64,000 bases of DNA from NCBI GenBank assembly GCA_052327205.1, contig CM126223.1:49104001-49168000 (forward strand), written 5' to 3'. Under the pieces are notes generated by a model that was not told the origin of the DNA, did no database searches, and saw only the letters and a program-made list of their open reading frames with translations. Below, one piece after another: positions 1-64,000 of the stretch. Made by a program: the position numbers and the translations under genes. Source of the DNA: Somniosus microcephalus (lineage: Eukaryota). Each line of letters begins with the position of its first letter. Within the stretch, counting starts at the first letter, position 1.

Positions 1-3000
1 ATTAGACCATTGGGGGAACTCAAACCTTTTTAAAGGCAAAGAATTAGGAAACGTAAACAATGGTATGGTAGTGACACGCACTGCCTCCTCTCTGTCCCAT
101 TGCTTCACAGTTGGTAAAGTGAGTGGCACAGCAGGTGCCCCATCAACCCTCTTTACCCCCCCCCCCCTTTCCTCCCCCATTCTCAGCAAGAAGCTTTCAT
201 CAGAACAGCAGGTAAATGGCTTCACAAGTAGCACTTTAGGGAGCATCTCAAAAATTCTTAGTATATCATATTGGACAGTGATCTCTTTACATAAACCATA
301 AATATATGAACAATAGCAACCACAGTGTAGATTCTCTTTGATCTGGACCACGCTGGAGGCAGTCCATTGCCTCAGATAATGGAAATTAATCCAATTAATC
401 AGCCAATCCATTGCACAACATGCACCATTGAGAAATCTGAAAATAGAGAACTTCCATTTAAACTGGAAGTACTGTGTGTTTCTTGCAACTGTATTTAAAT
501 TTGTTCTGTATTCCTCTCCAGCTTAATTGTAGAGACTGACTGAAGAGATTTCAGTCATGGAGAGATGAAAAAAGCTGTAATTTTTCAGATGCTCAAAGCA
601 AATTGTAGATGTGTCGTTGTATTCGACCACCGGCTGGAAAACCAATTTGAGGGCATCCTAGGAAAGGCTACGATGGCAGCGTGCTGTTTGCACAATGCGG
701 GTTCCAGACCTGTGGCCCTGATTCGGCTCCATATTCCATTCCCATTCCTCCACATGGTGAATATGAAATCTGTACTCCATTTCCTTTCGTGCACTGTCCG
801 AGAAATTGATTTTTGTTTCATTATTTCCATGTTTGCCCAGTGCACCAGTGAATTGTTGAGTTGCACCATCCAGTGCTGAGCAACCTATTTCAAATCAGCT
901 GCTATTAAGTATTATGTTATGAAAATGGAAAGCTGAGAACTACAAGCTCGAGGGGGAGAGAATTTCTGACTGGGATGTGCAGTATGCAATGAGACAATGA
1001 CTGATTTCACTTGATGTGAATCCTTCGAGAACTGTAGTGTTTCGTTTTCTTAAATGCTATTTTTATTTCTACAATTGTTTCTCATTGGTTTAATTTCCTG
1101 TCTGTTTGGGACTTTTATGTTCTCTGATGTCACCCCCACCCAAAGACTACTTTCGGTCTTTTTTTTCTGTTGCCAACAGCAGAATGTTGTTGTTACTCTG
1201 GTAACGTTTTCAAAATGTTTTAAGTTTTGGGCTGTGAAGATATATTAGGGTTGTGGTGTTTCTTTCAAAGAGCAGGGAGCTCTCTGGATTTCCACTGGAC
1301 AACATCCCTCCCTTAACCAACAACCACCAAAATCAGACTAACTGGCCGTTCATATCATTTGTTGCTTTTGGACAAAATTGGCTGCTGCGTTTGCCTACAT
1401 AACAATAGTGACTGCGCTTCACGAGTGCGTCTTGGTTGTAAAGAGCTTTGGGACACCCGGCGCAGATGTGCGCACTTAGACTGCAGGACGTTTCACATTG
1501 CTCATGCCCTATGATAGGCAGCCAGCTTGAAAACACAGCGGAATTGCTTGATGCCCCCCCCACTCACGGGACCCTGTCTTCAGAACCGAATTCAAAGGAC
1601 AAGTGATGTAGAAGCTCGAGCATTTGGATCGGAGAGATTTAATTCACCCCCTCCCCCACCGCCCCGGGCAATTTTTTCCCCCCCCCCCTTATTTCCTGAA
1701 GGTGTTGCCTCATTCCTGAGGTATGTTTCGACAAGTGTTGGGGGGGGCCTTCTGATACCTTGGCCTGGTAGCCATTATTCATACAAAATGGTGAGCGCTG
1801 GGAGGCTGTTTGACACTCGAGTTCAGCCCTGACCTCACCTGATGTCTTTCCAGCAAAGTTTATTGGATAACGATCAGCAGCAGGAACTCTGGCTGATTCC
1901 CCTTTCTCTTTTCTTCTCCACTGCACCCCACCAAATCCAAGGGCAATGAGGCTAATTTGGCAACCCTGCTGGTGCCTCCACTGAGATCAACTCTCTCACT
2001 ACAGACCAGGTCAGCACAATTTTGCCTGAAGCAACCAAAACTTAAACCATTCAGAACTGAAGTAACTCCTGGATGCGAATGATCTGCCCCAATGAAATGC
2101 CTTTTCGGCAAGGATTTGTATTGATATCAGCAGCTATGAAGGATTTAGTATCCCATTAGCAGTTCTTGACCCAAAATCTTAAGCTTCATCTGGAATTATT
2201 ACCTAGCATTGTAAGACTTCCATTTTTCTTAAATATGGTAACCAATCTTTTTTTCTACCACTGCATTTTTCAGAGCTCAAACATGGATCTTGCTTTGTTG
2301 GTTTTAGAATGCTGTGGCAGACTGTATCAACAAGACTTAAAGAATTGGGTGTCTATAGATGGGTATTGGGTTTCACTTTTCAATTAAAAAAAAAAAAAAT
2401 TCCATTATCAAATAAGGTCAATGGATTGTAAATTGGATACCTTTATTAACGACAGGATAAAAGGACATTGGGCTTGAGTTGGGCCCATCTATAAAGGCCA
2501 ATGTGCACTTCTAGATTTACAGGATGTCTGGATACATATTGTCTGCACTTACAGACAAAAGAAGCATCTTTTTCAGCACATCAATCCTTAAGATAGGCTT
2601 TAACATCAAATCGGAGTCGCTGATGCCCATTATATTTGGCACTGAAATGGTGCAATACAGGTATGTAAATAAAGATTACCTACCTTCATTATCATATGAC
2701 TATAGTTTGTCCTTCACAGACCCTGCTCCAACCCTCCTCTTGCTCTCGGAGTTGGAGTGTTTAGACAGTTTGTCAAAATTGAACCTTGTAACTATAAACC
2801 AGGTTAGCTTTGAAAAGAGCTTAAGACTGGTCTGTAAGCAACAGCTTTTCTGTGACTTGAGAATCATATGACTCCCTGATTGAGTATATGAAAGCCCTGG
2901 AGGGACAAAGTCCCAGAGCTTTTCTCTTCTCTTGCCCCCCTCCATATGCTCAAATTGTGAGGAAGACTATCCCATAAGTAGATAATCTTCATGCCATTTG

Positions 3001-3257
3001 AAAACTTAAAAGGCCTCCTCCTTATGATTGCAGAATTAATTTTCACATATAAGTGGGTGTGAAGAATCTTTTCTATTCCGTGGTCATTCTGATGCTTCGT
3101 TTGGAAGATTTCAGAGAGAGGGTCAACCTCGGGAATGGGCAGATTGTGCTTATTCCACTGATCTGCCCTGTCACCGACTGGCAAACTGTGCAGTTTGGCA
3201 ACACCGATGCACAAACCATGCAGCACCAGAACTGATCTTCACCACAAAAAACTTGAA

Positions 3258-3452
3258 TATAGGAACAGGAGGAGGCCATTCAGCTGATCTGTATCTTCAC
3301 TCCATTGACCCGCCTTGGTTCCATATCCCTTAACACCCTGCCTAACAAAAATCTATCTGCCTCAGTTTTGAAGTTTTTCGTTGACCCCTCGGCCTCAACA
3401 GCTTTTTGGGGGTGAGAGTTCCAGACGTCTGCTACCCTTTGTGTGAAGAAGA
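3258..3452 (-). mobile_element. CR1/HER1-type LINE 3' fragment
   Basis: Minus ORF FFTQRVADVWNSHPQKAVEA is the CR1 ORF2 C-terminal motif; 3' tail gctgaatggcctcctcctgttcctat. Confidence 0.85.
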
Positions 3453-6400
3453 AAAATACCAAATGTCGGGAGTGGGAATATGTTGAGAATGAACAGTGTA
3501 ATGTTTAAGCAGGTCGGCTTCTTTACATCTGTCATAAAAATTAAAATTATTGCAGCTCAAGTGTAGAATTCAGTGGGATCCAGCTTCCTTCAATCGCTCC
3601 TGCTTTGTTTTACATACAATTTGCATGTACACTTCATAATTTTCATGTCACACCAGTCACGTAAGTGTTTACAAGCTCCCCTTTCAAAGCAAAATAATCA
3701 CAGTGTTCTGCAAAACTGCAACAGCTTCCTTGTAAAAAAAAATAAAGCTGACCGGTTTAATGGTACATTTTATTGCGTGTGAATGTTTCTGAGGGAAGTA
3801 CATTGTGCTGGAGTTTAGTCCTGTTCCTGTTTCCTTCTCATTCTTTCTGAATCGTAGTGTTGCTGTGCACCTCCAGAACAGGCACCAATCCGATTCCTCG
3901 CTTCCCTCCCTCCCTCCCTTCCCCCACCTCCGGCAGAACTGTGCATGTTTTGTCTCTACAGTTCCACGAGGCAGTCTCTCTGATTTAAAAAATATTCTGA
4001 CCTAGTTACTTGGGTTGGCAGACGCTCTGCTTTGAGACACAGTCTGCTGTGCAAATAGTACCAGCAGTGCTTTACAAGGCCATTGATTGGCTCGCGCCCT
4101 CTGTTGGGTTCGGCCGGCCGTGGGAATGTTCCCAGCATCAGCACGGACAGTGAAGAAAAGATGCACTCTGCTCTCCTTACAACATTCAGACCTATTAACC
4201 GTTTCAGTGTGAGGATCAGACGACAACCTTGGTGCATTTTGAAGAGAGATACTCACTGCAATACATAGTAAAACAATTTTTTTTTTAAATCCTGTAAATC
4301 TCTCTCTCTTTAATCATTTCCCTGGGATCTCCTCATGTCCATCCCCTGCTATGGCATTCTTGGAGAAATGGGGCCAGTTAGCAAGTGTACTGATTTAAAA
4401 AAAATGTATATACTTTTTTATTTCAGTGCAAGCAATACTGCCGTCCTCAGAGTTATTGTGACATTTGAACTGATTTTGTCCTTATTATGTGTGCAGCATC
4501 CTTCCTGTGGACTGGCACACAGCTTTTAACCATGACAATGCCAGCCCTTTCAGCCCATTGTATTTACCACCATCAGTTTAAACTTCAGGGTGGTCATTTT
4601 TTTTTTAGAAATGCATTGTGTCTGCTTTTAAATGTTGCACGTCTCTAACTTTGCTCACACCTCTTTGAAACAAAGTGGATGATTTAAATGCCACAATCAC
4701 TGAACCAGGTGCGGCGCTTAATGGGACCGCTACAGCTCTTGCAACTGAATAATTAACAATCTAAAAAATGATCCTATAATCCTCAAATATTTGGCATTTC
4801 TGTAACTAACCTTTCAAAAATATTAATAGCAAAGTTCCTTAATACAGAGATTATTCAGCTTGTGGCAAATAGAATTTTAAAAAGTTAATCCTGTGAGAAT
4901 TTGTTAGATAATTGCGAATAGCACCATTGGAACATCAATCTTGATGTTTTAACACAGTAAGAGAAATGGATTCCCTCCGTTACTATGTCGGCCGCTTTCT
5001 TGCTCCCCTACCTCCTCCAAAACGGCTGCAGACACAACGAGACTTAATTTTGTATTAAATGTTTTTGGGGAAATGATTACCGAATGCAGGGGGTCCCGTT
5101 TGCCTCCAGCTTACCACCCGTCACTGTGCCATCCCCATAATGGGAACAGGGATGTGTAGCTTCAGTGTGTACAGTGCAAAAGAACCAGCTCACCGGAGCA
5201 GTGACGCCCAACTTCTAACTGAGCCCAGGTCATACGCTGCTATTAATATTTTTTAAAGGTTGGTTACAAAAATGCCAAATATTTGAGGATTATTTGTACC
5301 ACGACGTCACACTACAGCTCCTCCAATGCAACTGGGGGGGAATGGAACACCAAATGCACTTGTAACTGGCCATTCGTTGCCCCAGTTTGAGATCAGCTAC
5401 CTCCGCAGAGACTGGGAATTGAAGCTGGAACCTTCAGGTCCATACGGCCTTGGTACTACACCGTGCAGCCCATTTACCCACTCGGCATCAGAGGAGCTCA
5501 GCAGTTTGATTTTATCGATTCCCATTGACACACTAGCCTAAGTAATCCTTTATCGTTGCCAATATAGACATTATAAAGTCAGTGGGCAATCCGTATAATT
5601 GCAGTCCTGAGAGTTGGGTCAATTGGCTTGTTACTCTTCCTTCCACTCTTGAAGTTCTAGTTGCGACACTCCACATTTAAACCTACAGGGGCATCCTTGT
5701 GTTTGTCCATTCCAGCACACCAGCATTTCTGACTAACTGAGGTGGTTTTTAATTGCTTTTTCTGTTTCGCTTACCCAATCTAACACCTTTTTGTATTGGA
5801 TTTTGTATGAAGACCAGAGATTTTTAGATTGGCCTGATTACATTCGCTTTATATTGGGATGCCGTTTGTCCATTTTGCGAATAGTGAATAGTAGGAGGCC
5901 TTTCCTTTTCCTGGTGTGTTCAATTAATAGCGGATATTGGACAATCTGCTGATGGGTGTGAACAGTTCAGGTCAGTCTAACCTGCAGTCACCACCAATAC
6001 CTCTTTGCTGCTGTACATTATCCATCATCCATTTCAACTTTCAATTACAGCTTTTAAAATGTGTTTCTTTTCTCTTCTGTGAATGACGTGGAGTCGCTGC
6101 TGCAGGCTAGCAGTGAAATAACCGGGGAATAGAATCAGAGCTACAAATACTGAAAATCCTAAGTGAAAACACTGGAAGTAAGGCAGCTTTTAGCATCTGA
6201 AAAGGGAACCGATAGACTGACGTTTCAGGTAGAGGCCCTTCATCCTTCCAACAAAACCAGAACAGATTATCTGGCCATTTATCTCATTGCTGTTTGTGGG
6301 ATCTTGCTGTGTACAAAACCACAGTGACCGCACTTCAAAATAAAAAAAAGTTATTCACTGGTTGTTACAGCTTTTGGAAATTTCCAAGGATTCGAAAGGC

Positions 6401-7242
6401 ACTGTATCAATGCAAGTTCCTTCCTTCCTTCCTACCTTTCTTATTCTATTCCGTGGATTTAAAAGAAAATCACTGCCTCAAATCCCAAACCGTGCTGAAA
6501 GTTAGATTGCCAAAGCACCACTTGAAGAAATGCAGTGACCAACCTATAACCGTGGCCCATGAAATGGAGGCAACATCGAGTCTTGTTACTTGTGCACAAG
6601 CTGATGGAAACACATTTTAAAATGTCCCGTCTATGCTTGCAGTCGACCAGAAGGTGCTCTTTTGTCTTCACTGCATTTCTCTCAAATCTAAACTGACAGC
6701 GTTAAGAATTCAATTCTCGCCACCCCATAATGGGAGGAGCTGGAAGTGAAAGGGTTCGGAGTAAACCTTTTTGATCTCTTTTGTCGGGTTGTTGTGATCA
6801 TTTTCTGTCATTCCCAGGTCAGCGTTTCTCTCCAGAGGTGTAGGTGTTGAATTTAGACGCAGCTAATAGATTCTCCCGCCTTGAAATATGCAAAAGCTGA
6901 AGCACTAAACCGGCTGGTGGCAGGTGGCGACAACACAACTCCACATCGCGCGTAACCCTTTCCTTCGTTTTCTTTCTCTCGATGCTAACTTTTGACCTGT
7001 TTCTTTTTCTCCCCTTCTGTGCATGTAGGGCCCAAACCCCCGCCTGCTCAGAGCTACAACGGGCTTCCTGCTTTTCCACTACGATTTGTTGATCACTGCT
7101 TTGCTAAAAGGTCAATTGTTGCTCGTGAGTCAGAGTGGGTGAGGTGCACTGAAATGTGCATTGCTGCAGTATGTCAAAACCCCCACATTATTTTCTTGCC
7201 GTCAGACTATAGAAACAGATGATCTGCAGTAGCTCACACAAA

Positions 7243-7500
7243 AGAACATAAGATTTAGGAGCAGGAGTAGACCATACGGCCCCTCGAGCCTGCTCCGCCA
7301 TTCAATAAGACTGACCTTCAACCTCAACTCCACTTTCCTGCCCAATCCCCATATCCGATTCCCCTGGAGTCCAAAAATCTATCGATCTGTCTTAAATATA
7401 CTCAATGACTCAGCATCCACGCCCCTCTGGGGTAGAGAATTCCAAAGATTCGCAACCCTCTGAGTGAAGAAATTTCTCCTCCGCTCAGTCCTAAATGGCT
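7243..7500 (-). mobile_element. CR1-type LINE 3' fragment
   Basis: RRNFFTQRVANLWNSLPQRGVDAESL on the minus strand plus typical 3' tail. Confidence 0.85.
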
Positions 7501-10500
7501 GACACAGCGGTGGTGCTGAATGTTTTATGCCATCCATTTGTACATTGTTTGTGCACTCTGTCGTAGTGCAAGTAACGTGAAACGTTTGTGCCGATGGTGG
7601 ACAGAGAGGGATCCGAGCACTCCTTTTGCTCCTGGAATCTGGGCTTGAATCCAACCACCTGCTAGTTTCAAGGGTGCCTTTGTAAAATGAGTTTGGGAAT
7701 TCTCAATCCCGTAATTCAGCACAAAATGCTGTTGAGTCGCCAGTCCTGCTCCAAGGCACCCTGAATGTGGAGTGTGGAAATCCCACTGCCGCACCATAGG
7801 AGATGCCCTGCAGAGGCTGAAACTTAGACTCTGCTGGGGCAGCATGGAGGGAGTTTTACTCTGCACCTATCTGTACTGGAGACCTTGATGCTCACACACA
7901 ATGCATAATAAAATTGGAAAAGTGTTTCAATCTCGGTGAGATCACCCATTGCCTTGGTGACACAATGCAGAGATACCCCATCCCAACAGAAAATACTAAT
8001 TACAATCTGTGGCAAACCATAGGAACTGTTTCAGGAGTGACATAATGGCCCTCGAGTACAAACAACTGCACTCCTCCTGAAATGCATTGAATTTTCATGG
8101 GAATCAGTGCAAAATTGAATGTGCCCTTCATGCCGAGCACCTCCTTAACCATAAGGGGCAAATGTTTATTCTGCTCATGTCGCATGTAATGGTTTAATTC
8201 TGGGTTAATTGTAGGAGCTGTTGGAAGGCTTACTCATTGTATTTTCAGAGTAGGACGCATTTGTTCAAACAACTTGATAAATATTGATGTTTGATAATAG
8301 CTCGCTTGTGGTATTGTGTTAAACAAATGGGCTGTGATAGCTCAGCACCTTGGAGCCCCACCACAAAAGTGACTTTGTTGGGGAGGAAGTTAATTAAAAT
8401 CAGATTCTTGGAGAGCTTACTATAGAGGCACACCTGAAGGCTCAGTGGGTGCCAGGCCGCACTGACCAGGAAAGGCCCATGATTGATTCCCTGGTCTGCT
8501 GAGTCACCTGATCTCCATGCCTTTGGGTGAAGGAGGTGATCGTCACACAGGCTTCCTGCTCCTGATCACTAGCCAGTGGACCTTGCTGGAAGTGTCCACA
8601 TTGGCTGCAGAATGGTGCCAACGTTCACTGTGCAGATTCACAAGTGAACAATCACGACCTGATTATGGTACCAGAGGGTGCCGAGTGTTAGAGTCCATAA
8701 CCTGTTGGTGGGGACTTTGAGGAAAAACTTTATAGAATTTTTTAAGAACCCAAATTTTTCTATTTTCAGTCATTAAATGACCTAAAAACGACATGACGAT
8801 AATTGGAACGGGCTTGCATTTACCTGCACAACAAGGGTAATTTGGGTCTTTGTGAGGCCGTGAGGAGAATGTTTTTGTGTGTGACAATATTTGTGTTGTG
8901 TCCTAAAGGGAATCCATTTTACAAACTATACAGATGTGCAGTGAATGACCTTTTAATTTCCAGATGTGCAGTGGACTGGGAGATATTAACTGTTTTGTAG
9001 TCCTCCCTTGGCCTTGTAGGTTATGTTTTAAAATTGCTGGTCCTAATAAATTGTGTCAATTCTTCATTGTGTCATGATCTAGTTGCATTCCAGTGAAAAC
9101 TATTTCATTCCTGTCGGCTCCAGACACACTTTTTTATCACATGCATTTCCCTTGTAATACTGTGGTAAACAGCAGCATTCCTGTTGCAGTGTCCAATCAT
9201 TACTCTGCGTATTTCTACAATCCAAAACAAAATCATCCTATTCATCAATGCAGAATGTCAAGTGGTGTGAAGCTTGAGAATAGTGTGGACAAAACTAACT
9301 GGACCGACTTCAGTGTACCTGGAATTGGCCTTGGTCTCGCAGTGCTCCAGGCTCAATACTGAGGAACGCTCCACAAAAAAAACATTTTCAATTTAAAAAA
9401 AAAAGAAAGAAAGAAACCCCCCCCCCCCCCTCCCCATGCAGTGTAGCCTAAAATGACAGCTGCCATGGAGTGAGTTGAAATGCTGTAACCTCCTCTGGCG
9501 TTACTTGTGATGCCTGTAAACCCCACCAGCTTCACCCTTATATCTTATGGCCACATCGGAAACTCTGAATCATGTCACCCGCTGCCAGCTACCCATTATT
9601 CTATGTGAAATGTTTATACGGCACACATTGGAATGTGCACATTTTGCAGTGCCTATCCATGCCTGTTGTGACATTTTCTTTTGTGCACTCGTTATTTTTC
9701 CATCAGTCATGCTGCTCACATGCAACCATGCTGCTCACATGCAGTCAGCTCTCCTTGACTTGCTGACTGGTTGTCGCAGGGGAGAGGAAGGAAAGGTATC
9801 TTCTAACGCAGGGGTGAATTGCAGCTCAGGAGGCTGCAATGGTTTGCAATGTTCCTCATGGTTTGAGGGTCGTGCACATCACTTCTTCTGATCAAATCTC
9901 TCCTGTGTAATCTGTGACCTTAAAGGAGACGGCTCCCCTTTGACAGTGAAATAACATGATGTGGTACAACACTCGTGACCTTCTAACATCCGTGGCCTAA
10001 CTGTGAACAACACCACGGGAGATCTGCTAGTTTATGAAATCAATGTTCCATGCATCCTTAAAGGATGTTTTGGGTCAATTGGATTCTGATATTGCTGCTG
10101 CCTTCATTACTATGCAGAAACATTTTGTCTAGAATGCATCTGACTTATCTCAAGTTCGTTATAAAAAGACACTGGCAGAGGCACAGACAAGATGGGTCAA
10201 ATGGCCGCCTCCTGTGCTGTAAATTTCTATGACTCTATTTATACAGCAATGAGAATAGAACTGAAACCCTTACTTTATTCTATCACAGTTCCCAGTGACC
10301 ATACGGCTAGTGAATTGTTTCCAGATTTGGAAAGGCTTCTTTTATTTCCCAAAAACTAAAACTGCAGTCAGACTCTCATGTCAGGGAAGAGGGTGCAGCA
10401 TTTTATTGACCTACTGGAATCAAAAGTTTCTAATGTGACAACAGAAACAGGCTCCTGTTTCCTGCACGATTGTATTTACCGTGAGCCATTCACAAAAGCA

Positions 10501-11054
10501 ATAATAGAGCTGGCCCGAGTTGTTTATTCAGTTCCCTGGCTTAGAAACCCAAGGAAGTGTTTGTGTAATATGACCCTGGATTAGAAGATCTGGATTGAAA
10601 TACAAAATGTTTAATCAGTTGGTGGAGGGAACCGAGAGAATATTTTGCAGGGCACTAAGTGGTAAGACATGTACAATCACTTCTTGTTTGTAATGACTCA
10701 ATTGTAGATTGCTTTACAGTTTCCTTGTGCTAAGTGACACATCCCAAACTGGGAGCTTGCACAAGAGGATGGAAAACAGTGAACCTACAGTTCCTGCAGT
10801 GAGAGTTCGGAATAAACAGTGACTCTTGCTGTAACATTTCAATGTACCACAGACTTCTTATTTGATCCCTCAAAGTACAGAACATCCCCACGGCCTGCGC
10901 AATCGAGTGGCAAGGCACAGTGCTTGCCTGCAATCTTTCCATGTGGTTAGTTTCCCAATCTCAACTGGGCTGGCTTGGAGAGGCAGCTCCTCTGCCACCC
11001 GTCTCCATGTAGGAGGGAGGGAACATTCAAGAGCCGATCCATGCTGCTGTCACT

Positions 11055-11069
11055 TGCCACCTAGTGGCC
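11055..11069 (-). promoter_or_regulatory. Candidate CTCF site
   Basis: Minus strand GGCCACTAGGTGGCA closely matches the CTCF core consensus; motif only. Confidence 0.4.
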
Positions 11070-11222
11070 CCCATTAATTGGGGGGGGGGGGGGGTAGAGG
11101 GCAGGTGTCTGGTAACCTCTCGACCATAGGGACCAAGCAGGAAATGTTTAATTCAGTTTTTTGTTTCAATTTTTTAAATAACTTTTTATTCTAACTAGTT
11201 TAATGTGGTTCACATCGTAACG

Positions 11223-11523
11223 TTACATAGGAACAGGAGGAGGCCATTCAGCCACTCGAGCCTGTTCTGCCATTCAGTTCGATCATGGCTGATCTGTATC
11301 TTCACTCCATTTACCCGCCTTGGTTCCGGAACCCTTAATACCCTTTGCCTAACAAAAATCTATCCACCTCAGTGTTAAAATTTTCAATTGATCTCCAGTC
11401 TCCACAGCTTTTTGGGGGAGAGTGTTCCAGATTTCCACCACCCTTTGTGTGAACAAGTGCATTCTGACATCACCCCTGAGCGGCCTAGCTCTAATTTTAA
11501 GGTTATGCCCCTTTGTTCTGGAC
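11223..11523 (-). mobile_element. CR1-type LINE 3' fragment
   Basis: RTKGHNLKIRARPLRGDVRMHLFTQRVVEIWNTLP on the minus strand. Confidence 0.85.
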
Positions 11524-11712
11524 AGTGATTGCTGGTTTAGGGAGGTGAAAAGATCACCAAGGGGTTCCTCTTCCTGATTGGACACTCAAAAACCTTTGCC
11601 GGAAGTGTGCATGGGAGGACGGTATTGGGCTCAGCCCCACTGCCAGTGCCTGCGAACCCACACCATTGGGGCTCACCACTCAAAGGTAATGACTAATGCC
11701 CATGGTACTGTG

Positions 11713-12120
11713 CTCCATCTGCCACCTTAAACATTCACTCCCTCCACCACCGGCGCACTGTCTGCAGTGTGTACCATCTACAAGATGCACTGCAGCAACT
11801 CTCCAAGGCTTCTTCAGCAGCACCTCCCAAACCCACGACCTCCACTACCTAGTAAGACGAGGGCAGCAGGTGCATGGGAACACCACCACCTCCAAGTTCC
11901 CCTCCAAGTCGCACACCATCCTGACTTGGAAATATATCGCCGATCCGTCATCGTCGCTGGGTCAAAATCCTGGAACTCCCTCCCTAACAGCACTGTGGGA
12001 GTACCTTCACCACACGGACTGCAGCGGTTCAAAAAGGCGGCTCACCACCACCTTCTCGAGGGCAATTCGGGATGGACAATAAATGTCGACCTTGCCAGCG
12101 ACGCCCACAACCCGTTAATT
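11713..12120 (+). mobile_element. CR1-clade LINE 3' fragment (second family)
   Basis: CTIYKMHCSNSPRLLQQHLPNP...GSKSWNSLPNSTVG...FKKAAHHHLL, a LINE ORF2 C-terminus common in shark genomes. Confidence 0.8.
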
Positions 12121-13047
12121 ATTTTTTTTAAAAGCCAATGTCTAATGGAGAGAGCTGGAGGGGAGAAGTTTTCAGGGTGGAGGGGTAGAAGGAGGGGTTA
12201 CGTGCACAAAAGACGCAGCTGTGTTTTCCAGATTATTTTTGTCAAACTACTTTTAGCTTCACACCACTTTGTGTTTGATCGCATATCACTGTGTTGTGTG
12301 TTATATACTCAAATTCTTATTTCTTGCTGGTAATTGGCTTTCGCCTCAAAGTGCAACCGATCCTCCAGTGTTAACAGGACACCCAGAAATTGAAAGCCAG
12401 CATTATCAAGTGTCCCTATCATTGAACTAGGGCGGTTGCTACAAGCACAGACACAGAGTTTCTTGTCTTCAGTCAGGGAGTTTCTAGGAAAGCAGACCTG
12501 CCCTCCAACTCTTGGATATTATTTGGTGTTTGCCCAGCACAAAATAAAAAGAAAACACCATCCAAAAAACTTTCAGGTTGCCCCTCATTTCAAAGCAGAT
12601 AACCTTTTGGGAACTGGAAGCCCTTTGCAGCTGTCAAATGTTTCTCACTTTATGCATAGTGATGTAAAACTGATTTTATAGGCTTTCTACTTCGGTATTC
12701 GGAAGTGGCCGTACGAAAGTGTATAAATCACGCACCCCACACCCCAGGACACTTAATTCTTGATATTACTGGAATATCGACTCGCTCGTGGAATCTCCAG
12801 CGGACTTAACTTCAGGTATGGCGAACAAAGAATAAATCGTGCTTCCTGTGCGGGGGAAAGGAGAAGTATTTGGCTGCCAAAGTGCTATTGCAGTTCTCAA
12901 AGGGTTAAATCACTTCGAGCACCCATAGAAAAATATGAATTGATTTACTTAATGTCTCTGGGAGTTGGCTTTCTCGTGCTTTGTTCTGATAATTGCTCTG
13001 ACTGAATGTGCTGTCCCACCTCCTTCCCCCCTACTCCTGCTGCATAG

Positions 13048-13138
13048 ACTACCTCTGGAGATCATGACCGTCGTCTGTCAGTGTGAGGATATAGAAACCA
13101 TTGAGGGGGTCCCTGTATATGTTACAGGGGTTGCACAG
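13048..13138 (+). CDS. FLOT2: Flotillin-2 alternative exon 3A (mutually exclusive with 3B), 91 nt, phase 2 to 0
   Basis: Acceptor ctgcatAG|, donor CAG|GTaact. Translates (R)LPLEIMTVVCQCEDIETIEGVPVYVTGVAQ, a clear paralogue of exon 3B with identical length and phase. Confidence 0.9.
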
Positions 13139-14072
13139 GTAACTTGTTCGTAACCTTGCTCTATTTTCTTGTCTTGTTTTTTTTCCCCCTCTCCCTCTTT
13201 GCCCCACAGCCCCAACCCTTTCCCCTCCCCCAGCAGCAACTGAATGTTGACCTCTACTGCAGCACCTTCACCGCTTTACACCCCCAGCATCACGGCCAAG
13301 TGGCATGGCCTGTAGCACTAGGTATCGCACAGAAAGGGAGCGGATTAAACCAAACTAAGAGGGGAGGGGGAAGAAAGAGGTGGGAAGGAATAGGCGGATT
13401 CAAATTCTAGCGCAAAAATTCTGAAGACCGACCAAAATGGGTGTAAGTTGAGTGTGTTCATTCCCCTGCCGCCCCCACGTCTGAAGGACAGGAATGCCTG
13501 GTGCCCTTCTGAACAAACTCTTCTTCTGGGAATTGATTACAGGTTGAACTTCTCAAACGGACAGTCCCAGACTTCACCAGAATTTATAAAGTCTTCCAAT
13601 TATGAAATGCATCTACTGCAATGACGACAAACAGAACTCCATTCTGACAAAAAGTTGCAATCTTCCCCACCAGATTTTGGGGATTGACTTGGTGTTATGA
13701 ATTATTGAGTGTCCTGAAGTATAAGCCACATTGTATGTTCATTAAAATGGCTCGTTTCTCTGTGAAAAGTCGTGTGTAATACTTCATTGCATAAAATGGT
13801 TGCTGCAGCAACTTCATCAGAAGGAGTTCTAACTAAATGGACTCACCTACACTGTGAAGATCTCAAGGGGTGCCTCTCGAGCCCCATGCAATAATTTTAC
13901 TTTTGATAATCAGTTATTTTATTTAGCTGGGCTTTTTTTTTTCCTGAGCATTGTATGGTACCTCTGGTTGGGGTTCAAAGGTGAGAGGTGAAAGGATTGG
14001 AAGAAAAAAGGAAGTGGGGCTTGAGGCCTGTCATGTGACCTGGAATTTGCGAGTGTTTTACGTTTTTCACAG

Positions 14073-14163
14073 GATTTCCCTTGAGATTATGACGCTTCAG
14101 CCCAAGTGTGAGGATGTAGAGACCGCAGAGGGGGTAGCACTAACTGTCACAGGGGTCGCTCAG
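14073..14163 (+). CDS. FLOT2: Flotillin-2 exon 3B (canonical exon 3), 91 nt
   Basis: tttttcacAG| ... CAG|GTaaat. Translates (R)ISLEIMTLQPKCEDVETAEGVALTVTGVAQ, near-identical to human FLOT2 ISLEIMTLQPRCEDVETAEGVALTVTGVAQ. Confidence 0.96.
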
Positions 14164-16064
14164 GTAAATAACCCCACAATCCCAAAATAAAAGCTGATTT
14201 CTAAAAATTCTTTGCAGCCTGAGTCTGTCAAAAGGCACAAAAAAAAACTGACTAATGCTTTTGCTTATCTTAACAAAACAGTAGGAGGTCACTTATTCTG
14301 TAATTCTTACATGAATGACGTTCAAGGGTGGAAAATGTGTTTTAACAGGACCTGACTGTGATAACATTCAGGCCCGTGGCCACTTATTATTTTGTTCAAG
14401 AACCCACCATGTATTGGAATGCCATGTTTCTCACACCGAGCGGCACGCAGCTATCCAAATGTTGAAGCTCGTAGTGGCATAAAGCAGACCCATGGAAAGT
14501 ACTATTATACGGCCCCTTGGGCCTCTGGCATCAAAATTGCACATTTGTGGACGAAACAGTCGCCGAGAATCTGGCATGAAACCTCGCACACGTACAGTTT
14601 TCCACCCATGAATGTTAGTGGTGAGCTGACCGTTCATTTTGGAACCATGGGATCATTTTCTGTAACGTTCAAATTAACTTTTGCAGGCTTTGGTGATTTT
14701 TTTTTGGGGGGATTTTTATTTTGGTTGACATGTTTCTATTCTGCCTCAACCGGTTAAATGGAACTGCATGACCTTAAAATGAATGGCATTCTCCCTGGTT
14801 TGAGCCCGTACAGTGTGGGAAGTCGCAAGCACCCCGAGGTGTCTCGGTGTCTCCTAGCGGGGACACCAACCTTTTACGGTACAACATGTGCCAACAGGCA
14901 CTGTGGCTACCAACTAGCTACCTGTGATTTCACTGGACCTCTTTGGCCAATACACAAGCAAAATCTGGGGAGCATTCATTCCACTGCTAATAAACTGATT
15001 CACTGATCAGCTGTTTTAAACAAAAAAAAGCATACGGGTTCCACGGCTTTTACAAATCGAGGCGTTGAGTGCAAAAGCATGGAAGTTATGCTAAACCTTT
15101 AAAAAATTGCTGGTTAGGTCTCCGCTAGAGTATTGTGTTCATTCCTGGGTACCAAGATAGCAGCAGCATGTGTGTAATGCATCTGAATGTAATGCAAATA
15201 ATTAATTTAATATTGTATCTCGTAATATAACCAATGATTATTCCCTGTACCTCTACCAGGAATGCAATGATATTTTACTATACCACCGTCCTCTATAAAT
15301 CTCCAGGTTTTGAATTGGCTCCTTCACCCCACTGTAATAACCCTTAAACTAGGATGATTGACAGCAAAAGGATCTGAAATTAGGCTTTTATTTAATGCTT
15401 CAAGCCCTAGGAATTAAATGAGATTCTCAATGCTGTGAACATATTCTGTCGGTAATGCATTGAGACCCTTTTCACAATGAATTTTAATTTCCTGCAACAG
15501 AATCACTAGATCAGGGACTGCAGAATAAAGCTGTGTGAGGCGGACTGAATAGGTAGAGCTAGATTAACTTATGCAGAGAAACAACCTATGACACAAGACA
15601 GCTGCAGAGAGAGGGAGGAAAAATGAATTACCTGAAGAATTCCGAATGGGGCAAAGAAATCTGAGGGAACAAACCCTTTGAGGTAGTGGCCAAAGAAGAA
15701 TTGGTTGGAAAGACTGCAAAAGAAAATCAAGGTTAGAGAACGATGGGAGATTAATGTTCAAATCTTCAATGTAAGTGGGTAGTTTCAGGATAGTAGGAGT
15801 GTATCTTATTTTGGACCACTGGGTGTCTGAATTGCATGGAAGCCATGAGTCTCCAAGCTTAGCTGCAGAGAAATCGCCCTAAGTAGAGTCTTTGTTTGTG
15901 GCGTGCATACACTGTCCCTTGAGGGACACACACCACGTGTTCAAGTCCAGAGAGCATAGGTGCAGTTTGGCAAGTGGCAAGGGAGCCCCCATATGTGCAC
16001 AGGGTTACGCTGGAGTTTAATTAGCTAAAGCAGTGCACCCATCAGCATTATTCTCTGATGAGCT

Positions 16065-16935
16065 GTTTAAAAAAAGCATATGGGATCCTTGGCTTCATAA
16101 ATAGAGGCATAGTGTAGAAAAATATGGAAGTTATGCTAAGCCTTTGTAAAACGCTGGTTAGGCCTCGGCTAGAGCGTCCGCTGTGGCTCAGTGGGTAGCA
16201 TTCTCGTCTCTCAGTCAGAAGGTTATGGGTTCAAGTCCCACTTCAGAGACTTGAGCTCATAATCTCGGCTGGAGTGCAGTGCTGAGGGAGGTGCCGTCTT
16301 TCGGATGAGATGTTAAACCGAGGTCTCGTCTGCCCTCGGGTAAAAGATCCCAAGGCACTATTTCTGAGAAGAGCAGGGGAGTTCTGCCCAATATCCTGGC
16401 CAACATTTATCCCTCAATCAATATCTGGTCATTATTACATCATTGGCTTTAAAGCACTTTGGACCGTCCTGAAGTCATGATAGGCTCTATATAAATGCAA
16501 GTATGTCTTTCTATCGAGAGTATTATGTCCAATTCTGGGCACCACACTTTAGGATGGATGTCACGGCCTTGGAGAGGGTGTAGAGGGGTTTTACCAGAAT
16601 TATACCAGGGATGAGGGAGTTCCGTTATGTGGAGAGACTGGAGAAGCTGCGATTGTTCTCCTTAGAGCAGAGAAGATTAAGGGGAGATTTAATAGAAGTT
16701 TTCAAAATTATGAAGTGGTTTGATAGAGTAAATAAGGAGAAATTGTTTCCACTAGCAAGTGGGCCGGTAACCATAGAACACAGATTATGAGGGGAGTTGA
16801 GAACTTTTTTTTACGCTATGCAAATTGTGATCTGGAATGCGCTGCCTGAAAGGGCTGTGGAAGCAGATTCAATAGTAACTTTCAAAAGAGAATTGGGTAT
16901 ATACCTGAAAAGAAAAAAATTGCGGTTCTATGGAG
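16065..16935 (+). mobile_element. CR1 fragment interrupted by a SINE
   Basis: CR1 RT C-terminal sequence ...ggttaggcctcggctagag stops at 16174 and resumes as agagtattatgtccaattctggg at about 16517. Confidence 0.8.
16175..16512 (+). mobile_element. tRNA-derived SacSINE1/DeuSINE-like SINE nested in CR1
   Basis: A box tggctcagtggg, B box ggttcaagtcc, central ggaggtgccgtctttcggatgaga...taaaagatccc...gaagagcaggggagtt, tail ctatataaatgcaagt. Confidence 0.8.
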
Positions 16936-17199
16936 AAGCACCCTTCCCCAAGACAACAACAACTTGCATTTATATAGCGTTTTTAATGTAGGAAAACATC
17001 CCAAGCTGCTTCACAGAGGGGGGTAATCAGCCAAAGTCAGAGAATTTGGGAGGGGCTTAATATCTCACATGAACGATGGCACGTCCAACAGTGCAGCACT
17101 CCCTCCGTACTGTACTGAAGTCTCGGCCTGGATTATGTGCTCAAGTCCTTGAGTGTGGCTTGAACCCATGAGCATCTGCCACTGAGCCAAGGCCGACGC

Positions 17200-17755
17200 C
17201 TCTCAGAATTTTGGATGAGCTGAAGTGTGTGCAGTGGGGGAGGATGTGAAACCAGCCAGGAGAGTGTTGAAATAATCGAGTCTGGAGGTGGAAACGGATC
17301 AGGATTTCAGTGGCAATTGGGCTGGGGTGGAGGCGGGTAATGTAACGGAGGGAGAAGTAGTTGGCCTTTGTGATGGAGGCTATGGGGTTAGAAGCACAGG
17401 GCCGAGTAAGCTGCCAAGGTTGCGAGCAGTGTTGTTCAACTTGAGATAGTGGCCAGGGAGGGGGATAAAATCAATATACAGGGCATGGAGCTTGTGCCAG
17501 AAGTTGAAGACAATGGCTTCAGTCTTCCCAATGTTTAACTGGAGGAAATTGCAGCTCATCCATGACTGGATATTAGACGAGCAGTCTAGCAAGATAGAGG
17601 CAATGGAGGGATCGAGAGAGATGGTGGAGAGGTATAGCTGGGTGTTATCAGTGTACTTGTAGAAGCTGACCCCATGTGGCCAAGGGCAGCATGTAGCTGA
17701 GGAAGAGGAGGGAGTCCAGGATAGATCCTCGGGGAACCCTGGAGCTTATGGTGCA
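17200..17755 (-). mobile_element. L2-clade LINE RT fragment
   Basis: Minus ORF IQSWMSCNFLQLNIGKTEAIVF...ARNLG is typical of the L2 RT C-terminal region. Confidence 0.8.
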
Positions 17756-18889
17756 GGGACGAGCTAGATTTGTTCATCCTCCTCTTGGTGTGCGGCTGAG
17801 ATAAGGTTGACTGAGTGGGAAAATTGAACCCTTGTCCCAGCACTCCTTAACAGCAGATTTTGATGCAGCTGTCATTAGTATTTTAGAAACTTGTGGCACA
17901 TAAGGTTTAGAATTTAAAGAATTTGAATCTGCAGAGTATTATCTATGGATTGCTTTCAGCTTTATTTCAGTGTTTGCCATAATTGCACTTTGTGGTTGTG
18001 AGGCAACCTCCAGTATGACCTAAATTGTTGTCTTTGAAGAGTTTGCAGTGACAGGAATTCCCATGGCTGAGTTCATTGCTCTGCTAACCGTATTTGTTTT
18101 TTCCAGTTGCATGTTCGAAGCATCGAACTGGAACAGATTGATGCTGTCCCTATTTATAATAGAATTAAATCCAAGAATAGTGATACGTAGGACTCAGATT
18201 TTTTAGACGGGATGACTATTGGTGTTTGTACAGAGGGCATCTTAAATCTGGAGGAATTGCCTCCGAATGTTAACTGTGAAGAGGCTTTGATCTTGTGTGC
18301 GGCTTGAAAACTGTACTGGCTTCAAAGTTTTGTTACAAACTTGCTCCAGCTGCAAAGCTCGAGAAGTGTGCCTGCGGCAATCTCTTTGCTTCACTTGTTC
18401 AGCCTCCCCGTGACCTACATTTTAATGGACTCATCATAGGTTTAAAAAAAACTCAAAGCTCTCCTGATAGTGGAGGGGACCACTTGCTGTGGTACTGAGC
18501 TACATGGGCCAGAAAGTACCAGGTTTGGTATCCTGTCTAGTGAGGGTGGTGGTCGAGATACCGTCTACTCTTTAATTGATTATTTCAAATGATCTGTTAA
18601 TTCCGTTTTTTTTAAACTTTAAATTGAAACGATTGCATAATTTGATTTTTCTTCCCCTTAAATAAAATGTTTTAAAAATAATAGGAGTAGACGATTGGCC
18701 CTCCAGATCTGTAGGTTAGAAAGAGGATAGAAGTTCGCACTGCTCCATTGCTTCATAGCGAGCGTGCTGGAAAAAGCACGGGTGAATGTCCAGGTGAGGA
18801 CAGCATTGGGCTCAACTGTGATGTTCTCCACAGTCACCAAGACCCACTGGCTAGGCTCGCACATCAGCACGAGTACCTGGGCAAGGCAC

Positions 18890-19268
18890 AGAGAAGGTTA
18901 AGAGATGACGTAATAGAGGTTTTCAGATGAGAGGTTTTGTTAGAGTCAATAGGGAAAAAATATTCCCTCTGGCGAGTAGGTCAATAACTAGAGGGCATAG
19001 ATTCCAAGTCATTGGAAAAAGACCTAGAGAGGGGGATGAGGAGAATATTTTTCAGACTTGTCAGGATCAGGAATGCTCGACCTGAAAAGGTGGTAGAAGC
19101 TGATTCCATCAATAATTTTAAAAGGGAGTTGGACGGGTTCCTGAGGATGAGGAACTGACCGGGTTAGGGACAAAAAACGAGGATGTAGGATTAGCACAAC
19201 GGCTCTTTCAAAGAGCCAGCACAGGCACGACGGGCCGAATGGCCGCCTCCTCTGCTGTGAATCTATGA
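18890..19268 (+). mobile_element. CR1 3' fragment
   Basis: QRRLRDDVIEVF... followed by 3' tail acgggccgaatggccgcctcctctgctgtgaatctatga. Confidence 0.75.
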
Positions 19269-19969
19269 ATAGTTGCAGCTGGACCTCAGTAAGAGCTTCA
19301 GAAGATCGGGGGGTGGGGGGAGAAATTAAACAATCACAAGATTACTGTTGAAAGTTCAAGATATTTCCCTTTATTATTTATGTCTTCAGTGATTAGTTTT
19401 TAGTTTCAGCCCTTCAAAGCTTGTGACAATTTAGAACACAAGAAAATCCATCAGTTTTTTGAGATTCTTATTGAGCACTAATTAAGGTGCTAGTTTTTCG
19501 CTCGTCTACATAATTTGCATAAGTGGTCACTAATTAGTGTAGGCGGCTATGTTTGTAAGGTGTATTTCTGCTCAGTGAAGAGTAAATTTATTTTCATTTT
19601 GAGAAGTTGTTGTCCCATTTGGGGTAAATCACCAGAATATAGTTTTCCCCCCTTCTGCACCCTTGGACTGGCCTGTGTCGCCACCTTGTTGGTGCACTTA
19701 TCGATGTGGGGGTCGGAGCTGATAGATGGCACAAAGTTTTTATAATGGTTTCAGCGCACTGTCAGCCAGTCTGCGCCATTGTTGATGTTGGGTTGTACGG
19801 TGCATCTATGTTGCCCAGTTGTTTACCTGCTGCCTTGGGGTGTCTGTAATTCATTCTCCCCCTTTTAAAGCTGGCTGCCAATCATGCTGATCTAATGGCA
19901 TGTCAGTAAAATCCCCACCTTTGTGTGTTGAGTGTGGGAGTGTTTATGACGTGCAGCTGACTGGAGGGA

Positions 19970-20285
19970 GACAACAACAACAACTTGTATTTATATAGCG
20001 CCTTTAGCGTAGTAAAACGTCCCAAGGTGCTGCACAGGAGTATTATAAGCCAAAAAATTGACACCGATCCACATAAGGATAAATTAGGGCAGGTGACCAA
20101 AAGCTTGTTCAAAGAGGTAGGTTTTAAGGAGCGTCTTAAAGAAGGAGAGAGAGGTTGCGAGGTTTAGGCAGGGAATTCCAGAGTTTAGGGCCCAGGCAAC
20201 AGAAGGCATGACCAACAAAGGTTGAGTGATTATAATCAGGGATCCTCGAGGGCAGAATTAGAGGAGCGCAGATATCTCGGGAGTT
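19970..20285 (-). mobile_element. L2-clade LINE 3' end
   Basis: Reverse complement of tail gcgctatataaatacaagttgttgttg; minus ORF AFCCLGPKLWNSLP. Confidence 0.75.
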
Positions 20286-20459
20286 GTGTGATTCCTGTGC
20301 TACTGTCCAATCCAAAAGTGCCCATTTTCTCATGGTCCACAGCAGGACTGAACAGTTTACCTTTTAAGTAAGACTAGAAAATATCCATAAACATTATAAG
20401 CCACAACTTTCAATACTGTGAAACAGACATACTGAAAGAGACGGTCCATTAGTACCGTA

Positions 20460-20860
20460 GGGTTACCTAATAGAGGTCTTTAAAATCATGAAAGGTTTTG
20501 ATAGAATAGACACAGGGAGAGTGTTTCCACTTGTGGGGGAAGAGAAAAACTAGAGGCCATCAATATAAGATAGTCACCAAAAAATCCAGTCGGGAATTCA
20601 GAAGAAACTTCTTTACCCAGAGAGTGGTGAGAATGTGGAACTCGCTACCACAGGAAGTGGTTGAGGCAAATAGTATAGATACATTTGAGGGGCGATTAGA
20701 TAAGCATATGAGGGAGAAAGGAATAGAGGATTATGCTGATAGATTTAGATGAGGAAAGACGGGAGGAGGCTCGAGGGGAGGAGGCTCGAGTGGAGCATAA
20801 ACGCCGGCATGGACTGGTTGGGCCGAATGGCCTGTTTCTGTGCCGTATATCCTGTGTAAT
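20460..20860 (+). mobile_element. CR1 3' fragment
   Basis: KTRGHQYKIVTKKSSREFRRNFFTQRVVRMWNSLPQEVVEA. Confidence 0.85.
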
Positions 20861-21323
20861 CCTTTCTATTAAAAAGGCTATGAAGCTAAGAAAGTCTGCA
20901 GCAAGGAAAGGTAATTTGCCCCATCAAGCCCAATCCATGTGTGGTTCTTTCATAGACATCCTCTCCCACCGCACACTGGACCACCTCCTATTGATCCCCG
21001 ACTTCACTGAACACCCAAGTTCTTGCCCCTGGGCAAAAGATAAATGCAGGGCACTGCTGAGGAATCCTATTAGTTTGATGTCGAGTTAATTGTTCACTCT
21101 TCCTTGCATTAGCACCTGAGTCAAGGTTCCCGTTCATTTTTTTAAAAATTAGCTCCTGGATATTATTGAAGATTCTCTCCAGCGTAATTTTCCCTTCAGT
21201 ATTTTCTTCAATTGCAGCAGGTGTCAGGGTGGCTGCTTTTAGTGAGTCCTCGCTGCAAGCACCATTTACAGGCAGCTGTTGACCATCTCTGTGAGCTGCA
21301 CAAGCACAAAATATGAAATTACT

Positions 21324-21515
21324 ACAGAAAATGCTGGAAACACTCAGCAGGCCAGGCAACATCCGTGGAGAGAGAGAGAGAGAGAGTTAACGTCAGAAGG
21401 GTCACAGACCTGACACGTTAACTCTGACTCGCTCTCCGCGGATGCTGCCTGGCCTGCTGAATGTTTCCAGCATTTTCTGTTGTTAGTTCAGATTTCCAGC
21501 ATCCGCAGTATTTGG
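21324..21515. mobile_element. Penelope-like element terminal remnant arranged as an inverted repeat
   Basis: Arm acagaaaatgctggaaacactcagcaggccaggcaacatccgtggagag...gttaacgt (21324-21393) is the reverse complement of 21415-21480; related sequence at about 6140-6245, 38017 and 45909. Confidence 0.7.
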
Positions 21516-24500
21516 CTATTGCCGAATGTGAAATTGTTGGTTGCCACAAATCGAGTCTCTTGTGATAGCGGCAGTGTTCTCGAGAAATTCAGAGACTCTT
21601 ACAGCTCGGAAGGAGGCCATTCGGCCCATCGTGCCTGTGCCGGCCCTTTGAAAGAGCTCTCCAATTAATCCCACTCTCCCTACTCTTTCCCTGGAGCCCT
21701 GCAAATTTTTCCTCCCTTCAAGTATTTATCCAATTCCCATTAAAATTTTGATCAGCCAATCCATTTTAATTGGCACCTGCCAACGAAGTGAGAGTTTTTA
21801 CATTGCTTGGTAGGTCCGCCCTATTCAATCAACTACACTACTGAAAGTAAATCCCACAGCACTGGAGATCCATCCTTTCTTGGATCACTGAATCTGCTCT
21901 CTGCTTTTGGTTTCGTCAACATGCTCACCGCATCAGCATGCTTTGTTAATGATGCAAACTGACAGCACGTATGACACAATGGGTTAGCTCAATGCTTGTT
22001 CTTGGCCCCTACCCAAGTGGGTTTTTTTTAATTAAAGATATATTTTTTTTAATTATCAGAAGAATATATTATCCAGTACCTCTACTCTCTAGTAGTCTCC
22101 TCTCCAGAGGAGGCCGATTCGCAACATGGAGAGCTGGCCTCCTCCAACAGGTTTACTGGAGAGCAGAGGCACAGGGCTGTATTTAATCATGGAGGAGTGA
22201 TGCAGAGGGAGTTGGTTTGCCGTTACTTTCCCAAGACTTGAGGCACGTCTAAAAATGCCTGAAGTTAAAGCATCGGTGCCAGTTACTGCATCACGGGGAC
22301 TGAGTGAGTTGAGATTAAAAGAGAAGCTAGTGACGGGCTTTTTCCCTAAGAATTCCTTCCTGTGCGCATCCATTTTGGGGGAGGGGGGGCTAGATAAAAT
22401 GAGGGGGAGTGACAACAGCCGGGGCTTCCGATGGAGTTGACTTGCTAAAGTGCACTCTTTCCCCGCCCCCCCCCCCCCCCCCCCCCGCCAACTGCATCCA
22501 ACTCCACTATACCTGCCCCCTCCAGTGGATGCTTACAGGGTCCCCAAAGATGCAGTTTGAATTATTATTGTAAAATGGGAAGTGCAACATGGAACTGCAA
22601 AAGACCTAGAGCAGAGAAAGAAACTCTGTGGGTAAGTCAGTTGGTATTGTTATTTCTCAGTGATTGTGCGGTGATGAGCCCTGTGGGCTGGCATCAAACA
22701 GTGAGAAAAGTCCCATAGAGCTACCTCACTGTGTACTCGTGTGAATGAATGCATGAATTTTAACCCTAAAGTTTACTCAACCGTAACTTGCCCAAATCTA
22801 CTGAATTCTTTATTAAGGCTAAAGTGATGGGATGTGCGATCCTATCTGCGTCTACTCTCAGTGATTTAACCAGTGTTTGTCAGGCCATAATGTGAAAGGT
22901 CCAGCCTATCTGCAGGAGAGGGAGTGCAAATTGGTCACAGTGAAGGCTCTGCCGTGTTCATGTACCTCCTAGTGGCTTATGATGGGATGATATTGCAGCT
23001 GACTAAGAGCTGCTCTGTTCCCTGCCTTCTGACTGGGTCGGGGGGTGGGAGGTGGGGTGGGGGGGCTCCTAATTGAGGAGGATAAAGTCTTGATGGCTCA
23101 GATTTCCTGTTTTCAAGTTAGTTGAAGCTGCCCCGATAGTTCGGCTAGTTTCGCGAGCGAGTAGCGGAGCCACACAGAATGCAAGGTCCCGATTGGATTC
23201 CTGTTGCTGTGCTGAATTAGTTGATCTCGAATGAGACAACAGTTTACAGTTGTCTTCGCCGCCACCCCTGCACTAGAAAGGGGAAAACCAGCTAGGACCC
23301 CCTGCTCCTGAGTACTAGCCAGCAGCCTCTGCTGGAAAATGTGCATGTCAGTTAAGGAGAGGACCGGGCTTGGTTGCGATGGTTGAATATCCTGGCAGTG
23401 CTCACCGTGTAGGCTCGTGCATAAAGAACGGTCACTTGGACAGTGTACTGGAGGAGAGTGCCCAGCACCCCTGGGCACCGTACCCCAGCAGGATTCCATG
23501 CCTTCAGAAGAAGGGGGGGCGAGGGAAGGGACAAAATTGGCAAAATTTCCTTTTTCAATCAAAAGTATTTGATGTGATTTAAATTGTCTAAGTCTCTGCT
23601 TCCAAATGGTAAGAGTGTCTCCTTGCACAAAGCAGTTTAGAGAATTCAGCCTACAAAATCACAGGCTGTCACAAGAAAATGAATGTGTAGGTGGAATGAG
23701 AAGGTAGAAAATAGATGAGATCTTTAAACTCCGATACCCAGGTGTCACGTAATTAAATTTCAATCGTCAACATTTTAAAATTGGGCATAATTAGCACTTT
23801 ATTATTCAGCGTAAATTGAAACCTGGACAACATCTCGGATTTAGATTTCACAGCCTTTGTTACACACTGTTGACCACTTCCAAAATCATTTTCTTCCCCC
23901 CCTCCCCCAGCCCCCCTACCCCCTCCCTCCCCGCCGGATTTACAAAAACACTTTGTAATACCTCATCTCTGCATGCACATCACGGAACAGTTTGACAGAT
24001 TCTGCTGCTGTGAAAGGGCTGGTAGAGACTGAAAGGAAAAGTGCCTGGATGCTGATCATTAAATTATAGACCACTTTGGAAACCTGTTCTGCCATATTGG
24101 AGCATTGATGCAATTGATTCTGGTTTCCAATAATACTTTGCAGCCTTGAGTGGGTATTTTAGAGCATAATTCTGGCATGAACCCTTCCTCCATATTGGGG
24201 TGTACAATGATCAATACTTTACATTGCAGCACGTGCAATGTGATCAATTTACATCTCAAAAGTGGAAGAGTTTATGGATAATTATAATTTCTTGGCAACG
24301 CAGCACTTGACTGTCCCTTGATTGCTCATAGATATCAGTCAAAATACAACCACGAACCAACTCCAAAATGGCAGATAGATCACTGAGCACATGTTGGCTG
24401 TGATAAACCCATTCCATGCTTGCTTGCCATGTTAACGCACTGAAGGTGGAGACAGGCAGCGACACAAGGTTTGAAATAACGGAGGGGAGAAAACACTGGG

Positions 24501-25819
24501 ATGAAGAGAGCACCCAAACCAAAATACAAAAATGGCAGTTTTCAAAAGTGTTGCCAGCACGAAACTTCTGTTTCCTATCTCATCAGCATCTTTCACTTCA
24601 GGCTTATTGTGATTTTTTTTCTCCCCCTTGCTGTTTGTCCTCCTGCCCCCACTTTAAAAGTTCTTGAATATAAAAGGGATGACCTCAAGAAATGGGGTGA
24701 ATGCTCATCCAAAATGGTCTCTCTTGCTCATTGAATTAATGCTCCACGATTGCACTGTTGTCATTTATTCTGTGTGCTATGAACCATGGCCTGTGACCTG
24801 TATGATATCTCCGCACTCGAGATGTGATCAGGTTCTTAAAGCCATTTTACGCGTTTGCTTTTGACTCTTCCCCGACGGCTTTGTGAATATACATGCTGTG
24901 TGGCTTCAAGTCCCGGTGTCACCGTTGGCTGATTTCAGCTGGACCAGCAATTGGGGATACCACTCTTGTCCAGAGGGGCGGGGTGGTAAATCATCCAGAG
25001 CCCGCCCCCACCCCACTTCCTGATCACTACCCGGCCGGTAACTGCTGCTGGATCATGCAGGTGTGAGGACAGGGTCGGGTTCCAATGTGATGCTGCACAT
25101 GGTCAATTAGCATCCCAAAAACCTGCTGTTTGAGCTCACATGAAGGGTAGCTACATATCCAAGGTAGTGAAGAGCTGCCAGTGGCATGAATCAGCGTGAG
25201 AAGAGTAAGGTTGAGAGGGAGGGAAGAGAACGTGCGTGTGTCCCACTGTGAGGTCTGGTAAATAACTCCCCTCGTGGTGCTGATCCGAATGTATTTTCTG
25301 TATTTCCAAGAGGTGATTCCTGTATAATCCAAATTACACATTATATAATTTGACACAAATGATCAGTAATAAAACTGCCTATGATTTCTAATATCTGCAC
25401 TTGTCCTAGATGTCTTGCATATTGAATCATTAATGCCACAATGCATCTCCAGATGAGTGCCAAGTAATTCAAAAGATTTCCTGGAAGTTAATTGTGCCTG
25501 AGAGATGGTCCAATTTTGTCATTTCCCCTCCCTACCCCCCTCCCCTTCTAATTTTTAATTTCCTCCTGGCGTTGTGCAATGCTCCTTCTATCAGGACAAG
25601 CAAGAGGCCACATTCCAGGCCAGAACTGACTAGGTGCAAATGGTAGAATTACTTTCATTGTCTTGTATTCTATTTACATTCAAAACACTTCAACTTAAAA
25701 ACAAATTTGAAGAAAGCAAACTAAACAGAGTGGTCAAGCCGCTTGCTCCTTCTTCCTCTCCCCACGTAAGCCTCTTATCTGCAGCTCTCGTTTTATCTGT
25801 AGCCAAGTGATTATAGATC

Positions 25820-26315
25820 AACAACAATAACTTGTATTTATATAGCACTTTTAACGTAGCAAAGCGTCCCAAGGCGCTTCACAGGAGTGTTATCAATCAA
25901 AATTTGACACCAAGACACACAAGGAGATATTGGGACAGGGTCAAGGAGGTAGCTTTTAAGGAATGACTTAAAGGAGGAGAGGTTTAGGGAGGGAATTCCA
26001 GAGCTTAGGGCCCAGGCAACTGAAGACACGGCCACCAATGGTGGAGCAATTAAAATCGGGGATGCGCAAGAGGCCAGAATTGGAGGACCACAGAGATCTC
26101 GGAAGGTTGTAGGGCTGGAGGAGGTTACAGAGATGGGGAGGGGCGAGACCATGGAGCGATTTAAGAGTTTTTAAATCGAGGCATTACCAGACCGGGAACC
26201 AATGTAGGTCAGCGAGCACAGGGGTGATGGGTGAACGGGACTTGGCGTGAGTTAGGAAACGGGCAGCAGAGATTTGGGTGAGCTGAAGTTTACGGAGGGT
26301 TGGAGGCCGGCCAGG
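25820..26315 (-). mobile_element. L2-clade LINE 3' fragment
   Basis: Same tail and body as 19970-20285 (aacaacaataacttgtatttatatagc...gggaattccagagcttagggcccaggc). Confidence 0.75.
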
Positions 26316-27916
26316 AACCATCCAATCACACTTCCCCAGTTACACGTTGGAAATAAGTTGAGAAGCTGTCCTATGACTGTTCAGGATTGGTTCTTTTTTT
26401 CTCTAGAGTGTTGTCTTTGAAAGTAGTTTTCTCCACAGTTACTGCTGACCCGGCTCTGGAACCTGTCACTGACGTGTGCTAAAGTGGCCTGGTGATGAGA
26501 GCTTCTCCGATACACTCACGATGGGCCAAACGGCCTCCTTCTGTGCTGTATCATTCTATGATTCTCCACCTCCTCCCCCTTTTCTTTCCCCGTGGGCTCT
26601 GGTCTGCATTGGGCACAATGACGAGGCTGAAATAGGGAACTCGGATTTATGTAATCAGCCCATTTCAAACGCTCTGTGGTTTGGGACTGAATTATCAAAT
26701 ATAAGAACACTAGTGGAAATTGAATTAGCCCCTTATGAATAGGCCACACACTTCCCTAAATATCACATCGCAAAATAGCAAAGTGTAAGTGATTCAAAAC
26801 CAACTTCAGGTTAATTGCAACATTTTTTAAATCAAAAATTGAAATAGGAAACTATTGAGTGATGTAAGCCAATTCGAATGTTTTTTTTAGGCAGAGGTGT
26901 TTACAAGTAACTCTTAAACTTAAATTACTAATTACTGATTAAATTAGAGTATTCCAGGATAAGGGGCTTTAGATGAAAGTATTTAAATACTTTCATTTAA
27001 AAATGACACGCAGCGTTTACCAGTCAGATGCATTGAATATGAGGCAGGTAAGATCGCTCCCATCTCTGGTCTCTGCCGGAGCTGCACCAAGAGTGAAGGC
27101 ATCAAGCGGAGGCTGCAGTCTTTGCCTGCAGGGCAGAGGAGAGAACCTCGCTTGATGGTTCTCCCTGGTATACAGGGGCGTTGATTGTGGTCTGGGAAAC
27201 AGAGCATCCTGGCAGCAGCAGCAGCAGTGTCGCGAATGGGCGAATAAAAGATAAATTGTAGGCTATATGTTTGTCATTCCAAAATAATAATCACCTGAAA
27301 ACGTTTGCCTGAGGATTACATACCGTCTGATCGGATTGGAGCTGCCATTCCTGAGTCGTGACCCGGACCACTGGCAAAGCTTTTATATTGCGGGATCCGC
27401 AGAAACTGTAGCAAACCCCCACCCCCTCAGGAGGGTCAACCTACTCGCCGCTCGGCTGAACTCCCAGCTCCTGTCTGACACTGCTGCTCCAGGGATTGAA
27501 ATTCCACTGCACACTGAGCGACACTTCCTGATCTCGTAATAGTTTTGCAAGGACAGGGATTTTCTCCCAAAGCCTGCAACACGATCCCATCCTCCAGAAC
27601 ATTCGCGTCAGGTTGGAGCTGATTTGTGGTGGTCAGAGGCAAGTCCTGAAGTGAAGTGGGGGTGGGTGGGGATGGAATAGAGTGAGCCCAAGATCAGCCA
27701 TGATCTTATTGAATGGCAGAGCAGGCTCGAGGGGCCAAGTGGCCTGTTCCTGCTCCTATTTCTTATGACGGTCTACTGGGGGAGAAGGGGGAAAGAAAGA
27801 GAGAAATGCTGCTGTGAACTAGAATGGACGAGGATGAGAAGGGGTGAAGGATGTCGATGTGAACTGGGGATAAGAATGCCGGCATAGACTGGGGTACAGG
27901 TGGGAAGAAGAAAGAG

Positions 27917-28362
27917 AAATCCCAGCATGAACTGGGGGGCTGGTGGGGAGGAGAGAGTGAGGAGGAATTTTTTCACCCAGAGAGTGGTGAACCTGTGGAA
28001 TTCTCTACCACAAAAGGCAGTTGAGGCCAATTCATTAAATATATTCAAGAAGGAGTTAGATATATTTCTTAAGGGTAAAGGGAATCAAGGGATATGGGGA
28101 GAAAGCAGGGACAGGGTACTGAATTTGGATGATCAGCCATGATCTCATTAAATGGGTGGAGCATGCTCGAGGGGCCGAATGGCCTACTCCTACTATGTTT
28201 CTATGAAATCCCAGCATAAACTGGGGGGCTGGTGGGGAGGAGAAAGTAAAATCCCAGCATGAACTGGGGGGCTGGTGGGGTGGAGTAAGTAAAATCCCAG
28301 CATGAACTGGGGGGCTGGTGGGGCAGAGTAAGTAAAATCCCAGCAGAGAGAGAAATCCCAGT
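27917..28362 (+). repeat. ~42-bp minisatellite (aaatcccagcatgaactggggggctggtgggg...) split by a CR1 3' fragment at about 27959-28205
   Basis: One unit at 27917, three more full units from about 28206 and partial units after; the intervening segment encodes RRNFFTQRVVNLWNSLPQKAVEA. Confidence 0.85.
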
Positions 28363-29800
28363 ATCCAGTCAGTTATGCAGAAGGCTGCTCGGCCCATTAT
28401 TAGCAACATGCTAACGGTCACCAGTTTCAAGCCTCCTGCAATCCCTGTAAAGTGAGCCTTTGCCTTCCTGTGAGAGAAGCAGATTCCACCAGCAAACGTA
28501 GTTAGACACATGAGAGGCTTGAGGTGGAGAGGAAGTTGCCACTAAATTTGGCATGAATGGTGCTGCTGTTGGCAAGAGCACCAGTCATGTTTGGTTTACT
28601 GCCAGGGTGACTGCTTGCTGCTTATACATGGGTTGTACCTCTGGTGCAGGTGACCATCCATTTTGGTGTAAATGCCCTTTGTCTTTCGACTGCACTTTGC
28701 ACCCTCTGGTTGTAGAACCTGACTGAAAGTAGGAGCTTCACACTGTCACCTTCCAGACTGGAGAAGGTTCTTAACTAATGACAAGTTGACAAGTTTGTCA
28801 CTGAACACTTGGGTTCACAGCCCCCTGAAATTGTGGGGGAAATCTCAGTTGGGGGTACCTGTAATTCCTTTCGACTGTTGTCTGCGAGTACCTTGTTGCT
28901 GTTTAATCGCGGTGTATTGAGAAGTTAGACCCGTTACCTTTCATTAGATATTTGCCCTTTGAAATTAAGTGACTTGCGGCTCTGTTACCACAGTGGTGCT
29001 CGTCCAATGGGGCACTTTACACGTGCTCCCAGGCTCACAACTCTACAATTATCGGCCAATTCCTTGGACGTGCCCCGCTCTTCCACATGCGACTCTTCCC
29101 CCTTCCCCTCTTCCACCCCCCCTCCCCCCCCCACACTGCCTGTTGTCAACTCCACGTTTTGGTTTTTTCAATTATTTTGCCAGTTAGACCGTAACTGTCA
29201 AAGCTGCATGCCACGCTAAGTCCTTTTTGACTTGCTTTGATGTCGTAAAAGTATTTTGGTGGTGTGATTCATGTAAATGCATGCAGTGGCGAGGCCTCCG
29301 TTTGAGCCAGTCAGATTCAAGGTTTCAAATAAGCTGCAATCAATAATTTTTTTAAAGAAGTGTTTTGCCTCTGTACCCTGCAACAGCTTAACTTAGCAAT
29401 GTGGAAATTCAGTGAGGAATATTTTGATTTTTCTATCAATGGTCAAAATGAATAATCTCTCTCTTTAAGTTACTTTGATGCCTCTCAATGTCCTTGTTGC
29501 CAGGTTGGAGTGTTACAGGGTGCAATACTGTTTTGTTGCTTTATGCATTGGCGTGATTTTGGTTTTTTAATGGAGTGTGCTTTGCTTTTTTTTTGCTGTG
29601 CTAACCTGCTTTCATGGTATAGCCCTGCAATTTTTAACATCTGCTTCTATTAATCTTAAAAAAAAAAGTATTACAGAAGTGTAGTCTTATTTTAATTCCA
29701 GTAAGTTTTAATACCTGCTTTTTAATAGCCTTAAAGTATTAAGAATGTACATAACTGTTTGTCATGTGCTGTCGGCTTATATTGTGCTCCCTATGTGCAG

Positions 29801-29924
29801 GTGAAAGTCATGACCGAGCTGGAGCTGCTCGCCGTGGCGTGTGAGCAGTTTCTGGGGAAAAGTGTCCAGGAGACCAAAAATGTGGTGCTGCAAACCCTAG
29901 AAGGACATCTCCGATCTATCTTGG
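29801..29924 (+). CDS. FLOT2: Flotillin-2 exon 4 (SPFH domain), 124 nt
   Basis: tgtgcAG| ... TTGG|GTaatt. VKVMTELELLAVACEQFLGKSVQETKNVVLQTLEGHLRSIL(G). Confidence 0.97.
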
Positions 29925-30263
29925 GTAATTGGTGGCCTTAAGTTTGTTTAAATTCTCATCCCAAAGCCTGCTCCTCAACCCCTACTCTCTTTTTAAAAAA
30001 GTTATTCGCACAATTCTAATGCTCAGTGGGTAGCGCAGTCTCCGTCGCTTATAGTGCACATGTTGGTGTTTACGCGATTAGCCCGCTATAAGCGTTGGCC
30101 GGTGCGTCTTCATTTACAGGGACTAGGACCTTCCTCGCTAATGAGGACCGAGAGCAGTGAACGGGGCCGCACTCACACAGCCAGGCGCCACTCCACGCCC
30201 GCTAGTTTCAGATTCTTCCCTTCGCAGACGGTGCGATTCTCTCCACAGTGAGCATGTGTTGTC

Positions 30264-30498
30264 CGACGTTCCCGCTAAGCTGCATGGCCGCCCAGCGGTC
30301 TGGAGGTCCCGCGCAGCCGGCTCACCGGCTTTTAAATGGGGAAAACCGCACCTGTTATTGGGGGAACGGAAGGATATGCAGGAGGCTCATTCAGCTGGGG
30401 CCAGCCAATCATTCCGTGGGAACTCAGTGATGTGAAGAACATCAAAGTTGGGAGTCAAAGGGGCCGCGCACCCGAAAAAGAAATTAGAGGGAACATTG
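30264..30498. mobile_element. Non-autonomous hAT-type MITE with internal captured segment
   Basis: TIRs cgacgttcccgctaa / ttagagggaacattg (12/15 match as inverted repeats); flanking 8-mers gtgttgtc / gcgctgcc differ only by three C/T transitions (decayed 8-bp TSD). Confidence 0.6.
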
Positions 30499-31460
30499 GC
30501 GCTGCCCTGTGTTTGCCCACATCCCTCCGCAACTGACCACACTTCATCTCCAATGTCGGGGGAAACGCTGCTTCCAACATCCAGCGGCTGATGAATGAAC
30601 CCGACGACCACCAAATCCAACTTAATAAAACCCGCTGAGACGCGGGGGGGGGGGGGAGGGGAGGAGGGGAAAGACAGACACAGAATGATCCGTGGAGGGA
30701 TTTAAATACATTATGATAATGTGGGGGGAAAAGCTTACTGAATTGCCAAAAATAGCCAGCGTGCTCAATGTGTTATAAGCAGCACCTTTGTAATTGACTT
30801 CATTGGAAACCGTTATTGACGAGTGTGGATGGAGTAAGTGGTGAGGACTCTTCCCTTTATGTGGATGGGTGATCTGCTCTGTTAGCTTTTGGTCACATGT
30901 CCCAATATCTCTCTGCGGCTCGGTGACAAGTTTTGTTTGATAACGTTCCTGCAAAGCGCCTTGGGATGTTCTACTATGTTAAAGGCGCTATATAAATGCA
31001 AGTAATTGTTGTTGAGCGATGGGTAAGCTTCCCTCCCATATTACCCCCTTTCCTCTATCCTTATGGGTAAGTTCCCAGCCTCCATACAAAGGAATGTGAG
31101 GGGGCGGGGAGGGGGGAGAAACCAGCAACTCCTGGGGCATTGCAGGCAGGAGCCGTATTTTGCACATTGAGGATGCATGGACCTTAAAGTTGATGTATCC
31201 TCACAAGCTTTCTCTCCACTTTAATACAATGGGGGTGAGGGTGGTGAGGCTATGTTGACAAAATCCACTTACAATCATTTTGCCACATTTGGGCAGCTAC
31301 ATTTGCTTTCTTCTCCACACTTGTCTCCTTCACTCTTGATCAGATATTCCAGTGAACCTGGCTCCCAACTTTGATGCTCTTCACATCACTGAGTTCCCAC
31401 GGAATGATTGGCTGGCCCGAGCTGAATGAGCCTCCTGCCTATCCTTCCGTTCCCCCAGTA
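30356..31460. repeat. 99-bp inverted repeat pair (30356-30454 and 31362-31460)
   Basis: The reverse complement of 31362-31460 aligns without gaps to 30356-30454 with 4 mismatches; the ORF track shows the same peptide on both strands. Confidence 0.95.
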
Positions 31461-31949
31461 GTATGTAGGCCAAATGTCAGTGGCCACGTGTTGAAATGCT
31501 GCCGAGTTACAGCTGCATTCCTCCCGAGATAACCATACAGAGTTCTGAACACTGGACAGAGGCATCGCAAGCCGTAGACATTGATTTTTGAAATGGGATC
31601 GACTTATAAAACAAATAACAACTTTCCCAGTCACAACCAATGCGAGAATCAATTTAAAATTTAGTTCAAAGTCAGTTCTTCACAAGAACACTACAGTTAT
31701 CAATAAATCCTACGTTTAAAGTAAATTGCCTACCTAAATCACAATTTAAAATCCAAATGTGACATCACTACTTGATTTACCTAAACATCACTCCCACTGT
31801 TAAAGTAAGAATTTATAAAGTGCCTTTCACAGCCTCAGGCTGCCCCGAAGTGCTTTACAGCCAATCCAGTACTTTTGAACTGGTGTAATGTAAGAATCGC
31901 ATCAGCCAGTTTGCACACAGCAAGGTCCCATAAACCGCAATGTGACACT

Positions 31950-32066
31950 GACCCCACCCCAGCCCGTCTCTCTTTTCCCCCCCCCCCCCCAGCCCGTGTC
32001 TCCCCTCCTTCCCCCCCCCCCCCGTCTCTCTCTCTCTTTCCCCCCCCCCCCCCCCCCCCCCCCGCC
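31950..32066 (+). repeat. C-rich low-complexity/pyrimidine tract with imperfect repeats
   Basis: Several long poly-C runs separated by agcccgtctctc-like units. Confidence 0.8.
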
Positions 32067-32316
32067 AAGTCAGTGGCTGTTGCCACCCATTGGAACAGAG
32101 TTTTTTTTTAAAGCGTTTAACAATCTTTTATTTAATTGCGACTTTAAGTTTTAACCTTTTTATAAAACTTAAATCCCTGGTAGAGTTGCAGGCTGATGGG
32201 TTGTTTCTCTCCCCGCCCCCCCGCCAAAGCCCCCAAAAGAATTAGTGGAAAACCGGATCCGCCAGCTTTTGGACTCGTTGGTGTGGACTGACTGAATTTT
32301 TCTTCCTCTCCCACAG

Positions 32317-32435
32317 GAACACTGACGGTTGAAGCCATCTATCAGGACCGAGATCAGTTTGCTCAGCTGGTACGTGAAGTGGCCGCTCCTGATGTAGGCC
32401 GCATGGGAATCGAGATCCTCAGCTTCACCATCAAG
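32317..32435 (+). CDS. FLOT2: Flotillin-2 exon 5, 119 nt
   Basis: ctctcccacAG| ... AAG|GTatga. (G)TLTVEAIYQDRDQFAQLVREVAAPDVGRMGIEILSFTIK. Confidence 0.97.
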
Positions 32436-32649
32436 GTATGAGAAAGGAAATGTACTTCGAATGCAGAAATATCTGCCGACAACTTTAATTTCACTCGCTA
32501 CTTTGTTTTTTAATGAATTCAAAAAGCTCCCGTCAGCAGCTGGATCCAAGGTTTGCAGAAACAGGCAAAAAGAGGCAAATGGAGTAAACACATTGAGCAC
32601 TCGCTGTGCATCAGGGAATTTGTCCCTTCCTCCACTTGGTGCGGTTCCA

Positions 32650-33320
32650 TAGAAATAGGAGGAGGCCATTCAGCCCCTCGAGCCTGTACCACCATTGAAT
32701 TAGACCACTGCTGATCTGTATCTTAACTCCATTTACTCGACTTGGTTCCGTAGCCCTTAACACCCTTGCCTAACAAAAATCTATCGATCTCAGTTCTGAA
32801 ATTTCCAATTGACCCCCAGCCTCAACAGCTATTTGGGGGAGAGTGTTTCAGATTTCCAGGACCCTTTGTGTGAAGAAGTGCTTCCTGACATCACCCCTGA
32901 ACGGCCTGGCTCTTTGTTCTGGACAAACCAGAGGAAATAGTTTCTCTCTCGCTACTCTATCGAATCCTTTAATCATCTTAAACACTCAATTACATCACCC
33001 CTTAATCTTCTATACTCGAGGGAACACGAGCCTTGTCTGTGCAACCTGTCCTCGGAATTTAAGCCTCTAAGCCCCGGGTATCGATCTGGTGAATCTGCGC
33101 TGCCCCCCCCTCCAAGGCCAGTATCTCCTTCCTGAGGAGTGGGGCCCAGAACTGAACGCATTACTCTAGCCAGAGCTTTATATAACTCTAACATAACTTC
33201 CACCCCTTTGTATTCCAGCCCCCTTGGGATAAAGGCCAACATTCCATTAGCCTTTTAAATTATTTTTATGATACCTGTCCACTAGCTTTGTGATTTCTGT
33301 GCTTAGACCCCTAAATCTCT
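32650..33320 (-). mobile_element. CR1 3' fragment
   Basis: Minus ORF MLAFIPRGLEYKGVEVMLELYKAL...LEYRRLRGDVIE plus CR1 3' tail at 32650. Confidence 0.85.
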
Positions 33321-34544
33321 CTTATAAGGGTAGAAAGCTGATTTTCATGCATGTGTGTGGTTTACAAAAAAAGTAGCTTGTGGCATATTTGCATTTAAGT
33401 ACCACAGCTTCCCACGCTGCTTGCTCTCGATTTGAATCAGGCCACCTGAGGGGGAGCCAGCCAGTGAAGACGAGCTGTTTCCACGCAGAGATTGTTGGTA
33501 CACCCAGGCTGTGGTTTGTCCGCCTCCTATGTGCTCAGTTATAGAGCGGTGTTGGCAGAGCCTCGCGAGCAGATGGCCTGCCTACCCTCTTGGCTGCAAA
33601 GTGGTGTATTTGGAGGAAGGGCAGAGCGGAGGGGGGAGGGAACTGAAGAGGGCACGTTTAAAGAGTACCTTGTGGCGTCTGCTGCTGGCGGTTGCTTTCT
33701 CTTTGGAGCTGTGGTTATCTTCTGTTTCACCTGTTTTTTTTTTTCCAATTGTGAAGTGTTAGATGAATTTTCATTGTTCATGGACTGCTGCAGGAGTTAT
33801 TATTGCAGGATGTAGATGATTCAGAACTTGAAGCTCCTATCTAGGTTAGTGCATTCCTCCAGGCATTTTTATTCTAATCTCTAGAAAGGGAGTTCAAGGC
33901 AGCTCCTTCTAAAGGCTCCCTGATGGCGCAGCTGGTTATAGCACCAAGTAGCTCAGGTGCCCAGGCTTAAGAGGTCCCAGGTTCCCAGTGTTGAACTCAG
34001 CAGGAGTGACACTAGGGTCACTAAATTTGGCCTCACGAGAGAGTTGAAATTGGTCAGGGCTCCCGCTCCTACAGTGACCTCTACAGATGTGTGGTCAATG
34101 CACGATCTGAAAGGGAGGTGGAAGCAAAAGGCAATTGGAAAGGAAAAATAGCGGTGCCTTTTGGAAGCAAAGGGCAGGGGTGATAAGTGAGCGGGATTTT
34201 GTATAAGATTCAGGTGCAGAGTTCTAGCGTTAGAGTTTACGTAAGGCGAAGGTCAAGTGTCTGACGAGGGGAAGTCGGTCTGGAGCTGCCGAAGGCATGA
34301 ATGAGGTTTTCAGCAGCAGTGTGGCAAGGTAGGGATGGAGATGGGCGATAGTTGTGAGATGTAAGTAGGCAGTCTTGATTGCCTATATGTGGGGTTTGAA
34401 GCTGTGCTCGGGAGCTGTGCAATGTTGTTTCAAAACAATTCATTGTATCTGAAGTGATTCGGACATGAGATGTGTTGAGGCACATTATAAATACGAGTTG
34501 TTTTTCTTTTACAACTACAGCTTGCTTCCCCAGTAAAAAATTAT

Positions 34545-34870
34545 TTCCACAACGTCTTTCACATCCTCAGACCGTCCCAAAGAGCTTTACAGCCAATGAA
34601 GTACTTTTGAAGTGTAGTCACTGTTGTAATGTAGGAAACATGGCAGCCAATTTGTGCACAGCAAGCTCCCACAAACAGCAATGTGATAATGACCAGATAA
34701 TCTGTTCTGGTGATACTGGTTGAGGGACAAATATTGGCAGGACACCGGGGAGAATTCCCCTGTTCTCCTTCAGTGCCTTGAGATCTTTTACGTCTACCTG
34801 AGGGCAGATGGGGCCTTGGTTAAACGTCTCATCCAAAAGACGGCACCTCTGACAGTGCAGCACTCCCTCA
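34545..34870 (-). mobile_element. SacSINE1/DeuSINE-like SINE
   Basis: Reverse complement of the SINE body seen at 16175 and 43745. Confidence 0.8.
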
Positions 34871-35040
34871 GTACTGCCCCTCCGACAGTGCGGCGTTCTC
34901 TCAGCACTGCCCCTCCGACACTGCGGCGCTCCCTCAGTACTGCCATTCCTACGGTGCGCCCCTCCCTCAGTACTGCCCCTCCGACAGTGCGGCGCTCCCT
35001 CAGTACTGCCCCTCCGACAGTGCGGCGCTCCCTCAGTACT
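34846..35040 (+). repeat. 33-bp tandem repeat (about 6 copies) derived from the SINE body
   Basis: Unit cctccgacagtgcggcgctccctcagtactgcc, contiguous with the SINE; no unique spacers. Confidence 0.92.
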
Positions 35041-37414
35041 CCAGTGGCCGTGTACCTCAGTTATATGAAAACCTTGATGTGTGTCAGCAAGCTAACTTAA
35101 CATGGGAGGCATCAAAGCCAAGTCAGTTCCACTTCTCCCCCGGCATCCTCTATAGGGTACTGTCCATCTGCAGTCACAGATGTTTATTTTCAGCCCCCCC
35201 AACCCCCACCCCTGAGGCTGCTTGTAGCTCAGCTACCACCTCCCTGCCTGAGATCAGCTAACTCCACACAGACCAGAGATTGAACCTGGGATCTTCCTGA
35301 TCCTTGTGCCTCAGCCACTGACTGATCCACCGGGGAAACTGTAATGAGAATCACACAGAATGTACAGCAGAGAAACAGGCCATTCGGCCCAACTGGTCCA
35401 TGCCGGTGTTTATGCTCCACAGGACCCTCCTCCCATCCCTCTTCATCTCACCTTATCAGCATAACCCTCTATTCCTTTCTCATGTGTTTATCTAGCTTTC
35501 ACTTAAATGCATCTCAAGAGACATTTTTTAAAAACAGTGCAAGTGGGAATACCCAGTCATATTTTGCATACAGATCACAGCTACCTACCGCAGTGCCAAA
35601 TATCTGGGGTGGGAACTTTAAGACAACCCCTCAGAAGAAGGGTATTATACACCCTGTGCTATTGAGTGAGCCATAATATTGTAAAGCAGGAGGGCATTTC
35701 TTCAACTTGTACCTGTTCAGTGGAACTCTAGCTCCCTTCTCTGTGAAGCTTGTGATATTGGAAGCACACATTCACACAACTCCATGCAGTTGACGAGAGC
35801 TGTGTTATTTTTAGTCTGAAATTTTAAAACCATGTTAAGAATGTGATGAGAATTTTTGGTTTATATTTTAAGACCTGACACAGTATATGCTGTGCTTGCA
35901 TTTCCCAGCACTATTTAAACATTGGGAATATGTAATACCTTAACCCTATGATTGCCTAATTAATACCTCTTTTTTTAAAGTACATTTTTCATGCTTCACT
36001 GAAAAAGCACTGACATTTATAATAGTACTTTCTCGCATCTTAAATTGCAGTGACTGTGTGCACAAACGCAGCAGCCATCTTGCAGACAGTGGAATCGGCA
36101 ATCAAGTGTTTATTTTAGTGGGAGGGCTGTTGACCAGGACGCCGAGAATGATTGTGTCGTGGGATTTCTAGCATCCACTGGAATGACCGAAACCGGCAAA
36201 CCAGGCCTTGGTTTGGTCATCCCTTCTCGAGAACGACACCTCCGACAATGTAGCACTCCCTCAGTGCTGCACTAAGGTGTCAGCTTAGATAATGCGCTCA
36301 AGCCCGAGCGTGGGGCTTGAACCCACAGCCGTGTGACTCGAAGGTGAAAGGAATAGTGAAATCCACGGACGATTGAACTTGTGGAATTATCCGAACTGAA
36401 ATCTAATCGAGTTCCCTTCCTGTGGTGCAGAAATGGTGCTGTGATTCTGAAAGGATTAAACATCAAGGGCCGCAGGCGACATGAGCTAATGCATCAACCA
36501 AGTACTAGGGATGGAAACAATTTGGAAAGTGCTGACTTGCAATCTGAGCGACTTTCCATTTAGTGCAGGAACACAGGGGAATTTGCATTGTGGGCCAACA
36601 TTCACTGACTGACTGATCCCCGCCATTTTCAGTGGTTGTTGGAACATTTTTCCCACATGGTGAAACTGCCCCATGAAGCAACACTGATTTTAAAGTAATG
36701 TGATTCCTTGACTTTTAAAGATTCACCAGTAAAATCCACATCCCGCAGAAAGTGACGGTTCAGCCTCTTTGTTCAGGACGCGCCTTAGTTGTTTTAACAG
36801 GCGTGTCAGTAATATTTACTAATGGCATTTTTCAAATTCCTGTGAATTTTTAATATGGAAAATGTTCCTCATTGCCAATATTGCGATTGTCTCTGATTTT
36901 GAAAGTTCTAACCTAATCTCAGACTGGAGTTTAAAATGTCAAGAGTCTGGATTAAATTTACGACCCTTTTTTGACTCTCCACGTTGCTCTCAAAATAGCC
37001 ATTGCCCATTGGTTCTTCCCCTGATGGTTCCTTCCCTCTCTCACCATTGGGGAAGTGTTTTCGTTCTGTACACCTCCTCCAGCACGGCTGAGATCAGGAA
37101 CTTGCGGAGTGGAGAGTCGCAATCCTCGGCTGGAGTCACCCTGTTACTTAGGGCAGGGTTGAGCGTCAGTCAGCTAAAGCTTTAGTTCACCAGACATCCT
37201 TTCAAAGCATAATTTAAAAGCCACTTTTCGTTTAGTTTATGGGGGGGCAGGGATGAAGTGGGGATAAGTTTTGATACAGAAACAAACTAGTTACCATGTG
37301 GATGTCTGTTAAGCTTGGAGACAAATGCTTTTTGGACACATGGTGGGCTTTATTGAAGGACCTGGAATAAGAAATACAGACGTCTGTAGAGAAGGATCCG
37401 AAGATCATTTTTTT

Positions 37415-37757
37415 ATTCATTCACAAGATGTGGGTGTCACTGGGAAGCCCAGCATTTATTGCCCATCCCTAAACAATTGAATGGCTCGCTGGGCCATTTC
37501 AGAGGGCCTGGAGTCCACATATAGGCCAGACCGGGTAAGGGCGGCAGATTTCCTTCCCTAAAGTACATTAGTGAACCAGATGGGTTTTTACGACAATCGC
37601 AGTAGCTACATGGTCACCATTACTGATACAGTACTAGCTTTTTATTCCAGATTTATTTAATTAACTGAATTTAAATTCCCCAGCTGCCATGTCTCCAAAT
37701 CATTCGTCCAGGCCTCTGGATTACTGGTCCAGTAACACAACCGCTATGCTACCGTTC
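37415..37757 (-). mobile_element. tRNA-derived SINE with CR1-type 3' tail
   Basis: 37415-37470 is the reverse complement of the LINE tail seen at 12060-12120; tRNA-like head near 37700-37757. Confidence 0.55.
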
Positions 37758-38016
37758 TTTTAAAACAGAATTAGATAGTTGCTTGAAACTGAGGAACACT
37801 AAAGGGCGAGGGGGAGCCAGCTGAAGAGTGGAATTAAACTATGTGGCTCAAATTAAATCCAACACCGGCATAGAGTGAATGAAGTGCACGGCCTGTTTCC
37901 GTACTGAAACTTCCTGCGGGTCTGTGACCTGCATCTAGTTCCACTTGAACCATTTACCAACATGTTCAGCATTGTCGATCCTTGGCAGTCATAACCTGAA
38001 ATCAGTCTTTTGTTTC

Positions 38017-38126
38017 AAATAAAAACCAGAAAATGCCCGGGAACACTCAGCAGGTCAGGCAGCATCTGTGGAGAGAGAGAAACTGAGTTAACATTTCGGG
38101 TTGATGACCTTTCGTCAGAACTGGAA
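38017..38126 (-). mobile_element. Penelope-like terminal remnant with decayed hammerhead motif
   Basis: Minus strand reads gttCTGACGAaaggtcatcaacccGAAAtgttaactc. Confidence 0.65.
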
Positions 38127-38422
38127 ATTTTTTATTTGTTTGAAGAGCTTCCTGTTCGAAGGCTCTGTGAAGCAAACAGGAGAGTGGGATTGGTCTAGAT
38201 GGTTCATGTGAAGAGAAACCTGGTGTATTGTCTTTTTTTGTGTTGTAACAGTCGATGATTCAATACTTGTTTGCATTCGTTCCATTTGTGGGTTGGATTT
38301 GATTTCCACCAACACGGGCTGCGTTGCTGACTCTTGCGGTTAAGCGTTTTTCTCCGATGAATGGCTGTTCAAGGTGCTGGTGGCCTCCCTCCTTCTCTAA
38401 GCTCCTGCTCTTTGCGTTACAG

Positions 38423-38536
38423 GATGTTTTCGACAAAGTGGAGTACCTGAGCTCGTTGGGGAAGTCACAGACAGCGGTGGTGCAGAGAGACGCAGAAATT
38501 GGAGTCGCAGAAGCAGAGAGAGATGCCGGAATACGG
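38423..38536 (+). CDS. FLOT2: Flotillin-2 exon 6, 114 nt
   Basis: gttacAG| ... CGG|GTaacc. [38 protein letters not shown]. Confidence 0.97.
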
Positions 38537-39111
38537 GTAACCACGATTCGTAAATCACCTAAACCGCAGTTTCTGGGGATCAGAGTGGCATTGAGTCTGA
38601 TTGTTTCAGCAGTAGGAGTGTGGTTGGGCGTGGAGACACACGGATGCATAACCCCTGTACATTACTCACTCTTATGTGGTGTCAAAAGCAAAGAATCCAT
38701 GGATCATTTCTTCGAATAGTGTTGAAATGGGCAGGCTTGATTTGTGATGCTTCTGAATGACTTGTAGTGTCCCCTGTAGTAACATTGCCACACGCAAAAT
38801 GACTCGGCTCCCTGGCAATTGTGTACAAGAGGAAAAGTACGAGTTACATACAGTTTCTACCAGTGCTTTGTCCTCATGAACTCCTCAAACAAGTTTGTAT
38901 GAATCACCCTTCATGATTTAGTGGTGTCTGAATCTGTGTTGATGTTTGTCCAGCTTACAAAAGACTGGAGAGCGGCGTGACATGAGGTGCCCGGTTTCAC
39001 CTCTGGCCCTATCCTGTGTATTTTTTCTGCCACCATTCTCCTTTCACACCACCTCCTCTCCTGAAGATGTGGACTTGTCACTTGGGTCCAGCCAATCTCT
39101 GGTATCTCTGC

Positions 39112-39463
39112 TAGGGTTGCCAGCTCTGGTTGGGTGTATTCCTGGAGGTTTCATCAGATGACCTCCACACTCCCGCTATTGGTCTGTCCTCCAGGTGCAC
39201 TGCCTTCTTGCGGCCAATTGGAAAGGGAGCAGACTCTTTCTTACCCAATTGGATTAACCTTGACTGTTAGTGAAACAAACTTTTTCCCCCATCTCCACTA
39301 TTTTTATAGCTAATAAGTGTTCAAAAAATTTGAAAAAAGCACCATTTTTTTTTTTTAACATCCCTGTGATTTTTCTCCCGGGTGTTGCTCGGAGCCGTGT
39401 CCTGGAGATTAATCTTTAATTCCTGGAGACTCCAGGGCAATCCTGGAGGGTTGGCAACCCCTA
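39112..39463. mobile_element. hAT (Blackjack-like) MITE
   Basis: TIRs tagggttgcca / tggcaacc(c)cta; 8-bp TSD atctctgc (39104-39111) / atctcggc (39464-39471), 7/8 match. Confidence 0.85.
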
Positions 39464-40088
39464 ATCTCGGCCAAGTGGCAGTATTTCATGTGCAAGCTTA
39501 GACGGCAAGTGTTGATGGGTAATTCACCCACGGGGGGTGACGGAAGAAAACTACTAGGCACTTGGACTAAGCGTTAAACAAAGCTTTAATCAACTGTTTT
39601 ACAACATGGAGGTCTAGTTGTGTCCTTCACTAGTTCCTGTTAAGAATGTCCTGCGCAAGCTGGGCCCGTGCCCGAGTATTTATACTCTCCCTGGACAGCG
39701 CCACCCGTAGGCTGCTCAGTACTATTTCATAAGTCTTTCTTTCATGAATGACTGATTCATGTCAGGGGGTATAACAGCTGAGCCCTCACCTGATTACTGG
39801 ATAGCAATCAAGGGTGGGAATTCTGCTTCGTTTCCTGTTCTCTCACCCACAGATAATGCGACCACCTACTGTCACACCAGCTGAGACCCGCTAACTCAAC
39901 GTAGACTCAGGATTGTAGCTGGGACCTTGTACGGCTCAATGATTTACAATGTTAACCATTTAAGCCATTCATGTTGACTTGCTAAACACTATATTTGTGT
40001 TGTCATTCAGTGCCTGAGTTTCGTTGCATCGTGGACCGGCAGATCCTGTTTATACTTTTTGTTTTTTCTCCATCCCCAAAATCCATAG

Positions 40089-40208
40089 GAAGCTGAATGC
40101 AAGAAGGAAACCATGGATGTTAAGTACAGTGCTGACACCAAGATGGCTGACTCCAAGCGAGCGTTCGAAATGCAGAAGGCAGCCTTTAATCAGGAGATAA
40201 ATACAAAG
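40089..40208 (+). CDS. FLOT2: Flotillin-2 exon 7, 120 nt
   Basis: ccatAG| ... AAG|GTaggt. EAECKKETMDVKYSADTKMADSKRAFEMQKAAFNQEINTK. Confidence 0.97.
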
Positions 40209-40374
40209 GTAGGTGTTTTGTTTGTTCAACAGGCTGTGGGTGAAGTGCTGCAGGCCACTCACACGCCCAATGGCAAATGGAGCCATTCAACATGAGATCA
40301 GGGAGCCCTCGGCAAACTGGAAAATATTGAGTCTTAACGGCAGCGCAGAGCATTGGGCCGGGGTTTGTCTGTTA

Positions 40375-41572
40375 CATCGAGTCTACAGCACAGAAACAGG
40401 CCATTCGGCCCAACAGATCCGTGCCGACGTTTATGCTCCACACGCGCCTCCTCCCACCCTTCCTCATCTCACCCTATCAGCATAGCCTCCTATCCCTTTC
40501 TCCCTCATGTGTTTATCCAGCTTACCCGTAAATGCACCCATGCTATTCGCCTCAACCACTCCCTGTGGTAGCGAGTTCCACATTCTCACCACTCTCTGGG
40601 TAAAGAAGTTTCTCCTGAATTCCCTATTGGGTTTATTAGTGACTATCTTATATTTATGGCCCCTAGTTTTGATCTCACCCGCAAGTGGAAACATCTTCTC
40701 TACGTCTACCCTATCAAACCATTTCATAATCTTAAAGACCTCGATCAGGTCCCCCCTCAGCCTTCTCTTTTCTAGAGAAAAGAGCCCCAGCCTGTTCCGT
40801 CTTTCCTGATCGTTATAACCTCTCTGTTCTGGTATCATCATTGTGAATCTTTTTTGCACCTTCTCCAATGCCTCTATATCCTTTTTATAATATGGAGACC
40901 AGAACTGTGCACAGCAAGGAAGTTATGATGAACCTGTATAAAACACTGGTTCAGCCTCAACTGAAGTATTGTGTCCAGTTCTGGACACCGCACTTTAGGA
41001 AGGATGTGAAGGCCTTAGAGAGGGTGCAGACAAGATTTACAAGAATGGTTCCAGGGATGAGGGACTTCAGTTATGTGGATAGACTGGAGAAGCTGGGGTT
41101 GTTCTCCTTAGAGTAGAGAAGGTTGAGAAGAGATTTGATAGAGGTGTTCAAAATCATGAGGGGGCTAGACAGAGTAGATAGAGAGAAACTGTTCCCATTG
41201 GGGTCGAGAACCAGAGGACACAGATTTAAGGTGATTGGCAGAAGAACCAAAGGCAACATGAGGGAAAACTTTTTTACGCAGTGGTTATGATCTGGGTTGC
41301 ACTGCCTGAAAGGGTGGTGGAGGCAGATTCAATCATGACTTTCAAAAGGGAATTGGATAAGCACCTGAAGTAAAAAAAAAAAAATTAAAAAAAAATTAAT
41401 TGCAGGGCTATGGGGAAAGGGCGGGGGAGTGGGACTAGCTGAAGTGCTCTTGCAGAGAGACGGCACGGGTTCGACGGGCCGAATGGCCTCCTGTGCTGTA
41501 ACCATTGTATGATTCAGTACTCTTGAGTGTGGTCTAACCAAGGTTTGATACAAGTTGAACGTAACTTCTCTG
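40375..41572 (-). mobile_element. CR1 3' fragment (minus) with a second CR1 (plus, about 40914-41514) nested inside
   Basis: Outer element ...gaccagaactgtgcacag resumes as cagtactcttgagtgtggtctaacc at about 41515; the inner element encodes KEVMMNLYKTLVQPQLKYCVQFW...LEKLGLFSLE and ends in a CR1 tail. Confidence 0.85.
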
Positions 41573-42221
41573 TAATTCTCTGTAGTTGGACTCCACGTGT
41601 CAGCCTTGCCATGTGGGAGATGCCAAGTGCAAGAAGAAAATGGGAACGGTCATACAGTGACATGAAGGGGCCATCCTGATCCTCGGGGCAGGGCAGAGGA
41701 GAGCAGTGAGGCTAATCCAAGAGTCAAAGGAAGAGCTGTGAGGATCAGCTTGATAAGCTCTGAAGGGAATGTTGAGGGACATGACTGGATACAAGATACT
41801 CAGCGGTTTCTCGAAACCAAACCTAAAACAATACTTTGATATCAGGGCAACAGAACAAGCGAGGGTACAGGTTCAAGGGGTTTGAGTGGCAAATTTAGGA
41901 GGGGCGTTGAGAAGTATTTCTTTACACAGAGATTAATCATCAAATTGGAACGAATTCCCTAGAATCGTGGTTGAGACCAAGGCACGAGATTTGTTCAGGG
42001 GAAACGGAGATGCTGTACTGGGAAGGCAAACTTTTTTCATTTTCAGAGACAATTTCTGCTTGTTTCTTGCACAGAATGATAGTACTGTAATTGGAAGTCC
42101 CAGTTTCCATTATTCTCAAAAAAGCTGCTTTTTATAAAACCGTGGGAATTAAAGCTTTAGAGGCACTGTGTGGGTCAAGCTATTGTAATGCTTTGTATTG
42201 CATTTTCTTGGCTGTGCTTAG

Positions 42222-42436
42222 AAAGCAGAGGCTCAGCTGGCTTATGAGCTGCAGGGAGCCAAGGAACAGCAGAAAATCCGACAGGAAGAAATAGAGATCG
42301 AGGTGGTGCAGCGCAAGAAGCAGATCGACATCGAGGAGAAAGAAATCATTCGTATGGACAAGGAGCTGATCGGGACGGTGAAGAGACCGGCAGAAGCGGA
42401 GGCCTTCAGAATCCAGCAGATTGCAGAAGGGCAAAA
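42222..42436 (+). CDS. FLOT2: Flotillin-2 exon 8 (coiled-coil flotillin domain), 215 nt
   Basis: gtgcttAG| ... CAAAA|GTacgt. KAEAQLAYELQGAKEQQKIRQEEIEIEVVQRKKQIDIEEKEIIRMDKELIGTVKRPAEAEAFRIQQIAEGQ(K). Confidence 0.97.
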
Positions 42437-43744
42437 GTACGTGAGCCTCCCTGATGTGCTTCATGTCCCCATAACTCTTAACTGCTGTTACCCAGTATAA
42501 TTATCGTACGTTAATGAAATTACATTGTGCAGCTGTTATCTTGGCAGAAGAAATAGCTGTAAGATGGGATGGATTTTTCCACATGCTGTTCAGTAGTGGA
42601 ATGTGATTCTCACACAGACGCACACACACACACACGTGTTCCATATCCCTTAATGCTTGCACTGCGACCACCTCACCTTGTGTTTTATAACATTGATCCT
42701 AATTAGTGCTGAATATTTATCCTTTAAAGCGGAATCTTTGAACATTTAACCAGGTGATGAATGTAAAAGACTTGCGTTCATGCCAGCATTCTATCCTTCC
42801 CCTCCGAGACATCTCAAAGGGCCACCCGCGCAATGTATTACTTTTGAAGTACGGTCACAGGTGAGGTCGACATATCTTTGAAAATGCTAGAGAAAGGATT
42901 ATTAAGTTGACACTCAATGAGCAGTGGGACACTGCTTCAAACTCCTCCAAAAACCTGTTTGGAGGTACAGCTCGCACATCACACTCCACACAGCAGATTC
43001 AATGTGGGAAAATAGACTCAATAGAAAACCAAAAGGTACATTTTAAACCTCAAGATAATGGCTAAGGTCATTCCCTGAGATCACCATCACTCTCCATCCC
43101 CGCTGCAACTCGCCATGATAAACCATCATCGAATGAGTTTGCAAAGGCCCTCAGTAATGTCTCTTCCCTTGAACCATGCGTTTGTTTCCAGGAGGCAGAG
43201 CCATACATAACTGCTTGGGGACCGAGAGAGCAGAACCTTGTCATGCTCAAACTTTCGCACAGGCAAGCATGGGCAACGTTGTCCATTTAAAGGCCATGCC
43301 TGTTGATATAAATCATGTATTGGTGAATAATAAATGACCAGAGTCCATGGCCAGCTTGGAATATCCAGCCGGAAGGGTTTTACTTTGTTCCTGACCTGAT
43401 ATCTTTGTAGAAACGGATTAGCTTTCAGGTAAACTGACTTCTGTGACTGCACTAACCTGGATTCGTTCCCTATGTATAATCCAGAATTGACACCTGGCCT
43501 GAATTGGCCAGAGTTCCATATAATTGAATGTGGGGCAGGGAGGAAATAGGTGTTCCTTTTCTCCCCTTCTCTTACACCCCCACCGCCATGCACCCTCCCC
43601 GCCCCGTCCCCCCACCTCTCTTGGACCTGTATACAAACAGTTTGGGCATATGCCCAAATTTTTTCTTAAATAATTCAAAATCTCATCACTTGCACCATAG
43701 TCAAATCTTTTGTTTACAACCTGCGTATCTGCAATTTGAATTCT

Positions 43745-44115
43745 ACGTGGTTGTGGATTCAAGTCCCACTCCAGAGACTTGAGCACAAAATCCAGACTGA
43801 CACTCCAGTGGGGTGCCGCACTGTCGGAGGTGCCGTCTTTCGGATGAGACATTAAACCGAGGCCCTGTCTGCTCGCTCGGGGACGTATAAGATCCCATGG
43901 CCACTATTTCGAAGAAGAGCAGGGAATTTCTCCCTGGTGTCCTGGTCAATATTTAGCCCACATTAATCAACACCACTAAAACAAAGTATCTGGTCATTAT
44001 CATGTTGCTGTTTGTGGGAGCTTGCTGTGCACAAATTTGCTGCCGCGTTTCCTACATTACAACAGTGACTACTCTTCATTGGCCTGTAAAGCGCTGTGGG
44101 GCGTCCTGAGGTGGT
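43745..44115 (+). mobile_element. SacSINE1/DeuSINE-like SINE
   Basis: B box gattcaagtccc, body ggaggtgccgtctttcggatgagac..., tail gtaaagcgctgtggggcgtcctgagg; ends about 70 nt before exon 9. Confidence 0.8.
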
Positions 44116-44183
44116 GATTTTGCTTTCCTATTTGGTCACTCTTGCTGCCACGGTTCTCTTTATCTCTCTCGTTTTTTTTGCAG

Positions 44184-44367
44184 AGTGAAACAAGTGCTGA
44201 CCGCCCAGGCTCAAGCTGAAAAGATCCGCAAGATCGGCGAGGCAGAAGCTTCTTCTATATCGGCTATCGGAAAAGCCGATGCTGAGAAAATGAGATTGAA
44301 GGCAGCAGCTTACCGGCAGTATGGAAACGCAGCCAAGGTGTCGCTGGTGCTGGAAGCTCTTCCGAAG
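44184..44367 (+). CDS. FLOT2: Flotillin-2 exon 9, 184 nt
   Basis: ttttttgcAG| ... AAG|GTaacc. VKQVLTAQAQAEKIRKIGEAEASSISAIGKADAEKMRLKAAAYRQYGNAAKVSLVLEALPK. Confidence 0.97.
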
Positions 44368-45289
44368 GTAACCTGGCGGGTTTTAAAGATGATGAAGCAC
44401 TCTTAATTGCCATCCGTAATCACACCGTCGTGGAGAGAGTGAACGGAGAGTGAATTGTGGAAAAACTTTCTGCTTGATTGGTGAACCAGTAACGAGGAGG
44501 GGGTCAGAGTGATCACTAAAGCAACGAAGGAGGATCACTGGACGTGCTTCTATCACACAGGGTTTTTGGAACATGTGGCCATTGAGGGAGAGATGGCAAT
44601 ATAACTTCAGAGGGAATTGGAGATGCATTTGAGAAGGAAGACTATAAAAGGAAACGGGGAGTGTCAGAGAAGTAGAATTAGAGTAAAAGAGCTGGCACTT
44701 GCAAATTGTAAATTCTATGAGTTTATAAAATCTCTGCCTTGCCTGTTATTGCATCTTCTAGCTGCCTGGCTCTGCCATCTCGATAGGCCTTTTGGTGTCC
44801 CTAACGATATTGGATTGCTGTTCATCAGCCCTGGTCGGAGTCGTAGGGGTAAACTTTACGAGCGTGCACTCCCAGTACAAAGCTTTGTACGCTGGCAGTG
44901 CGTGTTGGAAATTTGGGCCGGACATTGGGGCACTGCAGGAATTCCATCCATTGATTTCAATCCCGGTCTCCCGGCCCAAGTTCCTCATATATGCACTCAG
45001 TGCGTGAGCCTCCAGGCAGGAAGTACCGATTCACAAAATCCACCCCGATGTGCTTAAACCACCAGTCTCTTGCTTGGGTGAGTTTAACTCCCAGCTGCAG
45101 CTGTAGTCTTTGGCACTGAGGCGGTAGGGGGGCTAATCGAACGAATATGGATGCTCGCGAAAGGGAAATGGGAAATTGCTCACAAAATATCTGGATTAGT
45201 CTAATGATGGGAGTGAGGGGGCAGGGGGAGGGCATTTATTTTGTCCTAATGTCGTTCCTTTGTAATCGTGGTGAACTGTCTCTCTCCAG

Positions 45290-45439
45290 ATTGCTGCCAA
45301 AGTAGCAGCTCCTCTTGCCAAGACAGATGAAATAGTGATTCTCGGAGGAGATAGTAACCGCGTTACGTCGGAGGTCACTCGCTTATTGGCAGAGGTCCCT
45401 GCCTCTGTCCACGCTATCACGGGAATCGATCTCTCAAAG
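45290..45439 (+). CDS. FLOT2: Flotillin-2 exon 10, 150 nt
   Basis: tctctccAG| ... AAG|GTcagt. IAAKVAAPLAKTDEIVILGGDSNRVTSEVTRLLAEVPASVHAITGIDLSK. Confidence 0.97.
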
Positions 45440-45908
45440 GTCAGTGCCGTGCTTCTTTCTTGCACTTGAGTAATTCTATGTTGTAATATAAACACTTCTG
45501 TTCAATTAACCAGCAAGTGTTTCTGTACGTTTGGAATAACTTCTCCTGAGCCAATCATTCAATCAGATATGTCATAGTTACGGTTTTATTAAGGGAATAT
45601 GCCAAAGTGAGGCCTGTGGAAATTGGAACCTAGTGCGGACCTTGCTCTGTGTATCCTAGCTCGGCTCGGGTCAGGTCAGCTCAGCGACAGCACTTTTGCC
45701 TCTTGAGTGAGAAGGCTATGAGTTCAAGCTCCACTCCAGAACGTGAAGCGCTTTATCTGGACTGACACTTCAAATGAGGTACTGAGGGAGCGCTGTATTT
45801 TTTTTGGAGGTGCCGTCCTTTAAATTAAACGATAGGCCCTATCACATGTTCAGGTGGGTGTCAAAGATCTCCTTGCACTATTTGAAGAGGAGCAGGGCGT
45901 TCTCCTAT

Positions 45909-46335
45909 AATAAAAACAGAAAATGCTGGAAACACTCAGCCGGTCAGGCAGCATTTCTGGAGAGTTAGCGTTTCCAGTCGATGACCTTTCGTCAGAACTG
46001 GAACAGCTTAGAGATGTAACAGGTATTCAGCAAGTACAGAGGGCAGGGAAAGTGGGGAGGGGGGGGCGGGTGGAGGAAAGAACAAAAGGGAAGGTCTGTG
46101 ATCGGGTGGAAGGCAGGAAAGAGTAAATGACACAAGGGATGGTGATGCGAAGTGAAAGGAGATGGTAATGGAACAAGTAAAGAAACAAAAGATGAGTCTA
46201 GAGGAGGTGTAAATGGGAATGGCAGAATCATCAGCAACAGCTGCCGTCCGAAAAAATGGGAGCGGTGGTTATGATCTGAAATTGTTGAACTCGGTGAGTT
46301 CGGAAAGCTGTAAATTGCCGAATAGGAAGATGGCA
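45909..46335 (-). mobile_element. Penelope-like fragment
   Basis: aaaacagaaaatgctggaaacactcagc... terminus; minus strand CTGACGAaaggtcatcgactgGAAAcgct; purine-rich body. Confidence 0.65.
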
Positions 46336-46447
46336 GTCCCTTAATAACTGGCAGCAGGAGTTGAAACAGCGTCCATACAATCATAACCCAGAGGATTGGT
46401 GCCAGGCTATCGTTCTCTCTCAGTATTACATTCTCTTTCTTTTCTAG

Positions 46448-46486
46448 GTTCCTTTGTTCCAAAATTTAACCAACAGTCAGACCTGA
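46448..46486 (+). CDS. FLOT2: Flotillin-2 terminal coding exon 11 (39 nt to TGA)
   Basis: Long pyrimidine tract then ttctAG|GTT CCT TTG TTC CAA AAT TTA ACC AAC AGT CAG ACC TGA = VPLFQNLTNSQT*, the same length as the human C-terminus IPLIKKATGVQV*. Exons 3-11 sum to 1156 nt, giving 428 aa if exons 1-2 contribute 131 coding nt as in human. Confidence 0.88.
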   Translation, partial: VPLFQNLTNSQT

Positions 46487-49400
46487 TCATCAAAAAGCCA
46501 CAACAAAATCAGGATGTTTGTCCATAGAAAGTACTATTCCACAGACCTCCACCTCAGAACACTTGTATAAGGAACTCCTTTTCTAATGACAACTTGTGCG
46601 ATTGTTTTCTCTCTTTTTTAATTTTAGTTTTGTTTTTCTTTAAAACCTCTGGTGCCTTAATTTAATCCGGATCAGAAATTCAGCGTACAACGAGCATTTT
46701 TTTTTCACTTTTTAAATCCAAACTTTCAAGAATTGTTTTTTTTTTTCATTTGTTGATATTCAATCTTTGCATTAAGAATAAAACAGATTCTAATGTCCAT
46801 GTTGCAGGTTGTCTGCAGCCGAATTGTTCGGCTGTGCGGAAAGTTAGCTTTTTAAGTCTTCCTTTCCGCGCTCCCCCCTCCCTCATTTTGCCTCCTGATT
46901 TTAATGCCAGTGCCAATACCGACCCCAACCCAGCCCGCTCCTGGAGTTGGGATGTCTGGTCGTGGCCACCGAGGTGTCAACAACTGCCAGTGATGGTGAG
47001 AGGCGCCATTTCATCGAATCTTGCAGCACAAGAGGGGCCATTCGCCCCGTCGTGCCTATGCTGGCTCTTTGCAAGATTTGGAGCAGGAACAAGCTGATCG
47101 ATGTCGGCTTCCCATTTTCACATGGAGTTCCCAAATACCTAAACTTAAATTCCCACTAAACTTCAAATGACGGTGCCTTTCTGGCTCTGAGGTGTTTTTT
47201 TTTATTTAAACCAGTCCCCTGGGCATTCCCAGATCTAGATGACGGACCCTGCAACATGGACACCGACATAGCAGAGGATGACGAGTACTAAAAGCCATAG
47301 GTAACTCCAGCAGCTGTGACGTGTTTCTGCTGCAGGAATGTCACTGGTTTGGTGCGATCATGTAAAGAGAGTTTACTGATGCTGGATGTTTTTCTAAACG
47401 ATTCTGTTGTGTCCCAAGATAGGAGAGAATTGATTTGTCTTGGTGATGTGTGGAGGATATTTTCCGATGTTCTGCTGGTGGGTATTGGGGTGTGCCGCTT
47501 GGCTCGAGGCACCATGTGAACTTATATATTAAAATGTGCAATCTTATTTTAAAACTAAAAGTCACTGCAGAGTTTGGTACAGGGTACACAACCTACAGGA
47601 ATAAAGTTTATAAAAAGAATAACTATTTTGTCTTTGCTGTTGAATGTCCCGTGTGTTGTATATGTGGCTAAATCACACGTGCGCACCTCAATATGGTCTC
47701 CAGTGGGGTTAGACATCGACTTTAAAAATGTCCTCTACACACCAGCGATCAAATATCCCTTTCGCTCTTCACTGTGGGGGGGATGCTTATGAGCACAAGC
47801 ACAAGTGATCGGTTACTGGCTTTTGCGGAAGTGGAACTGCAGCAGAAATGCACCTTCACTGTTAGAGGACTAATTCTGCCGGTGTGAATTCCTCAGTCAA
47901 GGAAATGGCTCATTACCAATAATTGTCCAATCGTCAGATGCAGCCAGGAAACAAATTGACTTCTGTGCCCTCGCCCTGTATCCTAAATGCATGCTCGCCG
48001 CCCACCGTTCCTCGTCCAGATTGCTGGACAGCAGGATAACTCCCCAAGACATTTGCCATAGCCTCTTGGAACCAGCCGCTGTGTCTTGGGTGAAGGTGGC
48101 AATATATGACTTGTCCTTCCTCCCTTCCCTACATCAGAGACTTGCCAAGTGGCGGTGCAGCTTGTCAGTGTATCAGCGCACTGTTCCATTAATGCTGCCA
48201 TGCCAAAGAGCATGTTTAAACTGGAGGTGAACCCACCTGTGGAGTACAGACTATTGCACCAGCGACGGTGCGTTGGCAGTACCTTCACCTTACTCTCCAT
48301 GTTCTTTTTCTAAAGAGAAATTGATGGAACTTAGAATATGGGACCATTTGAGTTCATTTACTCTCGTGTTCACTGGCTGCAGAAGCAATACCTGGTGTCA
48401 TGACGTCCCTGATGGACTAGGGAGCACTGTGCACAGAATGGACTGTTAGTGATATTGAGCCTCATCAGATCTGGGTTTTCATTACCACGAGGAGTTAACT
48501 ATTGACAACCAACCCAGAATACAAAGAGGGTACTCTAACTGCTGAAGGGGTGCAGGTTCTCCACAGAGCGTGATGCAAACTCCTCACTAAATATTGTTTG
48601 TTCAGTTTACGAAAATTCTTAAGTTCAACTGAAAAAGATGGAAATCACAGTGTGAGCGAGCTTGTATGAAATTCATTTGTAGGCTGCATTTATTTTAAAC
48701 GAATCATTGGCTTTGTTGAAACAGCAGTGTAATCTCATACAAATGAGTTAACTATTGGTTACTGTGCATGCCGCAGTGTGATTTCAACCCGCCTCCCCGG
48801 TACAAGTCGTTGCATGGTGGTTAAGTTATCGATTGTGACATAATATGCAAATTCTGGAATGCAGTGTAAACTTTTCTTTGCTCCGCAAGCCCGTGTCGAT
48901 CCCAGTCATTGTACGCCACCGCTTGCGGTACAAATCACACGTCCGAGGACCCGATCGGTGCTGTCACATGTTCCTGTTTTACAAAATGTGTTCCGGAAAC
49001 AGAAGCCTTAATTCACATCTCAATCATAATGGGGGAAAAAATCATTTTAGCAGAGTTCGATTGACGTACGTTTTTTATTTTCCATGTACTGTGAAGGACC
49101 TTTTTAAGAATCAATCCCTCTGTCAGGTAACTCTGCCTTGCCCAATTCTGAGGGTTTCTTGTTGTGTTCCATTTTCTTCCTTATCCCTTGTACAGTCAGG
49201 ATTAGCATCCTTAATGTGGCTTTCCGCTCTGTTAATTAGATTTATAACTGATAGAGTTTAGTTCTGGGCGGGACAAAGAAGGTGGTTTATTTTCTTGCTG
49301 GTGAAGGTAAGGTAGGGACTGACTATTTTAACAGTCACTACAAACGTGTGGGGGGGCGGGAAATCTGTCGGGGCGTTTGAAACGTACGGCGAAAGGTTTG

Positions 49401-49890
49401 GGGTTGCACTTCCGTGAAGAAGGTCCAGATGGGCTTTGACATTGGAGTTAAGACTCCGGGTGAATGAGGAAATCCGGGACTAATGCTGAGCCAATGGGAG
49501 ACTGTTAACTGGACAGTGGCACTGCCTTAAACAGGCCCATAGAATTGGCCACAATGTATAGACGGCTGTAACCATCTCCTTTTTAAAAAAAAAAAAAAAA
49601 AAAGTTTTTAAAATTTTATCTCATTTTCTTTACCTGCCAAAAATGATTTTGCTTCAATGCAGTTGATGAAGCTGTTTGAATGAATCAAAATTCATGGGTT
49701 TAAAAAAAACTAAAAACAAATAAGTAGAAAAATGTATATTTACTATGTACTCTATCCGTTCTATAGATTTAGTGATACCATTATGTATGCAATACTAGGT
49801 AATTGTTCATGTCATCTGTTTTTGAAATGCAATTGCATCCGTTGTAATCACCACACAGTGAAATATTATAAATGCTGACGGGTGGGCTTA
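46487..49890 (+). other. FLOT2: Putative FLOT2 3' UTR (end uncertain)
   Basis: Follows the stop codon, is TE-poor and has AU-rich blocks. AATAAA at 46777-46782, 47600-47605 (followed by U/GU-rich sequence) and 51460-51465. The real end needs RNA data. Confidence 0.5.
47600..47605 (+). terminator. Candidate polyadenylation signal AATAAA
   Basis: AATAAA followed about 20 nt later by ttttgtctttgctgttg (U/GU-rich downstream element). Confidence 0.4.
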
Positions 49891-52189
49891 TAGCCTTCGT
49901 CCTCCGTTTTCCTTTCTTCATTGCAGCCGGAGGGTCTTGACCACTGCTCACTGAGCAAATACGGGGTCAGCTTGGCTCAGCTGGTAGCACTCTCGCCTCC
50001 CAGTTCAAAGTTTGGTGGGTTCGAGCTCCATGCCATGATTTGAGCACATAATCTGGGCAGATGCTGTAGTGCCGCACTGCCGGGGGTGCCGCACTTTTGA
50101 GGCGATGTTAAACCAAGACCCTGTAAAGATCTGGGAAGTAACTCCGTGTATGAAGTGATTTGAGATGTTTAGGTGATGAGGCGCCATATAAATGCGAGTT
50201 ATTTCTTTTAAATTGCTTTTATTTACGAGGCACCGCAGAGGAATATCCATCTCCGGCTCCCTCTGACCCCGTGAGCTTCTCTTTTTTGTCCTGGCCTTGA
50301 CCGAGTATGCATTAGTGAAATGCAAAACTGAGGGAACCAACTCCAGGTGTTTAAACTTGCTGCAATGGGAGGTGCTTTAATGGAGAACGATGTCATTAGC
50401 TACGTTTGTGTTGCTGTGGCTCCATTAGCAAAGCCAGTAAGCTCACCCTGATATCCTGCCGTGCGTTGGGAACTCACCCTGATATCACGCCCGCTGCGGG
50501 AGCATCATGCATTGCGACCTGGCGAGCACTAGAGCAATACGCACGCCACTGTCGCCCCACCTTTGCTGTACGCTGCCATCAGCCTTGGGCCAAATCAGGG
50601 TCATTTATGTTGGGTGCAGCTGTCCTGAGACAGCCATTTCTCCTCCAATGTAAACAGCACCCAGAGCCTAAAGCTATAAGGGCACAGATTCCAACTGGTG
50701 AACAGATAGCTTGCTTTATAGTGTCTGGTGCATGTGGTGATTCAGGTGGACGCACCCCTGTAAACTGAGGCTGTGTTCGCTCTTTCGGGGAGTTTGCTCC
50801 CAACATGCGGGGCTTTATTCTGAGTCCTATGGTTTCTGAGCAGAAGATTTTCACTGAGATGCTTTTTCCCTCTGCACTCACCCACCAACAGAATCCCCCC
50901 CTTTCTGCCACCTCTCAACTAATTTCTAAATCTATTTGAAGTTGCTGCAATGCTATACTAGGGGATTGATGGGATTTGGTGGGGGCTGGACCTGGGCAAA
51001 GTAAGGGGAATGAGTCAGCAATGGATTTTAATGTGTGTAAATTTATAGTAATTTACATTTGAACTAGAAACACAAGTACAGAAAGAAAATAACAGCTGTT
51101 CATTCCCAGATTGTAGGTATGGTTACTGACCAGTCTCTGTAGGTATCCAGTGGGTTATCAATAATGCAGTGCTGGGATGCATCTCGCCAGCATTTAACTA
51201 CAGGCTGAAGCAGGTTATTTAAACACTGTATAGTTTGCTGGCACGGTCACATTTCAAAAGCTGGGTGTGGAATTTTCGAAACCCGATCTTCACAAGGTAG
51301 GAGATTGTTGACGTTCAGAGAACAAGACATGAGCCCAGCACTTGGGGCCTGTAAGTTAGGAATTCATGGAAATGTTTTTGTATTTAACAGATTGTGCATG
51401 CAGAGCCTGAACATGAAGCAACAAAAGTTTGGGTGGTTTTAATTGTACAGCTTAGTATAAATAAAGTGTGTGAAAACCTGGCCAATTACTTGGGTAGTCT
51501 GGATTTGAATAATTAAACAGATGATTTGAATAATTAAAGTGCAACAAGTGGGCATTGATGAATGTGCAAGTGAGGGTAAACTGTTGCAGGGTATCGAATT
51601 ACTCTGCTCAGCTCTGCTTGTAGGGGAGTGGCATTAGAAGATTCAAAGCCACAAGCACAGCACCAAAGCTCTGTTTTACAGAAGCTTTGCTGCAGCTCAG
51701 CCGTGAAACAGAGCAAGAGATGCAATGCCTGGTTCATTTTAAAACCTGTGCATCTGAATAACCTTAATTTTACCTTTTTAATCTCCTTTCAGTAAGGAGA
51801 AAATAAATTGGAGTGCTTTGTGTGTTTTTAACCTTTTTTAGTGAAAAGGTTAACTTGGAAAAGAAAAAGGCCTGGATCACGATATGGCATTTGATTTTGG
51901 AACAAGTTCCTTGTAGGCTACTCTCGGGGTTTTGTATTTTCATTTCTCAATCCTGATTTCCACCTATCGCCCCAAAAAAGAGAAATCCACTTGCCCAACA
52001 CTGCTTCAGAGGGGAGGAGTGACGGAGACTCTGGATCTAACGAGAAAGTCGTGGCCAAGTCGACCGAAGATGCACTTTCTTCAGTTGTGAGCTGATCGGC
52101 AGGATGCGGCACTTCTGGTACCGGCTGAGCGTCGGCTCATCTGCCGTGCACCGAGCGAGTGAGAGGCCTCACCAAACTGCTCCGTCATG

Positions 52190-52563
52190 AGGTAGAATCA
52201 CACAGCTCAGAAGGAGGCCATTCGGCCCACCGTGCTGTGCCAGCTCTTTGAAAGAGCTCTCCCATTAGTCCCACTCGCCCTGCTCGTTCCCCAGAGCCCT
52301 GCAAATGTTTCCTTTTCAAGTATTTATCCAATTCTCTTTTGAAAGTTATTATTGAATCTGCTTCCACCGCCCTTTCAGGCAGCGTGTTCCAGATCACCAC
52401 AACTCACTCTGGTTCTTTTGCCAATTATCTAATCTGTGTCCTCTGGTTACCGACCCTCCTGCCACTGGAAACAGTTTCTCCTCATTTACTTTATCAGAAC
52501 CCCTCATAAATTTGAACAGCTCTGTTAAATGTCCCCTTAACCTTCTCTACTCTAATGAGAACA
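52190..52563 (-). mobile_element. CR1 3' fragment
   Basis: VIWNTLPERAVEADSIITFKRELDKYL on the minus strand. Confidence 0.85.
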
Positions 52564-53504
52564 TGCACTGTTTGATTTTTTTAAAGTTGTAGCTTTGTGT
52601 ATTTTCAATTGAATGAGATGTTTATGTTTGATGATGATGGTATGAACTTATAGCTTGCTGTCGGCACTTCAGATCAATGTCCAGTACTTCGGTATAAAAG
52701 GATTCAGCATTTCATTTCCTTTTTCCTTCCCCAATTTCTTTTGTGGTTCCCTCCTCCGCCTCCCGACCGCACCTGTCCTCATCCAGAAGGGAAGCCAGGT
52801 GACTCCTTTCAATAACTGCAGGTCCTGCTTTTGATTTGGCCTCTAGGAGCCGCTCCAGCGTGATTCGTTCTCACTTGGTCCCACTGGGGTAAGCAGTTGG
52901 TCCCCATTTATTGGTCTCCCCACTTACAGCCCCTGTGGGACTTGTATCCTGCTACTCTGATGTAGCATTGACGGATGGCCCAGTGTGTTGGCCCCCTGGT
53001 GCAGTGCCACCTCTAGAACCCTGCATTACAGTCCTTACAGCTAGTGACTAACCCAGCTGTTGTCGGACGTGGCATTTCTCCAATAGAAATATGAATAGCG
53101 TGATGAAATCGCTGGACACATGAAGTTTTTAATTTTTAAAATAGGATAAACCCGCCCATTCCTTCACCAGTTAAGTTTGAAAGTGTCTGCTCTTGTCCTT
53201 TCAGTGTATAACCTTAGTCATACGCTCTTTACTAATATTCTTGTTGATCAGGACCTAGTGGGCATGGAAATACTGAGCCAATGAACCACATTTTAGACGC
53301 CCATTGTTGGAGTACACGGTAGCAGATCAAGACACAATCCCGACACCGCAGTTTACTCAAGAACCCGGGAGTTCTCTGTTCCACCTTGGCAGCTTCATTA
53401 CCCCAAGGCTTGTTGAATCTTTCATTTCTCGTCTCTCGTCTGTTACCTCCACTGATCATCTCCCTCCAATTGTCCAGCTTTTTGCCCTCAGTTTGATGGT
53501 TTGC

Positions 53505-53980
53505 CATATAGAAATTCACAGCACGGAAGGAGGCCATTCGGCCCATCGTGTCCGCGCTGGCCGACAAAGACCTATCCACCCTAATCCCACTTTCTAGCTC
53601 TTGGTCCGTAGCCCTGTAGGCCACGGCACCTCAAGTGCACATCCAAGTTCTTTTTGAATGTGGTGAGAGTTAATGCCTCTACCACCCTTTCAGGCAGTGA
53701 GTTTCAGACCCCCATCACCCTCTGGGTGAATAGATTTCCCCTCAAATCCCCTTGAAACCTCCTACCTTTCACTTTAAATCTATGGCCCCTGGTTGTTAAC
53801 CCCCTCTGCCAAGGGAAACAGTTCCACTCTATCTTGGCCTCTCATCATTTTATACACTTCAATCAAGTCTCCCCTCAGCCTCCTCTGTTCCAAAGAAAAC
53901 AACCCCAGCCTATCCAATCTTTCCTCATAGCTAAAATTCTTCAGTCCTGGCAACATCCTCGTAAATCTCCTCTGTACCCT
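53505..53980 (-). mobile_element. CR1 3' fragment
   Basis: RVQRRFTRMLPGLKNFSYEERLDRLGLFSLEQRRLRGDLIEVYKMM on the minus strand. Confidence 0.88.
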
Positions 53981-55824
53981 CAATATGAACACTAAAAGTT
54001 GGAGTAATCATTCTGAACCGTGACACAGATATTCCAAGGAGCTTCCCATGGAGAACACTTGTTTGATTCGAACTCTTATTGAACTTTGCTACATCTTCAA
54101 GTTATTACTGTATTGTAATCCTGCTTTTAATTGTGGCAGCCTTTAGATACATCTTTTTGAATTGCTTACCTACGAGTTAGACATTTATGTAGAGTTATTA
54201 GCTGCTATGTTTGGCCAAAACACACACCACTGAAATTATTCCAAACTTTCTGTTGCATCTCCTGAGTATCAAGGGACCAGAATTTCACAATTTTTATTTC
54301 TTGTCCAATTTTAGCATTTCATGAAACATTGCATTCTTGGGGCTAATAGCGCAAAGGAAGAGGTTGGGGATAAAAGAGCAATTGGGCGTAAGTGTTGAAT
54401 CGCAGTTGCTGTGAACTGGCCTAAAGACTTCTCCAGAACTTCTGTTCCTGCTGTCTTCAGTTCAGCCAGCGCGAGTGCCCTTGCAAGTTGAGGTGGCAGT
54501 TTCTGCTCACAGGGGAGAACCAGTTTATCTCTTCATAGCTCCTCCCAGCAATGGTGTTGGCCAAAATCAAACTTAAAAGCCAGTGTTGAAGACCATCCTG
54601 ATGGCTCATTGCGGAAGAGCATTCCAGGATGTGGGAATCGGCCGTGCAAGTCTGGATGATCCCAGGTTCGACCCCCTTCATCTGCTTTGTGACTTGGGCT
54701 GGACTGCGATGGTCCCTGCGGAAGAATAGTCTGGTGACGCGAGTCTAGCCGCACGCACGCCTGCGCATGAACGAAAGAGGGTCACTTGGGTAAGGTACTG
54801 GAGGGCTGCTGTGTGTGGAACCACACCCCATCAAGAGTCTTGTGCCTCTGGCAGAGGAGAAGAGAAAGAACAAAATCCACATATTGGTTATCACTGCACA
54901 TCTCAAACAGCCTTGTTTGCGATCTCACATGGAACTAGAAATGTGATTGTTTCTCTCTCTTCCCCATTTGTACTTTAACCCTTTCAGACTCCTCCGCTCA
55001 TGTATTGTCCCTTGGAAAAGAAGAGCCAGACAGGCAACCTACTTCAGGTTCCTGACGATATCAGAAGTTGGCAGGCAGAAGTTGCACAAGAATGCCTCGA
55101 GGTGTATCGCCAATGGGTTTCCTTTACTCGTGAGTAAGGGCTTGCCCTGCTCTCGTTACTATCTCCATGTGGCTTGACACCCAGATTGGAGTGTTGCTTC
55201 TCAATGTATGGCACAATGCGTTTGAGCACCAGTGAGTGACCTGTTCGCCTGATATGCAATCCCCCCCCCCCCCTCCCAAGTACTGACTCCCTGTAAGGTG
55301 TTGCCATCATCTCACAGCCTCCGTCATCTCATCCAGGAGAGGGCAGTCTGTTAACCACTCAATGGTGCTGTGGATACCCCCTCTTTGCCAGTCTGACCAG
55401 CGATGCATGTTCACTCAGGCAAGGCATCCACTTCTTGAGGTGCAATACGTTCCCTTGTGAAGCATGGAATCGAGTGGCCTGGGAGAGGCCACTGACAAAT
55501 AGCCCCAAACCCTCAAATGTAGCACAGTGTGGCTGGCAGTATGTCATTCGCTTTATTACCAGTGGAGTTGCTTTGAATTGTTTGTAAAATTGTAGCCAAG
55601 AAGATTAAAACGGGACCTGAAACTTTTTTTTAGTAACCGTTCTTCCCCTCCCCTCTCTCTAGTGTTGTTTCATTTCCAGCTTAGAGAGTGCAAGTGAGTA
55701 ACTCGTTCCCTAATCCTGTGCTGCTGGTTAATGGTGTTCCCCCTCTTTCTGAAATGCTTTTATCTCCACTTCCCTCAAAACGATTAGCTGTGATTGACAA
55801 CTGAAAGTGAGGAAGAATCACGGT

Positions 55825-56275
55825 GCATTTCTACATTACAACAGTGACTACACTTCAAAAGTACTTCATTGGCTGTAAAGCGCTGTGGGACATCCTGAGG
55901 TGGTGAAAGGCCCCGTCTGCCCCCTCAGGTGGACGTAAACGATCCCACGGCACTATTTCGAAGAAGAGCAGGGGAGTTCTCCCCAGTGTCATGAGGCAAA
56001 TATTTATCCCTCAATCAACATCACAAACATAAAATATTCTGGTCATTATCACATTGCTGTTTGTGGGAGCTCGGTGCCCTGTTCCAATATTTATCCCTCA
56101 ACCAATATAGCAAAAACAGATTATCTGGTATTTATCATATTGCTGTTTGTGGGAGCTTGCTGTGTGCAAATTGGCTGCCGCGTTTCCTACATTACAACAG
56201 TGACTACACTTCAAAAAGTACTTCCTTGGCTGTAAAGCGCTTTGGGACGTCCTGAGGTTGTGAAAGGCGCTCTTT
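55825..56275 (+). mobile_element. Composite/tandem SacSINE1-like fragments
   Basis: Tail, body and tail segments of the same SINE repeated out of order (ctacattacaacagtgactacacttcaaaa twice; aatatttatccctcaa twice). Confidence 0.75.
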
Positions 56276-59200
56276 TTGCATCCATGCACACCAATTGTGA
56301 GCTGTGTAGTTGGTTTCTAACGAGCTGGTGAGCTTTCCTGGCCATTGATGTTTCTGAAAGACTTGCATCCCTTTTGAATGGTGCAGTTTGAGCTGCCTTG
56401 CCCCCTCTTCCCCCCCCGCCCCCCCCCATCCCCGAACCCAAGGCTTTATTTGAAAATGGCCGACAGCAGTCTACGCTTTCATCCTCGTGTAGGGAAATAT
56501 ATTCAGTGCTTCTTCAATATCATGCATATTTCAATATCTTTACAATGTGAGTGTCTCCTGTGTCTTTTGAATCATTGCTTTTTTTTGGGTCTGAAACGTC
56601 ACATGCCGAGGAGAGAGACGTTAGAAGGGGATTAAAACTGTTTTAGTTTTATTACAAAGATGTTTCCCCACAGTTACACCGCACACAGCAGTCTTAAAAG
56701 CCAAATAAAGAAAAAGCTGACGTCAAACCTGTAGAGGAAGAAATTATTTAAACAAATATGACCTTTTTTATTGACAGTTATTCACATTATACGTTTGTGT
56801 GTTGAACATGGAGGGCGGCCGTAGTAATGGGAATGCTTAACCTTTTGACTATTGAAGACAAGTGACAACCTTATATTTTTTTTAAAAAGCACTTGACAAT
56901 GAAATCAAAGTCACCTTTGTGCCTCATTCCATTATGGGTACAGTATTTGAATTGTACATTTTTTTTTTTCTCCCTGCTTTTATACCAAGTATCGCAGTCT
57001 GCCCTTTTAGATGTGGGATGCAATGGTTTTCAGGGTTTAACCCCCCCCCCCCCCCGAGCCTTCCTTGGATTTGAGTTGCTTTTGGACCTTCAGGAGGGGT
57101 GGGAATGGACTGAGACTGCCAGAATGTACTTAACCTTCGGTTGAGTCTTGCTTGGACTTGGTTTTCAACCTGTTGGCCATGCAGAAGCAAATTCATCAGG
57201 ATGTACGTTGCATGGATTTGCATATTTCCAGTGGGTGACAGCGAGTTCTCTTGATAGCTGGATCAAGGAAATATTGTTACAGAAGTTTACAGCGCAGAAG
57301 GAGGCCCATCATGCCCGTGCCGGCTCTCTGAAAGAGCTCTCCAATTAGTCCCACTCCCCTGCCCTTTCCCCAGAGCCCTGCAAATGTTTCCTTCGCAAGT
57401 ATTTATCCAATTCCCCTTCTTTTGTTGGCTTCAAAATATTTGGAACTCGCTACCACAGGGAGTTATGGTGAAGTGAGATAAATACGGGGAGAAAGTAATC
57501 GAAGGATTTGCTGATAGGGTGGGAGGAGGCTCGAGTGGTGCATAAACACTGAAATAGACCAGTTGGGGGGCGGATGGCCTGTTTCTGTGCTGTAAGTTCT
57601 ATGTAATTCTATTTCCACCCGATTTGCATAATGTATATCCTAGAAAACAACTTTGCCTTAACTGAGGCGGGTTCACATTGGATTTTTAAAACTATTTTGA
57701 TACGTGGTGAGTTAGATCCCCTCCCAGCTCTCTGCTTTGTTGATGCACTAGGAAACATCCTGCCCGTTGCCCTCCACTGTCTGCTCGGCCATTTTACAAT
57801 CGGTGTGCTGAATTAGCGATTGACTCCATTCCGTGTCCTGCCGGGAGAAGGGTGGTGGCCCGGCCTAACTGCAGCACTCCCAATGAGTGAGCAGGGGGGT
57901 CTCCCTCGGTGTCCTGGGCCAATCATTATCTGGTCATTATCACATTGCTGTTTGTGGGAGCTTGCTGTGACGCAAATTGGCTGCCGCGTTTCCTACATTT
58001 CAACAGTGACTACACTTCAAAAAGTACTTCATTGGCTGTAAAGCGCTTTGGGACATCCTGAGGCACTATAGAAATGCAAGTTTCTTTTTTACGAAGTTTA
58101 ACCAGTGGTTGTACGGTGGGGTTAGAATCCCCCCTCCTAGTAATACTTGATCAGCACAATGGACACCGCTTTTCCTTACATTCTGTGGGAAGTTAGGTCT
58201 TTCATCAGGGAGCTCAAAACTCCTGGTGCACAGCTGCTGAAGACCGCTGTGGGGGGGGGGGGGGGGGGGGGGGGGCACTGGTCGCGTAACCCAAATCTTT
58301 ATCCAGTACACAGGATCCTCAGGCTTGATAGTAAGCTCTCTTCATCTGCAAGATAATCTTTCTCCTGTCATGTCGCTCTGTATTCCAGCTCAGCAGTCTT
58401 CGCTAGTTAGGATCTGTAAGGGGGGGAAGTGCCACCAAGCTAGCTGTGGTAAAGGTTGCATCAGGCACACAGTTCCTGAAATTAGGGAAGAGGGAATCTG
58501 GTTGGGGTTTCAATTTAAAACCATTTATGCCCATTTCTCCCTCCCCCCCAACTTCATGAAGACTGCTGGACTGAAGAAGGATTGGCAAACGTGAACTGAC
58601 TCCTTGCAAAGTCAGGGAGGCAACCTGCAATGGTGGTCACGTTGTGTTTAAGCTGATGGGGTGAGATGAAATAAGGTGGTAGGATGTTTGTGTGGAGCAT
58701 AAACACCAGCACAGACCAGTTGGGTCGAATGTCCTGTTTCTGTGCTGTAAATCCTAAGTCATTCTTGGCTGGGTGTGAAACAGCAGTTCCACACGCGACA
58801 CGTTTTGTGAGTGGATGAGTCGCAGACTGCAGTTAATAAACACTCAACCATAGCCTGGCAATCTGCAGGTGTAGTCAGAGGCCCCTCCATGCTCCTTTGA
58901 ACTGAAACCTGGTCCCATATTCACAAAACATTACAAGTGAAATTGTTTGTGTGCGTCAGGACCTGCGCACAGGAGGTGTTCCAGTTGCCTTGTGAATATT
59001 GACCAAGGGGTTTGACATTCTCATCTGCTGCATTCTGTCCCTCCTCCTCCCCGCCCCCCAGCTATAAAAGCAACCCTCAATCTTCTGGAAGCTCTAAGCT
59101 GCCTGTGTAATATTTCTTTAATTTACTCGGCATGTGAATGTTGCATGTGTATATATGAGACCCATGTCACGTGAGATCCAATCATTGTGCTGTTAATTCT

Positions 59201-59315
59201 CCAAACAATTAGATTGGAATGTTACATGTACCATAATAAAATTATTAAACCACTTCCACTGATGTTTCTTTTTCATCCAAGGATATTGTGTGGGGGGCGA
59301 GGGGCAAGGAAGAAA

Positions 59316-59704
59316 TCTGGTTGCCAACTCTGGTTAGGTGTATTCCTGGAGGTTGCATCACATGACTACTTGGCCCCGCCCCCACACTCCCGCCATTGGT
59401 CCATCCTCCAGACGCACTACCTTCCCACGGCCAATCGGAAAGCGAACTGACTCTTTGTTACCCAATTGGATTAATCTTGACTCTCAGTCAAACAGCTTCT
59501 CCCCCCCCCCCCCCCCCAACACAAATCACACCTCTCCAATATTATTTTAACTAATAAATTAAAGTGTCCAAAGCAAATGAAAAGACACAATTTTGTTTAA
59601 CGCCCCAATGATTTTTCTCCCGGGTGTTGCTCGCAGCCGTGCCCTGGAGATTAATCTTCAATTCCTGGAGACTCCAGGACAATCCTGGAGGGTTGGCAAC
59701 CCAA
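59316..59704. mobile_element. hAT (Blackjack-like) MITE, second copy of the 39112 family
   Basis: ggttgccaac / gttggcaaccc TIRs; internal sequence homologous to 39112-39463; flanks ggaagaaa / gggggaaa (6/8). Confidence 0.8.
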
Positions 59705-61724
59705 GGGGGAAATGGAGTGTAGTTCCATGCAATTATAAGATGGGGGTCATCTGATCAATGGAGAGCGAGTTCAGTGGACATTGTGCTACCAATGGCTGCC
59801 CTGCCTATTGAAATTTTGGCCACGCTCATTTTTTGGAGTTTACAAATGAGCACGAGTGCTGGTGAGCAAGTTGATGCACCCTCAGGTGGGGTGTGTAAGT
59901 CGAGATGATACCATTTGGCCCTGGTTGTCTCTGAGCTGGAGAAGTGGAATGGCCCCTCCTGATCACTGCCCATTGACCCCCATGCTGGAAAGGGTTTGGC
60001 TGTGGACATTGGCTGCCTCCCACTGTCGAATAGTCCACTGGCATTCACTGCCATACGAATGGGTGGGGTGTCGGCACCTGTGGAACTGGACCCCCAACAA
60101 GAGTCAGGACCTCCATTTGGGGGGGGTGAGAATACAATACTGGAGAGGATGACGAGAAACCTGGACCGTGGTGGGTATGTACGTTGAAGCTAGGGTATGT
60201 GTGATGAGATTTGATACAATTATATCCATCTTGTGTCTCCATAAACCTTCAGGTTCCATCTTTCATATTGCATGATTTTTGTCTCTTTGGAAAGGATAGA
60301 GTGGCTGTATTCTGTGACAGGCTGCTGACTCCTTTTGATAGAGGTGCTGTCTGGGGTAGTGGCCAAAATTTTAATAATTTTATCATAAAAGAATATAATA
60401 CAACAACAGCATCTTGCATTTATATAGCGCCTTCAACGTAGTAAAACGTCCCACGGTGTTTCACAGAAGCGTTCTCAAATAAAATTTTACACCGAGCCAC
60501 ATGAGATATTAGGGCAGGAGATCAAAAGCTTGGTCAAAGGTAGGTTTTAAGGAGCGTCTTAAAGAAGGAGACAGAGAGAATTTCAGAGTTTAGGGCCCAG
60601 GCAGCTGACCTCATCCTGTGAACAACAGTCCTCACCATGAGGTGCTCCCTCTGGTGACCGAGCCTACAAGGGAAACGCTCAACCGATTGGCCACGATCTG
60701 AAGGAAATGGATCAACACTTCAGATGTCATCATTCATGAGAGCTCACCTGGGTAGTCAACCAATTGGTTCACTGGATTTAGTCAGCGAGTTGCTGGACCA
60801 TTCACTGATGTTGGATTCCCAATCTGTGCTGAGCTGTGGCAGGTACTACTATGACATCAGTATCCCTGAACCTGAGAGAGGAAACCTCAGCATGGCTCCC
60901 AACTCCTAGACTCCTGCTCGGAAGTACACAAGTGAGAACAGGATTGGAAAGCAATGGATGAGCCTGCTGGCTCCGTCAGGAAGAATGGTCACTTGGCCAA
61001 GATCAGGAGAGGAGCAAGGCGGGGGAACGAGGAGAGGCGGAAGGTGGCCTGTTTCTGTGCTGTTAATTTCCTACATTACATATATTACTTAAAATTAACA
61101 CACATCATCACCTTGCTCTCGTATAATATTTTGGACTCTTAAGTGAATCAAGGGATATGGGGATTGAGTGGGAAAGTGGAGTTGAGGTCGAAGATCAGCC
61201 ATTGAATGGGGGAGCAGGCTCAAGGGGCCGTATGGCCAACTCCTGCTATTTTATGTTCTTATAATGGTAATCTGCATATCAAATAATCAACACTTCATGT
61301 GGTTTAAAGATTATAAAAGCTTATATAAGACAAGCTTTAGTTTGCAGCTCTGGTTTGGCAGCAATAAATAAGCAGAAAAAGAAACAAGCCAAAGGTCAGT
61401 GTGCAGCAAACAGGGAAATTGGAGTTTAATTAAGATAGCTACTGTACATATTCGAAGTGTTACTTGGCATTTGATGAGTATAGGAGGGACTGGGACAATG
61501 CATCTTTGAGCTAATTTTATATTCTTTGGCCATTAGTTCCCATCGTGTGGGATGTCCTGCAGCTGGGAGCAACAGTAGATGAACTGATGGGATAGTTTAA
61601 GACCAGACGATTTGTGCTGGGTCTTCCCAACTACCTTCTTGGGGTCGACACGTGCTGTTCTAAAGTCTGCAACAGTTTATAACCAAGAAAGACTGAACAG
61701 ACTGGGGCTCTTGAGAGGCTGAAG

Positions 61725-61920
61725 TCCTGGCCAATATTTATCCCTCAACCAACATCACAAAAAAACTGGTCATTATCACATTGCTGTTTGTGGGAGCTTG
61801 CTGTGCGCAAATTGGCTGCCGCGTTTCCTACATTACTACACTTCAAAAGTACTTTATTGGCTGTAAAGAGCTTTGGGATGTTCCTGAGGATGTAAAAGGC
61901 GCTATGGAACTGCAAGTCTT
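61725..61920 (+). mobile_element. SacSINE1-like 3' half
   Basis: gtcctggccaatatttatccctcaacc...gtgggagcttgctgtgcgcaaattggctgccgcg...ggcgcta. Confidence 0.75.
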
Positions 61921-62164
61921 TCCTTACTTCTGCACCAAGTCAGTGACAACATGTGTCACTCACAGCGGGAGAGGATCGGCTTAAATTGTGAGTGCCGCTC
62001 CTTGCTCTCAGTCGCTGCTCTGTAAACCTGGGTAACACTGACCCCTGGTGATGGTAACGTGGCAGTACAAGCCCAACAAGAGAGCGGCCGATCCCTGACA
62101 CAGCAGCTTGAGAACCTGATGTTTATTTATTAATCAATAAAAATGATGAATTTGACTGAGGTTA

Positions 62165-63062
62165 GATAAGAACATAAGAAGTAGGAGCAGGAGTAGGCCA
62201 TACGGCCCCGCTCCACCATTTAATAGGATCATGGCTGATCCGAACCTAGACTCACGTCCACTTCCCTGCCCGCTCCCCATAACCCTTAATTCCCTTATCA
62301 GCTAGGAAACTGTCTATCTTCATTTTAAATTTATTTAATGTCGCAGCTTCCACAGCTCTCTGAGGTAGCAAATTCCATAGATTTACTACCCTCTGAGTGA
62401 AGAAGTTTCTCCTCATCTCAGCTTTGAAACGGCAGCCCCTTATTCTAAGATTATGCCCCCTAGTTCTAGTCTCACCCATCAGTGGAAACACCCTCCCCGC
62501 ATCCACCTGATCAAGCCCCCTCACAATCTTATGTTTCGATAAGATCGCCTCTCATTCTTCTGAATTCCAATGAGTAGAGGCCCAACCTACTCAACCTTTC
62601 CTCATAAGTCAACCCCCTCATCTCCGGAATCAACCGAGTGAACCTTCTCTGAACTGCCTCGAGAGCAAGTATATCTTTTCTTAAATATGGAAACCAAAAC
62701 TGTATGCAGTATTCCAGGTGTGGCCTCACCAGTACCCTGTATAACTGAAGCAAGACTTCCCTGCTTTTATACTCCATCCCCCTTGCAATAAAAGCCAAGA
62801 TTGGCCTTCCTGATCACCTGCTGTACCTGCATACTAACCTTCTGTGTTTCATGCACCAGGACCCCCAGATCCCTTTGTACTGTAGCACTTTGCAGTTTCT
62901 TTCCATTTAGATAATAACTTGCTCTTTGATTTTTTCTGCCAAAGTGCATAACCTCACACTTTCCAACATTTATATTCCATCTGCCAAATTTCTGCCCACT
63001 CACTTAGCCTGTCTATGTCCTTTTGCAGGTTTTTTATGTCCTCCTCACTCACTGCTTTCCCT
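62165..63062 (-). mobile_element. Young CR1 LINE, 3' segment (RT C-terminus and tail)
   Basis: Minus ORFs KCEVMHFGRKN, AFIARGMEYKSREVLLQLYRVLVRPHLEYCIQFW, TRGHNLRIRG...RNFFTQRVVNLWN; ttcttatgttctta tail at 62165. Confidence 0.92.
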
Positions 63063-64000
63063 AACGATCAGGAAGGACAGGCAGGAAGGAAGGGGAGGTG
63101 GGGTGGCTATGTTAATAAAGGAAGGAATCACTGTAATACAGAGAAATGATATTGGGTCATAAGATCAGGATAATGAAACAGTTTGGGTGGAGGTAAGGAA
63201 TAATAAGGGGAAAAAAACACTAGTAGGCGTAGTCTATAGGCCTCCGAACAGTGGCAACTCTGTTGGACGGAGTATCAATCAGGAAATAGTTGAGGCTTGT
63301 AATAAGGGAACATCTATAATTATGGGGGATTTTAACTATCATATTAATTGGACAAATCAAATTGGGAAGGGCTGCCTTGAGGATGAGTTCATTGAGTGTA
63401 TCCAGGAGAGCTTTTTGAGCCAACATGTAGAAAGTCCTACAAGAGAGGGGGCGGTACTGGACCTAATTCTAGGGAATGTAGCCGGGCAAGTGATGGAAGT
63501 GTCAGTAGGAGAGCATTTTGGCGACAGTGACCATAATTCGGTGAGATTTAAGGTGGTCATGGAAAAAGACAAAGACGGCCCGGAAATAAGGGTTCTAAAT
63601 TGGGGGAAGGCCGATTTTAATATGATAAGGCAGGATCTGGCCAAAGTGGACTGGGAGCAGCTGCTTATAGGAAAATCCACATCAAAACAGTGGGAGACTT
63701 TCAGAAGGGAAATAGAGAGAGTACAACGCCAACATGTTCCTGTAAAGGTCAAGGGTGGGACCAACAAGCAAAGGGAACCTTGGATGACAAGGGATATACA
63801 AAAATGCATTAGAAAAAAAAGGGGGGCTTTTGGCAATTACAAAAGACTAAAGACGGAGGAAGCCCTAGAGGAGTATAAAAAGTGCAGGGGCATACTTAAA
63901 AAAGAAATTAGGAGGGCGAGGAGGGGCCATGAAATAACACTGGCGAGCAAAATAAAGGAAAATCCTAAGATGTTTTATAAGTATATTAAGGGCAAGAGGA
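63063..64000 (+). mobile_element. Young CR1 LINE ORF2 AP-endonuclease region (runs off the window)
   Basis: RKDRQEGRGGGVAMLIKE...VGVVYRPPNS...IIMGDFN...PTREGAVLDLILGN...GDSDHNSV; one in-frame TAA (63160-63162), otherwise open to 64000. Confidence 0.92.

Follow-up and report, generated by a model that had tools for sequence, protein, structure and literature searches.

The tandem-duplicated exon 3 of FLOT2 in Somniosus microcephalus is the shark copy of a published either-or human exon pair

The human flotillin-2 gene (FLOT2) carries two versions of its third exon, catalogued as event 77 by Martinez Gomez 2021 (PMC8373072), in which transcript ENST00000394908 uses the form termed 3B here and ENST00000585169 the form termed 3A. 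According to that survey, which gives both peptides, the event has proteomic support, its last common ancestor is dated to Chordata, it also features in the surveys of Hatje et al. and of Kondrashov and Koonin, and 84.3% of human tandem exon substitutions are shared with sharks. The FLOT2 event is marked as nervous-tissue specific in table S2 of PMC9741552 (2022). In the portion of PMC7561204 available, the 3A transcript has five peptide detections, three of them nervous, and the 3B transcript has 30, spread over tissues; the human event is classed there as group-specific in RNA-seq, but, when judged by protein, not as tissue-specific. A shift between the two transcripts in sepsis appears in the accessible part of PMC9205547.

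The pair in S. microcephalus resembles human event 77 in gene, exon length (91 nt), residues encoded (45–74), and exon order; it differs in its introns, which are far longer, some 17 kb both before and after the pair. It is also typical of tandem duplicated exon substitutions as the consulted parts of PMC8373072 and PMC9741552 describe them, being homologous, consecutive, same-phase, probably used singly, and ancient. Since the event is catalogued in human, the shark feature is real and already known, and both shark isoforms are present in the NCBI annotation of many sharks.

The window, that is, the whole stretch of 64,000 nt analysed, contains most of the gene. A tblastn search with shark flotillin-2 (P0002) covers exons 2–11 at 73%–100%, with further matches to PDB entries, and identifies the host gene as FLOT2. 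Exon 2, which is 82 nt long, falls some 3.9 kb ahead of the window (L004:6024-6105); no exon 1 was found within 80 kb upstream. The coding exons in the window are as follows:

13048..13138, + strand: FLOT2 exon 3A, minor form, Cys54 type, residues 45–74; 3A–exon 4 contig in run X7
14073..14163, + strand: FLOT2 exon 3B, major form, Pro54 type, residues 45–74; reads in run X24, contigs in runs X7 and X12
29801..29924, + strand: FLOT2 exon 4, 124 nt, the acceptor shared by 3A and 3B
32317..32435, + strand: FLOT2 exon 5, from shark flotillin-2 mapping and the frame test
38423..38536, + strand: FLOT2 exon 6, from shark flotillin-2 mapping
40089..40208, + strand: FLOT2 exon 7, from shark flotillin-2 mapping
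42222..42436, + strand: FLOT2 exon 8, from shark flotillin-2 mapping
44184..44367, + strand: FLOT2 exon 9, from shark flotillin-2 mapping
45290..45439, + strand: FLOT2 exon 10, from shark flotillin-2 mapping
46448..46486, + strand: FLOT2 exon 11, coding part to the stop, from shark flotillin-2 mapping

Several repeats in intron 3 are transcribed, occur in high copy number, and show very high RNA depth on each strand (16100–17300, 19700–22050, 25600–26800, and 27400–28550).

Exons 3A and 3B are consecutive homologous exons, both placed between exons 2 and 4 of one gene. Each is 91 nt long, preceded by AG and followed by GT, and runs from phase 2 to phase 0, with a 934-nt intron between them; the coordinates and translations are exactly those of an earlier note on this DNA. 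The two share 60 of 91 nucleotides and 19 of 30 amino acids, a likeness that is not due to chance because, when the whole window is scanned in six frames, nothing after 3A comes closer to the 3B peptide than 9/30. When the 3B peptide was searched against the shark's own genome, the three scored candidates were 3B, 3A, and one FLOT1-type exon on another contig. This last exon, homologous to exon 3, is present in one copy (G000:C35:136862444-136862533, L003) with long simple tandem repeats on either side.

The claim that only one-or-the-other products stay in frame held in the frame test: exons 2-3A-4-5 and 2-3B-4-5 are both open, inclusion of both exons (2-3A-3B-4-5) meets a stop at codon 62 of 169, and omission of both (2-4-5) meets one at codon 29 of 108. 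Nonsense-mediated decay would then remove the both and neither products.

Use of the two exons was assessed in public sequencing runs, of which 6 of the 24 listed were aligned to the locus and 4 gave junction results in a narrow alignment; the run search returned no matching run recorded as RNA. A wider alignment of four runs over 12600–30300 was swamped by the intronic repeats and is uninformative on junctions. In run X24 (same species, raw RNA), four reads join exon 2 to 3B and 13 join 3B to exon 4, their loose ends agreeing with the exon sequences; coverage of 3A is no more than about 3-fold, from reads that extend into the intron, with no 3A junction. Run X23 covers neither exon. In two runs from other organisms, whose RNA status is a guess, contigs join 3B to exon 4 at a depth of 470.9 (X12) and exons 2, 3B, and 4 at a depth of 200.2 (X7). 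X7 also yields one contig, at a depth of 7.2, that keeps intron 2 and leads from there across 3A to exon 4; its exon 4 portion amounts to 25 loose letters (27 with the shared GT), below the aligner's 31-letter standard. The 3B–4 contigs stop after the same 25 exon 4 letters, presumably because two paths meet there in the assembly graph. No exon 2–3A junction and no 3A–3B joint, as co-inclusion would produce, was listed in any of the four runs, in which 3A coverage is very low. Thus, of the four junctions that the earlier note had singled out for counting, 2–3B and 3B–4 are present, 3A–4 is represented by the single low-depth contig from another organism, and 2–3A was not listed. On these junction counts, 3B is the main form in the runs examined, and use of 3A is weakly shown.

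The sole 3A-spliced contig, running as it does from intron 2 into 3A and exon 4, could be read to mean that 3A is used mainly from a start inside intron 2, the product being a short FLOT2 with Met50 as its first residue and without the SPFH1 membrane anchors; a 379-aa Callorhinchus isoform (P0011) does begin at Met50 of 3A. A contig, however, is no proof of a start, and the one in X7 is explained by a precursor spliced in part. Residues 45–49, ahead of Met50, are moreover invariant in all 14 full-length chondrichthyan 3A proteins, and full-length 3A isoforms are widely annotated, the human one with peptide support. An internal start as the main source of 3A is accordingly very unlikely. Among the annotated isoforms, Stegostoma X5 (400 aa, P0010) joins 3A to another upstream exon, and both this form and the 379-aa Callorhinchus isoform, designated X3, would drop the N-terminal membrane anchors.

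The want of a 2–3A junction in the four runs, together with the longer branch of shark 3A in the tree described below, would also suit an exon that is in decay or has no productive use and is present in precursor RNA alone. The peptide is nevertheless frozen across sharks, rays, and chimaera, and the exon retains its splice sites, its flanks are conserved, and its silent divergence is low, so that such decay is highly improbable. In the preferred reading, 3B joins exons 2 and 4 as the main form in the runs examined, and 3A is likely a minor alternative.

Both isoforms are annotated, in NCBI or UniRef, in sharks, rays, chimaera, bichir, sturgeon, teleosts, lungfish, amphibians, reptiles, birds, and mammals. 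Shark 3B is identical to that of coelacanth (30/30) and nearly so to that of human (29/30), and shark 3A shares 21/30 residues with mammalian 3A. Within the cartilaginous fishes, the 3A peptide of S. microcephalus recurs unchanged in 14 of the 15 proteins listed (15 of 18 cluster members), and the fifteenth, from a chimaera, is identical over the 25 residues present. This is a further difference from human event 77: chondrichthyan 3A departs from bony-vertebrate 3A at 8–11 of 30 residues but stays the same all the way from chimaera to rays. Such a pattern suggests, on sequence comparison, a burst of change on the chondrichthyan stem followed by stasis. Between run X12 and the window, exon 4 differs at 7 of 25 letters, 3B at 1, and 3A at 3 or fewer (Fisher p 7e-5 and 8e-4).

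Relationships were examined in a tree of 41 hand-picked 30-residue peptides (30 columns; one or few per lineage among those fetched). A branch with support of 100/96 separates the 14 3A rows from the rest (100/98 for the 3A group in a repeat tree), and the 12 3B rows have support of 81/85; shark 3A is a long branch (0.48). Forcing shark 3A with shark 3B gives a p-AU of 0.055 in the 41-peptide set, with identical rows left free, and costs 14.1 lnL with a p-AU of 0.045 in a 23-row repeat without identical rows, a borderline outcome because the alignment is short and the shark branch is long. Across 79 peptides, the derived residues of 3A are a hydrophobic residue at 53, Ile at 59 (78/79), and a non-Thr residue at 68, Cys54 itself being class-defining; the derived states at 52–54, 59, and 68 stand against both 3B and invertebrates. 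Teleosts, sturgeon, and lungfish have Asp at residue 68 of 3A, which means that not all lineages have a hydrophobic patch at this position.

That borderline rejection leaves some room for a separate duplication in sharks, convergent on bony-vertebrate 3A, as does the similarity of shark 3A to bony 3A (19–22/30), which hardly exceeds that to 3B (19/30). Set against this are the same order (3A upstream of 3B, in shark as in human), length, and phase, the shared derived states, and the strong support for the 3A group in both trees, and convergence is thus barely credible. Rather, the shark exons are almost certainly the orthologues of the vertebrate FLOT2 pair. The earlier note had given a mammalian alternative exon peptide, which is exact (it is residues 45–74 of PDB 9BQ2 chain A and of human ENST00000585169), and its proposals of orthology to that exon and of tandem duplication are upheld by the tree, identity, order, and phase. 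Its further suggestion that the switch predates the chondrichthyan–osteichthyan split is supported both by the grouping of shark 3A with bony-vertebrate 3A and away from shark 3B, in a tree that holds no lamprey, and by the annotation of both isoforms from chimaera to mammals.

As shark 3A groups with bony-vertebrate 3A, the pair originated, on these sequences, in jawed vertebrates at minimum. No lamprey or hagfish FLOT2 was retrieved in protein searches. Tunicate, amphioxus, hemichordate, and echinoderm proteins each show one ancestral-type peptide; two proteins were retrieved for Styela and five for Branchiostoma, with a single ancestral-type peptide per genus (proteins, not genomes), and the data neither confirm nor refute the Chordata date. 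The exon 3 region of invertebrate FLOT2 and FLOT1 forms the same hairpin as the vertebrate pair, and invertebrate FLOT2 has Pro54 and Thr68 as in 3B and Pro66 as in 3A. Unlike the shark pair, only one invertebrate form was retrieved; FLOT1 in the shark's own genome likewise has one matching exon.

A conserved exon within conserved flanking introns is the usual pattern of regulated alternative exons. Intron blocks flanking both 3A and 3B align across runs, whereas the stretches between the blocks do not:

12869..13047, + strand: conserved intron upstream of 3A, with an 81-nt AG-free zone, a pyrimidine tract, and branch-point-like sites at -47 and -59
13229..13319, + strand: conserved intronic block downstream of 3A, with GCATG at 13303; X12 piece in which 5 of 91 letters differ
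14164..14370, + strand: conserved intron downstream of 3B, with ACTAAT at 14251; X12 contig 14144–14370

The block upstream of 3A is aligned in both X12 and X7, and the flanks of 3A are pyrimidine-rich (67% and 78%). ACTAAT at 14251, 88 nt downstream of 3B, is presumably a QKI-type motif; a motif scan found no full TGCATG within 12500–14500.

Three structural routes to mutual exclusion were considered and rejected. Steric exclusion by a short intron does not fit an intron of 934 nt, in which the AG-free zone of 3B spans 17 nt with no distant branch-point zone, and U2/U12 incompatibility does not fit sites that are all GT-AG with ordinary donors. For docking-selector pairing of the Dscam type, the best candidate duplex (13293–13317 with 14018–14042, -25.5 kcal/mol) looked good against eight shuffles, but the best of 21 block pairs was matched by 13 of 150 dinucleotide shuffles.

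The likeliest account is that the choice is protein-regulated, such that 3A would be kept silent outside neurons and decay would clear the frameshifted products; exclusivity would then arise from regulator proteins acting on the conserved flanking introns. In mouse Qk-knockout cortex, inclusion of a 91-nt Flot2 exon rises from 0.56 to 0.77 (FDR 0.058; PMC6429586 table S2); this is an exon 3, since the coordinates agree with neighbouring exons 82 and 124 nt long, although the table does not state whether it is 3A or 3B. An unnamed flot2a exon responds to rbfox1 knockdown in the accessible part of PMC4541041, and 12 of the 20 supplementary files of PMC4465641 returned no hits.

At the protein level, a model of the 3A isoform (mean pLDDT 78.3, 85–90 over the exon) shows exon 3 as a hairpin with strands at 50–60 and 66–77, which is the first beta-hairpin of SPFH2, with Cys54 in mid-strand. 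Both forms occur in the PDB, 3B in 1WIN and 9L3G and 3A in 9BQ2. Chain A of 9BQ2, an AlphaFold-based model from cryo-EM of native HEK293 flotillin cages, has the minor 3A sequence at residues 45–74, and the main text of the accompanying paper contains neither 'isoform' nor 'splic'; the isoform modelled may not be the one in the sample.

The earlier note had supposed that the extra cysteine of 3A may change palmitoylation or membrane binding. S-palmitoylation of Cys54, giving the neural isoform stronger or redirected membrane binding, would accord with the replacement of the ancestral Pro by Cys in 3A from sharks to mammals and with the attachment of flotillins by acylation (PMC13000311 and PMC11260169, in the parts available). 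According to these same sources, however, membrane contact and the reported acylated residues C4, C19, and C20 sit in SPFH1, the membrane-embedded acylated cysteines being these three (PMC13000311). Position 54 is hydrophobic, of the Val/Ile/Leu type, in 84% of 99 non-vertebrate homologues and in register with the buried-type positions 52 and 56, a burial that is inferred from column statistics, and the model places it in mid-strand. No paper joining flotillin-2, palmitoylation, and C54 was found in the open literature; Flot2 is absent from two supplementary files of PMC5498535 on brain acylation sites, which has no bearing either way. The idea is thus lowered, and palmitoylation of Cys54 is unlikely.

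Because the column statistics and the model place residue 54 in an SPFH2 core strand, Cys54 instead looks like a core substitution for Pro. Positions 53 and 68 are mostly polar in the same 99 homologues (17% and 23% hydrophobic, respectively), and the changes of 3A there likely face outwards. A hairpin or hinge tuned by the 3A swap is favoured over a new lipid anchor, and on sequence and model is given about an even chance. FLOT2 V65 and L67, both exon 3 residues, lie in a hydrophobic core around the Fyn site Y163 (PMC13000311 and PMC11260169, as far as available). The swapped hairpin would run from the membrane-side domain to the Tyr163 hinge, with P54C in its core, outward positions 53 and 68 turned hydrophobic, and A66P beside hinge residues V65 and L67; together, these changes would tune how the cage assembles or tilts, or how it binds partners. 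In the open literature, no study that compares the 3A and 3B isoforms in function was found, subscription papers lying outside the search.

Variation of another kind is seen in three hemichordates, each with two FLOT2 isoforms that differ only in residues 4–15 (P0328/P0418, P0417/P0419, and P0354/P0420) and that, from their sequences, are apparently the products of duplicated first exons. In one of the two forms, Cys4, a reported palmitoylation site, is replaced by Ile.

Taken together, the shark exons very probably represent the published tandem-duplicated, either-or FLOT2 exon 3, in which 3A is likely a minor, nerve-enriched, hairpin-retuning form. The neural bias of 3A in sharks, carried over by analogy from human peptide data, is itself reasonably probable. 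A bolder and quite tentative proposal is that vertebrate neurons possess a second flotillin cage, in which 3A might reshape the SPFH2 hairpin next to the hinge at Tyr163, which Fyn phosphorylates, and thereby alter opening or cargo, with a duplication that was vertebrate and not chordate-wide and a cartilaginous-fish 3A rewritten in one stem burst and then frozen.

As a discovery, the shark locus carries little weight, the exon pair, its pre-shark age, and its nervous-tissue bias all being in print. Its meaning for the family lies in an exon, retained through all of jawed-vertebrate history, that would exchange a portion of the hinge in the flotillin cage; should 3A alter the dynamics of the cage, work on neuronal flotillin that uses a 3B clone would miss the native form.
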